Shown here one piece after another: positions 1-64,000 of a stretch of DNA of 64,000 nucleotides. Location of the stretch: NCBI GenBank assembly GCA_963717935.1, contig CAVQXP010000003.1, forward strand, positions 56,819 to 120,818. The letters are read 5' to 3'. Numbering within the stretch: position 1 is the stretch's first letter; each line of letters begins with the position of its first letter. The translations under genes were made by a program, and so were the position numbers. Source of the DNA: Candidatus Eiseniibacteriota bacterium. Its GTDB lineage: Bacteria > Eisenbacteria > RBG-16-71-46. The notes beneath the pieces are model-generated. The model was not told where the DNA came from. It saw nothing but the letters and a program-made list of their open reading frames with translations, and did no database searches.

Positions 1-1036
1 CAGCGGCAAGTCCACCGTGGTGGCCATGATCTTCGAGATCCTGCGCGGCGTTGGGCGCGACCCCTCGGTCATCACCGGCGGCGACCTGGTGATGCTCCAG
101 CGGCAGGGCCTGTGGGGGAACGCCTGGGCCGGGCGCTCGGACCTGCTCGTGGTGGAGGCCGACGAGAGCGACGGTTCGGTCGTGCGTTACGAACCCGCGG
201 TGGGCGTGGTCCTGAACCTGCAGCGCGACCACCGGGAGATGGACGAGGTGGCCGCGATGTTCCGCGCGTTCCGCGGGCGCGCCCGCGAAGCGTTCGTGGT
301 GGGGGAGGGCGCGAACCTCGCGGTGCTCGCGGTGGGCGCGGTCGTGTTCGGCGTGGGTCCGGCGGCCGGCGTGCGCGGTGTGGACGTGGCGCTCGATCCG
401 GGCAGTTCCGCTTTCACCGTCGAGGACGTGCGCTTCACGCTCCCCGTGCCCGGGCGCCACAACGTCGAGAACGCGCTGGCCGCGATCGCCGCCTGCCGCG
501 CGGTGGGCGTGCCGCTCGCGGGGATGGCGGCGCCGCTCGCGCGCTTCCAGGGCGTGGGCCGGCGCTTCCAGTCGCTGGGCACGGCGCGCGGCGTCGAGGT
601 CGTGGACGACTTCGCCCACAACCCGGCCAAGATCGCCGCGGCCCTCGCGACCGCCCAGGCACGGGCCGCATCTGGCGGCGGGCGCGTGCTCGCCGTCTAC
701 CAGCCGCACGGCTACGGCCCCACGCGCTTCCTGCGGCGCGATTTCGTCGAGACGTTCGCGGCCGCGCTGCGTCCCGCGGACCGGCTCTGGATGCTGGAGG
801 TGTTCTACGCCGGCGGGAGCGCCACGCGCGACTTCTCCGCCGCCGACATCGTGGGCGAGATCGCCGCGCGCGGCGTGGCGGCGGAGTTCGCGGAGTCGCG
901 CGCATGGCTGACCGAGCGCATCGCCGGGGAGGCGCGGGAGGGCGACCTCGTCATCGTGATGGGAGCGCGCGACCCGTCGCTCACGCAGTTGGCGCGCGAC
1001 ACGCTGGCGAGGCTGGGGGGCGGGTCGGGCGCCTGA
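1..1036 (+). CDS. Mur ligase family protein (MurC/Mpl-like), 5' truncated by window edge
   Basis: Frame 2 starts SGKSTVVAM (P-loop); VVEADESDGS, GRHNVENALAA, GVGRRF, DDFAHNP, YQPH motifs. Confidence 0.85.
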   Translation, partial: SGKSTVVAMIFEILRGVGRDPSVITGGDLVMLQRQGLWGNAWAGRSDLLVVEADESDGSVVRYEPAVGVVLNLQRDHREMDEVAAMFRAFRGRAREAFVVGEGANLAVLAVGAVVFGVGPAAGVRGVDVALDPGSSAFTVEDVRFTLPVPGRHNVENALAAIAACRAVGVPLAGMAAPLARFQGVGRRFQSLGTARGVEVVDDFAHNPAKIAAALATAQARAASGGGRVLAVYQPHGYGPTRFLRRDFVETFAAALRPADRLWMLEVFYAGGSATRDFSAADIVGEIAARGVAAEFAESRAWLTERIAGEAREGDLVIVMGARDPSLTQLARDTLARLGGGSGA

Positions 1037-1133
1037 CCGGGGCCCCGCGCCGAAGCCGGGACGTGGGTCCGGGCCGCGGCTTGTCGGGCAGATCAGGGCC
1101 TCTGGCCATGGACCCGCCGCTCGGAGCGGCGGG

Positions 1134-2882
1134 CTATTGCTGGTCGCGCACCAGAGACTCAAATGCGGCCAACCGCTCCGGATCCGCCACATTGTTGAAG
1201 TAGAAGCATCTGAACATCGCGTAGTCGCGGCGCACGATGGAATCCGGCAGGGAGCCCGCGCGGGCGATGTACCGGTCAAGGGCGGTGGGAACGTCGGCGA
1301 ATCGAGCGCCGCGACGGGCCAGCTCGGCCATCAGGGCGGGCTCCCAGCGGAGCACGCAGGCGACCTCGCCGTCGAGGTCGACCTCCAGGGGAGAGATGCT
1401 GTCCGCCAGGGCGAGCGCCGGCACGACGATCGGATCCAGCCCGAAATTGACCTTCCTCTCGTCGAGCAGGTAGGCGGCCGTGGGCCTCTTCTCGTGTCCT
1501 ATCCGCCCGCGCTCCGTCAGGGGTTGCCGGGCGATGGCCCGGTCGGTCAGGCCTGTCGAGCACTCGATCGCCACCGGCACCTTCGAGTAGTAGATCACCC
1601 GGGTGTCGGCCCCCATGAAGACGGCCCTCACCGGCAGCCCGCGCAGGTAGCGAGCCATGACTTCGCCTCTTCTGCGGAGCTCCCTGCACTTCTCCGGTGC
1701 GTAGTAGAGCCTCTCGTTCACGATCCCGTCGACCCAGCCTTCTCCGGAGAACGGATAGGGCGTGCACGCGACTCCCAGCAGCAAGCCTGCCGCGGCCGCG
1801 AACTTCGCGAACGTACCCTTCGGCACCAGACGCAGGACGGCAAGCTCGGTGAGGATGAGATAGAAGGGCGTCACGGGGATCAGCAGGCGGGCGAACATGA
1901 AGTCGCCGCCCACGCGAACGACGTAGAACGTGTAGGGGAGCGCCAGGGACAGGGCCAGCAGCGCCTCCGTCCTCCATCCCATCGCAGGTCCCGTGGGCTT
2001 GCCCCTTCGTGTCCGAGCCGGCAGGGCCGCGAGGACTGCTGCTGCCACGGTGCCCACTGCCAGCACCCAGTACTTGGAGAAGAAGAGCCGAGTGTAGGTC
2101 CAGCCCTGCGAGTACCAGGCCAGCGCAGCGGACTTGGCGTAGTAGGGATTGGGGAAGAAGTCACCGTAATACCAGAGTCTCCACGCGATGAGGGGGAGCG
2201 ACACTGCAAGGAACCCGGCGCCGAAGGCCACGGCCGGCCAGGGCCTGGCGCGTCCGGTCACGAGCACGAACAGGCCCACGGCGACCGCCAGGAGCACGCC
2301 GTCCGGCCGAGTCAGCGCAGCCACGCCGAAGATGAACCCACCCCATCCGAGCCGTGACGGTCTCGCGGTTCCGCCGGCGACGACGACGAAACCGAGTACG
2401 GCAAGGAACGTGAAGAGCGAGGTCTCCAGCCCGCTGGTGGCGTAGACGTTCCAGTCGGCGTGCACCGCGGCGAGCAGCGCCGCGAGCGGGACCACGATGG
2501 AGCTTCCCCCCGATGCCCGCGCACGCTGCAGGCTGCGCAGGCCCAGGAGCAGGATGCTGCCCGCGTAGAAGGCGATTCCCCACGCGACGGACCAGGCCTC
2601 CGGGTCGAATCCCAGCCGGATGCCCAGCGCGGCCCAGAGCGTCCACAGGAGGTTGCTGTAGCCCTCGACCCGTTCGCCGGCATTGAACACCAGGCCCAAC
2701 CCGTGGACGAGGTTCTCGGCGTACCGGAACGAGATGAACGCGTCGTCGCAGATCCACGCCACGTGCCGGGCCGCGATGATTCCCCAAACGACGGCAAGGG
2801 TGGCACCTGCAGTGACGGAAACATCGCGGGCAGTGGATGGCCGCATCGCGGCGAGCTTGAGCCAGATGCTCGTCCTGGCCAC
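1134..2882 (-). CDS. Polytopic GT-C-type membrane glycosyltransferase (arabinofuranosyltransferase-like)
   Basis: DDAFISFRYAENL..G..FN.GERVEGYSNLLW N-terminal motif, SGLET, RPDG, PNPYYAK, GGDFM; many TM segments; start uncertain. Confidence 0.7.
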   Translation of the reverse strand: MARTSIWLKLAAMRPSTARDVSVTAGATLAVVWGIIAARHVAWICDDAFISFRYAENLVHGLGLVFNAGERVEGYSNLLWTLWAALGIRLGFDPEAWSVAWGIAFYAGSILLLGLRSLQRARASGGSSIVVPLAALLAAVHADWNVYATSGLETSLFTFLAVLGFVVVAGGTARPSRLGWGGFIFGVAALTRPDGVLLAVAVGLFVLVTGRARPWPAVAFGAGFLAVSLPLIAWRLWYYGDFFPNPYYAKSAALAWYSQGWTYTRLFFSKYWVLAVGTVAAAVLAALPARTRRGKPTGPAMGWRTEALLALSLALPYTFYVVRVGGDFMFARLLIPVTPFYLILTELAVLRLVPKGTFAKFAAAAGLLLGVACTPYPFSGEGWVDGIVNERLYYAPEKCRELRRRGEVMARYLRGLPVRAVFMGADTRVIYYSKVPVAIECSTGLTDRAIARQPLTERGRIGHEKRPTAAYLLDERKVNFGLDPIVVPALALADSISPLEVDLDGEVACVLRWEPALMAELARRGARFADVPTALDRYIARAGSLPDSIVRRDYAMFRCFYFNNVADPERLAAFESLVRDQQ

Positions 2883-3202
2883 AGCGAAGCCCCCCCAGGG
2901 CTGAAGACGCGGGCAGGTGATGCCCCGGAGCCCGCCGGCTCCGGACTCTCGCTTGCGTCGAGCCCTCTGCTATCCTCAACAGATGGGGGAAGGGCGCGCG
3001 CCCGAAGTTTACCTGCATCGCGCCTGAGTGTCACGAGCTAATCCCTCCGGGGTGCCCTGGAGGTCGGACGGATCCAACCAGACCGTCCCGGCAAGGTCGA
3101 CGTGGCCGGGGCCGACGCGGCCGTTCTACCGCCGGGGACGTGCGTCGGCCCGCCGCCAGCTCACCGGGCCTGGCCTTCGGAATCCGTATGTGAAAGGCGT
3201 GC

Positions 3203-4933
3203 ATGAAGCGGGTCACGCAGGGGCGATCTTGGAGCGAAACGCTCTCGGGCATCACCGCCGACGCATCGTCCGGAACCCCCGCACAGCGCGACCGCGACTG
3301 GCCGCTGCGGCTGGCACTCGCCGTCTCGCTGGCGATGGCCGCTCACCTCCTGCTCAGCGCGCTCGGATTCAGTCCCACCGACGACGGCTTCATCCTCGCG
3401 CAGAGCCGTCGCATCCTGTCCGGGGAGGTCCCCCACCGCGACTTCATCTCGATCCGTCCGGTGGGCTCCGCCATCCTGCACGTTCCCGAGCTGCTGTGGG
3501 GCGGAAGCCACGCATTCCTGCTGTCCCGGTTCATCTACTGGCTCGAGGCCGCGCTCGGCTGCTGGTGCTGGCTCGAGATCGCGCGCATGCGCCTGCGGCT
3601 GAGCACGGGCGCGCTCGCCTCGCTGCCTCTTCTCGTGCTCGCGTTCATGCTCTCGACGCACGCCTTCCCACCCATGGCATGGCACACGGTGGACGGCGTG
3701 TTCCTGGCCTCGCTGGGCTTCCTGCTGGCACAGCGGCCGGGCGCTCGGGGTCGGGCGCTCGGCTATGCCCTGGTGGGCGCCTCGGCGCTCTGCAAGCAGA
3801 GCTTCCTGCCGCTGCTGCCCGCGGCGGTGATCCTGAACGGCGATGCGCGGCGCGCCGCCGCGTGGATCGCGGTCGCGCTTCCCGCGGCGGCATACGGACT
3901 CGTGCTGGTGGCGCTTGGCGCCGGGCACGACCTGCGACTCCAACTGCTGGCACTCACTGACGTCTGGGAGAGCGGCGTGAAGCCGTTCACGCACCAGCCG
4001 TGGGCCCTCGTGGGCATCATCCTCGGGGCGGCGAGCACGATGTGCCTTCGAGCGGGATCCGGGCGCTGGCCGATTCCCCCCGCACTCGTGCGCGCGCTTC
4101 CCTGGCTGGGCGCTCTCCTGATGTGGGGCGTGTTCGTCCATGCGGGGCGGCTCATGAACGCCGAGGGTTATGTGTTCATCGATCGCGCCGCGTACATCCT
4201 GTTCGGGGCCGGCCTCGGGCTGACGGTGACCACGATGCCCTTCCGCGACGCGCGGCCGCTCGCCGCGATCGCCGCGTTTGCGCTCGCGGTGGCCTGGAGC
4301 AGCTCGGTCTCGCTCGGCTATCGCACGCCGGCGCTGGCGTCGGGGCCGTTGGCGCTCGTCGCGGCGCTCGGCCTGCCGTGGCTGCTCGGCGGTCCCGTCC
4401 GCGCCGGTGCGACGCGCGCTGCGGGGCTGTTGGCAACGGTGGCGGTGCTGGTGATCGCGGGTCACTGGTGGTCGGCGCGACACGATCACATCTATCACGA
4501 GCAGACGGCACCGGCGCTCACGTTCCGGCTGGACGGCGTGCTGCCAGGCGGCGACGGGATCCGGACCAACCGCAACACGTACGCGGCGCTCGCCGACCTG
4601 CGCGAGGCCACGCGGCGCACGCATGGCAAACCCTACGCGATCCTCGTGGACGTGCCGGGGTGGTGGGCCTGCGCCGAGCAGCGGAATCCGCTTCCCACAG
4701 ACTGGCCGCAGTCCATCGAGCTGTGCACGCCGCCGCTGCAGCAGCGCTTCTCGGAGAGTCTGGTGCGCCAGCGGGGGCGCCTGGCCGTGCTCGTGCAGAA
4801 GGTCGAGCTTGCGAACGTGCAGGACGGCTTCGCGCCGGTTGCCCCGACGAACTTCTACTACTATGCGGGGACGCTCGCGCGGCAGTTGTACACGAGGACC
4901 AGCGAAACGCGCTACTGGACGATCTGCGAGTAG
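3203..4933 (+). CDS. Polytopic membrane protein, probable GT-C glycosyltransferase
   Basis: DDGFILAQSRRILSGEVPHRDF after first TM, KQS motif, many hydrophobic segments. Confidence 0.6.
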   Translation: MKRVTQGRSWSETLSGITADASSGTPAQRDRDWPLRLALAVSLAMAAHLLLSALGFSPTDDGFILAQSRRILSGEVPHRDFISIRPVGSAILHVPELLWGGSHAFLLSRFIYWLEAALGCWCWLEIARMRLRLSTGALASLPLLVLAFMLSTHAFPPMAWHTVDGVFLASLGFLLAQRPGARGRALGYALVGASALCKQSFLPLLPAAVILNGDARRAAAWIAVALPAAAYGLVLVALGAGHDLRLQLLALTDVWESGVKPFTHQPWALVGIILGAASTMCLRAGSGRWPIPPALVRALPWLGALLMWGVFVHAGRLMNAEGYVFIDRAAYILFGAGLGLTVTTMPFRDARPLAAIAAFALAVAWSSSVSLGYRTPALASGPLALVAALGLPWLLGGPVRAGATRAAGLLATVAVLVIAGHWWSARHDHIYHEQTAPALTFRLDGVLPGGDGIRTNRNTYAALADLREATRRTHGKPYAILVDVPGWWACAEQRNPLPTDWPQSIELCTPPLQQRFSESLVRQRGRLAVLVQKVELANVQDGFAPVAPTNFYYYAGTLARQLYTRTSETRYWTICE

Positions 4934-4997
4934 CGTGGCCGGCTGGCTGCGATCGATTCGCGCAGACTGGCGTCCCCGGCCGCGGCCCCCGCCCGTC

Positions 4998-6254
4998 TCA
5001 CCCGCCCGGGCGCGCCCCCGGGCCGAATCTCCGCTCGACGTACTCGTCGAGCATGCGCACGAAGTCCCCGGCGATCGCGTCGCCCTTGAGCGTGGCGGCG
5101 AGCTTGCCGTCCACGAAGACGGGCGCGCGCGGGTCCTCGCCCGTGCCGGGCAGCGAGATGCCGATGTCGGAGTGGCGGCTCTCGCCGGGGCCGTTCACCA
5201 CGCAGCCCATCACCGCCACGCGCAGCGTCTCGACCCCGGGGTAGGCCGCGCGCCAGCGGGGGATGCGCTCCTGGATGTGCGCGGTGACGCGGGCGGCCAG
5301 CTCCTGGAAGAACGTGCTGGTGGTGCGCCCACAGCCCGGGCAGGAGGTGACCTGCGGGGCGAAGCGGCGGATCCCGAGCGACTGGAGCACCTGCTGGCAG
5401 ATCCGCACCTCGTCGGCGCGGTCACCGCCCGGCGTGGGCGTGAGGCTGGTGCGGATGGTGTCGCCGATGCCCTCGGCGAGCAGGATCGAGAGCGCGGCGG
5501 CACTCGCCACGGTGCCCTTCATGCCGGGACCCGCCTCGGTCAGCCCGAGGTGCAGCGGGTAGTCGCAGGCGGTGCCGAGCGCGCGATAGACCGCGACCAG
5601 GTCGCCCACCTCGCTCACCTTGGCCGAGAGCACGATGCGGTCGTGCGGCAGGCCGCAGCGCTCGGCCAGCTCGGCCGAGCGGAGCGCGCTCTCGCGGATG
5701 GCCTCGAGCATGACCTCGTGGTCGGGGCGGGGCTCGGGGCGCCGCGCGTTCGCGTCCATCAGGCCCGTCAACAGCGCGCGGTCGAGCGAGCCCCAGTTCA
5801 CGCCGATCCGCAGCGGTTTGTCGTGCTCGACCGCCACCTCGATCATGCGGCGGAAGTTCTCGTCGTGCCTGCCGCCCACGCCCACGTTGCCGGGATTGAT
5901 CCGGTACTTGTCGAGCGCGCGGGCGCACTCCGGGTGCTCGGTCAGGAGCAGGTGCCCGTTGTAGTGGAAGTCGCCGACCAGGGGCACGCGCACGCCCCGC
6001 TCGTCGAGATGGCGGCGGATCCCGGGCACGGCGGCCGCGGCCTCGCGCGTGTTGACGGTGATGCGCACCAGCTCGGAGCCGGCCGCGGCGAGGTGCGCGA
6101 CCTGCCGGGCCGTGGCGTCAGCGTCAGCGGTGTCCGTGTTGGTCATGGACTGCACGACCACCGGGTGCGCCGAGCCCAGCGGCACGTCCCCCACGCGGCA
6201 GGTGACGGTCGGACGGCGGCCCGAGAGCGCGCCTTCGATGCGGACGAGAGGCAT
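4998..6254 (-). CDS. ispG: (E)-4-hydroxy-3-methylbut-2-enyl-diphosphate synthase
   Basis: [64 protein letters not shown] at 6254. Confidence 0.95.
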
Positions 6255-6286
6255 GAAGCGAAGAGTAGGGAGGCGCCTGGAGGGCG

Positions 6287-7969
6287 TCAACCGCGCGCCA
6301 GCCTCCGGTACTTGATGCGGTGCGGCTGGTCGGCCTCGCGGCCGAGCCGCTCGTGGCGGACCTTCTCGTAGTCGGCGTAGTTGCCCTCGAAGAACACGAC
6401 CTGGCTGTCGCCCTCGAAGGCCAGCATGTGGGTGGCGATGCGGTCCAGGAACCAGCGGTCGTGGGAGATGACCACGACGCAGCCGGCGAACTCGATCAGC
6501 GCCTCCTCGAGCGCACGCAGCGTGTCCACGTCGAGGTCGTTGGTGGGCTCGTCCAGGAGCAGCACGTTGGCCCCGCTCTTGAGGATGCGCGCCAGGTGGA
6601 CGCGGTTGCGCTCGCCGCCCGAGAGGTCCTTCACGCGCTTCTGCTGGTCGGCGCCCTTGAAGTTGAACGAGGCCACGTAGGAGCGCGAGTTCATCGAGCG
6701 CTTGCCCAGCTCGATCATGTCCTTCCCGTCGGAGATGGCCTCCCAGACGTTCGCGTCGGGCGGCAGCGCGTCGCGGCTCTGGTCCACGTAGGCCAGGCTC
6801 ACGGTCTCGCCGATGCGCAGCGTGCCGGCGTCGGGCTTCTCCTGCCCGGTGATCATGCGGAAGAGCGTGGTCTTGCCGGCGCCGTTCGGGCCGATCACGC
6901 CGATGATGCCGGCGGGGGGGAGCTTGAACGACAGGTCCTCGATGAGCAGGTTGTCGCCGTAGCCCTTGCGCAGGTGCTCGGTCTCGATGACCACGGTGCC
7001 CAGGCGCGGCCCGGGCGGGATGTAGATCTCGATGTTCTCGAGCTTCTCGCGGCCGTCCTCGGCCAGCAGCTTCTCGTAGGCGGCGAGCCGCGCCTTGCCC
7101 TTGGCCTGCCGCGCGCGCGCGGCCATGTGCACCCACTCGAGCTCGCGCTGGAGCGTGCGCTGCCGTGCGCTCTCCTGCTTCTCCTCGACCGCGAGACGCT
7201 TGCGCTTCTGGTCGAGCCAGGAGGTGTAGTTGCCCTCCCAGGGGATGCCCGCGCCGCGGTCGAGCTCCAGGATCCAACCCGCCACGTTGTCGAGGAAGTA
7301 GCGGTCGTGGGTCACGGCGACGACCGTGCCGGCGTACTCCTTGAGGAAGCGCTCGAGCCAGGCGACCGACTCGGCGTCGAGGTGGTTCGTGGGCTCGTCC
7401 AGCAGCAGCAGGTCCGGCTCCTGCAGCAGCAGCCGGCACAGCGCCACGCGCCGCCGCTCGCCGCCCGAGAGCGTCGTCACGTCCTGCTCGGGCGGCGGGC
7501 AGCGCAACGCGTCCATGGCGATCTCGAGGTGGCGCTCCAGCTCCCACAGGTTGCCGGCATCCATCTTGTCCTGGACCTTGGCCTGCTCCTCGAGCAGCTT
7601 CGCCATCTCGTCGTCGTCCAACGGCTCGGCGAAGCGCGCGCTGATCTCGTTCCAGCGGCGCACGACGGCCATCTTCTCGGCCACGCCCTCCTGGACGTTC
7701 TCGAGCACGGTCTTCGCCGGGTCGAGGGTGGGCTCCTGCGTCAGGAAGCCGACCGTGTAGCCCTTGCCGAGGAAGGCCTCGCCGATGAAGTCGGGGTCCA
7801 CGCCCGCCATGATGCGCAGCAGCGAGCTCTTGCCCGCGCCGTTCAGGCCGAGCACGCCGATCTTGGCGCCGTCGAAGAACGAGAGCCAGATCCCCTTGAG
7901 GATCTCGCGCTTGGGGGGGACGACCTTGTGGAGGTCCTTCATGGTGTAGATGAAATCGGGCGACATCAT
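6287..7969 (-). CDS. ettA: Energy-dependent translational throttle ABC-F protein
   Basis: [43 protein letters not shown]; two ABC cassettes; C-terminal PHRIKYRRL. Confidence 0.95.
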
Positions 7970-8089
7970 GCCTCGCAAGGTGGAGGGACCCGGGAGATCC
8001 GTGGGAGAACGCGGCGGGACAGGATGCGGGATGGCGGTGGCGCGCGCAAGGCGGGTATGCTGCGAGCGCCAGGACCGCCAGGAGGTGCA

Positions 8090-9466
8090 ATGCGGGCGAC
8101 GCGAGCCATCCCCATCCTGTTCCTCGTCGTCACGGTCCTCTGCGCGGCGCTCGATGCCCCGGACCGCAGGGGAGTCGCGTGGGGGTTCGTGGGCTTCGCG
8201 CTGGCCGGCGCATTGATCCTCGTCCTCTGGCCCCGCGGCAGGCGGGCGCGCGGGGCGGAGGCCCCGCCCACGGCGCTCGACCTGCTCCGTGCGGGCCTCG
8301 TGCTCGGGTTCACCGGCTTCGGCGGAGGGCTCGCGGTGCTCACGCAGGTGGAGCACCGCCTGGTCGGCCGCGAGCGCTGGATCACGCCGGAGGTCTTCCT
8401 CGAGTCCACGGCCCTCGGGCAGAGCCTCCCCGGGGCGATCTCGACCAACACGCTCGGCTTCGTCGGCTGGCGCCTCGCCCGGCTGCGCGGCGCGCTCGCG
8501 CTCGAGGGCGGCTTCGTGCTGCCCTCGTTCCTCATGATGGTCGCCTTCAGCCTGCTCTACGCACAGCTGCGCCAGTTCGTCGTGGTCGCGGGGATCTTCC
8601 ACCTGCTCAACCCGGCCGTGGCGGGGATGGTCGGCGCGATGGCCATGAAGCTGGCCGCCGAGCTCGCGCGCGCGCCCGGGGGGGCGCCCGCCGGCCTGCG
8701 CGGCCTGCTGCGGGACCCCTGGGCGCTGCTTGTCGCGCTGGGGGCCGCGCTCGGGGTCGCCGTGCTGGGGCTCGGCGTTCCCGAGGTCGTGCTCGCGGCG
8801 GGGCTGCTCGGCGTGGTGCGCCACCTGGCGCGGAACTCGGGCGCGCTGGCCGCGCTGCTTCCCTGGTCGCTCGGAGGGCTCGGCCTGGCGGTCGCCACGC
8901 AGGGGCCGGTGCGCCTGGCCGTGCTGGGCGAGATGCACCGCCTGGGCGAGCTGGCGACCGTGTTCCTGCGCGCCGGGGCGCTCACCTTCGGTGGGGGCTA
9001 CGTCATCATCCCCGTGCTCGAGGCCGAGTTGGTGCAGGGGCGCCACTGGCTCACCGCGCAGGCGTTCGTGGACGCGATGGCGCTCGGCCAGGTCACGCCG
9101 GGGCCGGTCGTGATCACCGCGACCTTCGTGGGCTACACGCTGGCCGGCCTCGCCGGTGCGCTGGCCTCCACGGTCGCGGTCTTCCTGCCGGCCTTCGTGC
9201 TCGTGGTGCTCGTGAGCCTCTCGCTCGACCGCTTCCGCCGCTCGCCCGGGATCCAGGCGTTCCTGCGCGGTCTGCAGCCGGCCGTCGTGGGGCTCATGGC
9301 GGCGGCGACGGCGACCCTGGTGCGGCATGGCGTCCAGGATGTGCCCGGGGCCGTCGTGGCGGTGGCTGCGTTCCTGCTGCTCTGGAGGCTGCGCGTCAAT
9401 CCGATGTGGGTCGTGCTGGGCGCAGGCACGCTCGGCGCCGCCTGGGTGCTGCTGCCGGGCGTCTGA
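8090..9466 (+). CDS. chrA: Chromate efflux transporter (long-chain CHR family)
   Basis: Two homologous halves with GFGGG/TFGGGY and GQSLPG/GQVTPGP motifs; GGAGG RBS before ATG 8090. Confidence 0.88.
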
Positions 9467-9472
9467 GCCCGG

Positions 9473-10588
9473 CTACGATCCGGGTTCGGGCGGGCCGGGC
9501 GGATCGCCCTGCGGTGGGCCGGGCGATGTTTCGTCCCCCGCATCCCCCGCATCCGCCGGCGACGCCGGTCCCGTCGGCGCCCCGCCTGCGCCCGTGCGCG
9601 TCGCGGCACTGCGCCCGCCGAGCTTCTTCGCCGTGGTCCGGATGCGCTCCTCGAGTTCGGTGATGGACTCCTCGGTCCGGCGCAGCTTCTCGGCGTTCTC
9701 CTGCGACCATCCGTGCACCTGCAGCGCGAAGTCCTCGGAGCGCGCGCTCCTCTCCATGCCCTCGAGCTTGGCCGCCTGCTGGAGCAGGTGCTCGCGCTGT
9801 CCCTTCTTCTGCTCGAGCGTCCCGCGCCAGCGCGCGACGTGGCCCTCCATGCGCGTGCGCCACTCGTCGCGGCTCTTCGAACGCTCCTGGCGCTGCTCGG
9901 TGATGCGCGCCTGCGCGGCCTGCCAGGCCTCCGAGAGGCGCTTGCGCAGATCCTCGAACTGGCCGCGCCGCAGGTAGGCCTGGCCGAGCCGGGCCTGCAG
10001 CTCCTTCACGCGCCGGATGGCTTCGTAGGGGGCTCCGCTGCGCGCGCACTCGTTCACCTCGGCGACCGGCGCAGCGAGGGCCTGGTAGTCCTGTTCCTGC
10101 TGACGGTCGCGCACGCGCTGCAACGCGTCGCGCGCGTGGCGCCAGTGGTCCCAGCACGCGCGGCGGTCGGGACCAACGAGGACCCGGCCGGGAGAGCCCG
10201 GCCGCTTGCTCCCCAGCAACGTGCGGACCTCGTTCAGCAGGGCCTCCGCCCTGCGGTAGCCGGCGGTGCCCTGCGTGCCCTGGGCCAGTCCCTCGGCGTC
10301 CCGGAGCTTTCCTTCGATGGTCTCGCGGGCCTCGAGGGACTCGTAGCGGCGCGACTCCCACTCGTCATGCCGGGCCTGGCGCGCCTCGGGCGCATCGGGC
10401 GGGGCGGCCGGCCCGGCGGCCGGCGGCGCGCCCGCCCTGGCCTCTTCGTCCAGCGCCGGGTCGGGCGGCGCGCTCGCGCCGGTCGTCTCTTCGGCCGGCG
10501 CCGGAGCGTCGAACCCCGGAGCGGCCTCGCGGCTCGGTGTGTCGGACACCGAAGACGGGTCCGATGGCAGAGGGCCTGACTCGTCCAT
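9473..10588 (-). CDS. Hypothetical coiled-coil protein with Pro/Ala-rich termini
   Basis: 371-aa ORF with GC3-biased codons and a charged helical core with W-containing repeats. Confidence 0.6.
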   Translation of the reverse strand: MDESGPLPSDPSSVSDTPSREAAPGFDAPAPAEETTGASAPPDPALDEEARAGAPPAAGPAAPPDAPEARQARHDEWESRRYESLEARETIEGKLRDAEGLAQGTQGTAGYRRAEALLNEVRTLLGSKRPGSPGRVLVGPDRRACWDHWRHARDALQRVRDRQQEQDYQALAAPVAEVNECARSGAPYEAIRRVKELQARLGQAYLRRGQFEDLRKRLSEAWQAAQARITEQRQERSKSRDEWRTRMEGHVARWRGTLEQKKGQREHLLQQAAKLEGMERSARSEDFALQVHGWSQENAEKLRRTEESITELEERIRTTAKKLGGRSAATRTGAGGAPTGPASPADAGDAGDETSPGPPQGDPPGPPEPGS

Positions 10589-10706
10589 GGCCAGAGTCTA
10601 GCGCAGCCGGCGCGCTCGCACCGAGCGCCCCCGGAGGGTGGCAGACCCCCCGAAACGAGAGGCGGCACGGGGTGCCGCCTCGGTGAAGCCCGCTGGCTGC
10701 GTGTGC

Positions 10707-11018
10707 CTACCGGACGGGGGCCGCCGGGTGGAAACCGCGCCGGGTGAACCACCAGATGGCCGCGACCAGCAGTGCGATCGGGAGCGCGGGAAGGAGCGCC
10801 ATGAACAGGAGCGGGATCCCCACGAGCGCCGCGACCACGATCCCCCCGATGAGCAGGACGGGCAGGAAGAGCAGTGCGCCGAGGGCCTTGAACGCGAAGC
10901 CCAGCAGCCGGAACGGCAGCAGCACGACCCAGAACACCAGCGCGGCGACGCCGAGAAGCGCACTGACAACGGCGAAGATCACGAATGCCGCAAACCCCAG
11001 CGCCAGCAACTCGAACAC
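10707..11018 (-). CDS. Small hydrophobic membrane protein
   Basis: GTG start after GGAAG; MFELLALGFAAFVIFAVV..., about three TM segments. Confidence 0.65.
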   Translation of the reverse strand: MFELLALGFAAFVIFAVVSALLGVAALVFWVVLLPFRLLGFAFKALGALLFLPVLLIGGIVVAALVGIPLLFMALLPALPIALLVAAIWWFTRRGFHPAAPVR

Positions 11019-11279
11019 CTTCCTGCCCTCCGCTTGAGTCCCGGGGATCGGCCCGGCTGCCTCCCGGTCATCCGCCTTCTGCGGGTCCGGGCCCTGGCAG
11101 GCCGGGTGCTCGCCTCCGGGGCGCCCCTTCGTGAACACTACTACGGAGCGGGGCCACGCCGGGTTGCACGTTGCCCTGCCGCTGCTAAAGTGACTGCATC
11201 CCAAGCGGGTACGCTCGCCGGGCCGGGCGGATGCGTCCCGGGCCGCGAGGAGACCGGCACGAAGACCTGGAGGTTGGGG

Positions 11280-11519
11280 ATGGCAGCCACCCGTATCACC
11301 GTGAAGAACGATGGCTCCCTGCGAGTCGAGGGCGACTTCGAGATCGTGGACCCGGAAGGCCGCCTTTTCGGCCTCGCGGGCCGCCCTCACGTGAGCCTGT
11401 GCCGCTGCGGCCAGTCGCTGAAGAAGCCGTTCTGCGACGGGGCGCACAAGGCCTCCGGGTTCCGCTCGCAGGTCGTCGCCATCGACCTCGAACCGCCTGC
11501 CCCGAAACCCGGATCGTGA
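11280..11519 (+). CDS. CDGSH iron-sulfur domain protein
   Basis: SLCRCGQSLKKPFCDGAH motif; GGAGG RBS. Confidence 0.92.
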   Translation: MAATRITVKNDGSLRVEGDFEIVDPEGRLFGLAGRPHVSLCRCGQSLKKPFCDGAHKASGFRSQVVAIDLEPPAPKPGS

Positions 11520-11532
11520 CACGGAGGCCCCG

Positions 11533-12484
11533 ATGAGACGCCCCGTCCTGCTCCTCGTCCTGGTGTGCCTGGCCATGGCCGCCGCTCCCGCTGCCCGTGC
11601 CCAGCGGACCTTCGACGAGGTCGTGATCACGCCCACGAAGCTGACCGATGGCCTCTGGATGATCACCGGGGCCGGCGGGAACCTGCTGGTCTGCGCGGGC
11701 CCGGACGGCGTGCTGCTGGTGGACGCCCAGTACGGGCCGCTCGCGGCGAAGATCCTCGCCGTGGTGGACTCGCTCTCCGGCGGCCGTCCACTGCGCTTCG
11801 TCCTCAACACCCACTACCACGGCGACCATGTCGGCGGCGACTCGGCCATGGCCGCGGCGGGCGCGACCATCGTGGCGCACGCGAACGCGCGGCGGCGGAT
11901 GAGCGCGGACCGGTTCAACAAGACCCTGGGGGCCACCACGAAGGCGGTGCCGGCCGCGGGGCTGCCCGTGCTGACCTTCGGCGACTCGCTGACCTTCCAC
12001 CTGAATGGCCTGGAGATCCGCGTCCTGCACCTGCCGCCCGGCCACACCGACGGGGACGCGGTGGTCTGGATCCCGGGCGCGAACGTGCTGCACACGGGCG
12101 ACCTGTTCTTCAACGGCACCTACCCGGTGATCGACGCCTCGGCCGGTGGCTCCATCGAGGGGATGCTCCGCGTCCTCGACCCACTGCTGCCCATCGTGAC
12201 GTTCACGACGAAGGTCGTTCCCGGGCATGGTCCGCTCGCCGACCGCGCCGCGCTGCTGCGCTTCCGGGGCATGCTCCTGGCGGTGCGCGACCGCGTGACG
12301 GCGCTCGTGAAGGACGGCCGCACCCTCGGGCAGGTGATGGCGGCGAAGCCCCTCGCCGACCTGGACCGGGATCTGGGGCACCGGCTTCATGACGCCCGAA
12401 GCCTTCCTGCAGATCGCCTACCAGGACCTCTCTCGGGAGCCGCCGCCCCCGCTGCCCGACCTCCTCCACGACCACCACCACTGA
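11533..12484 (+). CDS. Secreted MBL-fold metallo-hydrolase (cyclase-like); apparent +1 frameshift near 12369
   Basis: Signal peptide, NTHYHGDHVGG, GHTDGD, HTGDLFF, PGHG; removing one G gives IWGTGFMTPEAFLQIAYQDLS...HDHHH* ending at 12484. Confidence 0.85.
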
Positions 12485-12493
12485 GCGTCGCGC

Positions 12494-12865
12494 ATGCGCG
12501 CGTTCCTGCTGCTCCTGCCCGCCGGCGTGAGCGCGCTCCTCCTGGGCGCGCACTTCCTGCGCCGGGACGATCCCGGCCTGGTGGTCATCAGCCTGGTGCT
12601 CTTCGGGCTGCTCTTCGTGCGCCGGCTGTGGGCCGCGCGCCTCGTGCAGCTCGGACTGCTCGCGGGCGCGCTCGAGTGGCTGCGCACGCTGGCGGCACTG
12701 CTCCCCGCACGACGTGCCGCGGGCGAGCCCTGGATGCGCCTGGCCGCGATCCTCGGCGGGGTGGCGCTGCTGGCGCTGCTGGGCGCGGCGCTCCTCGAGA
12801 CCCGCAGGCTCAGGGAGCGCTACCGCGGCCCCCGGCCCGCCGGGCGGGTCGGAGGAGCCCGCTGA
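12494..12865 (+). CDS. Small membrane protein
   Basis: 123 aa, four hydrophobic segments, directly after the MBL gene. Confidence 0.65.
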   Translation: MRAFLLLLPAGVSALLLGAHFLRRDDPGLVVISLVLFGLLFVRRLWAARLVQLGLLAGALEWLRTLAALLPARRAAGEPWMRLAAILGGVALLALLGAALLETRRLRERYRGPRPAGRVGGAR

Positions 12866-12904
12866 GCCGGTAGCCGCTTCCACCCGCCCGGGGCGGCTGG
12901 AACC

Positions 12905-13192
12905 TCAGGCGTCGAGGCGGACGGAGCAGCGACCGAAGCGGCCGAAGGCGAAGCTCAGCCGGGCGGGATGCGCGCGAGCCGCCAGCACGTCCCGATGGAC
13001 GTAGAGGGCGATCCCGCCGGCGTCCAGGCACTCATGCCCGGCGGGGTCTTCCGGGATCTCGAGCGACCCGACCGGGCCGCGCTCGACCGTTCATCAGCCG
13101 TGCATGATCGCCTGGAGCGAGACATACAGTGCCCCGCCCCGGGCGGCGATGTACTCCCGGAGTTCCTCGGACTCGAAGCGGGCGTGTCGCAT
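12905..13192 (-). CDS. Candidate small selenoprotein with two adjacent selenocysteines (CC/Se-motif, HesB-like family)
   Basis: MRHARFESEELREYIAARGGALYVSLQAIMHG-TGA-TGA-TVERGPVGSLEIPEDPAGHECLDAGGIALYVHRDVL...RLSFAFGRFGRCSVRLDA*; 55 of the 61 codons after the TGAs end in G/C; SECIS-like hairpin follows. Confidence 0.75.
13060..13085 (-). promoter_or_regulatory. Putative bacterial SECIS hairpin
   Basis: mRNA CGAGCGCGGCCC-GGUC-GGGUCGCUCG; G-led apical loop 17 and 20 nt after the two UGAs. Confidence 0.65.
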
Positions 13193-13263
13193 GGCGGTCA
13201 GCATACCGGAAACCGCGGGGTGGGGCGATTCCCATCCGGGTCGTGCGCTCCTTCGTCTCCGGT

Positions 13264-14163
13264 CTAGGCCCGGCCCTGACGACATGGCTGCGCGCGCCTC
13301 ACGCTTTCCCACTGGATGGTGGGATGCACGATGCCGAAGCGCTCAGAAAGGTCGTGAGCGATGCGCGAGGTGAGATCGTCGTCGAAGGTCGCGCGGTCCG
13401 TGACGAGGTGTGCCGTGAGCGCGGTCTCGGTGGTGCTCATGGCCCAGATGTGGAAGTCGTGCACGTCGACGACGCCCGGCACGGCCTCGAGATAGCCCCG
13501 GACCGCCACCGGGTCGATCCGGCCGGGTACGGCGTCCATGGCCAGATCGAGCGACTCCCGCAGGATCCTCCAGGCACCGACCACGATGAGCGCGCTCACC
13601 AGCAGGCTGACGACAGGGTCGAGCCACGGCCAGCGGGTGAAGACCATGGCCACGCCGGCGAGGACGACTCCGAGGGAGACGGCTGCATCCGCCACGAGAT
13701 GCGAGGCGGCGGCGCGCACGTTCAGATCGTCGCGACGGCCACGTCCCAGGAGCCAGGCGCTCAGACCGTTCACGAGGATGCCGAGCGAGGCCACGGCGAT
13801 GACCGTGGGCGCGGCGACCGGCCCCGGATGACGAAGCCGCTGCACCGCTTCGAGCGCGACGGCGCCCACCGCGATCAGCAGCACGACGGCGTTGGCCAGC
13901 GCCGCGAGGATGGTGGAGCGCCGCAGACCATAGGTGCGCCGGGTGCTGGGCGCGCGTCGGGCCAGGAGGATCGCGCCCCAGGCGAGCAGCAGGCCGAGCA
14001 CGTCGCCGAGGTTGTGACCGGCGTCCGAGAGCAGTGCGAGGGAGCCGGACCGGAACCCGAACACGACCTCGAAGACGACGAAGGTGACGTTGAGCCCCAC
14101 CGCCACGAGGAAGGCGGTGCGGACCCCGTCCGCGGCGGGCGGATGTGGATGGTCATGCGTCAT
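13264..14163 (-). CDS. Cation diffusion facilitator (CzcD/ZitB-like)
   Basis: SLALLSDAGHNLGDV, NVRAAASHLVAD, DVHDFHIWAMST, HPTIQWE. Confidence 0.92.
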   Translation of the reverse strand: MTHDHPHPPAADGVRTAFLVAVGLNVTFVVFEVVFGFRSGSLALLSDAGHNLGDVLGLLLAWGAILLARRAPSTRRTYGLRRSTILAALANAVVLLIAVGAVALEAVQRLRHPGPVAAPTVIAVASLGILVNGLSAWLLGRGRRDDLNVRAAASHLVADAAVSLGVVLAGVAMVFTRWPWLDPVVSLLVSALIVVGAWRILRESLDLAMDAVPGRIDPVAVRGYLEAVPGVVDVHDFHIWAMSTTETALTAHLVTDRATFDDDLTSRIAHDLSERFGIVHPTIQWESVRRAQPCRQGRA

Positions 14164-14196
14164 GTCGTCCTCGCGGCCGGCGCGCCGCCCGCGGAT

Positions 14197-14442
14197 TCAC
14201 GCGGTCGCTCCGGACAGGATCTCCTTCAACTGTTCCACCGAGGGCACGCGTCCGGCGAACTTGAGCTCGCCATCGACGACGAGCCCGGGCGTGGACAGGA
14301 TGCGATAGCCCAGGATGACGTTGAGGTCGGTGATCTTCTCGAGCTCGCAGTCGAGCCCGAGCTCCTTCACGGCGCGCTCGGTGTTCCGGTAGAGCCGTTC
14401 GCAGTTGGCGCATCCGGGGCCCAGGACCTCGATCCGGGTCAT
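14197..14442 (-). CDS. Small thioredoxin/glutaredoxin-like protein (MTH895/TM0996 type)
   Basis: IEVLGPGCANC...STPGLVVDGELKFAGRVPS; AAGGAG RBS. Confidence 0.9.
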   Translation of the reverse strand: MTRIEVLGPGCANCERLYRNTERAVKELGLDCELEKITDLNVILGYRILSTPGLVVDGELKFAGRVPSVEQLKEILSGATA

Positions 14443-14489
14443 CTTCGTCTCCTTTCGGAAGAGCCCTCCGGACGGCGGAGGGCCCCGCG

Positions 14490-15524
14490 TCACATCAGCC
14501 AGTTGAACAGGTAGCCCACCAGGACGATCCCGACCGTGACCACCCCGAGGAACACCGCGATCAGCGCGGGTTTGAGCACCTTCCGCAGGATGATGGTCTC
14601 CGGCAGCGACAGCGCGATCACCGCCATCATGAACGCGAGCACCGTCCCCAGCGCGGCGCCCTTCTCGAGCAGGGCATGCACGACCGGGATGATCCCGGCC
14701 GCGTTCGAGTACATCGGCACGCCGATGAGCACGGCGAGCGGCACCGACCACCAGGCCCCCCGGCCCATGATGGACGCCATGAAGTTCTCGGGCACCCACC
14801 CGTGGATGCCGGCGCCCACGGCGATGCCGATCAGGACGTAGGGCCAGACCTTGCCCACGATGTCGCGCACCGCCTCGAGCCCGCGGCCCAGGCGCTCCTC
14901 CCACGTCGTCCGGTGTTCGGGCAGCCCGGCCTCGCCCGCGTCCATCTGATAGACCCAGGGCTCGACGTGGCGCTCGAGCCGCAGGCGACCGATGACCCAG
15001 CCCGCGACGATGGCCACGGTCAGGCCGGTCCCGAGGTAGAGGGCCGCCACCTTCCAGCCGAACAGCCCGAACAGCAGGGCGAGCGCGACCTCGTTCACCA
15101 TGGGGGCCGAGATCAGGAAGGAGAACGTCACGCCCAGCGGGATGCCCGCGGTCAGGAAGCCGATGAACAGCGGCACCGCCGAGCACGAGCAGAACGGCGT
15201 CACGATGCCGAGGGCGGCGGCCAGCACGTTGCCCACCGACTCGGCCTTGCCCGCGAGGATGGCGCGCGTGCGCTCGGGCGTGAAGAACGAGCGCACCACG
15301 CCGACGCCGAACACGACCAGCGTCAGGAGCAGGAGCACCTTGGGTGTCTCGTAGACGAAGAACTCGACCGCGCTGGCGAGGTGCGTGCCGGCGTCGAGCC
15401 CCAGCAGGTCGCGCGTGAACCACGCGGCCGCCTGCTGGAGCGCGCCGTAGAGCGCGACCCAGAGCAACAGGGCGCCCGCCAGGGAGAGGAGCAGGCGCGG
15501 AAGCCGCGCCGGGGGCCTGCTCAT
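14490..15524 (-). CDS. ArsP/DUF318-family permease
   Basis: VTPFCSCSAVP, SAPMVNE, GVPMYSNAAG, ALSLPE motifs. Confidence 0.88.
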   Translation of the reverse strand: MSRPPARLPRLLLSLAGALLLWVALYGALQQAAAWFTRDLLGLDAGTHLASAVEFFVYETPKVLLLLTLVVFGVGVVRSFFTPERTRAILAGKAESVGNVLAAALGIVTPFCSCSAVPLFIGFLTAGIPLGVTFSFLISAPMVNEVALALLFGLFGWKVAALYLGTGLTVAIVAGWVIGRLRLERHVEPWVYQMDAGEAGLPEHRTTWEERLGRGLEAVRDIVGKVWPYVLIGIAVGAGIHGWVPENFMASIMGRGAWWSVPLAVLIGVPMYSNAAGIIPVVHALLEKGAALGTVLAFMMAVIALSLPETIILRKVLKPALIAVFLGVVTVGIVLVGYLFNWLM

Positions 15525-15531
15525 CGGGGTC

Positions 15532-16599
15532 TCACGCCGCCGGCTCGCGGAACCAGCGCCGCCGCAACCACAGCGCCACGTTCACCAGGCCGATCAGGGC
15601 CGGCACCTCGACCAGCGGCCCGATCACCGCCGCGAAGGCGGCGCCGTGGTGGATGCCGAAGGTCGCGACCGCCACGGCGATGGCCAGCTCGAAGTTGTTC
15701 GAGGCGGCGGTGAACGAGAGCGTCGCCGACTGCGGGTAGCTCGCGCCCACCCGCTTGCTCATGAAGAACGAGACCATGAACATGACGACGAAGTAGATGA
15801 GCAGCGGGATGGCGATGCGCACCACGTCGAAGGGCAGCTGGACGATCTTCTCGCCCTTGAGCGAGAACATCACGACGATGGTGAAGAGCAGGGCGATCAG
15901 CGTGATCGGGCTGATCTTCGGGATGAACCGGCGCTGGTACCAGTCCCTTCCCTTCGCCCGCAGCAGCGCGAAGCGCGTGATGATCCCGGCCAGGAACGGA
16001 ATGCCGAGGTAGATGAAGACGCTCCGGGCGATCTCGGCCATCGTGATGTTCACGGCCACGCCCTTCAATCCGAGCCAGCCCGGCGCGAGCGTGATGAAGA
16101 CGTAGGCGTAGAGCGGGAAGAAGAGCACCTGGAAGACCGAGTTGAAGGCGACCAGGCCCGCGCAGTACTCGCTGTCGCCCCGGGCCAGGTCGTTCCAGAC
16201 GATGACCATGGCGATGCAGCGCGCCAGGCCGATCAGGATGAGCCCCACCATGTACTCGGGCTGGTCCCGCAGGAAGAGCACGGCGAGGCCGAACATGAGG
16301 ATCGGGCCGACCACCCAGTTCTGCACCAGCGAGAGCGCGAGCACCCGCCCATCGCGGAAGACGCGGCCCATCTCCTCGTAGCGGACCTTCGCCAGCGGCG
16401 GGTACATCATGAGGATGAGCCCGATGGCGATGGGGATGGACGTGGTGCCGGCGTTGAAGCGGTTCAGGAAGGGCACCAGGCCGGGGAACCGCCAGCCACC
16501 GCCGACGCCGACGGCCATGGCGAGGAAGATCCAGAGCGTCAGGTAGCGGTCGAGGAAGGAGAGCCGGCCGGTGACTCCGGCAGGGGAGGGCTCAGGCAT
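15532..16599 (-). CDS. arsB: ACR3-family arsenite efflux transporter
   Basis: [48 protein letters not shown]. Confidence 0.95.
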
Positions 16600-17068
16600 G
16601 CGAAGGTCCGCTTCGGCGGGAGGGCGCGCGCGCGGGCGATGCGCGCCGGGCCCGGCGGGCGGGGCGGGGTGCCGCGACCTGCGCGAGACGCGACGGCGCC
16701 CGCCGGGCCGGTGGCAGGGCGCACAGCGCCTCGACCGGGACGGCCTTCACGCTGCGCAACCGGCGGCGGTCCTCGAGGATGCGGGGCTCCCGGTCGAGCG
16801 GCCCGCGCAGCAGGGCCAGCACCGCGCGGGCGTAGGGGTTGCGCTTCTCCGTGGCGAGCGCGTAGTGGCTCCAGCGGCCGTCGCGCCGGTCGGCCACCAG
16901 TCCCGCGACCCGGAGCAGCGCCAGGTGCTTCGAGACCGTGGAGGGAGCGAGCCCGAGCACGGCCTGCACCTGGCAGACGCACAGCGGGCCGGCCTCGAGC
17001 AGCTTGAGGATGCGCGTGCGGGTCGGGTCGCCGGCGGCCTTGAGCGCCGCCTCGAGCTCAAGCAGCAT
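16592..17068 (-). CDS. arsR: ArsR/SmtB family repressor
   Basis: [17 protein letters not shown] metal site, [27 protein letters not shown]. Confidence 0.9.
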
Positions 17069-17079
17069 GGCCGTCCTTC

Positions 17080-17126
17080 CATTTCGCCATGTGACGAAAT
17101 GTAGTATCATGGCGCGTGGCCGTCAA
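17080..17126 (-). promoter_or_regulatory. sigma70-type promoter overlapping a palindromic ArsR operator
   Basis: TTGACG (17126-17121)-N17-TACATT (17103-17098); inverted repeat CATTTCG-N8-CGAAATG at 17080-17101. Confidence 0.7.
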
Positions 17127-17220
17127 GCGGCTCCGGGTTCGCCGGGCCGTCCGTGCCGCCGCGGTGCCCGAGATCGAGAGGCTGCTCGAGCCCCGAACGC
17201 CGAGTCCAAGGAGGATCCCA

Positions 17221-17622
17221 GTGACAGGTCGCACCGGACGCACCGCGCTGCTGCTCGTGAGCCTGGTGCTCATCGCTGCCGTGCCCGCTCTCGCCCGCAA
17301 GGCCCCGAAGCCCGCGCCGCCCGCCGCGCTCCCGCGCCTCCTGGACCTGGGCGCGACGAAGTGCATCCCGTGCAAGCGCATGGCCCCCATCCTCGAGGCG
17401 CTCAAGGTGGATTACGCCGGCGCCGTGGACGTGCAGTTCATCGATGTCTGGCAGAACCCGCAGGCCGGCAGGCCGTACGGCATCCGGCTGATCCCCACGC
17501 AGATCTTCTTCGACCGGGCGGGCCGCGAGCGGTTCCGGCACGAGGGCTTCTACGCCCGCAAGGAGATCGAGCGGATCTTCAAGGACAGTCTCGGCGTGGC
17601 CCTGCGCCCCGCGGCGAAGTAG
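17221..17622 (+). CDS. Exported thioredoxin-family protein
   Basis: Signal peptide; DLGATKCIPCKRM; IRLIPTQIFFD; RHEGF; GTG start after AAGGAGGA. Confidence 0.88.
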   Translation: MTGRTGRTALLLVSLVLIAAVPALARKAPKPAPPAALPRLLDLGATKCIPCKRMAPILEALKVDYAGAVDVQFIDVWQNPQAGRPYGIRLIPTQIFFDRAGRERFRHEGFYARKEIERIFKDSLGVALRPAAK

Positions 17623-17638
17623 CGGGACCGGGGGACGC

Positions 17639-18337
17639 GTGGACGTCCTGGAGGGTCTGAGCGAGCAGCTCGCCTCGGTCATCGCCCACAGTCCCGCGCT
17701 GGCGCCGCTGGCCGCGTTCCTCGGCGGCGCGCTCACCGCGCTCAACCCGTGCGTGCTGGCGATGGTCCCGCTCATGGTCGGCTTCTCGGCCGGCCTGGTC
17801 GGGCGTGGCGCGACGGGGCGCCCCTGGCGGCGCACCCTGGGTTTCTCCCTGCTCTTCGTCGGGGGCTTCGCGCTCGAGCTGGCGCTGCTCTTCACCGTCT
17901 TCTCCGGCGCGACGGCGGTCCTGAGCGCGCCCTGGTGGCGCTACGTGCTGGTGGCCGTGTGCGCCGTCACCGCGCTGCACCTGCTCGGCTGGCTGCGCCT
18001 GCCGTCGATCCCCCTGCCGCCGGCCGCCGCGCGGGCCGCGGGCGCGCTGGGCGCGCTCACGCTCGGCTTCGTCTTCGGGATCGTCTCGCTGCCGTGCACG
18101 GGGCCGGTGCTGCTGCTGCTGCTGGCCCTGGTCCCGCGGATCGGCGCGGCCGCGGCGGGCGGCCTGCTGTTCGCCTACGGGCTCGGGCACTCGCTGCTGC
18201 TGCTCGTGGCCGGTACCTCGGTCGGCGCGGCCGCGGCGCTCGCCCGCCCGGGCCGTCTCCAGACCGCGACCCGCTGGGTGCGCGTGGTCGCGGCCCTCCT
18301 GATCCTCGCGGGCGGGGCCTGGTTGTTCACGCACTGA
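17639..18337 (+). CDS. CcdA/DsbD-like transmembrane disulfide reductase
   Basis: LNPCVLAMVP and SLPCTGPVL paired PC motifs; YGLGH; six TM segments. Confidence 0.85.
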   Translation: MDVLEGLSEQLASVIAHSPALAPLAAFLGGALTALNPCVLAMVPLMVGFSAGLVGRGATGRPWRRTLGFSLLFVGGFALELALLFTVFSGATAVLSAPWWRYVLVAVCAVTALHLLGWLRLPSIPLPPAAARAAGALGALTLGFVFGIVSLPCTGPVLLLLLALVPRIGAAAAGGLLFAYGLGHSLLLLVAGTSVGAAAALARPGRLQTATRWVRVVAALLILAGGAWLFTH

Positions 18338-18508
18338 GGCGCCCGCCGGCCGGACCGTCTCCTGCTCCTTCACGGACTCCGACGCCACGGCCGGCAGTCC
18401 CGGGCCGCGCAGCCTGATCTTCGTCGCTGGCGCAGCGGGGGTCTCTGCTATCATGCCGCCCGTCCCGCGCTCCGCGGCCGACGCCAGGCCGGGTCTCGAC
18501 GAGCACGG

Positions 18509-19480
18509 ATGAGCCTGGGGAGGTGCATGACCTTGAGTGCCGCACCGGATGACGGCCCGGCGGCGGGCCGGGCCCCTGCGGCGGCGCGCGCCGCGACCGT
18601 CCGGTCCCTGCAGCAGGGCCGCGGATCGGGCACCCGCAGCGCCGCGGTGTTCCGGCTCACGCGCGCCGAGGAGCGCCGCCTGCTGTCCGCGGCCCGCGGC
18701 GGGGACCGCAGGGCGCTCGACCGGCTGCTTCGGCTGCTGAGCGGGCCCGTATACCGCTTCGGCCGCGGCTTCTGCGGCGACCCGCACGATGCCGAGGACG
18801 TGGCGCAGGTCACGCTGGTCGCGCTCGCTCGCTCGCTGCGTGACTTCCGCGGCGAGTCCTCGCTCACGACCTGGGCCTACACGGTGGCGCGCAACGCCTG
18901 CACCCGGCACCGGCGCCGCGGAGCGCACACGCCCGCGCGACTCGAGTCGCTCGACGCCGGCACGCCCGCCCGCCCGGGCGCGCTCCAGGTCGCGGACCCG
19001 CGCGGGGATCCGCACCGGGCGCTCGAGCGCACGGAACTGCGCGACGCGCTGCGACGGGCCATCGCGGCGCTGCCGCCCTCGCAGCGCGAGGTGCTCGTGC
19101 TGCGCGACGTCGAGGGATTGCCCGCGAAACAGGTGGGGGAGGCCCTGCGGCTCTCGGAGCGCGCGGTCAAGTCACGGCTCCACCGCGCCCGTGTCGCCCT
19201 GCGCGACATGCTCGCGCCGCACGCGCCGCACGCGGCGGCGGCCCCGCGCTGCCCCGACACGGCGCGGCTCGTGAGCCGCTACCTCGAGGGCGAGCTCGAC
19301 CCCGACGCGTGCGCGAAGCTCGAGACCCACGTGAAGAACTGCCCGGACTGCGGCGCGACCTGCGCGACCCTGAGGGACGTGCTCGTCACCTGCCGCTCCT
19401 GGGGAGGCGAGAAGCTGCCCGAGCAGGTCCGCGCGTCGCTCAAGCAGGCCATCCGGCAGGTGGCCCGGGCGGGATCCTGA
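18509..19480 (+). CDS. ECF sigma factor fused to C-terminal zf-HC2 (zinc anti-sigma) domain
   Basis: DAEDVAQ, FRGESSLTTWAY.VARN, AVKSRLHRAR; then YLEGELD...HVKNCPDC; start uncertain. Confidence 0.85.
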   Translation: MSLGRCMTLSAAPDDGPAAGRAPAAARAATVRSLQQGRGSGTRSAAVFRLTRAEERRLLSAARGGDRRALDRLLRLLSGPVYRFGRGFCGDPHDAEDVAQVTLVALARSLRDFRGESSLTTWAYTVARNACTRHRRRGAHTPARLESLDAGTPARPGALQVADPRGDPHRALERTELRDALRRAIAALPPSQREVLVLRDVEGLPAKQVGEALRLSERAVKSRLHRARVALRDMLAPHAPHAAAAPRCPDTARLVSRYLEGELDPDACAKLETHVKNCPDCGATCATLRDVLVTCRSWGGEKLPEQVRASLKQAIRQVARAGS

Positions 19481-19521
19481 GCGCCCGCGTCACGACCGAG
19501 GTCCCGATCCGGGAGGAACGC

Positions 19522-19885
19522 ATGTCCAGTCGCTCGAAGACCGACCGCCGGCGATTCCTGAAGACCGTCGGCCTGGCCGGGGTCTCGTCGGCGCTCGTCG
19601 CGCCGGCGCTCTCCGGCGCCCAGCTGCCCACGACGGCCGCGCCACCCGCTCCGGCGGCGGCTCCCGCGCCCGCCGACCTGGCGAAGGCCGCAGGCGCCGC
19701 CCGAGGTCGGCGAGGACGCACGCGCCCTCGCCGGGATCATCGAGCGGCGCTGCGGCCGGCACCTCTCGAAGGAGCAGCTGGAATCCATCGCGCGGGACTT
19801 CGACGGCGACCTCAAGGCTCTGAAGCGCATGCGGGAGGTGAAGCTGGGCAACGGCGACGAGCCCGACTTCACCTTCCGGGCGTAG
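19522..19885 (+). CDS. Small Tat-signal protein with GatC/AtzG-like C-terminus; apparent frameshift near 19690-19700
   Basis: DRRRFLK twin-arginine motif; second frame gives LSKEQLESIARDFDGDLKALKRMREVKLGNGDEPDFTFRA*. Confidence 0.65.
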
Positions 19886-19900
19886 GCAGGAGGAACGGCC

Positions 19901-21352
19901 ATGGAAACGCAGGCACGCGCCGTCCCGCAGACGCCGGACGCACTCGACGAGAGCGTCTTCTTCCTGTCGGTCTCCGAGCTCGCGGAGCGCATCCGCGCGA
20001 AGCGGCTGAAGCCCACCGACCTCGTGGCGGGCTGTCTCGACCGGCTCGAGCGGCTGGGCCCGAAGTACAACGCCGTGGCCGCGCTGATGCGCGGCGCGGC
20101 GATGGACGAGGCCCGGGTGGCCGAACGCGAGCTGGCGCGCGGCCGGGATCGCGGGCCGCTCCACGGCATCCCCTATGGCGTGAAGGACCTGCTCGCCACG
20201 AAGGGCGTGCCCACCACCTGGGGCGCCGAGCCGTACCGGGACCAGGTCTTCGACTACGACGCGACCGTGGTGCGCAGGCTGCGCGAGGCGGGCGCGGTGC
20301 TGGTCGCCAAGCTCGCGATGGTCGAGCTGGCGGGCGGCATGGGCTACAACCACGCGAACGCCTCGATCACCGGCCCGGGTCTCACGCCGTGGAACACGAG
20401 GTTCTGGAGCGGCGGCTCCTCGAGCGGTCCCGGCGCCGCCGTGGCGGCGGGCCTCGTGCCCTTCGCCATCGGCTCGGAGACCTCGGGCTCGATCCTCACG
20501 CCCTCGGCCTTCTGCGGCGTGACGGGCCTGCGGCCCACCTACGGGCTCGTCAGCCGGCACGGCGCGATGGCCCTGTGCTGGACGCTCGACAAGCTCGGGC
20601 CGCTGGGGCGCACCGCCGACGATTGCGCGCTCGTGCTCGCCGCCATGGCGGGGCCCGACCCGCTCGACGAGAGCGCGGTCGCGCGCGGCTTCGCGCACGT
20701 CCGGCCTGCGCCGCTCGGTGGCGCGAGGAAGCCGCGGCTGGCGGTGCCGAAGGGCGTGACCGAGAAGGTGCAGCCCGCGGTGCGCGCGAACTTCGAGGAG
20801 GCGCTGCGCGTCCTCGGCGGCGACGTCGAGCTGACGCGCGACGTCGAGTGGCCCGATTTCCCCTGGGGGCCCGCGGTCGGGACCATCGTGGGGGCGGAGG
20901 GCGCGGCCGCGTTCCTCGACCTGCTCGAGTCGGGCCGGGTGCAGCAGCTCACCTGTCCGGCCGACCGCGCGGGCGGCTACTCCTCGCTCCTGCTGCCGGC
21001 GGTGGACTACCTGCAGGCGATGCGCCTGCGGCGGCCCATGAAGCTGGCGGTGGCGCGGCTCTTCGAGCGCTTCGACGCGGTGGTGGCGCCGACGCGCGCG
21101 AGCGTGGCCTACCCGGCCGACCGCAACTTCGAGGACGCCTACCCCGGCGTGAGCGGCGGTCCCGCGCTGATCGCGGCCGGCAATCTGTGCGGGCAGCCCG
21201 CGCTCGCGCTGCCGGACGGCTTCGGCGAGAATGGGCTGCCCACGTCGTTCCAGCTCATGGGGCCGGCGTTCTCGGAAGCGCTGCTGGTGCGGATCGGACA
21301 CGCGTACCAGCAGCGGACGGACTGGCACAAGCGGCGCCCGCCGGCCGCGTGA
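19901..21352 (+). CDS. Amidase signature family protein
   Basis: GPLHGIPYGVKD, GGSSSG, IGSETSGSILTPS. Confidence 0.92.
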   Translation: METQARAVPQTPDALDESVFFLSVSELAERIRAKRLKPTDLVAGCLDRLERLGPKYNAVAALMRGAAMDEARVAERELARGRDRGPLHGIPYGVKDLLATKGVPTTWGAEPYRDQVFDYDATVVRRLREAGAVLVAKLAMVELAGGMGYNHANASITGPGLTPWNTRFWSGGSSSGPGAAVAAGLVPFAIGSETSGSILTPSAFCGVTGLRPTYGLVSRHGAMALCWTLDKLGPLGRTADDCALVLAAMAGPDPLDESAVARGFAHVRPAPLGGARKPRLAVPKGVTEKVQPAVRANFEEALRVLGGDVELTRDVEWPDFPWGPAVGTIVGAEGAAAFLDLLESGRVQQLTCPADRAGGYSSLLLPAVDYLQAMRLRRPMKLAVARLFERFDAVVAPTRASVAYPADRNFEDAYPGVSGGPALIAAGNLCGQPALALPDGFGENGLPTSFQLMGPAFSEALLVRIGHAYQQRTDWHKRRPPAA

Positions 21353-21440
21353 GCGGCGCGGGCGCCCCGGAGGCGTCGTACGCGGTACCCGGCGGCGCGG
21401 CATCGGGCTGCGTCGCCCATCCAGGAAGGAGAGCCGAGCC

Positions 21441-21812
21441 ATGCGGAAGACGAAGTGGACGATCGCGCTCGTCGCGGCGGTGTGCGCGGTGCTGGCGCTG
21501 GGCTGTGCGGGGGATGTCGGCAAGCAGGTGATGGCCAGCCCCGAGCTGCAGGCGAAGGTCATGGACATGATCAGCGCGAGCCCGTCGACGGCCGGCGGCA
21601 TGGTGGACCGGCTGCTTTCGAGTGACAGCACGCGCGCGCTGGTCATCGAGAAGCTGGTGAGCAGCGCGGGCGGTGCGCAGGCGGTGATGGAGGTGGTCGC
21701 GGGGAACCAGACCCTCATGGACGGCGCGCTCAACATCGCGATGCAGGATCCGGCCATGAAAGAGCACGTCATGACGCTCTTCCGGGGCATGAGGATGGCG
21801 GGCGCGAAGTAG
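21441..21812 (+). CDS. Hypothetical Met-rich lipoprotein
   Basis: Lipobox LALGC; AAGGAG RBS. Confidence 0.7.
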   Translation: MRKTKWTIALVAAVCAVLALGCAGDVGKQVMASPELQAKVMDMISASPSTAGGMVDRLLSSDSTRALVIEKLVSSAGGAQAVMEVVAGNQTLMDGALNIAMQDPAMKEHVMTLFRGMRMAGAK

Positions 21813-21903
21813 CGCCGGTGCGTGTGAGGCGCGTGCGGGCGGGGGAACGCCGGCCCCGCCCGCGTGGCCCGCGGGGTCGTCCTCGATCAGGCCGTGGCGG
21901 GGG

Positions 21904-22671
21904 CTACTTCTTCTGGAAGACGTAGAGCCCGAAGCCGAGCGTGTCGCGGCCCCAGTGCTCGTAGGCCTCGCGGTGGCGGCGGCTGCGCTTCCACATGGTC
22001 TCGGCCTCGGGGTCCTCGGGGTGGCCAGCCGCGTACTCTTCGACCGCGCTGGAGCGGAGCCCCTCGTAGCGGTCCCACTCGTCCTCGGTGCTGACGGCGG
22101 TGCAGATCGGGACCAGGCCAGCCTCCTCGCCCGCGCGCACGTTGCGCGGGTGGTCCAGCAGATCGTCCGGGCCGAGGCCCAGGGCGGCGAGGTAGTCGGG
22201 GTGGGGGCGCCGCCGCCAGAAGTGCTCACCCACCAGGACGCGTCCGTGCGGCCGGACGATGCCGGCCAGCGCGCGCAGCGTGTCGCGATAGCCCCCGTAG
22301 GCCTCGGTCGAGCCCACGCACAGCGCGGCGTCGAAGGAACCCGGCTCGGCCGGGAAGTCGCAGGCGGGCTGCTCGTGGAAGGCGAGGTCGGCCTGCGGCC
22401 CGCGCGACCTGGCCCGGACGCGCGCGTCGGCCACGAACGCGGGGTTCACGTCCACGCCCACGCCGCGTGCGCCCCAGCGGCCCGCGAGCCGCACCAGCAT
22501 CTCGCCCTTGCCGCAGCCCACGTCGAGCGCGCGGGCGCCCTGCGGCAGCTCGAGCATGCAGAGCACCTGGTCCACCTTGGGACCGCTCAGCGGGCTGAGG
22601 AAGACGTGATCCCGGTGGGCGATCGTGGTGAAGCGGAGCTGGTCCGTCAGCGTTGCGGTGGAGGGAGTCAT
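21904..22671 (-). CDS. Class I SAM-dependent methyltransferase
   Basis: ALDVGCGKGE motif I; FDAALCVGS; RDTLGFGLYVF. Confidence 0.88.
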   Translation of the reverse strand: MTPSTATLTDQLRFTTIAHRDHVFLSPLSGPKVDQVLCMLELPQGARALDVGCGKGEMLVRLAGRWGARGVGVDVNPAFVADARVRARSRGPQADLAFHEQPACDFPAEPGSFDAALCVGSTEAYGGYRDTLRALAGIVRPHGRVLVGEHFWRRRPHPDYLAALGLGPDDLLDHPRNVRAGEEAGLVPICTAVSTEDEWDRYEGLRSSAVEEYAAGHPEDPEAETMWKRSRRHREAYEHWGRDTLGFGLYVFQKK

Positions 22672-22787
22672 CCGGTGCGTCATGTTGGACGAAGCCGGGG
22701 GCTCGCGCAAGGGAGAACCTCGAGGCGCCTTCCCCCATGCAAGTGACGCGCCGTTCCCGCGCGACGCAGGACGCACCGGGAGCAGCG

Positions 22788-22820
22788 CGAAGCCCCCGGC
22801 CGGAGGAACCGGGGGCTTCG
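22788..22820 (-). terminator. GC-rich hairpin downstream of yceI-like gene
   Basis: CGAAGCCCCCGG-N9-CCGGGGGCTTCG perfect 12-bp stem; no strong U tract. Confidence 0.5.
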
Positions 22821-22845
22821 TGGCCGCGTTTCGTGGGGGAATGGC

Positions 22846-23460
22846 CTACTTCTGAGCCGGCTGCTTCAGGTTCGCCTCGATGTGCAGGCTGATGGCCACG
22901 TCCTCACCGATCATCAGGCCACCCTGGTCGAGCGTCTTGTTCCAGTTGATGCCGAAGTCCTTGCGGTTGAGGGTCGTGGTGGCGTCGAAGCCGGCCTTGG
23001 TGCCCCAGCTCTGTCCGCCCACGCCGACCTCTCCCATGCCGAGGAATTCGACCTCCAGCACGACGGGCTTCGTGACGCCGTGCATCGTGAGGTCGCCCGT
23101 GACCTCGTACTTGTCCTTCCCCGCGGGCGCGACGCTCGTGCTCTTGAAGGTCAGCGTCGGGAACGAGTCGGCAGCGAAGAAATCCGTACTCCTCAGGTGC
23201 GCGTCGCGCGTCTCGTTGCCGGTGAAGATGCTCGCCGCCGGGATCGTGACCTCGACCGAGGAGGCCGCAGGGGCGCTCGGGTCCATCACGATGGTGCCGC
23301 TGAAGTCCTTGAACTGCCCCGGGACCTTCGAGAAGAGGTGCCGGATGGAGAAGCCCACCTGCGAGTGGGGCTTGTCGATGTCGAAGGTCAGGGGCGCGGC
23401 CGAAGCCGCGGTGGCGAGGCTCACCAGAGCGAGCGCCAGGGCGACGGGGATGGGTCTCAC
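22846..23460 (-). CDS. YceI family protein
   Basis: Signal peptide; DKPHSQVGFSIRH, RDAHLRSTDFF, GDLTMHGVTK, RKDFGI. Confidence 0.92.
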   Translation of the reverse strand: MRPIPVALALALVSLATAASAAPLTFDIDKPHSQVGFSIRHLFSKVPGQFKDFSGTIVMDPSAPAASSVEVTIPAASIFTGNETRDAHLRSTDFFAADSFPTLTFKSTSVAPAGKDKYEVTGDLTMHGVTKPVVLEVEFLGMGEVGVGGQSWGTKAGFDATTTLNRKDFGINWNKTLDQGGLMIGEDVAISLHIEANLKQPAQK

Positions 23461-23754
23461 GGGTGGAGCTCCTTTCGTCGGGAGTGCGGCCGACGCCGGA
23501 CGGCGGCAGAGGTGGGATTGGCGGGGCGCCGGCCCTGTTGGGTCGGCAGGTCGTTTGGCCGCGGACCGGCGCCTTCGCTGTCTGCTGCCCACTATGATGA
23601 GGGCCGGGGCCGGGCGATTCGGCCCACGAGGGGAGCGACGGTCGGGGGGGGCGCTCTTGACCGGGGCCTGACCCGCGAAGGCTCCTGCCGGGACGGCGCA
23701 CGGGGAGCGCGCGGGTTGTGGCGGCCGGGGCGGAGCCGCTAGCATCTTCCCCCC

Positions 23755-24768
23755 ATGACCGACTTCGAGAAGGCCCCGCCCGAGATCCGCGAACTCCTCG
23801 GCAAGCGCATCAGCCAGCTCGGCCTTCGCCTCGAGGGCTCGCCGGTCGAGCGTTTCGTGCACCAGCTCTACCGCGAACTCGAGCGCAAGGGTCTCAAGCA
23901 CTTCCGCCCGGTCTGCTACCTCACCGACGAATGGGGCTGTCCCGACGGACAGCCCGTGATCGGCATCCCGTTCTATCTCGCCGATCCCGGGCTCGCGCGC
24001 CTCGAGCGCCAGATGAACGACCTCGAGGACGAGCGCGAGATCATGATGTACCTGCGTCACGAGGCCGGGCACGCCTTCAACTACGCCTACCGGCTCTTCA
24101 TCACGCCCGAGTGGCGCCGGCTCTTCGGTCCGTTCAATCGCCGCTATCGCGACGACTACCGGCCGGTCCCGTTCAGCCGCAAGTTCGTGCGTCACATCGC
24201 GGGCTGGTACGGGCAGAAGCACCCCGACGAGGACTTCGCCGAGACGTTCGCGGTCTGGCTCACGCCCCGCTCGCAGTGGCGGGTCCGCTATAAATCATGG
24301 CCCGCGATACGCAAGTTGAGGTATGTTGACCGCATGGTGCGCCGGGTGCGTGCCCAGGAGCCGGTGGTTTCGACCGGGGACTTCGCCGTCCCGGTCGAGA
24401 ACCTCAAGGTGACGGTCGAGCAGTTCTACCGCCGGCTCATGCGTGAGAGCGGGGCGGGGGTGAAGGTGGCGCTGGAGGCGGATCTCAGCGACCTGTTCAT
24501 TCCCCAGGGCCGCCGACGCAAGGGCATCCGCCCGGCGTGGGAGCTCGTCGAGGAGCATCGCAAGGTGCTGACCGACAAGATCACGTACTGGACCGGCGTG
24601 CGACGCCCGGTCGTGCGTGCCCTGGTCGAGCACATCGTGCGCGCTTCCCGCGATCTCCGGTTGTTCGCAGACACCGCCCGCGAGGCGGATTACCTCGTGG
24701 AGTTGACCGCGTACGGCACCACGCTCGCCATGAACTACCTCACGCGCCGCCGCTTCGAGCAGAAGTAG
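23755..24768 (+). CDS. Putative zinc-binding metallopeptidase
   Basis: LRHEAGHA (HExxH) and YGQKHPDEDFAETFAVWL. Confidence 0.85.
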   Translation: MTDFEKAPPEIRELLGKRISQLGLRLEGSPVERFVHQLYRELERKGLKHFRPVCYLTDEWGCPDGQPVIGIPFYLADPGLARLERQMNDLEDEREIMMYLRHEAGHAFNYAYRLFITPEWRRLFGPFNRRYRDDYRPVPFSRKFVRHIAGWYGQKHPDEDFAETFAVWLTPRSQWRVRYKSWPAIRKLRYVDRMVRRVRAQEPVVSTGDFAVPVENLKVTVEQFYRRLMRESGAGVKVALEADLSDLFIPQGRRRKGIRPAWELVEEHRKVLTDKITYWTGVRRPVVRALVEHIVRASRDLRLFADTAREADYLVELTAYGTTLAMNYLTRRRFEQK

Positions 24769-24819
24769 GCCGGCGCAGGGCCCCGAGGGACGGGGTCCGC
24801 ATGCGAAGGCGGGAACGCG

Positions 24820-25842
24820 ATGGCCAAGCTGCGGATCGGCGTGCTGTACGACTACTGGTGGGGCGAGGAGGAGGAGCGCGCCGAAGGGACCCGCCCCAAG
24901 CGCAAGACTCCCGACGAGGACGTGCAGGCCGTCTACGAGGCCCTCAAGGAGGCCGGGCACAGCCCGGTCTTCCTGCGCCTCGACGGCACGCGCGAGAGCC
25001 TGGTCGAGCTGGCCCACTCCGAGACCGACCTGATCTTCAACCTGGTCGAGTCCTTCGGCGGCGACGACACCCAGGACAGCGACGTCGCGGGCTTCCTCGA
25101 GATGCTGCACCGCCGTTTCACCGGCACCGGCTCGCAGGGGCTCCACCTGGCACAGGACAAGGCGCTGGCGAAGAAGATCTTCGCCTTCCACGGCATCCAC
25201 ACGCCCTACTTCGCCACCGTGTTCCGCGGCCGCACCGAGCACGCGCAGGACATCCAGTTCCCGGTGATCGTGAAGCCCGCGGCCGAGGACGGCTCGATCG
25301 GCATCCACTTCGGTGCGGTGTGCATCTCGATCAAGGAGCTGATGGAGCGCATCGACTACATCCACGCCGAGTTCAATTCGCCGGCGCTCATCGAGGAGTA
25401 CATCGAGGGCCGCGAGCTCTACGTCGGGGTGCTGGGGAACGAGAAGCCCGAGGCGCTGCCGGCGGTGGAGCTGGACCTCTCGAAGCTGCCGCAGGGGATG
25501 CCGAAGATCGCCGGCACCGAGGTCAAGTGGGAGGAGGGCACCGAGGCCTACGAGAAGACCAAGGCCTTCCTGCCCGCCGATCTCGACGAGGACCTGCAGA
25601 AGAAGCTGAGCGACACGGCGGTGCAGGCCTTCCAGGCGCTCAAGCTGTGCGACTACGGGCGCATCGACTTCCGGCTGGCCGCCGACGGCGCGCTGCACGT
25701 GCTGGAGGTGAACCCCAATCCCTACCTGCACGCCGACGCCGAGTTCGCCATGGCGGCGAAGAAGGCCGGGCGCTCCTACGCCGAGCTGGTCGGCGAGATC
25801 GTGGACCTGGCGCTGGCGCGCTACCCGAACGGCGGCGTGTAG
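24820..25842 (+). CDS. ATP-grasp ligase (D-Ala-D-Ala ligase-like)
   Basis: FNLVE, QDKALAKK, VKPAAEDGSIGI, EEYIEGRE, GRIDFR, LEVNPNP. Confidence 0.88.
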   Translation: MAKLRIGVLYDYWWGEEEERAEGTRPKRKTPDEDVQAVYEALKEAGHSPVFLRLDGTRESLVELAHSETDLIFNLVESFGGDDTQDSDVAGFLEMLHRRFTGTGSQGLHLAQDKALAKKIFAFHGIHTPYFATVFRGRTEHAQDIQFPVIVKPAAEDGSIGIHFGAVCISIKELMERIDYIHAEFNSPALIEEYIEGRELYVGVLGNEKPEALPAVELDLSKLPQGMPKIAGTEVKWEEGTEAYEKTKAFLPADLDEDLQKKLSDTAVQAFQALKLCDYGRIDFRLAADGALHVLEVNPNPYLHADAEFAMAAKKAGRSYAELVGEIVDLALARYPNGGV

Positions 25843-26222
25843 CGGCACCGGGCGGGTGACGACCGGGCCCCCGCGGGCGGCTGCGCCGGCGGGGGCCCGG
25901 TCCGTCCGGCGGGCGCTGGCGAGCGGGGGGCGTGGCCTCGAAGAGACCTTGTCCCGATCAGGATGCTTCCGTTTCGGGGACGCCCGACGAGATTTCTCTT
26001 GACAGGATTTCGCGTGCGCACGCCGCCGCCCCGGCGGACCGGCTGCAGCAGCCCGCCACGACGCGCCAGGTGCGCGTTGGCGGCATCCGTTCTTCCACGA
26101 CGAGACTGAAACTCGCGCTGCTCCTCGTTGTGCGCGCAGCGGGGCTCTCAGAGCGCCGGAAACGGGCGTGGTATCCATAGGAAGTTCCGCCCCCGTGACC
26201 CGCCCCCGCGGAGTCACCCGCC

Positions 26223-27555
26223 GTGAACCACTATTCGCTGACGCACGTTCCCGATCCGGTCCTGCTGCGCGATCTCCGGTCGCTGCTCGCCAGGGAGCGC
26301 GCTACCACAGCCGAGCTCCTGGCCCATCTGGCCGAGGTCGACGCCCGGCGGCTGTACGCGGCGGCGGGGCACCCCTCGATGTTCGCCTGGTGCGTCGAGG
26401 AACTGCACCTGTCCGAGGACGCCGCGTTCAAGCGCATCCGGGCGGCCCGGGCGGCCCGGCAGTTCCCGGCCGTGTTCACCGCTGCTGGCCGACGGGCGGC
26501 TGCACCTGAGCGCCGTGGTGATGTTGGCGGCCTACCTGACCCCGGAGAACGCGGAGGAGCTCCTCGCAGCCGCCTCGCACCAGAGCAAGGCGGGGATCGA
26601 GCACCTCCTGGCCGAGCGGTTCCCGCGGCCGGACGTGCCCGACCGAATCGTGGGTCTCGGCCCTTCGCCGACCGTCGAGCTATCCGCCCCGGGACGGATC
26701 GGGTCCACGGACGAACAACTGTCCCCGGGGACAGTTGAAGCGAGCGGAGCGCGGCTGGCCCCGGGGCCGGTCGCGCCACCCGTAAGGCCAGGCATGGCAC
26801 CGCTTGCGCCGGGACGCTACGGGCTTCAGTTCACCGTCGCGCAGGGCACGTACGAGAAGCTGCGCTACGCCCAGGCCCTGCTTGGACATTCGGTCCCCTC
26901 CGGCGAGCTGGCCCAGGTGCTCGACCGCGCGCTGGATGCCCTGATCGCCCGGCTCGAGCGGCGGAAGGTGGCGGCGACCGGCCGCCCTCGGGGATGTCGA
27001 CCCCGGGCGAGTGCCGACGTCCGCCACGTACCCGCCGAGGTCCGGCGCCAGGTCTGGGCAAGAGACGGCGGCCAGTGCACGTTCGTGAGCGCGGCCGGAC
27101 ACCGCTGCCCGGCCCGCACCCGGCTCGAGTTCGACCATGTCGAGCCGGTGGCCCGGGGCGGCCGGTCGACGGTGAAGGGAGTGAGGCTGCGGTGCCGGAC
27201 CCACAATCAGTACGCGGCCGAGTGCGCGTTCGGGGCCGGCTTCATGAGCCGGAAGCGCGAGGCGGCACGGCGCGCGGCGGAAGAGACGCGTGCGCGCGCG
27301 ACCAGGGAAGCCGAGGAGGCGCGTGCGCGTGCGGTGGCGGAAGCCGAGGAAGCGCGTGCGCGTGCGGTGGCGGTGGCGGAGGTCGTGCCCTGGTTGCACG
27401 CGCTCGGACTGCGCATGGACGAGGCGCGCCGTGCGGCCGCACGATGCGAGATAGCCTTGGATGCTCCGCTCGAGGAGCGGGTGCGACACGCGTTGCGGTG
27501 CTCTGGCAGGCCCTCGCGGCGGTGCGTCGCGCACACCCCGCAACCGGTGCCGTGA
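26223..27555 (+). CDS. DUF222-type HNH endonuclease; apparent frameshift near 26483
   Basis: LLAHLAEVDARRLY..G.PSMF N-terminus; VWARDGGQC..C...LEFDHV.P.ARGG...LRCRTHN; 33-bp tandem repeat at 27307-27372. Confidence 0.8.
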
Positions 27556-27573
27556 CCGACTCCGGCGGAGGAC

Positions 27574-28851
27574 CTACCCGTCCGTCTCCGCCGCCAGTGG
27601 CACCGCCGTCTCGCCGCGCGACACGACCACCGCCGCGGCCAGGTCGCCCGTGACGTTGAGCGTGGTGCGGCACATGTCGAGGAAGCGGTCCACGCCGATG
27701 ATCATGCCGATGCCCTCGGCGGGCACGTGCACCAGCCCGAGGATCATCACCACGACCGGGATCGAGCCGGCCGGCACGCCGGCGGTGCCGATGCCGCCCA
27801 GGATGCAGATCAGCACCACCATGATCTGCTGGGCGAAGCCGAGGTGGATCCCGTAGAACTGGGCGAGGAACAGCACCGTCACGCCCTCGAAGAGCGCGGT
27901 GCCGTTCTGGTTCGCGGTGGAGCCGATGGTGAGCACGAAGCGACTCACGTGCGGCGGCAGGTGCAGTTCCTCCTCGGCCGCCAGCAGTGCGGTCGGGAGC
28001 GTGGCGTTGCTCGAGGCGGTCGAGAACGCGGTCAGCATGGGCGCGCGCACGCCGCGGAAGAAGCGCCACGGACTCATGCGGCCGAGCCAGGCGACCGAGA
28101 GCGAGTAGACGCCGAACTGGTGGATGACGAGCCCCAGCAGCACGACCAGCACGTAGGCGCCAAGTTGGTACAGCACGTCGATCCCGAGCCGGGCCGTCAG
28201 CGTGAAGAGCAGGCAGGCGACGCCGATCGGGGCGGCCTGGATGACGAGGCCGAGCAGCTTCATCGTGACTTCGTAGAGCCCCTGGAGTGCGCGCTCGAAC
28301 GCGCGCGCCGCCTCCGTCTTCGTGAGCGTGAGCCCCACGCCCAGGAAGAGCGCGAAGACCATCACGGCGAGCATGTCGCCCTCGCCCATGGCCTTCACGA
28401 TGTTCGCGGGCACGAGGCCGACGAAGAAGTCCATGCCGCCGCCGCCGGCGAGCGAGGTCGCGGGCGCCGGCACGGAGGTGGCCTGCGCGGCGAGCCGCGC
28501 CTTGAGCGCGGGGGAGAGGCCCTCGCCGGGGCGCAGCGCGTTCACGAGCCCGATGCCGATGAGCACCGCGATCGCCGAGACCGACACGGTGTAGACCAGG
28601 GTCTTGAGCCCGATGCGCCCGAGGCTCTTCATATCGCCCAGGCCCGCCACGCCCAGCGCCAGCGCCGAGAGGATGAGCGGGATGACCAGCATGAAGAGCA
28701 GGCGCAGGAAGATGCGGCCGGCGGGCTCGGTGACGTACTGGACGAAGCCGGCGAGCCGCGGCGAGTCGCCGGCGAGCAGGTTGGCGGCGACGCCGAGCAC
28801 GATGCCGAAGAGAAGGCCCGCAAGCATGCGGACCGGAAGGCCGCGGCGCAT
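27574..28851 (-). CDS. Dicarboxylate/amino acid:cation symporter (GltP-like)
   Basis: AFSTASSNATLP, ANQNGTALF, GVPAG, VDRFLDMCRTTLNVTGD. Confidence 0.92.
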   Translation of the reverse strand: MRRGLPVRMLAGLLFGIVLGVAANLLAGDSPRLAGFVQYVTEPAGRIFLRLLFMLVIPLILSALALGVAGLGDMKSLGRIGLKTLVYTVSVSAIAVLIGIGLVNALRPGEGLSPALKARLAAQATSVPAPATSLAGGGGMDFFVGLVPANIVKAMGEGDMLAVMVFALFLGVGLTLTKTEAARAFERALQGLYEVTMKLLGLVIQAAPIGVACLLFTLTARLGIDVLYQLGAYVLVVLLGLVIHQFGVYSLSVAWLGRMSPWRFFRGVRAPMLTAFSTASSNATLPTALLAAEEELHLPPHVSRFVLTIGSTANQNGTALFEGVTVLFLAQFYGIHLGFAQQIMVVLICILGGIGTAGVPAGSIPVVVMILGLVHVPAEGIGMIIGVDRFLDMCRTTLNVTGDLAAAVVVSRGETAVPLAAETDG

Positions 28852-28954
28852 GGGGCGGCAGTATGGGAGAGGGGGTGGGGCGGCGCAAACGGCGAGGCGG
28901 CGCGTGTGGGCCGCGGCAAAGCGGGGATCGAGACGCCCGCTCGGGGCGCGCGAC

Positions 28955-28992
28955 GGCCCGTCAGTTCAATCGGTAGAGCACCTGCCTTTTAA
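28955..28992 (+). pseudogene. 5' half of tRNA-Lys(UUU), truncated after the anticodon loop
   Basis: GGCCCGT-CA-GTTC-AATCGGTA-GAGC-A-CCTGC-CTTTTAA; D arm and anticodon loop recognisable, no 3' half seen. Confidence 0.7.
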
Positions 28993-29283
28993 CTCGACCA
29001 CGCTAACCGCCGCCCGAGCCGAGAATTCGTTGGAACGCAAGCGCCCCCGTGGGTTACCCGCGCGGGGGCGTTCCCGCTCTGAGGCCCCGAGAGGCCCGGA
29101 ATTGACCCCAGAGGACATCGAGAGTCACCCGAATCGTCACCCGCGAAGGCTCCCTGCCTGCAGGCCAGGTTGCCCGAGAGGCATCGCGTGCCCGCATGGG
29201 ACAGAGAAGTACCTCACTTGCCGGGTTTCGGTTGGTGCTAGATTCGGATTCGCTCTGACCAGAAGCCCACCCGGAGGCCGCCC

Positions 29284-29727
29284 ATGAAGCGCTACCTTCC
29301 CGCCGCCCTACTGCTGCTCCTGGTTCCATGTTGTTCCCCGTCCGACGACCGCGCAGTCCTCAAGGAGACGTACTACTTCGCAAGGACCCTTGGATCGGAC
29401 ACGACCTCCTTCGCTGATTTCGAGAAGGAGATGAAGAGTGACACGGCGGCTTGGGCGGGGGCCCGCAGAACCTGGAAGGGCACAAGGGTTGCCCTTAGTG
29501 CCACTCTCGGTGAACTGGGCTACGGCACCGGCCCATTCCGGTGGCAATACGGCACCAGGGAGAAGGCCGCCCTCTCACAGTTCCAGCGAGACCTGGGCAT
29601 TCAAGCAACCGGCCAACTGGACAGCCTCACGGTGGCGAATCTCGCCAGGGCCGGGAACGCCTTGAGAATCAATGACGTCGTACTGCCCGACCTACTGGTG
29701 AATCAAATCGACTACATGATCTTCGCC
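29284..29727 (+). pseudogene. Exported protein with peptidoglycan-binding domain, interrupted by IS3
   Basis: Signal/lipobox-like N-terminus; LGELGY...ALSQFQRDLGIQATGQLD..T PG-binding motif; reading frame runs into the IS inverted repeat. Confidence 0.65.
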
Positions 29728-29789
29728 CGTAAGCTTCCCCTCCAGGTAGACAGCCGCTGCTAGACTCTCCCGGGTCACGGGGAGGGCGC

Positions 29790-30056
29790 ATGAAGAAGGC
29801 GCGGTTCACGGAGTCGCAGATCGTGGCAATTCTGAAGGAGGGCGAGGCCGGCCTGACGGTGGCCGAGATCGCCCGCAAGCACGGGATCAGCAAGAACACG
29901 TACTTCAACTGGAAGTCACGCTACGGCGGAGCGACGGTGTCGGATCTGAGGCGGCTGAAAGAGCTCGAGGCCGAGAACGCCAAGCTGAAGCGGATGTACA
30001 GCGAGCTGGCGCTCGAGAACGCGGCGATCAAGGACCTGCTTCACCGAAAACCGTAA
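29790..30056 (+). CDS. IS3 transposase OrfA
   Basis: MKKARFTESQIVAILKE...ARKHGIS..TYFNWKSRY...LKELEAENAKLKRMY. Confidence 0.92.
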   Translation: MKKARFTESQIVAILKEGEAGLTVAEIARKHGISKNTYFNWKSRYGGATVSDLRRLKELEAENAKLKRMYSELALENAAIKDLLHRKP

Positions 30057-30910
30057 CGCCGTCCGCGAAGCGAGAGGCCGCGATGTTCCTGGTGGCAGAG
30101 CACAAGCTCTCGGTGCTGCGAGCTTGCGCCATCGTGCGGTTCTCGAGGGCGGCGTACTACCGGACGCCACGCGCTCCGCTCGAAGCCGATGCCGAGGTGA
30201 TCACGGCACTCCAAGCCATGGTCGAGAAGCATCCGCGTCACGGCTTCTGGAAGTGCTACCGGCGCATGCGGCGTCAGGGGCATGCATGGAACCACAAGCG
30301 TGTGCACCGCGTGTACTGCGCGCTCAAGCTGAACCTGCCACGCCGCACGAAACGGCGGCTGCCGACCCGGCTGCGCCAGCCGCTGGATGCGCCGGCGACG
30401 CTGAACACGGTGTGGGCGCTCGACTTCATGTCGGATGCGCTGTACGGCGGTCGGAAGTTCCGCACGCTGAACATCATCGACGAGGGCAACCGCGAGGGGT
30501 TGGTGATCGACGTCGCGTTCTCGATCCCGAGCATGCGAGTCATCCGTGTGCTCGACCAACTGGTCGCGACCTACGGCCGGCCGGGAGCACTTCGAATGGA
30601 TAACGGCCCGGAACTGATCTCGGAGGCGCTGGCCGAATGGTGCGGGCAGCGCGGCATCACGATGCACCACATCCAGCCGGGCAAGCCGGACCAGAACGCC
30701 TACATCGAGCGGTTCAACCGCAGCTACCGCGAAGACGTGCTCGATGCCTACCTGTTCGGATCGATCGAAGAGGTCCAGTCGATCAGCGATGACTGGCTGG
30801 AGGACTACAACACCGAGCGGCCCCACGACAGCCTCGGCCAGGTGCCGCCACGGACGTTCTTGCCGAGGCGAAATCCACCCCGGGAGTCCAGCTTCGAACT
30901 GTCTACTTGA
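30053..30910 (+). CDS. IS3 transposase OrfB (DDE), in -1 frame to OrfA
   Basis: NHKRVHRVY, WALDFMSD, DNGPE, PGKPDQNAYIERFN, YNTERPH. Confidence 0.92.
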   Translation, partial: VTPSAKREAAMFLVAEHKLSVLRACAIVRFSRAAYYRTPRAPLEADAEVITALQAMVEKHPRHGFWKCYRRMRRQGHAWNHKRVHRVYCALKLNLPRRTKRRLPTRLRQPLDAPATLNTVWALDFMSDALYGGRKFRTLNIIDEGNREGLVIDVAFSIPSMRVIRVLDQLVATYGRPGALRMDNGPELISEALAEWCGQRGITMHHIQPGKPDQNAYIERFNRSYREDVLDAYLFGSIEEVQSISDDWLEDYNTERPHDSLGQVPPRTFLPRRNPPRESSFELST

Positions 30911-30919
30911 CGGGGAAGC

Positions 30920-31111
30920 TTACGGCTCCACGTAGTCAGGCGGATTCCTAGCCCACACGTGACTCAGGGGCAGCGTGGCTGCGAGGTGAACCCCGGAGAC
31001 CTCTCGCCTGGCGCGAACGAGCTCAAGGCAGCAGTGCTTAAGCTTTGCATCGTAGCCGCACCTGCAGGGGTCGTTTCGCCCGATTGGTCTTCCGTCTGTG
31101 GGCCAGCGCAT
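30920..31111 (-). pseudogene. SEC-C metal-binding motif fragment
   Basis: IGRNDPCRCGYDAKLKHCC resembles the SEC-C consensus. Confidence 0.45.
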
Positions 31112-31269
31112 GGGACGGAGGATGTCATATCGCGCTAGGCTGGTTCAAAATGGGGCCCTTTCCGTACGCCAATGGCCGTGCAGTGCGACTGCCGCGCCAG
31201 AAGGAGTTGCAGAGGCGTCGACGGCCACCCTTTTGGGACGGATGACGGTCCCGGTCTTGTGGCCCGTCG

Positions 31270-31565
31270 CCCCCCGCACCCAACCCCGGATCGCTGTCTG
31301 GTCGCGTTCGCGTGCCTGGCGCTCAGGTTTCTGGGGCGTGGACCCAAGACCTCGCAGGAGTCGGCCGACATGCGCGGGGTGATGGCGCACCTTGAACCGG
31401 CGGCGGGCGACCTCCGCGACCCGTGGGCAGGTCCACAGTTCGGTGGACCGAGCGGCGATTGATCCCGAGTTTGCGCGCCACTTCGACCGGCGCGAATCCC
31501 TCACGCAGCAACTTCCACGCTCGCAGCCGAAGCTGTTCCAGAGGCTCCGGGCTTTCGTGCGGACC
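31270..31565 (-). pseudogene. IS630-family transposase remnant (HTH region only)
   Basis: EVARKLGINRRSVHR in one frame; WTCPRVAEV..RRFKVRHHPAHVGRLLRGLGSTPQKP..QARERD in another; no catalytic domain. Confidence 0.7.
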
Positions 31566-31655
31566 AGGCGGTCGCTCGGCGCATTCGAGGCCTCCGCTAC
31601 CTCGCGGACTTCGCCTTGAGTTGGCCGATGGAGATGGACTGCGCAGGATCCCGGT

Positions 31656-33392
31656 CTAGTCGAGCCTGCCGGACTTCTGCAGCGCCAGGTTCAGGTTGCG
31701 CTCGGCGGCGGCGTAGTGCGGATCGATCTCGAGAGCGCGGCGCAGTTGTTGGATTGCCTCCTCGAAGCGACCCGTCTGGGCAAGGACAATGCCGAGATTG
31801 TTGTGGGCCTCGACGTAGTCGTGCTTCAGCCGGATCGCCTCGCGATAGTGCGAAATGGCCTCCTCGAGCCCGCCGTGGGCCGCCAGGGCAACGCCGAGAT
31901 TGTTGTGGGCCTCGGCGTAGTCGTGCTTGAGCCGGATTGCCTCGCGATAGTGGGAAGTGGCCTCATCGAACTGGCCCTGGGCCGTCAGGGCAGTGCCGAG
32001 ATTGTTGTGGGCCTCGGCGTAGTCGTGCTTCAGCCGGATTGCCTCGCGATAGTGAGAAACGGCCTCATCGAGCTTGCCCCGGGCGGCAAGGACGATGCCG
32101 AGATTGTTGTAGGCGACCTCGATCCGGTGCGGGAACTTCTGGATGGTGTCCGTCCACAGCGTCTCGGAGTTCTTCCACACGCCGCAGCGCGTCCAAGTCT
32201 GGTAGAGCGACAAGGGGAGCATCGCGATCAACACCGCGCCGATCACCAGGCGCGCGGGCCTCCCGGCCTGCCCGGGCCGAGGGCGCTCGTCGAGCCACCA
32301 GGTCAGGCCCAGCAGCAGCCCGATGTAGGGCACGTAGGTGTAGCGATCCGCCATCACCGCCTTGCCGACCGTGAAGAACTGGAGCACCAGCAGGATATTG
32401 ATGAAGAAGAACGCCCAGCCGAACAGCACCGGGCGCAGGCGCCGGTAGACGAACAGCAGCGCCGGGAGGGCGACCAGCATGACCACCAGCGCCCCGTAGA
32501 ATTCCGGGCCGATGCCGCTGCCCTTGTCGGGGTAGGGATAGACGGCGGACAGGCCGACGGGAACGAACAGCTTGAGCACGTACATGAGACTGCCGTACGA
32601 GGCGAACAGCAGCTTCTCGAAAAAACTCCAGGTGCCGACCGGGGCGACGGCCCCAACCGCCTGCTGGGCCTTGAGGGTGAGCCATCCGGCGCCGATGGAC
32701 AGCGCCAGAAGAGGCAACTTCTCCAGGACCAGCCGGATGCGGTCGGTGCGCCGGAAGAAGTAGTCGAGCGCGAGCAGCGTGAGCGGGAACACCACCGCGG
32801 CCGGCTTGGACGCCAGGGACAAGACGAAGGCCGCGAGGCAGACCGCGAACCAGGCCCAGCGCCGGCGTTCCAGGTAGCGCAGGTAGGCGATCAGGCCGAG
32901 GAGATAGAAGAGCGTGTAGAGCACGTCCTTGCGCTCGGCGATCCAGGCGACAGATTCGACGTGCATCGGGTGGATGCCGAAGAACAGGCTGGTGGCGGTC
33001 GCGGTCCAGAACCGCCGCCGGGAGAGCATCCAGACGAACGCGAAGACGAGCCCGGTGTTCGCGAGGTGGAGCAGCAGGTTGAGCCAGTGATAGGAGGCTG
33101 GCTGGTAGCCCGAGATCCGGTAGTTGAGCGCCAGGGACAGCACGGTGAGCGGATGGTAGTTGCCGCCGAGGGGCGTCATCAGCACGTCGACAGCGTGGGG
33201 ACGAGCGACGAGTGGGTTCTCGGTTACGTAGACATCATCGTCCCAGTTGGTGAAACCGTTGCCGAGGCTCGGGAGGTAGACGATGAACGTGAGCACCAGG
33301 ATGCCGATCACCGCGAGACTCGGGATGTGGCGGTTCGCGGGGGGGGCGCCCCGCGGCTTGGCGCGGGCGGGCTCGACTCGCTTCTTGGTCAT
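31656..33392 (-). CDS. TMTC-like membrane glycosyltransferase with C-terminal TPR repeats
   Basis: NWDDDVYVTEN, YHPL, HPMHVESVAWIAERKDVL, ADRYTY; 102-bp TPR repeats at 31791, 31893, 31995, 32097. Confidence 0.85.
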   Translation of the reverse strand: MTKKRVEPARAKPRGAPPANRHIPSLAVIGILVLTFIVYLPSLGNGFTNWDDDVYVTENPLVARPHAVDVLMTPLGGNYHPLTVLSLALNYRISGYQPASYHWLNLLLHLANTGLVFAFVWMLSRRRFWTATATSLFFGIHPMHVESVAWIAERKDVLYTLFYLLGLIAYLRYLERRRWAWFAVCLAAFVLSLASKPAAVVFPLTLLALDYFFRRTDRIRLVLEKLPLLALSIGAGWLTLKAQQAVGAVAPVGTWSFFEKLLFASYGSLMYVLKLFVPVGLSAVYPYPDKGSGIGPEFYGALVVMLVALPALLFVYRRLRPVLFGWAFFFINILLVLQFFTVGKAVMADRYTYVPYIGLLLGLTWWLDERPRPGQAGRPARLVIGAVLIAMLPLSLYQTWTRCGVWKNSETLWTDTIQKFPHRIEVAYNNLGIVLAARGKLDEAVSHYREAIRLKHDYAEAHNNLGTALTAQGQFDEATSHYREAIRLKHDYAEAHNNLGVALAAHGGLEEAISHYREAIRLKHDYVEAHNNLGIVLAQTGRFEEAIQQLRRALEIDPHYAAAERNLNLALQKSGRLD

Positions 33393-33667
33393 CGTGAGGG
33401 TCTCGAGTGCGATGGTGCGGGCCGGGCTGGGGCTCGTGCGCGAGTGGAAGACCCGGCCTTGCTCATGTACGGCCTCCTGGCCCGAGCGGGCGGGCGCTCG
33501 GGGCTCCGAGGCGTGCGACTGCCCCCCGCGGGGGCGTGCGACATGACCGACGACATGATCGAATCAGCCCCGGCCGACCTGGCCGAGCCAGTTGCCAGAG
33601 TGTAGTCGCGGAACGTCCACCCACCTAGCGCGCGATGCGCTGTACCTGGTCTTCGGAGTCGGAGAGC

Positions 33668-34898
33668 TCAGTGATCCTCCGCCTCCTCGATCAGATGCAG
33701 CAGCACCTGCCCGCCCTCGGGGATGCTCGCGACGTCGCCGGGGATGAGCGCCAGCGCGTTGGCGCGGGCCATCGAGGAGAGCACGCCCGAGCCCTGCGGG
33801 CCCGAGAGCCGCGCGTGCAACCCGCCGCCTTCCTCGCGCGCGAAGACCCGCAGGAAGTGCAGCCGGTCGTCCCCGGCCCGCCGCGTCCACGGCGTCTCGA
33901 GCGTGCCGCTGCCGCTCCGGGCGGAACAGGCGCGCGAAGCCCATCATGCGGCGCAGCAGCGGGCGGACGTACTCCTCCATCACGAGCATCGCGGCGACGG
34001 GATTGCCGGGGACGCCGAACACGGGCTTGCCGCCGAGCCGCCAGAGCCCGAGCGGCCCGGCGGGCTTCTGGGCGACGCGCCAGAAGACGCGCTCCGCGCC
34101 CAGTTCGTCGAGCACGTCCTTCACGCAGTCGTACTCGCCCATCGAGACGCCGCCGGTGGTCACGATCGCGTCCGCGGCGGCGGTCGCCTCGCGGAGCGCG
34201 CGCGCGACCTCTTCGCGGCGGTCGGACACGCGCGGGAAGGTCACGGGCAGCGCGCCGAAGGCCACGGCCTGCGCGCGCACGGCGTGCAGGTTGGCGTCGC
34301 GGATGCGCCCCGGCCCGGGTGGCTCGGCCACGTCCACGAGTTCGTCCCCGGTGGTGATGATCGCGAGCCGCGGCCGCGGATGGACGGAGACCGTGGCGCA
34401 ACCGGCCACGGCCAGCAGGCCGATGTCCGCGGGCCGCAGGACGTCGCCCCGCGCGATCACGCGGGCGCCGGTCGCCAGGTCCTCGCCCGCGAGGCGCACG
34501 TTCGCGCCTTCGCGCACGGGCCGGCGGACCTCGACGGCGTCGCCGGCCGACTCCGTGCTCTCGACCGGGACCACGGCGTCCGCGCCCGCGGGCAGCGGCG
34601 CGCCGGTCATGATCCGCAGCGCCGTGCCGGGCTCGACCGCGCGCGCCGCGACGTGGCCCGCGGGCACGTCTTCCAGCACGCGCAGGCGCGCGGGCGTCTG
34701 CGCGGTCGCACCCGCCACGTCCGCGGCGCGCACGGCGAAGCCGTCCATGCCGGAGTTGTCGAACGGTGGCGCGGGGTCGGCGGCGAGCACGTCCGCGGCC
34801 GCGACCAGTCCGAGCGCCTCGTCGAGCGGCACGCGCCGGGCGGGACTCGTCACGGCCGAGTCCAGCACGCGCTGCAGCGCCTCGCGGTGGGTGAGCAT
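33668..34898 (-). CDS. moeA: Molybdopterin molybdotransferase; apparent +1 frameshift near 33912
   Basis: PPFDNSGMDGFAV, RIMTGAPLP, TTGDEL, TTGGVSMG, PGNP; second frame GPQGSGVLSSMARAN. Confidence 0.9.
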
Positions 34899-34903
34899 CG
34901 TGT

Positions 34904-35332
34904 CTACTCGATCACGCGGCGGTGGAGGAAGGACCAGTGCCGCCAGGACTTCGGCATGTGCGAGCCGATCGAGGCGACGGCGGTGGCGGCGAGGTAGAAC
35001 TCGAGCCGCGCCGCGGGGAACAGCGCCCCCAGTCCGAGCAACGCCAGTTTCAGCAGGACCGCGACGCCGTTGCCCTGGTACAGGTACGCGCCGCTCTTCC
35101 AGAGGTCCACGCCCAGCAGCAGCAGCCCGCTGGCGATCGTGAGCGCGATGGCGGAGGTCAGCGCCGGCTCCGGGACCGAGTAGGCCACGCCGCCGAGCAC
35201 GAGCCCCATCGCCACGACGTGCACCGTGCGCGCGGCCACCTGCACCGCGCGCAACCCGCGGAACGTGCGCGGGGGGCGGGGCGCGAGACGCTCGCGCAGG
35301 CTCCCGCGTTCGGCTGCGGCCCCGGCTGGCAT
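34904..35332 (-). CDS. Hypothetical membrane protein
   Basis: 142 aa, four TM segments, ASIGSHMPKSWRHWS tail; tightly packed in operon. Confidence 0.7.
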   Translation of the reverse strand: MPAGAAAERGSLRERLAPRPPRTFRGLRAVQVAARTVHVVAMGLVLGGVAYSVPEPALTSAIALTIASGLLLLGVDLWKSGAYLYQGNGVAVLLKLALLGLGALFPAARLEFYLAATAVASIGSHMPKSWRHWSFLHRRVIE

Positions 35333-35334
35333 GG

Positions 35335-36918
35335 TCAGACGCCGATGCCCGGCATGCGCGGCATGGTGATGCGCTCGGACGTGGTCTTGCCCTGCGTGAA
35401 GTTCATGAGGTAGTCGGGGCCGCCGGCCTTCGAGTCGGTGCCCGAGAGGTTGAACCCGCCGAAGGGGTGCACGCCCACGAGCGCGCCGGTGCAGCCGCGG
35501 TTCAGATAGAGATTGCCGCAGTGGAACTCGTGCTTCGCGCGGTCGATCCGCTCGATGCTGGTCGAGTAGACCGCGCCGGTCAACCCGTAGCGCGTGTCGT
35601 TGGCGATGTCCAGCGCCTGGTCGAAGCTCGTGGCCTCGATGACGGCCAGCACCGGCCCGAAGATCTCCTCCTGGCCGAGGAACGAGCGCGACGTCACCTG
35701 GTCGAAGATCGTGGGCGCGAGGTAGTGGCCCGGGCGGTCGAGCGCGTGCCCGCCCAGCAGCAGCCGGGCCTCCGCCTTGCCCCGTTCGATGGCCTTGAGG
35801 ATGCCGGCGTGCGCCCTGGCGTTCGCCACCGGCCCGGTGAAGACGCAGGGGCCGTCCCACGGGAGCCCGGCGGGCAGCGGCTTCGTCTTCTCGAGGATCG
35901 ACGCGACCAGGCGGTCCTTCACGGCCGCGTGGACGATGAGGCGCGAGCAGGCCGAGCACTTCTGTCCCTGGAAGCCGAAGGCCGAGCGCACCACGTCGCT
36001 CGCCGCCGCGTCCAGGTCGGCGGTCTCGTCCACGACGATGGCGTCCTTGCCGCCCATCTCCAGGACGAAGCGGGTCATCCACCGGCGCCCGGGCTCGGGC
36101 TTCGAGGCGATCTCGTTGATGCGCAGGCCCACGTCGGCCGAGCCGGTGAAGGAGACGAAGCGGACCTCGGGGTGCGTGACCAGGTAGTCGCCGACTTCGC
36201 CGCCGGGGCCGGGCAGCAGGTTGATGACGCCGTCGGGCACGCCGGCCTCGCGCGCCAGCGCGACGAAGCGCGCGGCGATCACCGGCGTGTCGGAGGAGGG
36301 CTTCAGGAGCACGGCGTTGCCGCTCACCACGGCGGCCATGGTCATGCCGGCCAGGATCGCGAGCGGGAAGTTCCACGGCGCGATCACCGCGCCGACGCCC
36401 AGCGGGATGTAGTAGAAGCAGTTGTCCTCGGTCGGGATCCGGGTGAGCGGCTGGTACTGGAAGTGCTTGAGCGCCAGCCGCGCGTAGTACTCGCAGAAGT
36501 CGATGGCCTCGGCGATCTCGGCGTCGGCCTCGTACCAGTCCTTGCCGATCTCGTACGAGAGCAGCGCCAGGAAGTCGAACCGGTCGCGGCGGATGAGCGC
36601 GGCCAGCTTCATCAGCGTCTCGGCGCGGATCTCCGGGTCGGTGCGCGCCCAGGACGCGAAGGCCTTCCGCGCCTCGGCGATGGCCTCGTCCACGTGGGCG
36701 CGCGTGCAGCTGGCGGCCCGGCCGACCACGCGGTCGGGCAGGGCGGGGCAGAGCGAGACGATGCTCTTCGCGGTCTCGACGCTGCGGCCGCCGATGAGGG
36801 CGGGGTGGTAGCCGTCGAGCCCGCCCTCGAGCGCGGCGATGGCCCGCTCGGCCGCCTTGACGTTCGCGTCCAGCGAGTAGTCGCAGATGGGCTCGTTCTT
36901 GAAGCGCGTGCAGATCAT
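35335..36918 (-). CDS. pruA: L-glutamate gamma-semialdehyde (P5C) dehydrogenase
   Basis: FKNEP, EAIDFCEYYA, PWNFP, FTGS, EMGGKD, FGFQGQKCSACSR, SGTDSKAGGPDYL. Confidence 0.92.
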   Translation of the reverse strand: MICTRFKNEPICDYSLDANVKAAERAIAALEGGLDGYHPALIGGRSVETAKSIVSLCPALPDRVVGRAASCTRAHVDEAIAEARKAFASWARTDPEIRAETLMKLAALIRRDRFDFLALLSYEIGKDWYEADAEIAEAIDFCEYYARLALKHFQYQPLTRIPTEDNCFYYIPLGVGAVIAPWNFPLAILAGMTMAAVVSGNAVLLKPSSDTPVIAARFVALAREAGVPDGVINLLPGPGGEVGDYLVTHPEVRFVSFTGSADVGLRINEIASKPEPGRRWMTRFVLEMGGKDAIVVDETADLDAAASDVVRSAFGFQGQKCSACSRLIVHAAVKDRLVASILEKTKPLPAGLPWDGPCVFTGPVANARAHAGILKAIERGKAEARLLLGGHALDRPGHYLAPTIFDQVTSRSFLGQEEIFGPVLAVIEATSFDQALDIANDTRYGLTGAVYSTSIERIDRAKHEFHCGNLYLNRGCTGALVGVHPFGGFNLSGTDSKAGGPDYLMNFTQGKTTSERITMPRMPGIGV

Positions 36919-37063
36919 CCTGGGCCTCCCGTGGGAATGACGCGGCCATTCTATCCCACGCCGCATCCGTCTGGCACCCCGCCGCGCGCCCTGAAAACCC
37001 GCGTGGGTTGTGGCATACTCCCCGCCGCGAACATCGGCTCACCCTGGAGTGCGCGGAGACGAC

Positions 37064-37846
37064 ATGGAGCCCATGGAACTCAAGGAGATGAAGGCGGCCC
37101 ACCGGGTCCTGGCCGCGCTCGACTACCCGCCGGGCGAGGTCGAGCGCGGCTACGCGAACCGGACGCTGCACGTGGACCTGGGCGCGAACACGATCGAGGC
37201 CCGGCCGGTCACGCAGTACATGAAGGACTTCTTCACCGGCGGCAAGGGGTTCGACCTCTACCTGATGTGGAAGTCCGTCCCCGGCCCGATCCCCTGGGAC
37301 GACCCGCGCAACGGGCTCTACTTCTCCGCGGGGCCGCTGGCCGGAACGCCGTATTTCTCGGGCTCGGGCAAGTGCCTGGTCACCGGCATCTCGCCGCTCA
37401 CCAGCTCCGTCATGGACTGCAACGTCGGCGGGCACTTCGGGCCGCTGCTCAAGTTCGCCGGCTTCGACGCCCTCGAGGTGCGCGGCAAGGCCTCCGAGTT
37501 CGTGATGCTGGTCATCGACGGCGACGCGCACCGCGTCACGCTCGAGACCGCGCCGCACGAGGCGCTCGACTCCTACGACGTCGCCAGCCAGCTGCACCGC
37601 ATGTACGCCCGCACGCCCGCCGAGCTGCAGGACATCTCGGTCGTGTCGGCGGGCCGGGGGGCGCTCCACACGCTGATCGGCTGCATCAACATCTCGTTCT
37701 ACGACTGGAAGCGCCACGAGCCGCGCCTCAAGCAGGCCGGCCGCGGCGGACTGGGCAGCGTGATGATGAACAAGCAGCTCAAGGCGATCGTGGCCCGGAC
37801 GGCGAAGAACCGTCCGCGCTGGGCGATGTCGGTGGAGGCGCCATGA
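37064..37846 (+). CDS. Aldehyde ferredoxin oxidoreductase, N-terminal domain only
   Basis: GYANRTLHVDL, GGKGF, ISPLT..MDCNVGGHFGPLLKFAGFDA, KQAGRGGLGSV; stop overlaps next start (ATGA). Confidence 0.85.
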   Translation: MEPMELKEMKAAHRVLAALDYPPGEVERGYANRTLHVDLGANTIEARPVTQYMKDFFTGGKGFDLYLMWKSVPGPIPWDDPRNGLYFSAGPLAGTPYFSGSGKCLVTGISPLTSSVMDCNVGGHFGPLLKFAGFDALEVRGKASEFVMLVIDGDAHRVTLETAPHEALDSYDVASQLHRMYARTPAELQDISVVSAGRGALHTLIGCINISFYDWKRHEPRLKQAGRGGLGSVMMNKQLKAIVARTAKNRPRWAMSVEAP

Positions 37847-38394
37847 GCCCCGGAGGGAATGGCTCCATGCCTACGGTGATCGTTCCGGACGTGCTCGGGG
37901 TGGACGCCATCGTGGACCGCTGGGGCGCGGACCCCGAGTTCGCCGTCGAGATGCTGCAGGACGTCCAGAAGCACTACCGGCACCTGCCGAAGACCGCGCT
38001 CGAGCGCATCGCCGAGCGCACGCACGCCGACCTGGCGCGGCTCTACCACATCGCCACCTTCTTCAAGGCGTTCTCGCTGACGCCGCGCGGCGAGACCACG
38101 ATCCAGGTCTGCACCGGCACCGCCTGCCACGTGCAGGGCGCGGCGCGGGTGCTCGACGCCTTCGGCCGCGAGCTGGGCGTGAAGCCGGGCGAGACCACCG
38201 CGGACCAGAAGTACAGCCTCGAGGGCGTGCGCTGCCTGGGCTGCTGCGGGCTGGCGCCGGTGGTGACCTTCGGAGCGGAGCTGGTCGGCGGGGTGGACTC
38301 CTCCAAGGTCGGCAAGCTGATGCGCCGGCACCGCAAGACCGGCTCCGTGGTCGCGCGGCAGGCGAGCGCCGCGGCGGAGGACGCCGATGCCTAG
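37843..38394 (+). CDS. NuoE/HydC-like [2Fe-2S] subunit
   Basis: ATFFKAFS, CTGTACHVQG, CLGCCGLAP. Confidence 0.92.
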   Translation: MSPGGNGSMPTVIVPDVLGVDAIVDRWGADPEFAVEMLQDVQKHYRHLPKTALERIAERTHADLARLYHIATFFKAFSLTPRGETTIQVCTGTACHVQGAARVLDAFGRELGVKPGETTADQKYSLEGVRCLGCCGLAPVVTFGAELVGGVDSSKVGKLMRRHRKTGSVVARQASAAAEDADA

Positions 38395-39777
38395 GGTGAC
38401 CCTCGAGAACCTCGACACCCTGGCGCGCGAGGCCCAGCGGCGCCACGCGGGCTGGAAGTCCATGCTCATGGTCTGCGCCGGCACGGGCTGCGTCTCGGCC
38501 AAGTCGCTGCCCCTGCGCGATGCCTTCCGCCAGGAGCTCGAGCGCCGCGGCCTGCAGGACGAGATCAAGGTCGTGGCCACGGGCTGCAACGGCTTCTGCG
38601 CCCACGGGCCGATCTGCGTGGTCCAGCCCGAGGGCGTGTTCTACGAGCGCCTCAAGGCCGAGGCCGTGCCCGAGCTGATCGAGTCGCACTTCGTGAGGAA
38701 GCAGCCGCTCGAGGACTTCCTCTACCGCTCGAGCGGCGGCGAGAAGACGGTCCCGCTCGAGAAGGACATCGAGTTCTTCGCCAAGCAGCAGTGCATCGCG
38801 CTGCGCAACCGGGGCCGGATCGACCCCGAGGACATCACGGACGCGATCCGCACCGGCGCGTACCAGGCGCTCGCGAAGATCCTGCGCGAGGGGCTCGACG
38901 GCGACACGCTCGTCCAGCGACTGGTCCGCTCGGGGCTGCGCGGGCGCGGCGGCGGCGGTTTCCCCGCCGGCGTCAAGTGGAAGTCCTGCCTCGAGGCCGC
39001 GCGCGCGCAGGACGTGCGCCCCTTCATCGTCTGCAACGGCGACGAGGGCGACCCGGGCGCCTTCATGGACCGCAGCATCGTCGAGGCCGACCCGCACGCC
39101 GTGATCGAGGGCATGCTGATCGGCGCGCGGGCGCTCGGCGCCACCGAGGGCTTCGTCTACATCCGCCACGAGTACCCGCTGGCGCTCCAGCGTCTCATCC
39201 GGGCGCTCCAGCAGGCCCGCGAGTGGGGCCTGCTGGGCAAGGACATCCTGGGCACGGGGATGGAGTTCGACATCACCATCCACCGCGGCGCCGGCGCCTT
39301 CGTCTGCGGCGAGTCCACCGCGCTCATGGCCTCCATGGCGGGCCGCGCCGGCGAGCCCCGGGCGAAGTACGTGCACACCGTCGAGCACGGCTTCCGCGAC
39401 CTGCCGACGGTGCTCAACAACGTCGAGACCTGGGCCAACATCCCGCAGATCGTCCTGAACGGTCCCGAGTGGTTCGCCGCGATCGGCACCGGCGACGTCT
39501 CGAAGTCGCCCTGGGGCGGCAGCAGCGGCACCAAGGTCTTCTCGCTGGTCGGCAACATCCGCAACTCGGGTCTGGTCGAGGTGCCGATGGGCATCACGCT
39601 GCGCGAGATCGTCTTCGACATCGGCGGCGGAATCCCGGACGGCAGGAAGTTCAAGGCCGTGCAGACCGGCGGCCCCTCGGGCGGCTGCCTGCCCGAGTCG
39701 AAGCTCGACCTGGCGGTGGGACTTCGACACGCTGGTCGAGGCCGGCTCCATGATGGGCTCGGGCGGCATGATCGTGC
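38387..39777 (+). CDS. NuoF/HydB-like NADH-binding flavoprotein; frameshift near 39719, truncated at the junction
   Basis: N-terminal CAGTGC/GCNGFC ferredoxin; GLRGRGGGGFP, NGDEGDPGAFMDR, GAGAFVCGE, GGPSGGC, GSMMGSGGMIV then break. Confidence 0.92.
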
Positions 39778-41779
39778 ACCCAAGACTACCGTTTCGCCAT
39801 CATGCACGGCCACGGAGCTGTCAATTTCTTTTTTATCAATAGTTGGGGATTGCTTTTGTGTTGCTGAAGCGGAAGATGCTACTGGTACTACGTTACTGAC
39901 AATTTGTTTCAGTTTCATAATCACCAAGCCGTTGGCATTGACTCTGGGAGTGACATCCAGGGTAACACCGGTATCTTTATATTGAATGGTATTGGATACG
40001 GCTCCATTGTTAATAGCACCACCCAGAGGGATCGTGGTACTGCCGGTTGATATGGGGACTTGTTGACCCACATTTATTTTTGCTTTCTGATTATTTAACA
40101 CCATTAACGAAGGTGAAGAAATAACGTTGACATTTCCTAATGACGCCTCTGCACGTAAAAGCGCTTTCACCGAGCCCGCATTATAAAACATGCTAAGACC
40201 GCCGGTTGATGCTGCTGCTGCTGCTGCTGCTGCTGAGGGAAGACTACCTATAAATCCCGTGGGTTTATCGTCATTATTTAAATACCAGGCGATACCATAC
40301 TTTAAATTATCCTCTAATTTGACCTGCACGACTGTGGCATCAATCAAAACTTGTAGCGGCATTACATCCAGTTGGTTAATAATCGGCAAGATGACTTCGT
40401 AGTCTTGCGCAGAGGCCACGATAATCACTGAATTATTGGGTTCATCGGCAATGATATTTACCTTGCCGACATTGGCGACTTTAATATCTCCAGAGTCCAC
40501 TGCCTCCCGATGATTTTTCATCTGACTTATTTACGGCGAACGCTCCCAGATTGCCGGATGGCTCATTACCTGCCGATGACTTTTCATCAGACTGTGTAAA
40601 GGCTAGGGATCCCGGAGTGCCGGACAGCGTATTACCAGTATTGCCGGTATTGCTCGCATTCGACATTGATGAAGCTGTTTCTCCAGGCGCAACCTTGGCT
40701 GATTTGGTTTTTTTGGCACCCCCTGAGAAAATTGCATTCAAGGTATCTGCCAATTCCCCGGCATCAGCATGTTGCACTTTATAGACATTTACACCACCGC
40801 CCGAAGCCGTATTGGCCTTATCCAACCTGAATACCCAGTTTTCAATATCATTCAGATAGTGCGCCTGACGGGTAACCGCCAAGACCGCATTTAAGCGATC
40901 TATCGGTAAAAACTCAAAAAACTCTGATTTGTCGCCTTTACCTTTTGGATGAAAAACCGTTTGTAACTCTTCAATCATGGTGTCAGGATCAACATGGGCC
41001 AATGGGAATAAACCAAATGAACGCCCCTTTAATAAATCAATATCAAAAGTGCTGACTAAATCCATTACCCTCGCGATTTCATCGGCTGTTCCCGAAGCCA
41101 CCATAATATTGCGGGCGGGATCTACATTGAGTATGGTTTTTTCATGCACCAAGGGTTTCAAAATATCGGCAATTTCCTGCACGGCGACGTTTCTAACCGG
41201 TATAACCCGAGTTTGATACCCTGATCGACTACTTGACATATCGGAAATAAATAAGGCATCTGCCACAGGCTCAATATGATAAATCTTGCCATTCTTAACC
41301 AAAGCCGCATTGTTCATCCGCAGAACCATTTCCAGGGTAGGCAGTAACTCTTCTTTGGTTAAGGGTTCAGTGGTTTGTAACGTGACCTTGCCGACTACTT
41401 TGGGGCTTAATACGTAGTTTTGCCCGAGGATATCGCTCAAGATCACTTTTGCCACTTCGCCAAGGTCGGCATCATCAAAGTTAAGACTGTATGAACCCGT
41501 ACCCGTCGAGGGCGTTTTTCTGTTTTGCGGCGTGGTACCGGATACAAAACGGTCAGTCCCCGGATACAGCTCACTTTTTGTTTGTTTCGATCCGGCAGCG
41601 GGTGGTTTATTTTGCATTTGCTGAAAAACCACATCCGGTTGCTCCCTTGTTACTGAATCTAACGACCTTTTTGCGCTAAGTTGAGGGCCCATTAACTCAC
41701 AGCTTCCAAGTGATAAGCCTATAAGCAAAAAGCAGGAGGCCGTTGTTACTTTTTTAAAGTTACTCATTATTATTCTCAA
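39778..41779 (-). CDS. gspD: T2SS secretin (lipoprotein type); frameshift near 40495, C-terminus truncated at the junction
   Basis: LSLGSC lipobox; SLNFDDADL, QVLIDATVVQV, SSPSLMVLNNQKAKINVG, YKDTGVTLDVTPRVN, DGETVVLG. Confidence 0.92.
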
Positions 41780-42434
41780 ATTCCCCTTCTGCAGGTTCGG
41801 GTTCGGGTATCAGGTCGGGTTGTAGTTCTGGTTGTGGTTGGGGTTCAGGATCAGTTTCGGTTTCGGGTTGTGGTTCGATTTGAGGGTTATAAGGCATTTT
41901 TGGTACATTTGACTTCTTGGATGGATCTTTCGGTTTTATTTTTCGGAGCAGTAATTCCTTTTGCTGACTACCTTGCTTAAGGACGGCTCTGTCCTCAAGT
42001 ATTTTATCCAGTTTCCAGCCATCAAGATCTGCGCCAACACCAATTCTTCGATGGTTATCTTTCGCAACTTTTGATGTAGAGCGGCTAAATAATGCAGATA
42101 AGCCTTTTTTTGTCGTATAGACGCCGCTCAATTGCCAATCAAAAGGTTTTACCACCGCCACATTCTGTGCTTGCGCTTCTTCAGGGCTCGGTTCAGCTAC
42201 AGGTTTTCTGCCTTTAATAAACAGTGGCCTGGTAACCAAATCGGTATAACTTTCTTCCGACTGCCCTGTCAGCTCTATGCTCGGCATCTCGTCGTGAGAT
42301 TTTTTTGCATCCACTGAAGTTATTGAGGTCAGAATCTTTTTTTGTGTATGGGCTGCCCAGAAAGATTCTCCAAAAATAATCAGTGAGAACACGGCGCAAA
42401 CTGAAGCGAGCACAAAGATGAATTTACTGTTCAT
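41760..42434 (-). CDS. T2SS accessory protein (XpsN/GspC-like) with Pro/Glu-rich tail
   Basis: N-terminal TM, RPLF..GRKP motif, position between gspM and gspD. Confidence 0.65.
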   Translation of the reverse strand: MNSKFIFVLASVCAVFSLIIFGESFWAAHTQKKILTSITSVDAKKSHDEMPSIELTGQSEESYTDLVTRPLFIKGRKPVAEPSPEEAQAQNVAVVKPFDWQLSGVYTTKKGLSALFSRSTSKVAKDNHRRIGVGADLDGWKLDKILEDRAVLKQGSQQKELLLRKIKPKDPSKKSNVPKMPYNPQIEPQPETETDPEPQPQPELQPDLIPEPEPAEGEFENNNE

Positions 42435-43117
42435 TCTGCTTGTTTTCTCATAAAACTGACGGCCTGAAAGTTAACGTTCAATTCATTGCTGGCTTCGATT
42501 TGGCGTGTCAATCTATTCCTTGATCCACGCATAGGTCTAATATCAATCTGATCGATAATAATTAAAGGAGTCGATGTTTCTATCTTATAAAGAACAGCAC
42601 GCAAGGTTTCGCTATTTCCTGTCATTCTCACTCTGACGGTTATCCGGCTAAATTTGTCTTTATCATTATCTGGTGGAAGTGCTTGGGTACTACTCAATTG
42701 CCCTCCTGCATCAACTATCACCTTTTTGATAAATTCCTGCATTTCTGCAGATGCTAACGCATCAGTGGTCTGGCTATTAAAATAACCTTGCGTATCATGT
42801 TGTTGTTTTATTTTAGCCATGTTGGCAATAACAGTGTCTTTCGTCGCTAAAATTCTTTCATATTGCTGCAGCTTAAATATAAGATTATTTTTAGCTTCAT
42901 TTAACTCCATTTCCTTCCTGACCAACGGTGCGAAAATGACCAAAATGATAACGAGTAATACGGCAAATAACAAACCAACGGCGATCCAGCGTTGTTGTAA
43001 TTCATGAGCATCAAGTTTTTTATCTTTACTCACAATAAATTTTTCCTGCTTTAGCCGCATCAACAGTGATCTGAAACCGTTGAAGCTTGCTAAATCGAAT
43101 TTCTTATCTTTACTCAC
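42431..43117 (-). CDS. gspM: T2SS protein M
   Basis: TM plus coiled coil, ALASAEMQ, GGQLSSTQ, IETSTPLIIID; GTG start at 43117 or 43033. Confidence 0.8.
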   Translation of the reverse strand: MSKDKKFDLASFNGFRSLLMRLKQEKFIVSKDKKLDAHELQQRWIAVGLLFAVLLVIILVIFAPLVRKEMELNEAKNNLIFKLQQYERILATKDTVIANMAKIKQQHDTQGYFNSQTTDALASAEMQEFIKKVIVDAGGQLSSTQALPPDNDKDKFSRITVRVRMTGNSETLRAVLYKIETSTPLIIIDQIDIRPMRGSRNRLTRQIEASNELNVNFQAVSFMRKQAE

Positions 43118-43177
43118 TTTTAATTTTTCCTGCTTTAGCCACATCAACAGTGATCTGAAACCGTTCAAGCTTGCTAA
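43010..43177. repeat. 84-bp imperfect tandem duplication across the gspL/gspM junction
   Basis: TTATCTTTACTCAC at 43020 and 43104; AAGCTTGCTAA at 43083 and 43167. Confidence 0.9.
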
Positions 43178-44216
43178 TCATATCCTGAGTGACTGGCGAT
43201 GCAAATCGGGCATTAACAAACATATCAGAGGCCTCCAGGACGGCAATCAGTGTTGACGCTGCCGGAGATTCACCTTGTATTTGTAAATGTCCGTCCGAGT
43301 ATTGCGCATAGGTGAGCCATGTGTCGTTTTTAATAAGTGAACTTAAGGTATTCAACATATCTATCACTTTAGGCGTTTCGCTTTTCTCGGCAATCAACTG
43401 CCGGGTTTCATCTATTTCTGCATCAATGTCTGACTGCAATGCCCTAACTTTTTTGGCATCCTTTTCCAGGGCACTGGTTTTTAACTGCAAGGCGTTAACT
43501 GTTTGATATTCAAACCAGACGGGCATCGCAATAACCGCTACCAGCAGCAAACAAGTCAACGTTATTAGTGAAGAATGAATTAAACGGGGTATTTTTGAGG
43601 TTTTTTGCCTTAGCCTTTCGGGTAAAAGATTGTAACTGTCATAGAGTTGATCAAGATTATTGGGCGAACCCTCATAATCGGCTAATAATGGAAATAAGCC
43701 CATCGCTTTGATATCATCATAATGTCCATTAAGTAGTTGTCTGGTTGTCAATATCAACATGACCCTGATTTGTCCCGGCTCATTTTCACCAGCCAGCGGC
43801 TTGACGGCAAAATAGACTTGTTCTGTTTTAAATGGCGTATAGCGGTCAAGTTCGTAAGCGACGACCTGATATAGATTATCTTTTGCAGCGACAGGTAGGT
43901 TAAGTTCTTTTTGAATGGCGTCCTGTCCCGTTAATCTGAGTATTATATTGGCTTTCACCAACCGTTCATCTTTTTCACAAAGGCGCTGAAAGGTGAGGCC
44001 TCTGGCACCATTTTCCGGGATTTCCAGCGGTTCAATTTGCCCATTAAGCTGATAGGTCAACTCTAACTGGTCGCCTTTAGGTCTTACTATAATAAATCCT
44101 TGCTTGTTATTAACAAGCTGTTTTATTTTTTCAGGTACTAAAAAGCCAAGCTCCCGCGTCCACCAGCGGAAGAACCGATTGAATTCCAGATCAATTGTCG
44201 AGTTCAGTTTCAGCAT
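43110..44216 (-). CDS. gspL: T2SS protein L (PilN domain)
   Basis: FFRWW..EL, YELDRYTPF, NLLP, DTWL, GESPAAS, ERFQI. Confidence 0.85.
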   Translation of the reverse strand: MLKLNSTIDLEFNRFFRWWTRELGFLVPEKIKQLVNNKQGFIIVRPKGDQLELTYQLNGQIEPLEIPENGARGLTFQRLCEKDERLVKANIILRLTGQDAIQKELNLPVAAKDNLYQVVAYELDRYTPFKTEQVYFAVKPLAGENEPGQIRVMLILTTRQLLNGHYDDIKAMGLFPLLADYEGSPNNLDQLYDSYNLLPERLRQKTSKIPRLIHSSLITLTCLLLVAVIAMPVWFEYQTVNALQLKTSALEKDAKKVRALQSDIDAEIDETRQLIAEKSETPKVIDMLNTLSSLIKNDTWLTYAQYSDGHLQIQGESPAASTLIAVLEASDMFVNARFASPVTQDMISKLERFQITVDVAKAGKIKSE

Positions 44217-45168
44217 ACTGTTTCACTACTAATTCACTCATTGCATCGGTAAATAATGAGGCATTATTTGCGGTTAAATGCTGCCATTTTAATACTTGAA
44301 AGGGTGTTGTTTGAGCTTGGTCGGATTGGCTTATCGCCACGCTTATCACTGCACTGGATTCATCACTCATAAGGGCTTCAGAAACAAGGGAAATCACATT
44401 ATTTTGTCCGGAGGGGTTATTATTCAGTCCGGCGGGGCTATTTTGTCCTGAACTTGAAGGAAATGGCGGAGCAGGCAGATTATTTTTCGCGCTTTCCAGT
44501 CTGGCAGCAATATAGGAATCTACCAGCCCTCTATCCAAGCCGGGAATGACCTGTAATACTTCTTTGGCAGCCTGTTGCACTGTAACTTGCTGCTGCCCTG
44601 AATAAGTGGTGATTAATGGCTCAATCCAATTAAAAACTGCCTTATCCATACCCAATACCATCTGTAATTCTTCAATTGACTGAAAAGATTTATTTCCAGG
44701 CTGATAGTCCAAGCCCGCATCCTTATATTCTGCTTTTTCCGCGCCCTCTAAATGCACCAAATCATCTTCATCACGCCAATCGATAATGGCATTGACAAGC
44801 TTCTCTTGCTGATCCGAATCTACCGGGGAGGATGCCAACAAGCTTTTTAATAATCCTTCACTTGCCTTATTAATGTCTATTTTACCTTTTTCAGATAAAA
44901 GCCTTACCCGAACTTTGGCATCCGCCGCCGTAATTTCATAAATATTGCCGTCTGCACGCCAAGCTTTATCCGGTTCAGGGTTCAACAACATCATTTCAGC
45001 CATTGCAATACCGGACTCTGCAATAGCCAGAGCCTGGGCATTATTTTTAACCGCCCCTATAATAGAGGACTCGCGGCGCATACTCAGTGCAAAACTTCCG
45101 GCCATAATAGTCAGTAAACTCAACACCCACAGCACGAGAACCAAAGCCATACCCTTTTGCCGTATCAC
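44191..45168 (-). CDS. gspK: T2SS minor pseudopilin K
   Basis: QKGMALVLVLW, EKGKIDIN, IIDWRD.DD, EELQMVLG. Confidence 0.92.
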   Translation of the reverse strand: MIRQKGMALVLVLWVLSLLTIMAGSFALSMRRESSIIGAVKNNAQALAIAESGIAMAEMMLLNPEPDKAWRADGNIYEITAADAKVRVRLLSEKGKIDINKASEGLLKSLLASSPVDSDQQEKLVNAIIDWRDEDDLVHLEGAEKAEYKDAGLDYQPGNKSFQSIEELQMVLGMDKAVFNWIEPLITTYSGQQQVTVQQAAKEVLQVIPGLDRGLVDSYIAARLESAKNNLPAPPFPSSSGQNSPAGLNNNPSGQNNVISLVSEALMSDESSAVISVAISQSDQAQTTPFQVLKWQHLTANNASLFTDAMSELVVKQYAETELDN

Positions 45169-45184
45169 TCAAACGCCACTCAGT

Positions 45185-46029
45185 TTAATTAGTATTTTGA
45201 AAGTTGCCAGCATTGTTTGTATTATCAATGCCGAGACCTCCGTTGCTTGCCTCGCCCGTAACCTTAAGATCAATTATCATTTCCGGCCAGTAGATGCCAT
45301 TTTCCAGTTGGATGTTAATTTTAACTAATCGGGGCAGAACTGTTTTATTCAGCCATTCCGCATTCCAGACTCCTTCGCTCATTCCATCCTCTGAACCAAA
45401 ATAAGCCAGGGAAAAATCGCTTACGTGCCTTATTAACGTCACCTCTTCATCGGGCCATTTTGAGCCCTCGGCCAACTTGGCAAACGGGGTTAAATTCACT
45501 TTAACAATCGGCTCATTATCTTCTTCCGTCAGAGATAAGGAAAATAACTGTAAACCGGACCTGCCGGCACTTGCCGGGAAAGCTGAAACAAAATGTACAG
45601 AGTCTGCATTGCCTTGAAAAGAAAAAGTTTTCTCTTCATCTTCTTTAAAATCATTCCATAAGGGTTGTGCAACAGATAGATGCCTTTGAAAAAAATTATA
45701 AACGACAGCGATTTCATTGACTTCAGATATCTTGGTTTCACCCTTCTCCCAGCTATCGGCACAAATTTTTAAACTGGTAAATAGTAGCACAACCATAATA
45801 CTTAATAGCGTCATCGCGATGAGTACTTCAATCAGGGTAAAGCCACCCGGGCGCGAGGAGCTCAAACGGTGTGATCGTTCAGTCCCCTCTTTGGAAAAGA
45901 GGGGTTAGGGGAGATTTTATTAGATAAATCCCCCTCAATCCCCCTTTTACAAAGGGGGAGGTGAACGCTTACCAAACGGCAGGTTTTTTTAATTCTGTGC
46001 CTTGTTCCCTGCGAATTAATTGCTCTCAT
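45185..46029 (-). CDS. gspJ: T2SS minor pseudopilin J; probable start 46029 with a frameshift in the leader (alternative TTG at 45865)
   Basis: GFTLIEVLIAM prepilin motif; C-terminal W...W....LPRLV..WPE. Confidence 0.85.
45871..45972. repeat. MITE/REP-like palindromic element, copy 1
   Basis: Near-identical to 57788-57890; internal CCCCTCTTT/AAAGAGGGG and CCCCCTTT/AAAGGGGG hairpins. Confidence 0.88.
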
Positions 46030-46441
46030 TTGTCTTATTGATCAATTTTAAAGTGGTTAATTTAACCTGTCTGTCATTGTCACCATCATCACCCCAACTT
46101 ACGATGACCTTAATTTTAAAGAGCTCTGCCTTCATAGTCGTAACATCAACATTTTCAGGATTAAACACAAACGGGCTGACTTCAACCAGCCAATGATATT
46201 TATTATTTTCCAGTCCTGAATCCTCGCCTGGTTGCAATGGCGTTTCCACTCCTGTTTTAGCCATTAAGCCTTCAGCAATTTGAACGGCCGCCGTATAGTC
46301 TTCTGCAACAACCGCCGTATTGACACCTGAGGAAAATATCTTTAGCAAGATACCCAACGAAATTGCGAGGATTGAAAATGCAATCAGGATTTCCAGCAAA
46401 GAAAACCCCTTTTGCTTATTTGCTGCCGCTGGTGTCTTCAA
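46016..46441 (-). CDS. gspI: T2SS minor pseudopilin I
   Basis: QKGFSLLEILIAF; VIVSW...LTTLK. Confidence 0.9.
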   Translation of the reverse strand: MKTPAAANKQKGFSLLEILIAFSILAISLGILLKIFSSGVNTAVVAEDYTAAVQIAEGLMAKTGVETPLQPGEDSGLENNKYHWLVEVSPFVFNPENVDVTTMKAELFKIKVIVSWGDDGDNDRQVKLTTLKLINKTNESN

Positions 46442-46946
46442 GTTCTATTTGACCGGTTAACCAGTTGATATCGATTTGCCAGGCTGCTTTGCCCCGCTCC
46501 AGCGTAACTCTGCCGCCCGTTGAGGAGCCGTCGGCAAAAAAACGGATACTCCCCAAACCTTTGCTGATTATCTCGCTTTGCGCAGTGACCACTGTGAGGT
46601 CAACGGTTTCGGGGATATAGAAAACCTTGTCCCGACCATTTACCGTGTAAGTGTTTTCTGAAAGATCAAAGGTTACGACAGTTTCCTGATGTGACATTAA
46701 AGCCTGTCCCCTGGCAAAGCGAAGAGCCGAAACAATGTCTCTGGCTGCGACTTTAAGCTCGGCTGAATCATTCCCGGAAGAAAGGTTAATGCCAATCACA
46801 GAAAAGCCTAATACGACAATAAATAACACAACAGTTAGTTCAAGCAGGGTAAAGCCTCTATTCAGGCCTAAGTTTGCAGGCACAAAGTGCCGGTTCTTTT
46901 TACCTGTGAACCTTATGCTGATCAGCTTATTCCCAACTGACAACAT
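46416..46946 (-). CDS. gspH: T2SS minor pseudopilin H (GspH/FimT)
   Basis: GFTLLELTVV; IRFFADGSSTGG; INWLTG; start uncertain. Confidence 0.88.
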   Translation of the reverse strand: MLSVGNKLISIRFTGKKNRHFVPANLGLNRGFTLLELTVVLFIVVLGFSVIGINLSSGNDSAELKVAARDIVSALRFARGQALMSHQETVVTFDLSENTYTVNGRDKVFYIPETVDLTVVTAQSEIISKGLGSIRFFADGSSTGGRVTLERGKAAWQIDINWLTGQIELEDTSGSK

Positions 46947-47355
46947 CCTGATCTTCGCCTGTACCACCTTCCTTACCGTCCGCACCCATGGAAGATATGT
47001 CAAACCTTCCGTGTTCGCCGGGGGACACATAATGGTATTCGTTCTGCCATGGATCAAGAGGTATTTTGGCTTTGCTTAAATACGGGCCGTTCCAGTGCTT
47101 TGCAGTGTCAGGCGCTTCAATTAATGCCTGCAAACCTTGCTCGGTAGTCGGATAATTTCCCGCATCCAGTTTATACATATCCAGCGTAGCCGACAGATCT
47201 TCAATTTGTACCTTTGCCGCTTTGGTTTTGGATTCGCCCATGTGCTTCATGACCTGTGGGCCGACAATCCCGGCCAGCATGGCAATAATGCCCAACACAA
47301 CCAATAACTCAAGTAAGGTGAAGCCTGCTTGCTTATCATTTTTAATATGTTTCAT
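46927..47355 (-). CDS. gspG: T2SS major pseudopilin G
   Basis: GFTLLELLVV, YPTTEQGLQAL, WNGPYL, DPW, GADG..GG.GED.D. Confidence 0.96.
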   Translation of the reverse strand: MKHIKNDKQAGFTLLELLVVLGIIAMLAGIVGPQVMKHMGESKTKAAKVQIEDLSATLDMYKLDAGNYPTTEQGLQALIEAPDTAKHWNGPYLSKAKIPLDPWQNEYHYVSPGEHGRFDISSMGADGKEGGTGEDQDVVSWE

Positions 47356-47372
47356 TGTTAGTTCCATTTTCG

Positions 47373-48618
47373 TTAAAAAGCTAAATCATTAACACTCAAG
47401 ATAGCCAGTAATATCGACACGATGATACCTGCTATCATCAACCCCAAGGTAATTATTAATGCGGGTTCAAGAATAGCCAGGAGTCTTTGTATGGCCACTC
47501 TTAGCTGTTTATCATAAATGCCCGCTACGCGCAGTAACATCTCTTCCAAGCGGCCCGTTTCTTCGCCCATTTTAATCATTTGCACGGCCATTTTAGGGAA
47601 CAAAGTATTTTGCAGTAAAGCATCCGATAAATGCTTACCTTGTTTTAACTGATCTTCTGCATCCTGAATAGCGGCTGCCAACACCAGATTGTCGACGGTT
47701 TCCCGCACAATGACCAAAGCCGACAATATTGAAACCCCATTGCCCAATAAAGTTCCCAGGGTTCGGGTGATATTGGCGGTTTCTTTATTAGTGATAATAT
47801 TCCCTGCCAAGGGCAGTTTCAGAAAACGTCCATCCCATACTTTCTTTCTTATCGGGTCGGCTAGCTGAAATTTCATATAGCTGCTGATAGAAAAAATAAC
47901 CGTCAGCAACGCCCACCAATAGCTTTGCAACCAGTCCGCCAGACCCACCACAACCTGGGTAGATATGGGCAATGCCTTGCCTGCGCTTTCAAACATTTCA
48001 GTAAATTGCGGTACGACAAAAGTCAACATAATAAACAGCGATGCCAGCGACATGACCAACAATATAATTGGATAAATTAATGCGGTGCTAACGGTATCTT
48101 TTAATTCTTGGGTGCGATCCAGATATTCCGATAAGCGTGTCAACACCTCGCCCAAGCTTCCGCCCGCCTCACCGGCACGAATCATATTCAGATAAAACTT
48201 GGTAAAAATACCGCGTCGTTTTGTATCCCTATCTGCTGATTTACGCCTTTCCAAAGCATCGGCCAATGAAGAGCCACCTTTCACTTTTTCAAGAACCCGA
48301 GTAATCAGCTTGGTCAACGGTTGATTGTCTTCAGCCAAATCCATTAATACAAATAACGATTTGTCCAGGGGCAAACCCGATTCCAACAAAACGGCCAATT
48401 GCCCCGTGAAGAAAGTGAGGTCTTTTTGTGATAGTTTTGAGTGTTTCCCACTAAAAAGTTTGCCAATAGACGACCCTGCTATTGGCGAGTTTTACATGGA
48501 TGGGGATATACCCTTCCGATTGCAATTGTGTAATCAGGAGTTGTTCGTCAATGGCGTCCCTTATCCCTTCTTCCGTTTCGCCCTGGCTATTAACTGCTTT
48601 AAAGCTAAATAATGGCAT
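47373..48618 (-). CDS. gspF: T2SS inner membrane platform protein F; frameshift near 48470
   Basis: MPLFSFKAVN, LLESGLPL, AGEAGGSL, ALIYP, GEETGRL, LEP. Confidence 0.92.
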
Positions 48619-48619
48619 C

Positions 48620-50335
48620 TTAAGTTTCCGACGTGACCCGCATGACTTCTTCCAGGGTCGTAACACCTTGCGTCACCTTAACCAAGCCGTTTTCATAAAG
48701 TGTTTGCATGCCTTCGGCAATGGCCAGTTTTTGAATGGCTCCGGCTTCTTCGTGTCCCATAATTAACTTGCGCAAGGGGTCGGTCATTGGCAAAAATTCA
48801 ATAATGGCGAGCCGTCCACGGTAACCGGTACCGGCGCATGCAGGACAACCGATTGGTTTATACAAAATGATATCGCCATCAGGTGCAAATCGTTGCAGAC
48901 GCAGCTCTTTAACAATTTCGGGTGCAGCAATAGCTCCTTGTTTACAAGCCGGGCATAATTTCCTGACCAGGCGCTGGGCCAATATGCCAAGAATGGTGGA
49001 GGTAAGCAAATATTCCTCCAGACCCATATCAAGCAAACGCGTTATACCGCCCGCCGCATCATTGGTATGCAGCGTTGACAATACCAAATGTCCGGTCAAT
49101 GCTGATTGCACGGCAATTCTTGCTGTTTCCAGGTCACGCATTTCCCCAATCATAATGACATCAGGGTCTTGCCGAACAATAGACCGTAAGGCTGATGCAA
49201 ACGTTAAGCCTATTTGCGGTTTTGCCTGAATTTGGTTAACCCCTTCCATTTGGTATTCCACGGGGTCTTCAACGGTAATTATTTTTCGTTCCGAGGTATT
49301 TAGCTGTTTTAATGCAGCATACATAGTCGTAGATTTACCGCTACCGGTCGGGCCGGTAATGAGAATAATGCCATGCGGCTGCGATAACACATCAATAAAC
49401 TGCTGAAGATGCCGTCCGGCAAAACCCAATGCGGCAAAATCCAGCACCGTATTTTCCTTATCCAGCAAGCGGATAACCACACTTTCGCCGTACATGGTCG
49501 GTATGGTCGAAACCCGTAAGTCCAGTTCTTTACCCAACATTTGTATTTTGATCCGGCCATCCTGAGGCAATCGCCGTTCGGCAATATTCAGTTTGGCCAT
49601 AATCTTGATACGTGAAATCACTGCTGCCGTTGACTTTACATTCGGGGCGATAATCTCCTGCAAAACCCCATCCACGCGTAGCCTTACTTTTAAGGATTGT
49701 TCGAAAGGTTCTATATGAATATCTGATGCCCGCGTTTCAATCGCCCGCTGCATAATCAAATTGACCATTTTAATAACAGGCGCTTCACTGGCAAGATCTT
49801 TCAAATGTTCTAAATCTTCTTCGCCCAAATCATCAACTGCCATGTCATCAACTACCTTATCCATTTTTGAGCGGTCTTCTCCGTACTGTACATCCAGTGC
49901 AGCATCAATTTCTGAAAGTACGCCTACTTTGGCAATGACAGGCTTTTCAGTCGCCAATCTAAGTGCATCAATTGTAAACCGATCATCGGGATCCATCATC
50001 GCCACGGTAATGTTATCTTCAGTATTACTTAAACCAATAACATGATAGTTCTTTAAAAAACGCAAAGACACTGTTTCCGGCAACTGCCTTTCCAGCGGGT
50101 AATCCTCCGCTGTCACTTTCTCAAAAAGGCCCGATTCGACAAACGCATCAGCTACGTCTGCTTCGGAACATAAACCCAGCTTGACCAGTAACTGGGGCAA
50201 GCCGTCGGCCACTGAGGTTTTTTTAACCCGCTCAACTTTTTTCAATTCCGATGCTGACAGTTTATTCCTTGTTTGTAATGTTGCTAGCAAAGACTGATAG
50301 GTCATTATTATGTCCACTGATTTAGTATTTTCCAT
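48620..50335 (-). CDS. gspE: T2SS ATPase
   Basis: ASDIHIEP, RRLPQDG, TGPTGSGKST, RQDPDVIMIGEMRD, TGHLVLSTLH, CPAC motifs. Confidence 0.96.
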   Translation of the reverse strand: MENTKSVDIIMTYQSLLATLQTRNKLSASELKKVERVKKTSVADGLPQLLVKLGLCSEADVADAFVESGLFEKVTAEDYPLERQLPETVSLRFLKNYHVIGLSNTEDNITVAMMDPDDRFTIDALRLATEKPVIAKVGVLSEIDAALDVQYGEDRSKMDKVVDDMAVDDLGEEDLEHLKDLASEAPVIKMVNLIMQRAIETRASDIHIEPFEQSLKVRLRVDGVLQEIIAPNVKSTAAVISRIKIMAKLNIAERRLPQDGRIKIQMLGKELDLRVSTIPTMYGESVVIRLLDKENTVLDFAALGFAGRHLQQFIDVLSQPHGIILITGPTGSGKSTTMYAALKQLNTSERKIITVEDPVEYQMEGVNQIQAKPQIGLTFASALRSIVRQDPDVIMIGEMRDLETARIAVQSALTGHLVLSTLHTNDAAGGITRLLDMGLEEYLLTSTILGILAQRLVRKLCPACKQGAIAAPEIVKELRLQRFAPDGDIILYKPIGCPACAGTGYRGRLAIIEFLPMTDPLRKLIMGHEEAGAIQKLAIAEGMQTLYENGLVKVTQGVTTLEEVMRVTSET

Positions 50336-50538
50336 TTTATCAGAGTGTTAATATTAATGGATGGAAAAAGTGGAATTAGTAATTTTGGCCAGTATTTCAT
50401 AATTCAGTTAATCATGGTTTTCACTGAACAAGGGACGACTTTACAGATAACTTCTGAAGGAATAAAGGGTGGGTTATTATCAATCCCAACTTAAGTTGAT
50501 GGCTTTAAGCAGGGTAACCCTTTAATATTGGGTGCAAC

Positions 50539-52089
50539 TTAACGCACCAAAAGTTCAGGGCCAAACCAGTCAACCAATATATGACGGTAATTCTCCGATT
50601 TACGGGTCTGCAAGTGTTCAAGCGGATTAAGATTATCAGTCAGAACAATGCCGTTGCCGGCATCTAACTCGAATTTCCGTTTTAGTAACCAATCGGCTTG
50701 CTCAACATTGAGTGTCTTTGAGGCCAGATCAACCGGCTGACTGCCGGCGAGAAAAATAAAATCGCTGAAATCTTCTCCCGGTTCAGAAATAAACAAGGAT
50801 TGATTGGAAAATACCTGAGAAATGGTTTTAGAAACAGAAGCCAAAGCCCTTTGTCCTTCACCCTGACCAAACGCGACAAAATTAAGCGCCAAAATACCTT
50901 CCGGCGCCAACAAGCCTTGTAATTGTTGTAATGTTTCTACCGTCAGCAAGTGTGAGGGTTCCGAACCGCCGGTGAAACAATCGTGAATAATCAAATCATA
51001 CGGACCTGTCAAATGCCGTATTTCATAACGGGCATCGCCAACAATGGCTTTCCCGTTGGGCTTAAAGCCAAAATGAGTGGTTGCGGCTTCAGCCACGGCG
51101 GGATCAATCTCCAAGGTATCAGTCACAATGCCATAACGGTCACGAAGTGTCATGGCCATGTGTCCTGCGCCCTGACCAATTAGCAAGGCTTTTTTAATGG
51201 AGGGTTTAATCGCCGGAATCAAGGCTACGATATCCTGATAAATTAATCTGTTGACGCCATCGGGAATATTGGCGGCTCCAATCATCGAAGCATCTGCAGT
51301 AAGCATTCGTAAATTGCGCTTATGGTCGTCTATAACCCGGACATAACCATACAAACTTTCACGTTCCGAAAGCACACTAAAGCGACCGCTGGGGTCAACA
51401 TGACCGGCACCGACAATTATAGGCAGCAAACACAAGCCAACAAGAGCCAAAACCATACAAGGAAAAACTGCAATGGTTCTGGCAAAATGCTTTTGTTCAT
51501 AAAGGGCAACGACAAAAGCCAGTAACAAAAGCACCAAACCCAAACTCACCAAAATTTGCCGGGAGCCTACCCACGGAAACAAAAAGAAGCCTAATAAAAG
51601 TGTGCCTATCACACTACCAACGGTACTAACCGCGTAAATAGACCCCGAACTGGTACCAATGCCTTCCAGTCTTGCAGTTGCCAGTTTTATCGCAAAAGGA
51701 CTCACCATGCCTAGCATTGTCAAGCTGGGAAAAAACAAAATTAATGAACTGACAAACGCCCCTCCGCGTAAACCCAACGGGTCGGTCGCCAATAATACCG
51801 GGCGGGTAGCCAAGGGAATCAACAAGGTAAACAGGGCAGCTAAAGCAATAATGAGCGATAATCCGGTTCGTTTCGCACGATCAGCCCAACGGCCGCCAAC
51901 AAAATAACCAATTGCCAGGGCGATCATGGTGACTGAAATCAAGGAAGACCATACATAAAGGCTGGCACCGTAAAACGGCGCTATCAACCGTGTGCCCAAG
52001 AGCTCTATAACCATCACCGAAGCGCCGGTCAAAAATACGATGAAATAAAGCCAGGCTGTACCTTGGCCCTTTGTGGAATTGTCAGTCAT
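50539..52089 (-). CDS. Fused MFS-like membrane domain / spermidine synthase-like methyltransferase
   Basis: MVIELLGTR.IAPFYG; IGQGAG, EIDPAV, GDAR, LTDNLNP. Confidence 0.88.
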   Translation of the reverse strand: MTDNSTKGQGTAWLYFIVFLTGASVMVIELLGTRLIAPFYGASLYVWSSLISVTMIALAIGYFVGGRWADRAKRTGLSLIIALAALFTLLIPLATRPVLLATDPLGLRGGAFVSSLILFFPSLTMLGMVSPFAIKLATARLEGIGTSSGSIYAVSTVGSVIGTLLLGFFLFPWVGSRQILVSLGLVLLLLAFVVALYEQKHFARTIAVFPCMVLALVGLCLLPIIVGAGHVDPSGRFSVLSERESLYGYVRVIDDHKRNLRMLTADASMIGAANIPDGVNRLIYQDIVALIPAIKPSIKKALLIGQGAGHMAMTLRDRYGIVTDTLEIDPAVAEAATTHFGFKPNGKAIVGDARYEIRHLTGPYDLIIHDCFTGGSEPSHLLTVETLQQLQGLLAPEGILALNFVAFGQGEGQRALASVSKTISQVFSNQSLFISEPGEDFSDFIFLAGSQPVDLASKTLNVEQADWLLKRKFELDAGNGIVLTDNLNPLEHLQTRKSENYRHILVDWFGPELLVR

Positions 52090-52139
52090 TTATCAAATTA
52101 CCTGCTTATTATTAATATGTAGTGTTGGATTATGACCAA

Positions 52140-52551
52140 CTATTCGTTGCAATACTCTTCGCCACTGGGTGCCTGGGGAACTTTGGCGATATAGGCTTTC
52201 ACCGCTTGTTGTTGCTCTGCCATCGTTGGTTTGATATATCTTTCGGGTGAACGCTCGGCGCTTTTTAAACACCCTTCACAACAAAAATAAACAGTTCGGC
52301 CAAAATATTTAGCCTTAAGATTTTTTTGTGGTTACCTTTTCGCCAGTGACCGGGCAAGTAACAATTCCATCGCCTCTGCCTTCAAAGGTGGGCGAAAACT
52401 TCAAAGCCTGATTTTTCGGTTTGCTGTTAACCAATTCTTTTAAAGGATCCGGACTAGCCACTGCCGCTGCGGGAAAGCTGCAAAACAAACAGGCCAACAC
52501 AAAACCGCCTAACCCTATAAAATGTCTCACTGGCTGTTTTCTTTGCATCAC
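52140..52551 (-). CDS. Exported YHS-domain protein; +1 frameshift in T8 run at 52321-52328
   Basis: Signal peptide, CPVTGE, then YFGRTVYFCCEGC...PERY in the next frame. Confidence 0.75.
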
Positions 52552-52628
52552 TATAATCTCGCTAATGCCGCTGACAAATCGTCCGCAGATTTAAAACTGG
52601 ATTTCGTATCGTTTGTGTTTCTCGTGAG

Positions 52629-53621
52629 CTAACAAACCCGGGCGCCATCAGCCCAGGGAATCGCTTGCGACTTGGGTTTTGGTTTTAATGAGCCGCCAAT
52701 TTCACCCTGCACATCCACCCACAGGCTAGGCAAGCCCAAATCATTCAGCCAGTCGGTTCCCTGCTCTTCTTTAAGCATGGCAATGGTAGAAGCGCTGCCT
52801 GCCACCACACAAAAATCACCCACCACGCTCACAGCCGCAAGATACCGAACCGGCCAACCTGTTTTTGGATTTAATACATGCCCGTAGCGCACGCCATTGA
52901 CAGTAATGCAGCGCTCATAATCACCGCTGCTTGCCAAAGCGCCTTCATACAATAACAAGGTATCCAATATCGCGGTTTTGTCACGCGGATGCCTGATACC
53001 TACCCGCCAGGGGCTGCCATCACCGCGAGGCCCGATTACTTTAATATCGCCGCCCAGATTAACGACGCCATGCTTTATACCTTGTGCATAACATAAGGCA
53101 GCAGCCCGATCCACAGCATATTCCTTGACCACGCCGCCAAAATCAATCTCCATGCCCGGAACAGAAAAGGCCAGAACCGGTCGTTCCCAGGTTACTTTAT
53201 GCCAGCCAACCTTGTCCAATAACTCATCTATCAACGACTGTTCAGGCAGCTTGCCTTGATCGAATTTCCAGGCACGACGCAACAGGCCGGAAGTAATGTC
53301 AAACAAGCCATCACTTTGCTCGTAACAAGCCACTGCATAATCCAGCAGACTGGCGGTTTCGTCGTCAACACGGATACTGCCGCCAACAGCGGCCACGCGA
53401 TTAATTTCGGATAAAAAACTGTCGGATTTATAGCGCGAATACAGCGCCTCTAATCTTTGCACATCGGCAATGGCGGCATCAGCGGCTTTTCCGGCTTTCG
53501 CCTTGGTGCGGGCAAATAGCTGGATGTCGCAAGTGGTGCCCATCGCCTTGAATTCACGCCGATAGTACTTCAGATTATTATCTTGCATCATGTCTTTTAG
53601 AATTGAATAACCTTTAATCAA
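52629..53621 (-). CDS. apbE: FAD:protein FMN transferase
   Basis: AMGT, SRY..DS, FDIT, DFGGVVKEYAVD, NLGGD, SSGDYER, HVLNPKTG. Confidence 0.92.
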   Translation of the reverse strand: MIKGYSILKDMMQDNNLKYYRREFKAMGTTCDIQLFARTKAKAGKAADAAIADVQRLEALYSRYKSDSFLSEINRVAAVGGSIRVDDETASLLDYAVACYEQSDGLFDITSGLLRRAWKFDQGKLPEQSLIDELLDKVGWHKVTWERPVLAFSVPGMEIDFGGVVKEYAVDRAAALCYAQGIKHGVVNLGGDIKVIGPRGDGSPWRVGIRHPRDKTAILDTLLLYEGALASSGDYERCITVNGVRYGHVLNPKTGWPVRYLAAVSVVGDFCVVAGSASTIAMLKEEQGTDWLNDLGLPSLWVDVQGEIGGSLKPKPKSQAIPWADGARVC

Positions 53622-53654
53622 GCCGAAAAACTAACCATGCTAGCCGCTAATATT

Positions 53655-56600
53655 CTAAAACGCAACACTCCAGGTAGCTGACAGGCTGCCATCACGCTGT
53701 AACTGGTAACCATTGACATTATCCTGAACGGGCTGCAACCATTCCACACTGACGCGGTTACCGGCCCAATCGCCTGAGGGCACCATCGCGCTGAGGCCAA
53801 AGCCGATATCCCAATAATTGCCGCCGTAGTTGGCAGGATAATCCACGGGCCCAAATTGATTGATAAGAGCCGTTATATTGACCTTTAATAGCGCCCTGTG
53901 CGGTGTAGAGGCCCCGTAGCGAACCGGCCAGCCAGTTAGTGAAATTATAACTGCCCCAGGCCGTGGTCTGGAACAGGTCACCCAGGGCATAGCCGGATTG
54001 GTTCCTGTTTTCCATACGGACGGTACCGCTGGTCTGCGCGCCCCAGGAAAATTGCTGCCATTGCCCGGTATAAGTCAGGCTGGGTTTAAAATCCCAGGTG
54101 CCGCTGCCAAGCTGCATGCCGTAATCCATATACCCGCCTTCAACCGATGGTTACGGTTTAGCTTAAGATCGACAGCGCCGGTCGGGGCGCTGAATCCGGT
54201 AGTGACATGCACATGGTGGGTGCCGTTATCATACAGTTTAAACAGCGCATACATGCCCAGATCGCCAATGCCGCCGCTTTGATGGCCGTTTTGGAGATGA
54301 TGGGTCAACATCCCTATGTTAAGCGGATACCATCAGGACCAGGGATTGCCAATTATTATTGCGATCCTTTCCCCGGAGCACCCACTAAAGCGTCCATCGT
54401 CATACTCATACTGACAAACTGCGGCATTAACATTAAGGTCAGCCAATCTGTAGGGGCGTACATCAAATCCAGCATGTGCATATTCATGCTCATATTGCCG
54501 GCTTTACTATAGCAGGGGTTCGGGCCGCAACCATTGGCAATAATGGCTGCATCATCGACCTTGCGGGTATTGTGCAGGGTATCGCCGCTCTGACTCCCGT
54601 ACATATAGCGGTAACCTAACATCATGTCGCCGGCTTTGGGCAACATGTGATCAAACATAACCCCGGCCGGCGCGTGGACGCCGTGGTGGTGGTGTTCATG
54701 ACCCGCATGGCCATTATCCCCGGTGCTACGGGCCAGCGACAATGCTTCCATATTCACTTTCAGCGCGGCATTGACATTCCAGGAATCAAAATTATTAAAA
54801 TTATTGGCATTATCACCGCCTATCTGCAAGGAAGCCTGATGGGTGTAATATTCAAAGCCGGTCTCAAGGGATAAGCCTTTGGCAAACTTTTTGCTGATCG
54901 TGACGCCGCCGCTTAAGGCGCCAAAACCCGCCAAACGCTGATCGCTGGAATAATTGGCCGGTAGCTTGGCAGGATCAAAGGGGGTGGTTAGCATTTTAGC
55001 AATCAAGTTGTTGCCAATATTGGGATCGCGCACAACATTTCCGTTTGCATCAACCACTGCAAGGCCTGTGTTCGGATTTACAGCCAACGGATTCCCTGAT
55101 TCGTCCGTATAAAGTTGAATATCCATTGGCATCAACAACAGGTTCGCCCGTAACAGGGTCAAAAAGTGGGACAGCAACAATATTTGGATCATCAAAAAAC
55201 AATTGGCCACTATCGTTGGTATAGGTCTGCCCCCTGACAGGGTCCATGACACTGGTTGACGTGCTATAAGGTTGAGTACTCACCAGATAAGGGGTGTAAA
55301 AATTGGCGGTATTTTGGGAGTAATAACGGATTCTGGGCGTTACTGTCCAACCATTGCCCACCGGTTGTGCCCAGTCAGCTTCAAAGGTATGCCCCTGAAT
55401 ACCCCAGTCATCCGACGAAAAATGGTAATCGAAATGTAGCGCGGCATCTATTGGGTTAATAAATTGCACATAACGCCCACCCACATTAAATTGATTGCGT
55501 TCATTTGGCCGTTTTTCCAACAGGGCTTTAAGTTCGCCGGTAAAAACGTTGGGCGGGTTAAACTCTTGCAGCGCAGGATCGACAAAAAGCACATTCACCG
55601 CTTTATAGGGATTAGCCAAATACCCGGTACTGCGGGTAAAGCTGATATCCCCGCTGACGAGCGCATCCTTGTTAACAATCTGGGTTATGCCAAAATTAGT
55701 CCCCCAGTCCTGGCGGTTACCGTAGAGTATGTTCGCGCTTAGCCCTGTCATCATTTATTTTAAGCTGTCCATTATCTTTATAGGCCGTGCTGTCAATATA
55801 AGGTTCCGAATCATGGTTCAATACCGCATGGGTATTGCTGTTGGTGTAACTTAAACCCAGGTTCAGCGTGGTGTGCTTCTGATTAAAGTTCCAAAGCCCG
55901 CCAATATTACCAAAGCGCGACTCATAATCGCGTTCCGAAGAAATGCCGGCGCCTGCACTTATTGCAGCCTGATCCCATTCATAAGCCAGTTTAAAATCCC
56001 CTTGATTGCGGACTTCGGGTGAAGCGGAGACAAGTATGTCGGTCAACTGGTTGTTTGGTTGGTAAACAAAAGTACTAAAGTCGGGATTGGCTGAAATTTA
56101 GTCACAAGTGGATTTCCCTGTCCGTCCACAGCGATTAGCCCCACATCGGTTTGTCCATTTAACCAAGGCGTTGCGCCCGCGACAGTCTGGTCAACTTGTG
56201 ATATAAGCTCACGATTGACACCCCAGGCAGCGGGGGCCGATGAAACGGGTGTAGCGCCACCCCAGGTATCCTGTAGATAATTAAAAGCGAATTTTACCCG
56301 GTCGGTTAAGGCTATTTTGGCGCTGCCATGAAGACTATCAACCTCAATTGGATTCAAGCCATTCTTCAGTCTTGACACAGAATTGAACCCGGTCTCCGGA
56401 TTGGTAGACCAAGCCGTATATATCCCGCTTCGTTTCCTGATAATGGCCATACTGAAAGTCCACCTCGTCGCCTTCTGCGGCATGAACCGGGGTCGCCAGC
56501 AGGCCGGGCAGTAACAGTGCGGCGCTGGTCAGCGCCTGTAAAGAGGGGCATTCAGTTTTTGCAAGGAAGCGCTTAAGACGGGTAGGTCTCGGTGAGGCGC

Positions 56601-56787
56601 GGCCTGCAAGCTGAAAAGACTGATTGAGGCCATTGGCAGGATTCTTATGAATATAGCCAAGGTGCTCTGGACGGACGGTATTGTCCTGATCCCGTCCATG
56701 ACCAGCTTGACAAGTCGCAGACGGAATCAACTTGTTCATGACAGCTTGAACATAACGATTTTTTGATTGCTTTTTAATTACAGCCAC
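53655..56787 (-). CDS. Large DUF3570-type outer membrane protein fused to a His-rich linker and a second beta-barrel; many frameshifts
   Basis: LQALTSAALLLPGL, S.ERDYES, STGYLANPYK, EKRP, DDWGI, PRIRYYSQ, SSDQRLAGFG; then HEHHHHGVHAPAGVMFDHM, GIGD, MQLGSGTWD, C-terminal F. Confidence 0.7.
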
Positions 56788-57022
56788 AACCGCCTCCCTG
56801 CGCTGCGTTACTGCCCGACCCCGCCTCGCGGCTACCATAGTTATGCGCACGAAACCCGCTTTGCAAAGGATAAGCATCCGAAGCCATCTGCGGCTTGGCA
56901 AGCGTGCCACGCTCCCAGGGTTTTACTGTCGCGCAGCCGCTAAGGCATAGTCCCAGGCTTATCCCGGTCAGTATCGATGATTTGAACAAATAGTTTTTCA
57001 CAGTTATTCCCAATTTAAGCAA
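56774..57022 (-). CDS. DUF4266 lipoprotein
   Basis: LSGC lipobox, VKPWERGTLA, SRE, C-terminal GGGCGCN. Confidence 0.9.
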   Translation of the reverse strand: MLKLGITVKNYLFKSSILTGISLGLCLSGCATVKPWERGTLAKPQMASDAYPLQSGFRAHNYGSREAGSGSNAAQGGGCGCN

Positions 57023-57100
57023 ACAGCGTGCTTTTAAAGTGTAGAGACCTCCGATTTAAGGGAGCGCGAATCGAGGATGCCGGAATGCCTTACCATCCAC

Positions 57101-57631
57101 CTACTTTGCCGCCAACAAACTTTCCACCAAGGCACGCAACTCCTTGGCGTCTCCAGGCCGAAAGCCCAGATGCACATGATGAACAATGCCCTTACGGTCA
57201 ATCAGATAGGAAGACGGCATGGCTTTTACGTCAAAATCGGTGGCGCATTGCTTGCTGACATCCGCCACCACCGTAAAACTGGCCGGAATTTTAGCCAGAA
57301 AGGCCTTGGCATCCTCCGGGTTTTCATCCAGATTGATGCCGACTATCTGTAACCCCTTATCTTTAAGTTGCTCGTGCATTTCATTCAGAAACGGAAAGGA
57401 TTGAGCGCAAGGCCCGCACCAGGAAGCCCAGAAATCGACATACAAGACCTGGCCTTTGTATCGCTGTAAATCTTCTGTTTGGGTTGAGCCGATAGGCGAC
57501 ACCTTGCAGGCCGGCATAGGGCTTCCTGCCTCTGCCGCAAAAACAATCGAATTGACACAAAAAACCGCCAGAGCCAGACCTGTTTTTAAAAAATTTTGGT
57601 ACCTCAAGTTACGCATTAATTTATTTTCCAT
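57101..57631 (-). CDS. TlpA-family disulfide reductase
   Basis: YVDFWASWCGPC, MPSSYLIDRKG. Confidence 0.92.
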   Translation of the reverse strand: MENKLMRNLRYQNFLKTGLALAVFCVNSIVFAAEAGSPMPACKVSPIGSTQTEDLQRYKGQVLYVDFWASWCGPCAQSFPFLNEMHEQLKDKGLQIVGINLDENPEDAKAFLAKIPASFTVVADVSKQCATDFDVKAMPSSYLIDRKGIVHHVHLGFRPGDAKELRALVESLLAAK

Positions 57632-57684
57632 CAGTTAGCGGGTAGCTGTTTCGTCTAAGGAACCAGCTCGAATTAACTTGAACC

Positions 57685-57726
57685 TCTTACTCCCTCTCCC
57701 TCCGGGAGAGGGTTGGGGAGAGGGGG
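57685..57726. repeat. REP-like CCCTCTCCC/GGGAGAGGG palindromic repeat
   Basis: TCTTACT-CCCTCTCCC-TCC-GGGAGAGGG-TTGGGGAGAGGGGG. Confidence 0.75.
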
Positions 57727-57787
57727 ATATCGTATTCAGGTTATTTCATGCCTGTGCCTAATAATGGGTAATTGATATTGTCAATTT

Positions 57788-57890
57788 GTAACTATTCAGT
57801 CCCCCTCTTTGAAAAAGAGGGGTTAGGGGAGATTTTATTAGATAAATCCCCCTCAATCCCCCTTTTCCAAAGGGGGAGGTGAATACTTAC
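57788..57890. repeat. MITE/REP-like palindromic element, copy 2
   Basis: Terminal inverted repeats GTAACTATTCA / TGAATACTTAC; matches 45871-45972. Confidence 0.88.
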
Positions 57891-57947
57891 ATCAATTTAA
57901 ACAATAACCCCAGTGTTTTAAATAAAAAACCGGGCCGATCCAGGTAT

Positions 57948-58856
57948 TTAGGGCGCATTCTTTTTCCCTTGGGTTAGTTCTTCAAGTTTTACCGCCGCCA
58001 GGCTCCGCACGGATTCATCGCTATCATTAATAGCCTGTTGCAGCAAAGCAACATCATCGGTAATGCCATCGACCGCCATCATCCTGACATCGGTCGACTT
58101 ATCATGCATCGCTTCTTGGATGGCTGCCGCTGCTCCGCTGCCTTCGCGGTGCGCCAAAGTCGAAATAGCCTGCGCCCTGACATTGTCATCCTTATCGGTC
58201 AGCGCTTGCTCCAGGGCGGCTTTTACAGCCGGATCGCCTTTTCTGCCACCGGCCAGCAACGCGCCAAGGGCTTCTGCCCGCTCTGCCGGAATTTTTGATT
58301 GTGCCGATTTCAGCAGACTGTCAGTTTGATCAGGCTCGCCATTGGCATCGTTTTCATTCAAATCAAGTGTCAGCGAAGCTTTCCCGTCTGCTCCCCCTCC
58401 CGGACAATCCGCACGGGCAATGGAACCGTCAAGCCTGGAACCCAAAATCCAGGCTTCAGCCACTTGCCCCTGGCTGGCTGCATTGCCGGGGCTACGCTGA
58501 TAACGGACGATTAAATCCGCTTTTCTATCCAGCAGACATTCCAAAACCTGCTTTAACGTGGAGCCGACACAAGTGGCCGTTACCAAACCTTCAGGAAGAA
58601 CCGAATAATGAATCGGTACACTGGTTTTATGGACAATATTCTCCAGCACTTGTGCCAGTGGCATTTGCCTGACTTCCAGTTGCATTTCAGTGCCTTTGTC
58701 TGCACCGATAAGGAGATTGGTCTGCGCTTTTTCAGGGATCATAGCCGGTGCTTTAACAGGCGTTTGGGCAACCGCTATTCCTGTAAATACTGTGAGGAGA
58801 ATGATCAACCACTGCAATGAAAACATATGGAATGATTTTGTATAATCTAAACGCAT
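57948..58856 (-). CDS. Exported HEAT-repeat protein
   Basis: Signal peptide; ALTDKDDNVRAQAI, AMHDKSTDVR, AINDSDESVR repeats. Confidence 0.8.
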   Translation of the reverse strand: MRLDYTKSFHMFSLQWLIILLTVFTGIAVAQTPVKAPAMIPEKAQTNLLIGADKGTEMQLEVRQMPLAQVLENIVHKTSVPIHYSVLPEGLVTATCVGSTLKQVLECLLDRKADLIVRYQRSPGNAASQGQVAEAWILGSRLDGSIARADCPGGGADGKASLTLDLNENDANGEPDQTDSLLKSAQSKIPAERAEALGALLAGGRKGDPAVKAALEQALTDKDDNVRAQAISTLAHREGSGAAAAIQEAMHDKSTDVRMMAVDGITDDVALLQQAINDSDESVRSLAAVKLEELTQGKKNAP

Positions 58857-58865
58857 AGAGTCTGA

Positions 58866-59495
58866 CTAACCTGCCTCAGGCCGACCAACAGGATCCAGAA
58901 CTTTGTAGGCTCCCTTTGTTGTCAAGCGCACTGTAATAGCTTGATCGGTTTTGTTGTCCCAATGCCAGCCGAAATGCCCGGTAAAAGGAATAATAAAAAA
59001 ACCATTGGCTTTATTGCCGGTCATTTTGGCGAAGAGCTTGGAATTGGCGTCTTTGGCGTCAGTGTGTTCGCCGCGAAATTCTGCGTAAACCGGTTTTCCG
59101 TCTGTGCTCCAGGAATATTCCAGGTCATAATCCCTTTCCATTGTTAACCGGTAGCTGAGCTGTTGTTTGGGCGGAATCACCAGAGTCACCGTTTCCTGGT
59201 GTTCTGTCATGATGTCACCGGCATGATTTTCGGCGCTAGTCACACTTTGGCTGCCCTTGTTTTCAGCCACTTTGACATCCCTGTTAACGTTAGCCGCTGT
59301 AAAATAACTCGATAAGTTTGACAAGCCGATGTTATCCAACTGTTTCGCCAGCCGCATTGAATCAATCTCAAGACGGACGGGCAAGAGGCCGGAAAACAGC
59401 ATTAATACCGTTATTACCACCAAACCCATGCTTATAAGAACCCGGCTTTTTAGCGCTTTATTGTTCGAAGTTTCAGTTTTGTCGTTTTTGTACAT
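58866..59495 (-). CDS. Membrane-anchored hypothetical protein
   Basis: N-terminal TM; LEYSW.TDG, PFTGHFGWHW.N C-terminal beta domain. Confidence 0.7.
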   Translation of the reverse strand: MYKNDKTETSNNKALKSRVLISMGLVVITVLMLFSGLLPVRLEIDSMRLAKQLDNIGLSNLSSYFTAANVNRDVKVAENKGSQSVTSAENHAGDIMTEHQETVTLVIPPKQQLSYRLTMERDYDLEYSWSTDGKPVYAEFRGEHTDAKDANSKLFAKMTGNKANGFFIIPFTGHFGWHWDNKTDQAITVRLTTKGAYKVLDPVGRPEAG

Positions 59496-59516
59496 GGTTT
59501 AGCGCTACACGAAGCG

Positions 59517-59546
59517 GATAGGCCGGGTTTACCAACCCGGCCTATC
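59517..59546 (-). terminator. Hairpin downstream of the 59619 gene
   Basis: GATAGGCCGGGTT-TACC-AACCCGGCCTATC perfect stem. Confidence 0.55.
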
Positions 59547-59618
59547 GTACTCAAAAGACAGCGCAGGTCTATCTCATTGACCGGCGTTGCCAGGGTTAAT
59601 AAACCTAAAACCAAATGC

Positions 59619-60072
59619 TTATTGGTTTTGCGTCAAAACCCAAGTGGTACCGGTATGAACACCTGTGGAAGTTTGGCAATGGAACTGAGCGATATAAGTC
59701 TCAATGCCTACCACTGTTGATGCGGCTTTATTGACTTTTACCGTATAAGCGCCGGCTCCACCTGCCAAAGTTACACCCGGCTGTAATTGGTATCGCCATC
59801 GATAGTATCTGTACTAAGCGCCGTTGAAGCCGCGCCTTTTGTCGCCTGAGTGCTAACCAACGGGGCTTTAACAGGTGCCAAATCTTTTACTTGCACAAAA
59901 AGCTTTGCAGGAGCGCCGCTGCCATCGTTAGAGCAAGTCACCGAATAGCACATCAGTTCTCGCCACACCTGACGTCGCAATACCCACAGCGCCGGATTGC
60001 TGTATGCGCAGACGCAAGTCCTGCATAGCCCGCTGCAATCATCAAACTTGCAGCCATTATTTTCTTTTTCAT
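59619..60072 (-). CDS. Secreted protein with mature N-terminal His; several frameshifts
   Basis: MKKKIMAASLMIAAGYAGLASA|H; VTCSNDGSG; FHCQTSTGVHTGT...QNQ*; GAGG RBS. Confidence 0.7.
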
Positions 60073-60501
60073 TTTTATATCCTCATGTCGTTAGCAAGCT
60101 AACGGAAACATTTTTTAAATTGCCGTGACTTTATCCACCCGTCGACGGCATGGGCAAGCGAAAAACACTCTCGTTTTCCCGGTTAATCCGGCATTTATCA
60201 CCCGCTTTAGCAGCCAGGATAATGCCAGTCATTGACTCCAATTCCTGGAGCCAATCTTGGATGAGGTATAAAACCAGGCTTTACGCCTTTTATATACCCC
60301 CCCTCGATGGAAATGGTTTTTTTAAAATAGCCTCATTTTATTAATAAGTAAATATTTTAAAAATCCCGTTTGACAAGATGTCATAAACAGAAAATTCCAG
60401 GGCAATCCGCCTTGCACGGATCACCCTGGAACGGAAGGGTTAGTTCTGTTAGTTACAGAGCGTAAGATCGGTATTGGCCAACCAGAACCAAACCGGCAGA
60501 C

Positions 60502-61423
60502 TTAGAGTTTATTGTTGCCTTTGGTAAACGGACGGGTATTGGGGCCAGTCAGGTAAGAATCAAACGCAACACCCAGCAGGTTCAACAGTCACATCAACCA
60601 AGGCACCACCTGGGCAACCAGCGACGCTGGCATTTGTGTTAGTTAACAGTCATCGTAGTCCAGAAAGTTTCTTGCAGCAGATCGGCATCGCGATATAAGT
60701 TGCTGCCACCGTAAGGCGCAGTAAACCACCAGTCAGCGCGGTTGTTGTCGCCATTACCGGCAGGCAGTGTTACGAAGAAAGGGCGCGCCCTTCACGTTAA
60801 TTTGAACGCCACCGGTACCCTCAAGATCCGCGATCATTGGGATTTTTTTGCCAAAAGCATCCTTTAGGCTGTTTGTAAGGACCTGCGATATCAGTGTTCT
60901 CATTCTTGTCCACATCACAGTAATTGATCACACCGATGCGGATTTTCAGGCTTTTCACACAATGATTGGCGATGGTGGGCGCTGACACCTTGAACGGTGT
61001 AACGGCATTCAGTTTAGGCTCCAACGCGCCATCTTTATAAACAAGCGCCTGTACAGTACCAAAACCGTCCACGATTTCCTCGGTTGTGGTAAAAGGCGAT
61101 GAATAGCCCGCCAAGCCGGCCACAGCCAATTGAAGGTCAGGGGCGCTAATGGTGCCATTACCGTTACCGCCTTGCGCTAACAAAGTGCCGTCCGCCTTTT
61201 TCCATACCGCTGTCGCGCCGTTGGGGAACAGGGCCGATTGACCAAGTACCGGATAGGCATCGCCGCTGTCGCCGCCGCAACCATGGCCGATAGTGAAGCC
61301 GTTGTAGCTGGCAGTACCTTCGACGGCAATATCTCTAACGCCGGTATGGGCAAAAGCCTGGCCGGTAGCAAACAAGGCTACCACTGAACAAAGTGCGAAT
61401 CCTTTCAATTTTGTATTGATCAT
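60502..61423 (-). CDS. Secreted YcnI-like putative copper-binding protein; frameshifts in the 3' part, end uncertain
   Basis: AFA|HTGVRD...YNGFTIGHGC; later frames give NNRADWWF and VTVEP. Confidence 0.65.
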
Positions 61424-61511
61424 AAATAATTCTCCTGAGGACATGAAAATTTTTGTTATAAAGCACAAAGGGTTAAGCAGGACGCATAAAACGTCTTACT
61501 CAAATACGTAA

Positions 61512-61527
61512 TGCAATGCCTGTGCCA
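61512..61527 (-). promoter_or_regulatory. sigma54 -24/-12 promoter
   Basis: TGGCAC-AGGCA-TTGCA, about 90 bp upstream of ATG 61423. Confidence 0.8.
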
Positions 61528-61842
61528 TGAGCAATTAAAAGAAGAAAATACTCGTTTATGCCGGATAAATAAAAATTGTGGTGGGGCTTAAGCAGATCTT
61601 GACGATTTAAAAAAACTGAGTGAATTGATAGGTAAATGATAAATAAATAAACATTGTATTTTTAAACCCAAAACATCAATTTTGCTTTTTGTGGTTTTCA
61701 ATGCATAAAAAAACACTCGCTTGCTAAAATGCTGTCAGGAAATCTTCCCTGTTTTTGATATAAAAGCAAAAAGTGTGTGATATAACGCATTTTTTAATTT
61801 TTTTGCTGCCTCTGCAGCCCTTGCGAGACGTGGCCTGCAAAA

Positions 61843-61888
61843 AAAAGTGTGTGATATCACACAGTAGTGTGTGATATCACACACTTTT
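61843..61888. promoter_or_regulatory. Tandem palindromic binding sites (putative enhancer)
   Basis: Two TGTGTGATATCACACA palindromes 20 bp apart; degenerate third copy near 61769-61789. Confidence 0.7.
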
Positions 61889-62189
61889 ATAAATCAAAAA
61901 TCACTTTTATTGGGGCACGCTTGCCCAAAAAATAAATCGGCAAAAAATAGCGTGCACGAGGTGTTAGCTTGCAATAAATACCAGGGCTCACTGTTGGTTT
62001 GGGTTGGCGATAGCAAGTCGTAGTCCAACCCAACCTTGATCTTTCGTGAAGTGGTCGCTCAACGTGGCCTGCGAACAGCCAGGTCTTGCGCATTTTTGAA
62101 TATTCTCAATCCGAGACTCTCGGCCAAAGGGAAGGGGGTACAAAGACCTCAACCGAGAACCGTGACGGGGCTATTGTGTGTCGAAGCGA

Positions 62190-62949
62190 TTATTTTGACC
62201 AATGACCCGGAACACGCAAATTAGCATCAACATCCGCAGCCGAAGGGGTCACTGTCACGGTAATACCGCCATGACATCCTCGTGGCAGAGGATTATATCC
62301 TTTTCGGGTATCACGGTTAACCTGCAAAACAGGGGGTTCACCCACGCCTTCAACTCCGGCAGCAGCGCCTAATGCAGCATATTGGGAGCCGTTGTCAGGT
62401 ATCCACAAGTTCACTTTATCTGCCTGAATGGTTGGCTTGGAAACATCGCAAATGTCGGCGATAGCAATCTCAATATTCAGCTTCTTGACGCATGAAGTCG
62501 GAACGAAATTAGGCGCAGTAAAAGCAAACGGTACGCGGCCCTCCAAATCCACTGCAAGCGAGCCTGCTTTACCATAAAATCCAGAAACATTGCCTAAGGC
62601 ATCGACTTTCTCCTCTCTGTACAGTAAAGATATCTTTACTTTGAATTAAATCGACCAGGCCCGCAATGGTTCCTTGCTCTATAACGGCGGCCAGATTGGC
62701 TGGGCTTTGAACAGGGTTTCCACGAGAGTCAGTGGCAGACAGTACAGGATTGTTAACAGGGAATACCACGCTCTGCAGGATTATGGGTTTTTCTGACTCT
62801 TCGCAGCCGTGGGCAATTTTTATTGCATTATCGTCAGTAGTTCCTTCCAGCGCCTGACTTTTTATTTCGTCATCCGCAAAAGCGGAGTTGCTGATTATTA
62901 AGGCTGTTAGCGTGAAAAAAACAATTTTTTGTAAAGCTTTGCGCTCCAT
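62190..62949 (-). CDS. Secreted paralog of the 60502-61423 protein; frameshifted
   Basis: AFA|DDEIKSQALEGTTDDNAIKIAHGC..QSVVFP; CVKKLNIEIAIADIC; VTVTPS. Confidence 0.65.
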
Positions 62950-63021
62950 AAGGTTCTCCATTAGGGCGTTGTTAAAATAATTTAAATTACGTGATGGAAA
63001 CTAAATCACTCGTAAAAGATA

Positions 63022-63037
63022 TGCACCATTCATGCCA
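63022..63037 (-). promoter_or_regulatory. sigma54-like promoter
   Basis: TGGCAT-GAATG-GTGCA upstream of ATG 62949. Confidence 0.6.
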
Positions 63038-63165
63038 GCCAATAAATTGAATACGACTAAAGACAATTATACCTTTACAGTCGCATAAAACAGCGGAATG
63101 GTCATAAAAGCTACGTGTCTCCACGCCGTTAAGGAACGTGCATGAAATAACTTGCACATCTTACT

Positions 63166-63251
63166 CCCTTGTATGTTTAACAAAGACAGCAAACCCTTGT
63201 ATGTTTAACAAAGACAGCAAACCCTGTATGTTTAACAAAGACAGCAAACCC
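63166..63251. repeat. Three tandem copies of a 28-bp unit at the IS110 left end
   Basis: CCCTTGTATGTTTAACAAAGACAGCAAA at 63166, 63194 and 63222 (third copy 27 bp). Confidence 0.92.
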
Positions 63252-63254
63252 GAG

Positions 63255-63423
63255 TTTTATTAGAATAGGGTTTCTAATAAAAATGATGTGGTAGACCGTT
63301 GGCCCTCTGGTTGTCAGAAGCCGTGGGAGAGCGTAGGTCGCCACATCAATCCCCATTAACTCGAACAGTTGCCAGGAGCATCATTTTGACTCCGTATCTA
63401 CAAGGCAGAGAAACCAGGGTATT
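63255..63423 (+). ncRNA. Putative IS110 bridge RNA
   Basis: 5' hairpin TTTTATTAGAA/TTCTAATAAAA; two stem-internal loop-stem modules (TGATGTGG/CCACATCA; GGAG/CTCC) carrying guide-like segments. Confidence 0.7.
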
Positions 63424-63428
63424 TGATT

Positions 63429-64000
63429 ATGACGAATAAAACTTATCAGTTCAACATAGGCGTTGATATAGCAAAACATAAATTAGATGTTTCTTTTAGT
63501 GATCAACGGGTTGTTTCTTTTGAAAACAATCAGTCTGGATTCAAGCTGTTATTAAAAGAAATAGAAAATAAGTCCCAAACCCGTGTGGTCATGGAGGCAA
63601 CCGGCGGCTATGAAAAACCTTTAGCGCATTTTCTTCAAGACCACGGGGTTGCCGTAAGCATCGTCAATGCCAAGCGGGTTAGAGATTACGCCAAGGCATT
63701 GGGTCTATTAGCAAAAAATGACGTCATTGATGCGAAAGTTATACGTATGTTTGCGGATGCGGTCAATCCTAAACTATTGCCAGCTGCAAACGATACCCAG
63801 CAAGCACTTGATGCTCAGGTACATCGACGTGAACAGTTGGTAAAACAACGAGCTATGGAAAAACAGCATTTAGAGACCGTAGGCAATAAAGATGCCGTTC
63901 GATCCATCAAGCGGACTATTAGTTTTCTTGACAAAGAAATTGAACGCATTGAGAAAACCATCAAGGCCTTGATTAAGACCGATTCTACTCTTACCGAGAA
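63429..64000 (+). CDS. IS110 recombinase/transposase (DEDD RuvC-like), 3' truncated by window edge
   Basis: MTNKTYQFNIGVDIAKHKLD...VVMEATGGYE...VNAKRVRDYAKALG..AKNDVIDA; absent from the ORF track because there is no stop in the window. Confidence 0.95.
   Translation, partial: MTNKTYQFNIGVDIAKHKLDVSFSDQRVVSFENNQSGFKLLLKEIENKSQTRVVMEATGGYEKPLAHFLQDHGVAVSIVNAKRVRDYAKALGLLAKNDVIDAKVIRMFADAVNPKLLPAANDTQQALDAQVHRREQLVKQRAMEKQHLETVGNKDAVRSIKRTISFLDKEIERIEKTIKALIKTDSTLTE

Follow-up and report, generated by a model that had tools for sequence, protein, structure and literature searches.

Insertion of selenocysteine (Sec) in bacteria is understood as a matter of one UGA codon and one hairpin at a set distance from it. 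A locus in Candidatus Eiseniibacteriota bacterium raises the question of whether two UGA codons in a row can be read in this way by means of a single hairpin. The window, that is, the whole stretch of DNA analysed (64,000 nucleotides of contig CAVQXP010000003.1), contains a short reading frame interrupted by TGATGA, which an initial annotation, made from the sequence, had proposed as a small protein with two adjacent Sec residues.

A reading frame with two consecutive stop codons

The proposed frame of 32 codons, TGA-TGA and 61 further codons on the minus strand is exact to the nucleotide. It opens with an ATG at 13192, runs through 32 codons ending in IMHG, reaches TGATGA at 13096-13091 and continues for 61 sense codons to a final TGA at 12907-12905. 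The features are as follows:

12905..13192, minus strand: gene of the putative Sec-Sec clade (CC/Se motif family), for a 95-residue IscA/HesB-like protein with G32-U33-U34
13094..13096, minus strand: first in-frame TGA (U33), in the column where relatives have their single Sec or first Cys
13091..13093, minus strand: second in-frame TGA (U34), in the column where Cys-Cys and Sec-Cys relatives have their second Cys

The sequence of this one genome carries limited weight. It had been pointed out that 55 of the 61 codons after TGATGA end in G or C; the count is right, but one alternative frame is nearly as rich (49 of 60), and GC3 was discarded as coding evidence. Genome-wide there are 1427 TGATGA sites, 156 with both flanks open and six with a comparable hairpin; this gene alone combines both features, with about 0.5 such sites expected by chance under a hairpin rule derived from this very gene. 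The hairpin itself is not unusual in this GC-rich genome (z of -0.09 to -1.63 against shuffles), so its single-genome energy was also set aside. As the single sequence is only suggestive on these two grounds, the case rests on conservation across genomes.

In 16 independent, non-overlapping close pairs of loci, the synonymous share of codon changes in the gene frame is 0.52 upstream and 0.49 downstream of the TGAs, against 0.10-0.15 in the other frames. Purifying selection acts on both TGA flanks in one frame, and the gene is almost certainly intact despite its two back-to-back stop codons. No match to the protein was found in the plasmid search or in the Pfam search.

Distribution and phylogeny of the family

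TGATGA is found in 71 of 71 clade loci examined, from 66 genomes of six phylum-level groups, with 25-73% protein identity among the carriers. The initial annotation had left room for TGC or TGT as the true codons; neither occurs at either site in these 71 loci. With stops masked and columns set by the profile, TGA,TGA falls in the motif columns of all 60 aligned loci (56 genomes), and one locus that the alignment did not cover has the same codons.

In six-frame searches, 13 of the 206 genomes of its own phylum proved to carry the family; the figures were 29 of 251 for an Anaerolineae-type class, 5 of 201 for a Myxococcota-type phylum, and 4 of 14 and 6 of 151 for two further phyla. Among Bacillota-type genomes, a search with the family model NF041239 matched 90 of 351, and all ten two-TGA rows proved to be in-frame TGATGA; since these rows had been selected for having two stops, they were placed on a tree with the motif masked. 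In this tree (100 columns, midpoint root only, without the frameshifted or cut loci L039, L191 and L194, which were also excluded from the pair test), 67 UU rows make up one side of a branch with support of 100/99, against 49 others (36 single-Sec, 8 Cys-Cys and 5 other). Each of 20 weak family rows was given a better score by the non-UU profile than by the UU profile, and no Cys-containing member inside the UU clade was found by the tree or by this profile test. Judging from the sequences, the UU clade is separate from the other CC/Se members and apparently obligate for Sec-Sec.

Homologues were expected to hold Cys at the two motif columns, and this is the case in sister branches. The GCC of a Cys-Cys member aligns on the GUU of the window protein (HHalign of the profile, probability 90.9, E 1.2e-6), and Cys comes right after Sec in 6 of 37 single-Sec rows, which identifies both columns as Cys/Sec columns. 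Because no Cys form was found in the clade itself, this evidence is drawn from relatives at about 24% identity. A Desulfobacterota-type single-Sec branch (L209-L215, L218) combines G-U with a C-terminal Cys-x-x end, reminiscent of the C-terminal Cys of IscA.

A genome of the same genus holds the gene in two copies, one of them with a frameshift past residue 67, and about 5 kb from the first there is a remnant of the downstream part alone (L017-L019). A DNA pattern scan returned at least 120 loci; among the matches listed, 6 are family members and 114 are chance. In the contigs of four DNA runs at 82% likeness, the TGATGA bin is the deepest, and no substitution falls there among 40 of the 75 difference rows; this observation was given no weight as evidence.

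A conserved hairpin with two spacing classes

The hairpin first placed at 13085-13060 was retained with its GGUC loop, which lies 17 nt past the second UGA and 20 nt past the first, but its core was narrowed:

13063..13080, minus strand: bacterial SECIS core, a 7-pair stem (-12.3 kcal/mol) capped by the GGUC loop at 13073-13070

The bSECIS model, as described in the part of PMC13188914 devoted to it, has a G at the loop start and a spacing of 16-37 nt. The window hairpin agrees with this model (7 bp, GGUC, 17 and 20 nt), so that the bacterial SECIS geometry claimed for it holds, and to this can be added covariation across loci.

The GGUC loop is present in 52 of 60 loci. Its distance from the second UGA is 17 nt in 15 loci (among which one locus with a non-G loop in its best hairpin is counted), 20 nt in one and 21 nt in 44. 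The loop is read in different codon phases in the two main classes (GPVG vs xSGR/L), and for this reason selection on the protein does not explain its conservation; the RNA motif itself is preserved.

Covariation was assessed in 42 distinct rows of the 60, leaving out duplicates and five loci with a shifted loop or one of other than 4 nt. In this alignment 97.3% of cells pair, five of the seven pairs have changed on both sides, and the closing pair is C-G in 31 rows and A-U in 11; these counts are inflated by kinship, and the structure was drawn from the same sequences. As controls, none of 500 shuffles reached the score and slid structures paired in 27-48%. Within the hairpin, synonymous changes are depleted (7 of 98, compared with 105 of 406 elsewhere; p 2e-5). 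On this comparative sequence evidence, the conserved compact hairpin is a SECIS.

Each of the two distances in the gene also occurs singly in single-Sec genes: 17 nt in selD of the same genome and 19-20 nt in eight Desulfobacterota-type relatives. In Bacillota, perfect stems are weak in single-Sec members of NF041239, while UU members retain a compact stem by the same measure; the window SECIS is likewise stronger and more compact than that of the Bacillota single-Sec members.

Selenocysteine machinery of the genome

The Sec machinery that such a gene would need is present in the source genome, with selA, selB and selD scoring over their cut-offs and a tRNA-Sec at C4:1910457, beside selD. A second tRNA-SeC call by ARAGORN (G000:C2:66885-66982) resembles coding sequence and was rejected. 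The selD gene is itself a selenoprotein gene (C-S-G-U-A-S-K), with an in-frame TGA and a small G-loop hairpin (L010:1380-1560; G000:C4 near 1909300). It is frameshifted about 20 codons past its TGA, probably through an assembly error. Formate dehydrogenase matches in this genome have no internal stop and hence offer no SECIS for comparison.

Across carriers, selA was found in 53 of 56 other genomes, but also in 61 of 80 non-carriers of the same phyla (one unpublished genome, G026, being among the 80, and also among the genomes without a match in the search of the own phylum). Co-occurrence with selA is therefore necessary rather than telling; a contrast is seen only in the Myxococcota-type group, where 5 of 5 carriers have selA against 3 of 15 non-carriers.

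Predicted fold and relationship to known families

AlphaFold2 models the protein as a single domain (pLDDT 93.7), in which the segments before and after the TGAs are interleaved strands and residues 32-34 form the turn between strands 21-31 and 35-43. U33-U34 is thus predicted to be exposed at the tip of a beta-hairpin in an IscA/HesB-like fold. Of 11 VIA fold matches, the top seven belong to IscA/SufA/DsrR-like proteins or to other small proteins of Fe-S biosynthesis, with middling Z of 3.5-5.3, and IscA/SufA-type chains fill the first eight Foldseek rows (best E 0.035, none reaching 0.001). The likeness to IscA (1r94; Z 5.3, rmsd 3.2 over 75 residues) lies in the predicted fold, whereas identity to the IscA/SufA/DsrR chains is only 7-12%.

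In IscA, a reactive residue lies near position 35, and the A-type carriers of the IscA/HesB kind bind their cluster through three Cys, one near 35 and two in a C-terminal CxC. The window protein has no C-terminal CxC, and a function as Fe-S carrier is not established because these ligands are absent. Its single Cys is found in one sub-branch only:

12926..12928, minus strand: Cys89, kept only in the sub-branch with 17-nt spacing

Cys89 is invariant in 12 of 12 downstream halves, and a rough pattern finds it in nine of the 14 loci with 17-nt spacing and in none of 46 others. It may act as a resolving cysteine.

Membership in the CC/Se family, as first suggested, stands in part. NF041239 (Moor_selen_rel) covers residues 8-75, across both TGAs, so that similarity does extend to both sides of them, and the window protein and the members of this family are alike in size, in motif position (residues ~30-34 of 90-100) and in the N-terminal two-thirds. 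However, with C in place of U the window protein scores 38.2 bits (E 1.2e-9), under the cut-off of 40, carries two TGAs and belongs to a separate clade that is not nested among the described members, which have Cys-Cys, Sec-Cys or a single Sec where it has UU. The model matches 12 of 14 aligned members, 38.2 bits being the best of the 14, and one Bacillota two-TGA row reaches 42.7. In Table 1 of PMC13188914, NF041239 is entered with one Sec (CxxU). TIGR01911 (HesB-like selenoprotein) matched neither the protein nor this genome.

Proposed decoding of the tandem UGA and alternative explanations

Sec is, in all likelihood, inserted at both UGA codons, as the conservation of codons and hairpin suggests; taken as a whole, the locus is very probably best explained as an intact selenoprotein gene in which both consecutive UGAs are read as Sec. 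The GG loop of one compact SECIS would bind the SelB-GTP-Sec-tRNA complex and serve the first UGA at a distance of 20 nt. The ribosome would then advance by one codon with the upper part of the stem (10 nt past the second UGA) still folded, and a second ternary complex on the same hairpin would serve the second UGA at 17 nt; in the other sub-branch the corresponding distances would be 24 and 21 nt. The product would be an IscA/HesB-like protein of about 10 kDa, with U-U as a diselenolate pincer or an eight-membered diselenide. Each Sec insertion has to compete with termination, and two insertions in succession may yield little full-length product. The yield may accordingly be low and dependent on selenium.

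Among other explanations, a mainly regulatory role fares best, although it is unlikely as the main role and is compatible with reading of both codons as Sec. The double UGA would be a selenium switch or attenuator, with the full-length protein, or translation coupled to the next gene, appearing only at high levels of Sec-tRNA. In several loci the start of the next gene falls on or beside the final stop (at -4 in L175, -1 in L184, -4 into Acr3 in L185 and +2 in L202), and read-through could therefore gate it. The window gene, however, comes at the end of the series on its strand and has a convergent gene beyond it, and a full conserved domain exceeds what a leader peptide needs.

It is decidedly improbable that the first UGA is read as Sec and the second terminates, to give a 33-residue peptide ending in Gly-Sec and a separately started downstream half. 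SaoC offers a precedent in its UGA-UAG ending, described in the part of bioRxiv 10.1101/2022.07.06.499078 that deals with it, and gene callers do annotate the downstream half alone. Since an in-frame ATG, GTG or TTG lies within 12 codons past the TGAs in 42 of 60 loci, separate starts are possible in some of them; such a start is absent in the other 18, and in the window gene the first one is at residue 69. The ATG within TGATGA opens only a frame of 3-111 codons without conservation, and the interleaving of the two halves into one domain also argues against this explanation. The second codon is TGA in all 71 loci, never TAA or TAG, although the final stops use all three.

Still less probable is that Sec enters at one site while the other is decoded by a near-cognate tRNA for Trp or Cys, or by a different route independent of SECIS, with low-level U-W or U-C as the product. 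Leaky read-through of UGA as Trp is known in bacteria, and the Sec-Cys forms of the sister branches show that Cys occurs in the second column. If Cys or Trp sufficed, however, TGY or TGG would be expected to have become fixed somewhere, and neither has in 66 genomes; moreover, both UGA-loop distances lie within the SECIS range published in PMC13188914. A pseudogene or sequencing artefact has a negligible probability: this assembly does have frameshift-like errors (as in selD) and a relative copy (L018/L039) is frameshifted, but TGATGA recurs in 66 independent genomes at the identities given above, with purifying selection on both sides.

Genomic neighbourhood and possible function

The gene closes a series of genes on the minus strand that are related to arsenic and metals, with a divergent pair beyond them:

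13200..13205, minus strand: hexamer resembling a -10 box, 7 nt upstream of the ATG; Shine-Dalgarno absent
13264..14163, minus strand: CDF cation-efflux transporter, ending 71 nt upstream of the gene
14197..14436, minus strand: MTH895/ArsE-family thioredoxin-like protein (TIGR00412, 99.6 bits, cut-off 62)
14490..15524, minus strand: ArsP_1 permease
15532..16599, minus strand: Acr3 arsenite efflux transporter (454.5 bits, cut-off 282.8)
16592..17110, minus strand: ArsR/SmtB metalloregulator
17116..18337, plus strand: thioredoxin-like protein (CIPC) and CcdA/DsbD-type membrane protein, divergent

All four copies from the genus have a -10-like hexamer 6-7 nt before the ATG and no SD-like motif, while an SD-like motif is present at each of 11 other loci of the phylum. 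A consensus promoter scan at the locus gave nothing. From the sequence pattern, a leaderless transcript from an own promoter is probable in this genus.

Acr3, ArsP, ArsM or ArsC is encoded within about 7 kb in 23 of 41 loci and absent in 18. Aldehyde:ferredoxin oxidoreductase (AOR) is encoded next to the gene at eight of ten Bacillota-type loci, against one of 40 elsewhere; in 8 of 10 Bacillota loci, the gene comes after ferredoxin and AOR, with an intervening ThiS-type gene where checked. Of 40 non-Bacillota loci, nine have a homologue of the tungsten-cofactor radical SAM maturase in the neighbourhood. These counts are not independent, as kin share context.

It is about an even chance that the protein acts as a vicinal diselenol/diselenide that serves its operon partners by binding, or handling by redox chemistry, either a soft metal(loid) or a metal cofactor. 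The substrate would be As(III) species in ArsR/ArsE/ArsP/Acr3 islands such as that of the window, and the role in AOR operons might be tungsten-pterin or Fe-S assembly. Re-reduction could be provided by thioredoxin/CcdA or, in its sub-branch, by Cys89. The assignment is a loose one because 18 of 41 loci are without arsenic transport or enzyme genes. A wider proposal is put forward more tentatively: the family would be a widespread obligate clade whose compact SECIS reloads SelB, the diselenide would be a high-affinity handler of arsenic or of the tungsten cofactor, and double recoding would make the output of the protein, and that of the next gene in some operons, depend on selenium supply.

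Annotation and precedents

As anticipated, gene callers miss the gene, and database records hold halves only. A library of 1.84 billion representatives gave 25 matches, of which three span residues 1-32, 21 begin at residue 36 or later and one, the 548-residue repeat protein P0008, was dropped as compositional chance. Profile searches too returned downstream halves, and NCBIfam 20.0 contains no model specific to the UU clade. The family is thus invisible to annotation. Records of the C-terminal half alone, named "hypothetical protein", are found at NCBI for the thermophilic Bacillota Thermosediminibacter litoriperuensis, Thermovenabulum gondwanense and Biomaibacter acetigenes. These are cultured species, and an experimental test is therefore within reach.

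The closest precedent for a predicted consecutive Sec-Sec is the algal PDI_e (GUGUU), described in the relevant section of PMC7539508 as the first of its kind, with no bacterial homologue found there. In contrast to the window protein, PDI_e is eukaryotic, has a thioredoxin fold and is decoded through a 3'-UTR SECIS. Decoding two adjacent UGAs in bacteria is a different problem, since the bacterial SECIS sits in the coding region at a fixed distance. Bacterial proteins with a vicinal Cys-Sec pair (SaoL, SaoC, HgcA) share the Sec beside a Cys, and double selenoproteins (UxxU, MbdU, ArsM fusions) share the two Sec per chain, both often in metal(loid) neighbourhoods; these proteins are without a UU motif in Table 1 of PMC13188914 (2026), and none of the 119 prokaryotic families in that table has one.

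The passages covered of the Haft and Gwadz preprint, of BSepDB (its family table lying outside the scope) and of the GOS paper likewise contain no bacterial UU. A term search of deep-Sep had no match, and wider literature searches, whose scope did not extend to RefSeq itself or to Haft & Tolstoy 2025, returned none. Within the literature searched, tandem Sec recoding is undescribed in bacteria; the machinery and the superfamily are already known. UGA-UGA under one hairpin, with two discrete spacings and in six phylum-level groups, provides ready-made substrates for studying SelB recycling, spacing tolerance and competition with release factor 2, and the family could guide the engineering of multi-Sec proteins. 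If both codons are indeed read as Sec, chemistry would gain a natural, ribosomally encoded vicinal diselenide.

Other features of the window and assembly

At ~39.7 kb of the window, inside the gene for the secretin (GspD) of a type II secretion cluster, GC content drops abruptly from about 0.70 to 0.45 and does not recover before the contig ends (39750-64000). The drop is probably due to foreign DNA or to a chimeric join made in assembly, and it leaves the gene untouched. At 11533-12873 (plus strand), a metallo-beta-lactamase-fold gene has a SoxH-related hydrolase as its best match, below all cut-offs shown; it seems to shift frame near 12390, possibly through an indel. Finally, two elongation-factor GTPase matches with near-identical scores, on G000:C3 12417-15439 and G000:C4 3493-18649, suggest that this region is duplicated or doubly assembled.

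Follow-up and report, generated by a model that had tools for sequence, protein, structure and literature searches.

The window, that is, the whole 64,000-nucleotide stretch of DNA that was analysed, carries on its minus strand a short reading frame interrupted by two adjacent TGA codons (UGA1 and UGA2). It is here called the UU gene after the pair of selenocysteines (Sec, U) proposed for its product. The gene, its parts and its neighbours are as follows:

12905..13192, minus: whole UU gene, 95 codons plus a terminal TGA; four relatives are colinear with it from end to end and the NF041239 match covers residues 8-75
13097..13192, minus: N-terminal segment, codons 1-32 (MRHARFESEELREYIAARGGALYVSLQAIMHG), reported by gene callers as a peptide of 32-36 aa
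13094..13096, minus: UGA1, codon 33, proposed Sec; TGA at 5/5 loci
13091..13093, minus: UGA2, codon 34, proposed Sec; TGA at 5/5 loci
12908..13090, minus: C-terminal segment, codons 35-95 (TVERGPVGSLEIP...FAFGRFGRCSVRLDA), represented by 22 C-terminal database fragments in the phmmer search and by more in a later search
13057..13086, minus: hairpin resembling a bacterial SECIS (bSECIS), core stem 13080-13074 / 13069-13063 (7 bp), apical loop GGUC at 13073-13070
13264..14163, minus: CDF family cation efflux transporter directly upstream of the UU gene (PF01545, PF16916; TIGR01297 243 bits)
14490..17110, minus: ArsR/SmtB regulator, ACR3 arsenite efflux transporter and ArsP_1-type permease, in that order, upstream of the CDF gene
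17116..18337, plus: thioredoxin and DsbD_TM (CcdA-like) pair, divergent from arsR
11533..12873, plus: metallo-beta-lactamase-fold gene, convergent with the UU gene

The frame is as the earlier note had read it: it opens at ATG 13192, runs for 32 codons to ...AIMHG, meets TGA at 13096-13094 and again at 13093-13091, and continues through 61 sense codons to a terminal TGA at 12907-12905. The preference for G or C in third positions that the note had reported after the pair is also borne out, with a GC3 of 0.89 (about 55 of 62 codons in the stop-to-stop stretch 12905-13090). With TGA TGA translated as Sec-Sec, the product reads M1...G32-U33-U34-T35...A95. The N-terminal segment is coding because it shows synonymous changes at R2, E7, R12, R18, G19, and L22, and comparison of the related sequences reveals purifying selection in both halves of the gene. 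The C-terminal half of the window gene has no in-frame ATG, GTG, or TTG until codon 69, so no separate start is possible for it there. A scan of 12600-13500 for promoters and terminators returned nothing. An internal duplication was considered and rejected: MAFFT put N-terminal fragments on the C-terminal half, and BLASTP of the two halves gave no alignment at E<=100.

The database relatives retrieved for this gene are all pieces of it, in keeping with the claim that gene callers miss it. In an exhaustive phmmer search, 23 of 24 matches are fragments that stop before or begin after the UGA pair, and the remaining one (P0007), a 548-aa repeat protein, was set aside as unrelated. Other database searches returned only fragments as well (3/3, 10/10, and 35/35), with a query coverage of <=62%. 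Seven N-terminal fragments (P0004, P0020, P0031-34, and P0052) stop one column ahead of the UGA pair. Dozens of fragment clusters, 40-84% identical, are broken at the same site, and no full-length Cys form is present among the database relatives retrieved. Codons 33-34 were read at the DNA level in the five loci described below, and the clusters of 40-60% identity were seen as protein fragments. Annotation pipelines thus miss the family entirely, each database entry being a wrongly split fragment.

The DNA-level set (n=5) comprises the window and four related loci from other assemblies, L001-L004, obtained by a profile search of genome contigs with a 4-row alignment. They derive from two Acidobacteriota MAGs, one Candidatus Eisenbacteria chromosome, and one unclassified MAG; the complete chromosome OY970178.1 is one of the source genomes. 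The proteins they encode are 59-83% identical to that of the window, with alignments that run from residue 1 to residue 93-95. Codons 33-34 are TGA TGA in all four, and in 5/5 loci when the window is counted. Two outcomes that the earlier note had named as adverse were looked for here. Similarity does not end at the stops, as the four related loci align on both sides with both stops in the same columns, and neither TGC nor TGT occurs at the pair in any of the five independent assemblies. The presence of TGA at both codons in 5/5 loci indicates that both are under selection as TGA. Identical codons are used at 10/10 invariant residues in codons 33-46, compared with 16/37 elsewhere (Fisher one-sided p = 0.001); among four- and six-fold degenerate invariant codons, counted by eye, 7/7 are identical in 38-44 and 9/27 elsewhere. 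Judged from these codon counts, conservation of the UGA pair and of the surrounding codons is far beyond chance. A tblastn search of 72,556 plasmid records gave no match.

Gene callers, and with them every database entry, divide the locus into two separate small genes: a 32-residue peptide with a fail-safe tandem stop, followed by an independent protein of about 60 residues. Some relatives do have a GTG or ATG at codons 35-37. Such a division is nevertheless quite improbable, since no in-frame start lies close to where the conserved C-terminal half begins in the window, L001, and L003, and the frame and the zero spacing are the same in 5/5 loci. The match to the family profile NF041239 is, moreover, continuous over residues 8-75, and AlphaFold2 folds both halves as one domain (pLDDT 90.7). 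The continuity of the gene is therefore directly supported. Decay of the gene, or an error of assembly or sequencing, would find a foothold in the L003 copy, which has lost its frame after residue 65 through a 1-base insertion. As an account of the two stops this is exceedingly improbable, because the same pair is common to five independent assemblies, both halves are under visible purifying selection, and the break falls at the same site in dozens of fragment clusters of 40-84% identity.

The family relation of the UU protein is given by NF041239, the NCBIfam "CC/Se motif family (seleno)protein". With TGA translated as Cys, residues 8-75 of the window protein match positions 6-73 of the 91 in this profile at E = 1.2e-9, and all four full-length members match it, at E = 1.2e-9 to 4.8e-6. 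The scores (38.1-38.2 bits for the window, 34.4 for L001, 26.6 for L002, and 31.1-32.1 for L004) all miss the curated cutoff of 40 bits. The earlier note had proposed a HesB-like CC/Se-motif family. The CC/Se part of that assignment holds, as the NF041239 match spans the site, but two families had been merged in it, and the HesB-like family TIGR01911 gives no sequence match.

The residue read at the two TGA codons affects the NF041239 score. For the window, L001, and L004, respectively, the scores are 38.2, 34.4, and 31.1 bits with Cys, 31.0, 26.5, and 22.3 bits with Gly, and 27.3, 23.4, and 20.0 bits with Trp, so that Cys outscores Gly or Trp by 7-11 bits. These figures suggest that the CC columns of the profile correspond to U33-U34, an alignment that is drawn from the score differences alone. 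A 2026 review places NF041239 among the known selenoproteins with the motif CxxU and one Sec (PMC13188914, Table 1), and the known Sec site may consequently be another column. The UU protein and NF041239 are alike in their small size (95 residues and 91 profile positions), in a match that runs across the site, and in the preference for Cys; they differ in that the UU gene has two adjacent invariant UGAs in place of a CxxU motif with one Sec, and in that the UU scores fall below the cutoff.

The same scores bear on read-through without Sec, in which TGA would be decoded as Gly or Trp, or one or both UGAs would receive Cys or Trp from near-cognate tRNAs. The NF041239 match does stay significant with Gly or Trp (20-31 bits), and no Sec machinery is found among the scanned ORFs: selA, selB, and selD are absent from these ORFs, a subset of those in the 39.8-kb high-GC part of the window, and ARAGORN detects no tRNA genes in the whole window. 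On the other hand, TGA is an ordinary stop in the contigs of these loci, where it terminates 23 of 39 long ORFs, including the UU gene itself in the window, L003, and L004, and the long ORFs are open under table 11. In addition to the 7-11 bits by which Cys is favored, TGC, TGT, or TGG would be expected in some of the five loci if Cys or Trp were wanted, and a conserved hairpin downstream of the pair would be left without a role. Read-through of this kind is therefore very improbable. The stretch 13192-12905 of the minus strand is most probably one gene encoding a 95-residue selenoprotein with the adjacent residues U33 and U34, and from the evidence above and from the hairpin we infer Sec insertion at both codons.

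The hairpin with a GGUC loop described in the earlier note is present, with the start of its loop 20 nt downstream of UGA1 and 17 nt downstream of UGA2. Its core is formed by GCGGCCC (13080-13074) paired with GGGUCGC (13069-13063), and an imperfect outer extension reaches to about 13086/13057. The same bases also encode R-G-P-V-G-S-L-E. According to the published bSECIS consensus, the upper stem has 4-16 bp, the loop has 3-9 nt with a G among its first two nucleotides, the distance to the UGA is 16-37 nt, and the MFE is -7.5 kcal/mol or lower (PMC13188914, section 5 and Fig. 2). Both codons lie within the known 16-37 nt range, their loop distances being 20 and 17 nt, and the MFE is -19.4 kcal/mol for UGA1 and -17.1 kcal/mol for UGA2; the bSECIS geometry that had been claimed is consistent with the consensus on every count for both UGAs. 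A 25-nt block (13082-13058) is identical in 5/5 sequences, synonymous sites included, and so is GGCTGATGA. Conservation of the hairpin is thus directly observed, and the alignment indicates that its block is constrained at the RNA level.

Stability by itself sets the hairpin only moderately apart: among 750 stretches downstream of TGA in the high-GC part of the window, it belongs to the best 3.5% for UGA1 and the best 6.1% for UGA2, and the 61-nt fold is no better than its shuffles (z = 0.70). No covariation is seen across the five loci. The core is invariant, which makes covariation impossible there, and the outer pairs are unconserved in L002 and L004, where substitutions in the outer stem break pairs and are uncompensated. 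Rfam gives no match at gathering thresholds over the whole window, and a permissive scan of 12850-13250 gives two chance miRNA matches only.

Bacterial SECIS elements are position-sensitive, as known from work on E. coli fdhF, and UGA2 lies 17 nt from the loop, near the lower limit of 16. It is conceivable for this reason that only one UGA is read as Sec, the other being skipped, read by another tRNA, or mainly terminating, in which case the full-length product would be rare and selenium-dependent. The literature searched yielded no description of two successive SelB deliveries by one hairpin. Both codons are TGA in 5/5 loci, however, both spacings fall within the published range, and no known skipping signal is found here; a small probability is accordingly left to a single Sec.

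In the preferred reading, with Sec at both positions, the single hairpin within the coding sequence would act as the bacterial SECIS. With UGA1 in the A site it would tether the complex of SelB, GTP, and Sec-tRNA(Sec), and after the next translocation, which brings UGA2 into the A site, the same hairpin would tether such a complex a second time. For Sec insertion, bacteria need a hairpin at a fixed spacing from the UGA, and two adjacent Sec codons on one hairpin would therefore test the positional freedom of SelB. The gene would also test the recruitment of a second SelB complex before the release factor acts. If the re-use of one SECIS is true, SelB is able to load a second time on this hairpin in the course of one translocation step.

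The predicted fold of the UU protein is IscA/HesB-like, a likeness at the level of the fold only, and a beta-hairpin would carry the Sec-Sec pair at its tip. The AlphaFold2 model, built from a 23-row alignment, has a pLDDT of 90.7 and a pTM of 0.80 and supersedes an earlier model from 4 rows (pLDDT 66.6), which had no usable Foldseek matches. The best 9 of 312 Foldseek matches in the PDB are all IscA, SufA, DsrR-type, or structural-genomics chains, with E values of 0.024-0.6 and TMq of 0.40-0.51; the best match is 1s98_A (probability 0.96), and none is at E <= 0.001. By sequence, a profile search of the PDB gives a chance match only (E = 0.93), and NF041239 is the sole Pfam/NCBIfam match, neither Pfam Fe-S_biosyn nor TIGR01911 matching at E <= 10. 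An hhalign comparison with E. coli IscA is non-significant (E = 0.13, probability 0.4%); its alignment sets U33 opposite IscA Cys35.

IscA binds through three cysteines, Cys35 and a C-terminal CxC. This three-Cys ligand set is absent from the UU protein, which has U33, U34, and C89 only and no CxC. Cys89 is conserved in most relatives, but A, S, or M takes its place in some, which makes a three-ligand site less likely; that Cys89 may lie near the Sec-Sec pair is a conjecture. Overall, IscA, SufA, and the HesB-like TIGR01911 proteins resemble the UU protein in predicted fold and differ from it in having a single reactive residue in place of a vicinal pair, and no sequence-level match joins them. 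The HesB-like proteins do include a known selenoprotein family, TIGR01911, with the motif UxGP (PMC13188914, Table 1).

The UU motif is absent from the prokaryotic selenoprotein family tables of PMC13188914 (Table 1, 119 families) and PMC9312934 (Table 1), and literature searches, which were partly noisy, found no adjacent Sec residues in bacteria. As far as the literature searched extends, consecutive Sec-Sec is in print for eukaryotic algae only (PMC7539508). There, an algal PDI_e selenoprotein with the motif GUGUU has two consecutive Sec codons and is reported by its authors as the first Sec-Sec motif. In the UU gene, likewise, two consecutive Sec codons are proposed. The algal protein is eukaryotic, its SECIS elements are, according to that source, predicted apart from the coding site, and its fold and family are unrelated, whereas in the UU gene a hairpin inside the coding sequence and 17-20 nt away must serve both codons.

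Vicinal pairs that contain one Sec are better represented. In SaoL, SaoC, HgcA, and MbdU, a CU/CC dipeptide forms a vicinal chalcogen pair that is read as a ligand for a metal or organometal (Haft and Gwadz; bioRxiv 10.1101/2022.07.06.499078; PMC13188914, Table 1), and selenoproteins with this dipeptide are typically truncated at the UGA in databases (bioRxiv 10.1101/2022.07.06.499078; PMC13188914). The four proteins resemble the proposed UU protein in having a vicinal pair with Sec and truncated database entries; unlike it, they have Cys-Sec rather than Sec-Sec and other folds, and the SAO/Hgc gene set is absent at the UU locus. The permease near the UU gene is distantly related to SaoE, scoring 133 bits where the cutoff is 325.

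The ars genes upstream are identified by strong profile scores (TIGR00832 acr3 453.9, NF033788 86.9, and PF03773 259 bits). Genes for arsenic or metal functions adjoin the UU gene in the window, L001, and L003; an arsenic/metal resistance cluster surrounds it at two of the five loci, and the third has CDF and ArsR genes. The function of the UU protein is a guess from these neighbors. The Sec-Sec pair could be a ligand for soft metals or metalloids, of the As(III), Hg, Cd, or Zn type, in ArsR-type resistance clusters. Alternatively, it could be a diselenide/diselenol redox center. The neighboring thioredoxin and CcdA would be the likely reductants; at L001, the same thioredoxin/DsbD_TM pair lies directly after the UU gene.

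A working analogy for the proposed function is ArsD, an arsenic metallochaperone that is small, cytosolic, and encoded in ars clusters. It has a thioredoxin-like fold and a vicinal Cys12-Cys13 pair together with Cys18, and the pair binds As(III). No homology is claimed, and ArsD uses Cys, not Sec. A vicinal Sec-Sec pair would be chemically unusual, either as an eight-membered diselenide ring or as a very soft bidentate ligand, and would offer a natural model for selenium-based binding of metals and metalloids.

In its full extent, the proposal is that the UU proteins, an IscA-fold clade with UGA-UGA at 5/5 DNA-level loci and no Cys ortholog found, are the first natural bacterial Sec-Sec family; that one invariant SECIS within the coding sequence, lying between the optimal distances of both codons, serves the pair by SelB reloading; and that the vicinal diselenol/diselenide acts as a soft-metal(loid) ligand or redox center in arsenic/metal loci. 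We hold this combined account to be somewhat favored.

Elsewhere in the contig, an AFOR-like ORF at 36995-37846 was considered as a second selenoprotein gene and rejected, as it has no in-frame continuation beyond its TGA, where read-through gives noise rich in Arg, Pro, and Ser. The surroundings of the UU gene differ at L002 and L004, where an aldehyde dehydrogenase or MoeA gene lies upstream and NuoE/F-like and AFOR genes lie downstream. The convergent metallo-beta-lactamase-fold gene of the window has its counterpart at L003, which is arranged alike.

The UU gene, a minus-strand gene of 95 codons at 13192-12905, is interrupted at codons 33 and 34 by a tandem TGA that is proposed to encode the selenocysteine pair U33-U34. 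The gene and its associated hairpin comprise the following elements:

ATG at 13192, minus strand: N-terminal segment of 32 codons, MRHARFESEELREYIAARGGALYVSLQAIMHG
13096-13094, minus strand: TGA, codon 33 (UGA1)
13093-13091, minus strand: TGA, codon 34 (UGA2)
C-terminal segment, minus strand: 61 sense codons, TVERGPVGSLEIPEDPAGHECLDAGGIALYVHRDVLAARAHPARLSFAFGRFGRCSVRLDA, followed by TGA at 12907-12905
13080-13074 (GCGGCCC) paired with 13069-13063 (GGGUCGC), minus strand: 7-bp core stem of the hairpin
13073-13070, minus strand: apical loop GGUC; an imperfect extension lies outside the core stem

Frame reading bears out the open reading frame described in the earlier note (32 codons, TGA TGA, and 61 codons), and the hairpin is present with the spacings claimed there, its loop starting 20 nt past UGA1 and 17 nt past UGA2. 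GC3 in the stop-to-stop stretch downstream of the pair is 0.89, a level typical of real genes in DNA of ~72% GC.

The tandem stop is no accident: it is conserved. A single scan of a species-representative genome collection yielded four loci encoding a relative:

L001: unclassified MAG
L002 and L004: two Acidobacteriota MAGs
L003: Candidatus Eisenbacteria chromosome

All four have two stops at codons 33-34 and align with the window protein from residue 1 to 93-95 (best-segment identity 59-83%), so that the similarity expected on both sides of the TGAs is found in every case. The DNA alignment reads TGA TGA in all five sequences, with neither TGC nor TGT at the pair. L003 carries one extra base at L003:6190-6200, after the ...ALYV codons, and the conserved C-terminus (...RFGRCSIRLGAGA) resumes in the +1 frame; this reflects either an indel introduced in assembly or a pseudogene of recent origin.

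The UU gene is one gene, not two. No in-frame ATG, GTG, or TTG lies close to where the conserved C-terminal half begins in the window, L001, or L003; in the window, codon 69 is the first in-frame start codon of this half. The frame and the zero spacing between the halves are the same in 5/5 loci, and a codon table of the five sequences displays synonymous changes at conserved residues in both halves, as expected under purifying selection. Residues 8-75 are matched in a single stretch (E = 1.2e-9) by the NCBIfam model NF041239, "CC/Se motif family (seleno)protein", which also recognizes the remaining three intact proteins (E 1.7e-8 to 4.8e-6). In a 23-row AlphaFold2 model, the whole chain forms a single domain (pLDDT 90.7, pTM 0.80). 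The transcript may be leaderless, judging from a TAnnnT-like hexamer located 7 nt upstream of the conserved ATG in the window, L001, and L003 (TATGCT, CATACT, and TACGCT) and from the lack of a clear Shine-Dalgarno sequence upstream of ATG 13192 at window positions 13193-13215. For the database relative P0052, the gene caller chose a non-conserved upstream ATG at 13204.

Gene callers split the UU gene everywhere. An exhaustive phmmer search of 1.84 billion representatives (cut-off E 0.001) returned 24 proteins, for 18 of which sequences were retrieved; 22 are C-terminal pieces with matches beginning no earlier than query residue 36, and a further one is an N-terminal piece of 32 residues. A 548-residue repeat protein among the 24 is unrelated and was set aside. 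Word-indexed searches likewise returned fragments (3/3, 10/10, and 35/35), with query coverage of at most 62%. In alignment A8, seven N-terminal pieces stop in the column immediately preceding the pair, and the C-terminal pieces begin at most four residues past it. The expectation that gene callers would miss this gene thus holds, as the database relatives found are fragments breaking at the pair. No full-length Cys form of the UU clade was found in the exhaustive phmmer and word-indexed protein searches.

A 2026 review (PMC13188914) describes the consensus bacterial SECIS (bSECIS) hairpin by (i) a loop of 3-9 nt, (ii) an upper stem of 4-16 bp, (iii) G within the first two positions of the loop, frequently with G or U next, (iv) a UGA-to-loop distance of 16-37 nt, and (v) an MFE no higher than -7.5 kcal/mol. 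The GGUC loop, 7-bp stem, spacings, and MFE (-19.4 kcal/mol for UGA1 and -17.1 kcal/mol for UGA2, in 36-nt stretches) agree with all of these for both codons. Ranked by stability alone among 750 TGA sites of the same DNA, the hairpin falls only in the best 3.5% (UGA1) and 6.1% (UGA2). RNA-level conservation is stronger SECIS evidence than the fit to the consensus: GGCTGATGA is identical in 5/5 sequences, as is the 25-base block 13082-13058; invariant residues use the same codon in 10/10 cases within codons 33-46 vs 16/37 elsewhere (p = 0.001); and four- or six-fold degenerate invariant codons, counted by eye, are identical in 7/7 cases vs 9/27 elsewhere. The core is invariant in the five sequences, so no covariation is possible, and outer-stem changes in L002 and L004 disrupt pairs. 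Rfam has no match to the hairpin region.

These organisms use TGA as a regular stop: it terminates 23 of 39 long ORFs in the high-GC part of the window and the four loci, and the UU gene itself ends in TGA in the window, L003, and L004. Reading the pair as Cys gives NF041239 scores of 38.2 (window), 34.4 (L001), and 31.1 bits (L004), which drop to 31.0, 26.5, and 22.3 bits as Gly (table 25) and to 27.3, 23.4, and 20.0 bits as Trp (table 4); the profile therefore wants Cys at both columns. This preference may serve as an indirect equivalent of a Cys-homolog test. Were plain Cys sufficient, TGC or TGT would be expected in some of the five loci, and both are absent from all. From these sequence comparisons, we infer that both TGAs are read as Sec and not under another genetic code.

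With UGA1 in the A site, the core hairpin would begin 13 nt downstream, its GGUC loop available to SelB loaded with Sec-tRNA(Sec). One translocation on, the core hairpin would begin 10 nt from UGA2 and would have to be bound again, by a second SelB complex. In the fdhF element of E. coli, the G and U of the loop lie ~23-24 nt from the U of UGA; judged by this element, the GGUC loop would be placed between the ideal distances for UGA1 and UGA2. Such a compromise would explain why the position and sequence of the hairpin are frozen. A second reason is that the same 24 bases also encode RGPVGSLE.

Two adjacent TGA codons and a SECIS-type hairpin are kept across phyla (n = 5 at the DNA level). The UU gene is a real gene and almost certainly encodes a selenoprotein, and Sec-Sec decoding of the tandem UGA is quite likely. 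No selA, selB, or selD gene was detected among the ORFs scanned in the high-GC part of the window. NF041239 is the closest family, but all four UU-clade scores fall below its 40-bit cutoff and the clade is therefore not filed as a member. As listed in Table 1 of the 2026 review, NF041239 has the motif CxxU with one Sec, in contrast to the tandem UGA here. The 119-family table of that review includes UxxU, UxxxxU, and CU motifs and lacks UU, which is also absent from Table 1 of a 2022 review (PMC9312934). The organometallic selenoproteins of Haft and Gwadz offer comparable vicinal chalcogen pairs in CU and CC motifs. The algal PDI_e (GUGUU), reported as the first consecutive Sec-Sec (PMC7539508), is the only printed case found; no bacterial one was found in the open-access literature.

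The UU protein has no match in Pfam or in a PDB sequence search. In the model, U33 and U34 occupy the turn that links strands 21-31 and 35-43, and the predicted fold is IscA/HesB-like, with likeness at the fold level only. The top Foldseek PDB match is E. coli IscA (1s98_A; probability 0.96, E = 0.024), and the best nine also include mercury-bound and [2Fe-2S]-bound IscA, SufA, DsrR, and the structural-genomics chains AQ_1857 and HI1723, which we take to be IscA-like; TMq is 0.40-0.51 and none reaches E 0.001. An hhalign comparison with E. coli IscA is non-significant (E = 0.13) and places the pair opposite IscA Cys35. Of the HesB-like CC/Se-motif family named in the earlier note, the CC/Se part has the sub-cutoff NF041239 match and the HesB-like part the predicted fold. 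Cys89 (FGRFGRC) is kept in most relatives and is A, S, or M in some. It is M, S, or A in an FGxxGW subgroup (relatives P0014, P0025, P0040, and P0054-P0056), in which the Sec-Sec pair may be the sole chalcogen site.

The genes neighboring the UU gene are as follows:

Window: ArsR, ACR3 arsenite exporter, ArsP_1-type permease, and CDF cation exporter in a same-strand row with the UU gene last; thioredoxin and CcdA-like pair divergent from arsR; metallo-beta-lactamase-fold gene convergent
L001: UU gene divergent from a row of ArsP_1, ACR3, and low-molecular-weight phosphatase (ArsC-type); thioredoxin and CcdA directly after the UU gene
L003: CDF and ArsR at most 6 kb away; metallo-beta-lactamase-fold gene convergent
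L002 and L004: aldehyde dehydrogenase or MoeA upstream; NuoE/F-like and aldehyde:ferredoxin oxidoreductase genes downstream

Less firmly, by analogy from three of the five contexts and from vicinal chalcogen-pair chemistry, the UU protein could be a small protein of the cytosol that binds or carries soft metal(loid)s or, alternatively, a diselenide/diselenol redox protein that would be reduced by thioredoxin.

In NCBIfam, the ArsP_1-type permease (14490-15581, minus strand) best matches two models: SaoE, which is the SAO-system efflux transporter (133 bits vs a cutoff of 325), the SAO system being rich in selenoproteins, and SO_0444 Cu/Zn efflux, a family that includes selenoproteins according to PMC13188914. 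The permease ORF is open, which makes it a Cys-type or non-Sec form. An aldehyde:ferredoxin oxidoreductase-like ORF (36995-37846, plus strand) covers only the first ~200 profile positions, with noise past its TGA, and is therefore truncated or frameshifted; a NuoF-like gene (38321-39985) follows it, and genes of both types also neighbor the UU gene in L002 and L004. GC switches within 100 bases from ~0.70 (1-39,800) to ~0.45 (39,800-64,000), and the window appears to consist of two unrelated sequences that meet at ~39,800, where ORFs span the junction. The low-GC part encodes, on the minus strand, a type II secretion cluster (secretin N-domains, GspE, GspF, GspK, and PilN-like) and ApbE. A short ORF (29733-30056, plus strand) matches the N-terminal part of IS3-family transposases (49.7 bits vs a cutoff of 160) and is probably an insertion-sequence remnant.

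Follow-up and report, generated by a model that had tools for sequence, protein, structure and literature searches.

The last gene of the arsenic (ars) cluster described here carries two adjacent in-frame UGA codons. We estimate a probability of about 0.65 that it represents a widespread, unannotated clade of obligate Sec-Sec proteins, each decoded through one SECIS element and presenting a vicinal diselenol that acts as an arsenic trap or shuttle within ars operons, which would be the first adjacent selenocysteine (Sec) pair in prokaryotes. What surprises is this last gene, termed here the UU gene; its companions in the cluster are ordinary. For Sec to be inserted in bacteria a hairpin must follow the UGA with a defined spacing, and for that reason two adjacent Sec codons on one hairpin are unexpected.

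Organization and history of the locus

The locus lies in the window, the whole 64,000-nucleotide stretch of DNA that was analysed, from genome G000. Its features are listed below.

16592-17068, minus strand: ArsR/SmtB repressor with CVC in the sensing helix (NF033788, 87 bits, cut-off 55)
15532-16599, minus strand: Acr3 arsenite exporter (TIGR00832, 454, cut-off 283)
14490-15524, minus strand: ArsP-family permease (PF03773, 259 bits)
14197-14442, minus strand: MTH895/ArsE-family small thioredoxin with CANC, redox-active disulfide protein 2 (TIGR00412, 99.5 bits, cut-off 62)
13264-14163, minus strand: CDF-family cation transporter (closest NCBIfam equivalog ZitB, score under cut-off)
12905-13192, minus strand: UU ORF, 95 residues, predicted HesB/IscA-like fold (NF041239, 38.2 bits, cut-off 40)
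13091-13096, minus strand: tandem TGA-TGA, codons 33-34 of the UU ORF, aligned with CC, CU, UC or Ux in the sister family
13055-13088, minus strand: bSECIS-like hairpin (upper stem 13079-13064, apical GGUC loop)
13200-13205, minus strand: TATGCT, a -10-like hexamer, predicted from sequence as a leaderless promoter of the UU gene
16580-16599, minus strand: scar of an arsC deletion of about 470 nt, relative to G135 and G139
17080-17126, minus strand: predicted arsR promoter and palindrome, a putative ArsR operator
17221-17622, plus strand: CIPC thioredoxin with an N-terminal hydrophobic, signal-like segment, predicted to be exported
17639-18337, plus strand: CcdA/DsbD transmembrane-domain protein (PF02683, 41 bits; NF040495, 16.6, cut-off 200)

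The analysis confirms the six co-oriented genes of the initial annotation, running on the minus strand from ArsR/SmtB to the UU ORF, as well as its divergent plus-strand arm of a signal-peptide CIPC thioredoxin and a CcdA/DsbD_TM gene. It was also correct that arsC and arsM are missing from the cluster. An arsM homologue is present elsewhere in G000. A clear arsC was not found in this genome, which is 93% complete; PF03960 has no match there, and the one LMWPc protein has its highest score as a tyrosine phosphatase. When the junction is compared with G135, the first codons of Acr3 prove to be the former start of the deleted arsC, and five congeners retain arsC in the same cluster. On this sequence comparison the absence of arsC is a recent local deletion.

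The UU gene is accessory and dispensable. It occurs in three of the eight genomes of the genus, and G135 and G136 (96% complete) have the ars cluster with no UU match. Taken whole, the locus amounts to an arsenic cluster of the standard ArsR-Acr3-ArsP-thioredoxin-CcdA type from which arsC has been lost, joined by the accessory UU gene. The earlier view that the entire module depends on selenium does not survive, because the remainder follows a published ars layout and exists in congeners that have no selenium gene.

Transcription

The sequence TTGACG-17-TACATT is the only sigma-70-like promoter between 12800 and 18600 (shuffle mean 0.1). Its -10 element overlaps the palindrome CATTTCG-N8-CGAAATG at 17080-17101, a putative ArsR operator. 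A single promoter for all six genes, as first proposed, was not confirmed. The UU gene is without a Shine-Dalgarno sequence and has the TATGCT hexamer 7 nt upstream of its ATG, a type of signal enriched 6-10 nt upstream of ATGs across the genome; among relatives, some have the gene inverted or detached and others lack it. It likely has its own leaderless promoter, as predicted from these signals. Four metatranscriptome runs contained relatives only, mostly less than 95% alike; the UU gene is uncovered by the long pieces listed, and two contigs diverge from the window just beyond the CDF stop codon. DNA runs gave partial coverage of the locus.

Two adjacent UGA codons and a single hairpin

Searches blind to stop codons found both TGA codons in every site-spanning homologue (25/25). 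These comprise 15 of 15 matches in 206 genomes of the window's phylum, 3 of 3 in 301 Chloroflexota genomes, setting aside one weak 32-column match without stops (E 4e-4), and 7 of 7 UU-clade matches in 251 genomes of the phylum of G210. The UU profile gave zero matches in 251 genomes of the phylum of G208. A pattern search of metagenomes returned 120 matches, of which 99, chosen by that pattern, are homologues that keep the pair; a similar scan of genome-contig DNA gave 4 homologues in 120 among the matches listed. Homologues occur in the window's phylum, Chloroflexota, Myxococcota, a Firmicutes-type phylum and many sediment metagenomes. Protein-database searches returned N- or C-terminal halves, the gene being recorded as two halves, and no full-length Cys form; nor was a Cys form found within the UU branch. 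A match to a 548-residue repeat protein (P0004) is spurious, due to a Cys-rich repeat.

The hairpin places its apical GGUC loop 17 nt past the second UGA and 20 nt past the first, with the upper stem 11 and 14 nt from the two codons. Its wobble pair covaries, being C-G in 29 sequences and G-C in 9 and thus paired in 38 of 38, and an identical CC-GGUC-GG core is seen in two reading frames. Folding z-scores of -0.2 to -1.6 are not significant by themselves. The hairpin has the properties published for bSECIS elements, namely a stem of 4-16 bp and a loop of 3-9 nt that begins with G and lies 16-37 nt from the UGA (PMC13188914, section 5).

The selA, selB, selD and tRNA-Sec genes of G000 all score over cut-off. 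In this assembly selB is interrupted by two frameshifts; all four relatives checked have an intact copy. All 22 other UU genomes have selA, 21 of them above cut-off, a co-occurrence that lends weak support because base rates of selA are high (182/206, 76/101 and 73/101). A second tRNA with a UCA anticodon, proposed by ARAGORN on contig C2, was dismissed, as it is embedded in a membrane-protein ORF, its pairing is poor and RF01852 does not match it.

Are both codons read as Sec? One of them might instead bring about termination or be read by a near-cognate tRNA, or the pair might chiefly form a selenium-sensing translational switch for coupled downstream genes. One hairpin serving two codons, its upper stem 11 nt from one and 14 nt from the other, would fit this, since work in E. 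coli found the spacing from UGA to hairpin to be strict; so would the division of the gene into halves in databases and the ORFs that overlap or abut arsC at loci L254 and L264. Third-position bias on both sides of the pair points the other way, to codon-level selection in each half, and an ATG follows within six codons of the UGAs in just 7 of 99 homologues. Moreover, neither UGA is replaced by TAA or TAG in any stop-blind match, and Cys aligns at both positions in the sister family NF041239, as CC, CU and UC. In the window a polar target is absent, since the UU gene is the last gene. We judge this explanation distinctly improbable. Sequencing error or a pseudogene is rejected, because homologues with as little as about 25% protein identity still have TGA-TGA, even though the assembly carries indel errors at other places. 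With the UGA-UGA pair conserved and the hairpin covarying, the candidate of the initial annotation is very likely a real selenoprotein. The sequence data make it very probable that both UGAs encode Sec, giving a Sec-Sec dipeptide, and SelB would, with the same high probability, use the single hairpin to insert Sec at both codons.

Fold and family

The model of the UU protein has a pLDDT of 92.8 and sets residues 33-34 between strands 21-31 and 35-43, so that the Se pair would be exposed on the turn of a beta-hairpin. IscA, SufA and DsrR match the model best in fold (Foldseek E 0.022, probability 0.96; VIA-align Z 5.4, rmsd 3.1, 76 residues aligned). The best five matches of both fold searches are IscA-like, with a Z of 5.4 and an E of 0.022 that are middling. 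A sequence search of the PDB gave no match.

This fold raises the alternative of an A-type-carrier-like protein for Fe-S, sulfur or selenium, engaged in repair or maturation of metal clusters damaged by arsenic, or in maturation of aldehyde:ferredoxin oxidoreductase (AOR). Some neighbouring genes, being cysteine-desulfurase-like, ThiS/ThiF or AOR, are in keeping with it. IscA and SufA, however, have a conserved C-terminal CxC that completes three cluster ligands. The UU protein, 8-14% identical to IscA/SufA and DsrR, lacks a conserved C-terminal Cys pair; there is no invariant Cys outside positions 33-34 in the 61 sequences of alignment A3, and Cys89 is retained in only a subset of homologues. 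Such a carrier is improbable.

The nearest family is NF041239, the CC/Se motif (seleno)proteins, which Table 1 of PMC13188914 enters with a single Sec ('CxxU'). Like the UU protein its members are about 90-100 residues long, have the same predicted architecture and hold chalcogen residues at the two corresponding places in the alignment (CC, CU, UC, Ux); they too have Trx/CcdA neighbours, and some CC members lie within ars clusters. With U read as C the UU protein falls below the family cut-off of 40, and none of 12 further UU homologues reaches it (20.6-34.6 bits or no match). The UU proteins form one branch apart from NF041239, with support of 100/99 and both positions UGA in all members found; by sequence phylogeny they are a sister clade of that family.

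Genomic neighbourhood and proposed function

Is the association with arsenic genes general? Acr3 or ArsP lies within 7 kb of the UU gene in 24 of 36 loci with at least 5 kb, against 0 of 14 controls, where the loci are related rather than independent and some reference proteins were drawn from the surveyed loci. The other 12 of the 36 are without Acr3/ArsP, and none of seven UU loci in the phylum of G210 is ars-linked. The arsenic linkage of the clade thus holds and is not universal. The initial annotation had tied its arsenic reading to joint transcription and to ars linkage of homologues; the first probably fails in the window genome, given the predicted promoter, and the second stands, UU homologues being strongly linked to ars genes. 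At L254 and L264 the UU ORF overlaps or nearly abuts arsM and arsC in tight operons, one of which continues with arsD-arsA. Among Cys-form sisters, two of nine loci are in ars clusters; single-Sec sisters gave no match to Acr3, ArsP, ArsC or ArsM within about 1.5 kb (0 of 30).

It had further been suggested that the Se pair stands in for ArsC or ArsD, an idea with which the lack of a clear arsC in G000 agrees. We find it extremely improbable, because arsC was deleted recently here and is kept by the five congeners, and because homologues abut arsC, arsM and arsD. The distribution of the UU gene and those of arsC (close by in 12 of 55 loci) and arsD (2 of 55) are not mutually exclusive.

A stronger competitor, which we still hold to be rather unlikely, would have the UU protein serve chains of thioredoxin, CcdA or disulfide reductase as a general redox shuttle of the selenol/diselenide kind. 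Ars clusters would then be just one host, and the shuttle would protect neighbouring thiol-, Fe-S- or tungsten-dependent enzymes. CcdA is near 16 of 55 UU loci and an exported thioredoxin near 17 of 55. AOR adjoins four UU loci in the phylum of G210 and one metagenome copy, and the neighbours of UU copies include AOR-ferredoxin, a CoA-disulfide-reductase-like gene, AhpC/TSA proteins and rhodanese. Single-Sec sisters have Trx or CcdA within about 1.5 kb at 19 of 30 loci, several confirmed with Pfam. A UU gene that is likely on its own promoter would also be free of ArsR control. On the other hand, no other genes adjoin the UU clade nearly as often as ars genes do, and in two operons translation of the UU gene is coupled to that of arsM/arsC.

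We keep to an arsenic role, whose details are offered tentatively, at slightly under even odds. The product would be small and cytoplasmic, and its two adjacent selenocysteines, exposed on the hairpin turn, would chelate As(III) or methylarsenite in the manner of vicinal dithiols. The pair would pass arsenic to ArsM, ArsC, ArsP and Acr3 or keep these proteins reduced, assisting and not replacing them, and the protein would be recycled by thioredoxin-type partners.

Comparison with known systems

ArsEFG is an organoarsenical system that resembles the window in that arsP is accompanied by an ArsE-family thioredoxin and by a membrane protein of CcdA fold. The exported thioredoxin of the window is not ArsF, having no NF040494 match and an E of 0.09 against an ArsF-like protein, and the CcdA, well short of the NF040495 cut-off, is not ArsG; true ArsF/ArsG are found in some homologous loci. 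An ars layout with CcdA, Trx and redox-disulfide protein 2 is already known (PMC2963123). It shares with the window these three redox genes, acr3/arsP-type transporters and ArsR; it has arsC, deleted in the window, in seven of eight cases, and the portion of the paper available to us mentions no HesB-like or selenoprotein gene ('HesB' has 0 occurrences). In Bacillus sp. CDB3, orf7 of ars1 is likewise a HesB-like gene in an ars operon, which the available part of that report does not describe as a selenoprotein and which is likened to the UU gene by description alone (PMC4562236).

Among the 119 prokaryotic selenoprotein families tabulated in a 2026 source there is no UU motif, and no report of a bacterial UU pair was found in the literature searched, a scope outside which lie the NF041239 curator comment, BSepDB entries and Haft and Tolstoy 2025 (mSystems). 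Gene callers break the UU gene into a pair of hypothetical halves, so that a gene recurring in the ars clusters of sediment bacteria at present goes unseen. Dozens of natural examples, covering two hairpin spacings, are available within the clade for reporter tests. If our reading is true, nature would offer a test of how SelB copes with consecutive UGAs, and a natural vicinal diselenol whose binding of arsenic or soft metals could be compared with that of the sister CC, CU and UC forms. The nearest precedent is algal PDI_e, with the motif GUGUU, where adjacent Sec-Sec was predicted and, in the part of the paper available, called the first such case by its authors (PMC7539508). That protein is eukaryotic, has a thioredoxin fold and relies on a SECIS in the 3′ UTR, whereas the UU gene is bacterial and has an in-frame hairpin at a fixed distance.

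The ars cluster and its promoters

Gene calls on both strands bore out the gene content and positions that the initial annotation gave for this cluster.

Genes of the cluster
12905-13192, minus: UU gene, a 95-codon ORF in which TGA-TGA forms codons 33-34
13264-14163, minus: CDF
14197-14442, minus: MTH895/ArsE-family thioredoxin
14490-15524, minus: ArsP-family permease
15532-16599, minus: Acr3
16592-17068, minus: ArsR/SmtB
17221-17622, plus: predicted signal-peptide CIPC thioredoxin
17639-18337, plus: CcdA

The sequence shows an ordinary set of genes for As(III)/organoarsenical efflux, joined by a thioredoxin-CcdA arm. Across the region there is one sigma-70-like promoter, TTGACG-17-TACATT (shuffle mean 0.1), which the palindrome CATTTCG-N8-CGAAATG at 17080-17101 overlaps. 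Six genes had been placed behind this promoter and the six are indeed co-oriented, but the UU gene probably has a promoter of its own, TATGCT lying 7 nt before its ATG with no Shine-Dalgarno (SD) sequence. Genome-wide in the source organism a leaderless-type TANNNT 6-10 nt before ATG is enriched (58 of 1188 candidate ATGs; 8-14 at each of these offsets, 0-6 at others) and almost never accompanied by an SD (2 of the 58). Seven of the 12 closest UU homologs share this type of signal; 39 of 62 homologs overall use an SD. A look for terminators between the genes gave none, so read-through from the arsR promoter into the UU gene is possible.

The UU gene is found in only three of eight genomes of the genus. 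It is cleanly missing between CDF and the following gene in congener G135, and in G139 is kept with its downstream flank 5 kb away from CDF. Its direction relative to acr3/arsP at 27 loci is the same in 20, opposite in five and mixed in two. It is an accessory unit.

G139 carries two ars clusters (G139:C1:159312-164461 and 1810840-1821838) with two UU genes and a fragment, and several close relatives have, beside UU, a MacB-like ABC module accompanied by a second ArsR. In the window, an ECF sigma factor fused to a zf-HC2 anti-sigma-like zinc finger (18509-19480, plus) lies immediately 3' of ccdA, followed by a small Tat-signal-like gene ahead of an amidase (19523-19886, plus), split by a frameshift near 19700. 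On the other side are a small ORF (11285-11519, plus) whose CRCGxSxxKPFCDGxH motif resembles that of CDGSH iron-sulfur proteins, and an MBL-fold metallohydrolase (11533-12484, plus), the C-terminus of which (…GTGFMTPEAFLQIAYQDLSR…HDHHH) is in a different frame, the frameshift near 12370 probably being an assembly indel.

Conservation of the UU gene

Translated with TGA as U, the ORF has a sole family match, NF041239, the NCBIfam CC/Se motif family, at 38.2 bits, below the cut-off of 40. Of 206 genomes from the window's phylum, stop-blind profile searches detected the gene in 13. Each of the 15 matches that span the site has two TGA; two further short fragments do not cover it. Among 301 Chloroflexota genomes the three strong site-spanning matches all have two TGA, a count that leaves out a 32-column match (E 4e-4) and one C-terminal fragment. 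A search with NF041239 matched 66 of 251 genomes in the phylum of genome G210. Most of these matches have a single TGA or lack it; seven weaker ones with two TGA are UU homologs. One Myxococcales genome also has the gene, and none of 251 genomes in the phylum of G208 matched. Metagenomes gave at least 120 matches to a pattern of TGATGA plus hairpin core, with 99 homologs by profile score among the matches listed; preselected for TGATGA, they are uninformative on Cys variants.

Both halves of the gene vary most at third codon positions against 12 close homologs (substitutions of 0.075/0.113/0.231 by position upstream of TGA-TGA and 0.141/0.127/0.256 downstream). An ATG occurs within six codons past the TGA pair in only seven of the 99 homologs. 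Although protein databases list its two halves as separate entries, the gene is a real, conserved ORF.

Selenocysteine decoding

Both UGAs very probably encode selenocysteine (Sec). That the pair is decoded incompletely, or acts as a Se-sensing switch, we regard as improbable. A GGUC-loop hairpin lies 17 nt past the second UGA and 20 nt past the first, and the bSECIS model of PMC13188914 accommodates it. Its folding energy is by itself unremarkable (z -0.2 to -1.6). In the 38 GGUC-loop homologs out of 51 aligned, hairpin columns 18 and 33 are C-G in 29, G-C in nine and never unpaired, with p-values inflated by the relatedness of the homologs. Both columns are third codon positions left free by the search pattern, and the codons are Arg CGC/Ser TCG 22 times against Arg CGG/Ser TCC eight times. 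The remaining 13 homologs have a GGU loop closed by A-U or G-U. Type-B homologs, the form typical of the window's class, have the identical CC-GGUC-GG core 4 nt later and in a different frame, which points to constraint at the RNA level.

Sister proteins (NF041239) have CC, CU, UC or a single U at the two positions. In a tree that took in about half of the homolog alignment, 44 UU sequences group on a single branch apart from the 43 others (support 100/99). Tandem sister paralogs occur at L356 (G806:C17; one CC and one CU, adjacent) and L327 (G795:C21; two UC).

The source genome, G000, has selA, selB, selD and tRNA-Sec. Its selB (G000:C4:50300-52158, minus) bears two frameshifts in an error-prone assembly and is intact in four of four relatives (G135, G139, G141 and G004). 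The presence of selA in all 22 other UU genomes (21 over the cut-off), against base rates of 182/206, 76/101 and 73/101, lends weak support to Sec decoding. In selD (G000:C4:1909300-1910554, plus), which adjoins tRNA-Sec, an in-frame TGA lies upstream of the matched segment and reads as the U of CSG-U-ASK, so selD is itself likely to encode a selenoprotein.

Genomic context

The arsenic link of the UU gene is real but not exclusive. The initial proposal of an ars association holds among homologs: Acr3 or ArsP accompanies 24 of the 36 UU loci having at least 5 kb of sequence, while none of the surveyed ars/redox genes occurs at any of 14 non-homologous pattern matches. The survey took 46 metagenome loci of at least 2 kb, drawn from 80 of the at least 120 pattern matches, and 15 genome loci, leaving 55 without copies >95% identical; some reference proteins originate from the surveyed loci themselves.

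Genes within 7 kb of UU (n = 55 loci)
ArsR 27; ArsP 24; ArsE-type thioredoxin 21; Acr3 17; exported thioredoxin 17; CcdA 16; ArsC 12; ArsF 6; CDF 5; ArsM 4; ArsG 4; ArsD 2; ArsA 2

Genes overlap or abut in the orders arsR-acr3-arsM-UU-arsC-arsP (L264) and acr3-arsM-UU-arsC-arsD-arsA (L254). The suggestion that the UU protein works in place of ArsC/ArsD is very improbable, since many loci place UU next to arsC and arsD, and the cluster in the window has recently lost its arsC by deletion. The matching clusters of G135 and G139, 88-93% identical, contain some 470 additional bases that encode ArsC and separate arsR from acr3, the first codons of the window acr3 are those of arsC in G135, and G136, G137 and G141 also retain arsC. 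No other clear arsC was found in the source genome (93% complete), which has an arsM homolog outside the cluster.

A second conserved context is ferredoxin with aldehyde:ferredoxin oxidoreductase (AOR). UU adjoins AOR in four of six loci with listed ORFs in the phylum of G210, where none of seven UU loci has ars genes, and at metagenome locus L248. The pair is seen at L343, L344, L346, L347 and L248; some such loci also carry ThiS/MoaD and an [FeFe]-hydrogenase-like gene. Other neighbours are disulfide-reductase-like, AhpC/TSA, rhodanese or cysteine-desulfurase-like genes. Single-Sec sisters have thioredoxin or CcdA within about 1.5 kb at 19 of 30 loci, and no Acr3, ArsP, ArsC or ArsM match in that range; two of nine Cys-form loci are in ars clusters.

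Predicted structure and function

An AlphaFold2 model of the UU protein (U as C, nine sequences) has a pLDDT of 92.8 and places residues 33-34 between strands E21-31 and E35-43. The closest folds are IscA, SufA and DsrR (Foldseek E 0.022, probability 0.96; VIA-align Z 5.4, rmsd 3.1 across 76 residues), matches that are consistent but middling. They would suit Fe-S carriage, but the ligands of IscA include a C-terminal Cys pair and no such pair is conserved in the homolog alignment, making a canonical A-type Fe-S carrier, and Fe-S carriage generally, unlikely.

ArsD, ArsM and ArsI bind trivalent arsenic through vicinal Cys pairs. By analogy, we tentatively propose, at a probability of about 0.45, that the cytoplasmic Sec-Sec protein would bind trivalent arsenic by its vicinal selenols, be reset by thioredoxin-type partners and assist ArsM, ArsC and the exporters. 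The close rival, if a less likely one, is a general redox shuttle, because the AOR and thioredoxin/CcdA contexts of UU and sister genes require no arsenic; the arsenic-binding proposal draws on the ars-linked loci.

Comparison with known systems

No report of a bacterial UU protein was found in the literature covered; Haft and Tolstoy 2025, the NCBIfam comment, BSepDB and bioRxiv supplements lay outside that scope and could contain one. Table 1 of a 2026 review (PMC13188914) covers 119 prokaryotic families, with one Sec for NF041239 and no UU motif, and the Haft and Gwadz preprint (10.1101/2022.07.06.499078) treats CU/UC/CC motifs. Term searches of PMC13326102, PMC2398784, PMC12013277 and 10.1101/2022.01.25.477449 gave nothing relevant. 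Adjacent Sec-Sec is described for algal PDI_e, which PMC7539508 claims as the first case. The UU gene poses an unusual decoding problem that is directly testable. Its novelty is that of a variant within a known kind of selenoprotein, and the surrounding ArsR-Acr3-ArsP-thioredoxin-CcdA module is an ars layout already known.

Follow-up and report, generated by a model that had tools for sequence, protein, structure and literature searches.

The locus and its insertion sequence

The end of the window, i.e. the whole 64,000-nucleotide stretch of DNA that was analysed, is occupied by an insertion sequence (IS), the features of which are collected in Table 1. Positions 63170-64000 very probably represent the left part of an IS110-group, IS621-like element, with a bridge RNA encoded in the long left end, ahead of the recombinase gene. 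The visible part of the reading frame matches the profile PF01548 (N-terminal DEDD, RuvC-like domain) over positions 1-148 of 155 with an E value of 2.2e-24 and 86.4 bits against a cut-off of 29, and the transposases of IS621 (8wt6, E 2.8e-17) and ISCro4 (9t56, E 2.3e-17) were its only matches in the PDB. Proteins of 318 aa that are 97-98% identical over the 190 residues contain PF01548 as well as PF02371, and one of these close homologues carries the name "IS110 family transposase [Methylococcales bacterium]". The residues D13, E56, D98 and D101, which we take to be the catalytic DEDD residues, are invariant across 10 aligned sequences. The window stops at position 64000, which leaves the C-terminal catalytic domain (PF02371) of this copy outside, together with its right end and right junction; a search for the right end ACAGTTGCT gave 0 matches inside the window.

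The closest relative with DNA context is locus L001 from a Candidatus Methylobacter oryzae MAG (CAMAUL010000050.1), which shows 86% amino acid identity over the 190 residues; on this basis the host of the window would be a methanotroph of the Methylobacter type (Methylococcales). An exact second copy of the IS was found in none of the genome contigs searched, the best relative being this 86% identical one. In L001, the right end measures 15 nt from the stop codon to the core. The IS is located about 200 bp upstream of a minus-strand ORF for 130 aa (62569-62961) with a hydrophobic N-terminal stretch resembling a signal peptide. For several relatives (proteins P0001-P0008) gene callers have carried the transposase start upstream through the bridge-RNA region, and the spurious conserved N-terminal peptide (..LTRTVARNLRFRIYKAEK..) of these proteins is the translated donor-binding loop. 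Such upstream-extended calls are a possible source of annotation errors in the family.

Table 1. Features of the insertion sequence, its predicted bridge RNA and the target repeat (positions in the window)
Feature	Position	Strand	Basis or remark
Intact paralogue of the interrupted repeat (model of the empty site)	57652..57735	+	Hairpin CCCTCTCCC-TCC-GGGAGAGGG; sequence and DNA fold
Left half of REP-like intergenic repeat, interrupted by the IS	63127..63169	+	Ends in core CT, 63168-63169
Noncoding left end of the IS	63170-63428		259 nt, carries the predicted bridge RNA
Tandem triplication of the left tip of the IS	63170..63251	+	TRF period 28, 3.1 copies, 98% matches
Hairpin 5' of the target-binding loop, UUUUAUUAGAA-UAGG-GUUUCUAAUAAAA	63256..63281	+	MFE fold; segment conserved in L001-L010
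Target-binding loop	63284..63348	+	CM alignment, all pairs standard; guide columns covary with flanks in relatives
Target loop, outer stem	63284-63297 with 63336-63348		Compensatory changes in 9 of 12 pairs
Left target guide GTTGGCCCT / GUUGGCCCU	63298-63306
Target loop, inner stem-loop	63309-63322
Right target guide GGGAGAG	63325-63331		Terminal AG pairs with the core
Donor-binding loop	63360..63410	+	Outer stem CUC 63360-62 with GAG 63408-10
Left donor guide ACAGUUGCC	63365-63373		Includes ACAGTTGC at 63365-63372
Donor loop, inner stem	63375-78 with 63390-93		GGAG with CUCC
Right donor guide UACAAG	63399-63404		Reverse complement of CTTGTA 63168-63173 (core and left tip)
N-terminal 190 aa of IS110-family recombinase (DEDD/RuvC-like domain)	63429..63998	+	Frame open to the end of the window

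Structure and covariation of the predicted bridge RNA

The original prediction had proposed an IS110 element with a bridge RNA in its left end from a set of short strings, and GTTGGCCCT, GGGAGAG, ACAGTTGC, TACAAG and CTTGTA are all present where it had placed them. The search of positions 62800-64000 against Rfam 15 with E values up to 10 returned five weak matches (best E 0.32), all of them far below the gathering scores and none representing a bridge-RNA family; hence, the structure was tested directly. For this purpose the left ends of the window element and of 24 related loci (25 sequences) were aligned, and a curated structure of 23 pairs in 4 helices was evaluated. In this structure 94.4% of 573 cells are paired, changes on both sides occur in 17 of the 23 pairs, and the covariation score reached 0.511 compared to 0.205 in shuffles, none of 500 being as high. 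When the 3' partners were slid by 1-3 columns as control, pairing dropped to 37-47%. Thus, the outer and inner stems of two internal loops, the architecture of a bridge RNA, form in the left end with strong covariation. Additional donor-loop pairs suggested by RNAalifold (columns 151-155 with 183-193) were dropped from the curated structure, because none of them changed on both sides.

A covariance model (CM) of the left end, built from the 24 relatives with the window sequence excluded, matched positions 63281-63413 over its full length with 119.8 bits and an E value of 1.2e-30, without a non-standard pair, and this was its only significant match in the window. In 77 of 80 related loci the same model found its match directly ahead of the transposase ORF; the three loci that were missed (L061, L071, L075) have at most 147 nt of upstream DNA each. 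Together with the PF01548 match and the decoding rule verified on relatives (see below), the two-loop fold and its covariation bear out the assignment to a bridge-RNA-carrying IS110 element. The guide-like strings might alternatively be chance matches in a noncoding leader that makes no bridge RNA, a view in line with the lack of an Rfam family at threshold and a single-sequence fold z-score of only -2.5. It is effectively refuted, because the left ends covary, the CM match reaches an E value in the range of 1e-30 and the permutation tests of guides against flanks gave 0 of 10000 permutations as good as the true pairs.

A bridge RNA in the left end is thus the preferred reading, and this RNA is presumably expressed. 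The hairpin at 63256-63281 contains a TAGAAT hexamer and could therefore be promoter DNA instead of part of the RNA; a promoter-like match AAGACA-N17-TAGAAT falls on it. The promoter scan as a whole gave 4 sites compared to 2.4 +/- 1.5 expected in shuffles, which is not above chance, and no promoter is claimed for that reason. The CM also detected second bridge-RNA copies at four related loci, L011 (1239-1366, minus strand), L033 (786-918, minus), L069 (6380-6508, plus) and L032 (584-720, plus), which suggests neighbouring or nested IS110 copies.

Guides and flanks among the relatives

According to the published description of bridge RNAs, left guides correspond to the top-strand sequence including the core, while right guides are the reverse complement of core plus right flank (PMC11208160). 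In the clade studied here, the right target guide consists of five variable bases followed by an invariant AG, the complement of the CT core. The five variable bases match the right flank perfectly in 11 of the 15 relatives for which both junctions could be placed, the imperfect cases being L015 (2/5), L022 (3/5), L003 (4/5) and L051 (4/5). On average 4.53 of 5 bases agree, compared to 1.24 in non-self pairs, and 0 of 10000 permutations were as good. At least nine different right-guide sequences exist among the relatives, for example CTGCGGG, CTTCTCC, CTCAATC and CTTGACA, hence the signal does not reflect one inherited match. For the left guide, the mean agreement of 4.33 of 7 bases versus 3.28 in non-self pairs was likewise reached in 0 of 10000 permutations, with the reservation that choosing the best of three registers inflates these values and that the fixed-register comparison by position is more trustworthy. 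The latter gave 2, 12, 9, 18, 17, 23 and 21 matches among 24 pairs at positions -7 to -1, i.e. the left-guide signal is mostly proximal. The clade therefore shows a right guide of 5+2 nt and an effective left guide of mostly 4+2 nt, a rule that is checkable on 15-24 relatives.

The right ends of 15 relatives read the 7-mer of the left donor guide followed by CT, and two of them show covarying changes, L058 (ACGGTTG) and L015 (ACAGTCG). Because the right ends had been located by means of this 7-mer, the match between right end and donor guide is partly circular; the match of the right flank that follows each right end is independent of the 7-mer search. Of the 23 relatives that entered the flank tests, 15 yielded a right end. 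L010 was dropped, its sole right-end candidate ATCAGTTGC being unlike a right end, and L019 was left out of the flank tests with its right end present (4/5 by eye) and its left flank absent; the remaining loci run into a contig end or hold no 7-mer of the left donor guide in the searched span.

Applied to the window element, the rule decodes the donor guides to ACAGTTG, the right end, and to CT-TGTA, the left tip. The donor-binding loop would accordingly recognise the element's own ends, with ACAGUUG for the right one and UACAAG for the left tip CT-TGTA. For the target guides, decoding gives CT-CTCCC from the right one, GGGAGAG, and GTTGGCC-CT from the left one, GUUGGCC-CU; the target-binding loop would specify approximately CC-CT in the left flank and CT-CTCCC in the right flank, which together make CCCTCTCCC. 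L001 shares the right target guide, the left donor guide and the start of the right-donor sequence with the window element. Its junctions are CCCAACC-CT/TGTATG on the left (the slash marks the insertion point) and ACAGTTG-CT-CTCCC on the right, the latter being verbatim the junction that had been predicted earlier for the window copy. From the sequence, the right junction of the window copy would read ACAGTTG-CT-CTCCC as well (...TTAACACAGTTG-CT-CTCCC-TCC-GGGAGAGGG...), where the expected right flank CTCCC is taken from the paralogous empty repeat.

The target repeat

The left flank TCTTACTCCCT at 63159-63169 is identical to positions 57685-57695, and the empty copy continues with CTCCC at 57696-57700, as had been noticed before. 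The identity is real, but its extent had been given too short, since the homology spans 63127-63169 against 57652-57695, with 36 of 44 columns identical and a score of 46, whereas 500 shuffles gave 24 at most. The homology ends exactly with the CT core, from where the empty paralogue continues into the hairpin, hence the IS sits in the 5' arm, at CC-CT/CTCCC. The equivalent site in the intact repeat is composed of TTACTCC (57687-93), CT (57694-95) and CTCCC (57696-700). This repeat forms a 9-bp stem in the DNA fold, is flanked by two ORFs of 80 aa or more (57101-57631 and 57948-58856), in the gap between them, and its opposite strand offers CCCAACC-CT-CTCCC. The string CCCTCTCCC occurs four times in the window compared to 0.72 expected occurrences, with 0 of 100 shuffles reaching four, and three of the four occurrences are located within one repeat (57692-57724). 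The 64 kb show the repeat only twice, in an intact and in an interrupted copy, so that the label "REP family" is partly based on similar hairpins of other Methylococcales genomes, where they flank the relatives L001, L004, L008 and L009.

Insertion into hairpins is also seen among the relatives. L003 and L004 are inserted at ATCTTAAGCC-CT-CTCC..GGAGAGGGC, a variant of the repeat, at the hairpin position that corresponds to ATCTTACTCC-CT in the window, while L001 is inserted at CCCAACC-CT/CTCCC, the arm shown on the other strand of the window-type repeat (57652-57735). As in the window, many relatives, among them L003, L004, L009 and the more distant L058 and L076, are inserted within a hairpin arm or next to one. 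Such hairpin-associated insertion is in line with earlier and newer reports on IS621 in REPs (cited in PMC11208160), on ISPpu10 and on ISPpu9. The relatives also show several IS110 lineages that differ in the hairpin repeat for which each is programmed, while the hosts are the same. The window holds a second hairpin-repeat family, CCCCCTCAATCCCCC, at 57848-57862 and 45930-45944 (2 occurrences versus 0.04 expected). Around the first of these, positions 57840-57880 read AAATCCCC-CT-CAATCCCCCTTTT and match the reconstituted target of a different IS110 lineage, L011, whose left guide is GTCCCCC-CT and whose right guide decodes to CT-CAATC; this stretch looks like an unoccupied site for another bridge-RNA element.

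The claim that the bridge RNA is programmed for the repeat family is supported for the proximal part of the target, because the decoded CC-CT-CTCCC is the 5' hairpin arm present at 57692-57700. It is not borne out in the window for the literal 14-nt decoded target GTTGGCCCTCTCCC, which is absent there, as is any match with fewer than two mismatches. With up to three mismatches there were 9 matches in the window compared to 9.19 expected, which is chance level, and one of the nine is the guide itself. As had been pointed out before, the left guide agrees with the actual flank only at CCCT plus one further base, i.e. at 5 of 9 bases if the core is counted; mismatches fall on positions -4 and -3, at which 18 and 17 of the 24 relatives agree with their flank. 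The claim that UUGGCCCU wobble-matches the other arm found no support in the relatives. Of the mismatches in true pairings of guide and flank, 15 of 66 were compatible with wobble, which is no larger a share than the 494 of 2235 in non-self pairings, and wobble as a left-guide rule was rejected on this ground.

The copy sits exactly at the decoded position of a repeat, which points to an insertion that would have been guided by the right target guide together with the core and the two left positions nearest to it. In this mechanism, CCCTCTCCC would be the 5' arm of the REP-like hairpin repeat that the element targets, and the mismatch at the left positions -3 and -4 marks the site as a near-cognate member of the repeat family, not as a perfect target. 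It is also quite possible, though we lean against it, that the cognate target is another repeat variant (about ..GGCC-CT-CTCCC) and that the window copy arose by an off-target or half-match insertion via right guide and core only. The left guide does fit its own flank TACTCC-CT less well than the arm TAAGCC-CT of the L003/L004 type, its mismatches at -4 and -3 are in accordance with such an event, and half-match insertion has been described for IS621 (10.64898/2026.08.31.748434). However, the window and the flanks examined contain no ..GGCC-CT-CTCCC site, and a left-flank match of only 4-5 of 9 bases is also found in L008, L002, L003, L006, L014, L041 and L058; hence, 5 of 9 may be normal for the clade. 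Guide-directed insertion into a near-cognate repeat is retained as the preferred explanation.

The triplicated left tip

A feature absent from the original prediction is the tandem triplication at the left boundary. Three exact 27-mers TGTATG...AAACCC follow each other at 63170-63196, 63198-63224 and 63225-63251, with an extra T at 63197, whereas 0 such copies are expected. Each unit starts with the right-donor sequence TGTATG, and CT precedes the first two, so that CTTGTA is present again at 63196-63201. The relatives L001-L010 hold the left-tip segment once. Similar arrays exist in two unrelated relatives: in L074 (Nitrospira, 2747-2784) the left tip is duplicated (2 x 18 bp), where L076 (2766-2790), a sister copy from this Nitrospira genome, has one unit followed by an internal GAAT-CT-CAAAG, and L044 from a cyanobacterium (2643-2785) contains four left-end starts, each preceded by CT, with units of 30 and 39 bp. 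In the arrays of L074 and L044 the CT core is found at all unit junctions. TRF applied to the 500 nt upstream of 80 loci reported arrays in 11 of them (L026, L040, L044, L050, L052, L053, L058, L060, L063, L070, L074), and among the four inspected (L044, L052, L053, L074) a start of the array at the left boundary was established for L044 and L074.

The phasing on the core in three independent elements suggests that the recombinase is involved in the origin of these arrays. The triplication would most likely stem from an event in which the left junction recombined with a site inside the left end at the core dinucleotide, either as a half-site reaction of the recombinase or as a self-insertion that was later collapsed by homologous recombination, and the element would thereby have acquired three nested left boundaries. 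A possible, though less likely, origin of the window array is slippage during replication on the short direct repeat CCC(T), with the recombinase uninvolved. It could draw on the microhomology of 3-4 nt between the flank, which ends in CCCT, and the unit, which ends in CCC(T), and the absence of the T from the junction of units 2 and 3 suggests imprecise events. Against slippage, the unit boundaries coincide with the IS boundary and the CT core in the window element, L074 and L044, and the microhomology in L074 comprises just CT.

Within the recombinase-based explanation, a still more specific idea is that the bridge recombinase acted on one right-donor half-site and that resolution in place gave the triplicated tip, which would be the left-end counterpart of the right-end-biased tandem arrays described in 2026; we regard it as speculative and, taken as a whole, unlikely. 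If it were true, the integrated copy would have several nested left boundaries and possibly its own promoter. At each unit junction AAGACA or TTAACA is located 16-17 nt upstream of a -10-like hexamer, and it is conceivable that the unit junctions have created a promoter, in which case bridge RNA and recombinase could be made without prior circle formation. Core-phased short left-tip arrays could, moreover, inform how half-site reactions of bridge recombinases resolve.

The rearranged left tip and the poor fit of the left guide might also be read as signs of degeneration, with the window copy being a decaying or inactive relic, and the part of its ORF beyond 64000 lies outside the window. Such decay is improbable, since none of the 23 modelled pairs is non-standard in the window copy, the ORF is open over all 190 visible codons with the invariant residues D13, E56, D98 and D101 intact, the 97-98% identical proteins are full length, and the identity of the three units suggests a recent event. 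The window copy is presumably active.

Comparison with known systems

The element is an ordinary member of the IS110 type, whose sole unusual trait is the presence of the left tip in three copies. It represents a further example of the known IS110/bridge-RNA systems and leaves the current picture of IS110 unchanged, but it adds a natural and internally consistent case of a bridge-RNA-guided IS110 among methanotroph elements. Among the known systems a close one is IS621, an IS110-group element of Escherichia coli that served to define bridge RNAs; the group is described as having a long noncoding left end that carries the RNA and a short right end (PMC11208160). The window element resembles IS621 in its DEDD recombinase (E 2.8e-17 to 8wt6), in the left-end RNA with target- and donor-binding loops, in the long left end, which in L001 is combined with a short right end, and in the CT core that is included in all four guide pairings. 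The natural target of IS621 also lies in REP sequences, as stated in PMC11208160 with reference to Choi et al. 2003. On the other hand, the protein similarity is distant (E 1e-17 over the N-terminal domain), and the wild-type target given for IS621 is ATCAGGC-CT-AC, compared to about CC-CT-CTCCC here. The right guide analysed in that work comprised four bases (PMC11208160), compared to five non-core bases plus core in our case. Moreover, the effective left-guide pairing in the present clade is mostly restricted to the four proximal bases, and the left tip is triplicated. The closest relative L001 differs from the window element in its left guide, AUAACC-CU instead of UUGGCC-CU, and in its single left tip.

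A second comparison concerns ISPpu10 of Pseudomonas putida, an IS110 element for which target recognition by sequence plus structure has been reported (10.64898/2026.03.19.712850). According to this source it inserts into copies of a conserved intergenic repeat with a GC-rich stem-loop, which the hairpin-arm sites found here resemble. Host and repeat sequence are different. Finally, tandem noncoding units next to IS110 transposases have been described and ascribed to half-match recombination by the resident system (10.64898/2026.08.14.744561). As in the window element, noncoding units have accumulated there in tandem beside the transposase. That description requires units of at least 50 bp, compared to 27-28 bp here, and the unit boundaries it gives are almost only matches to the left donor (LD, right-end), whereas those of the window element are of the left-end (RD) type.
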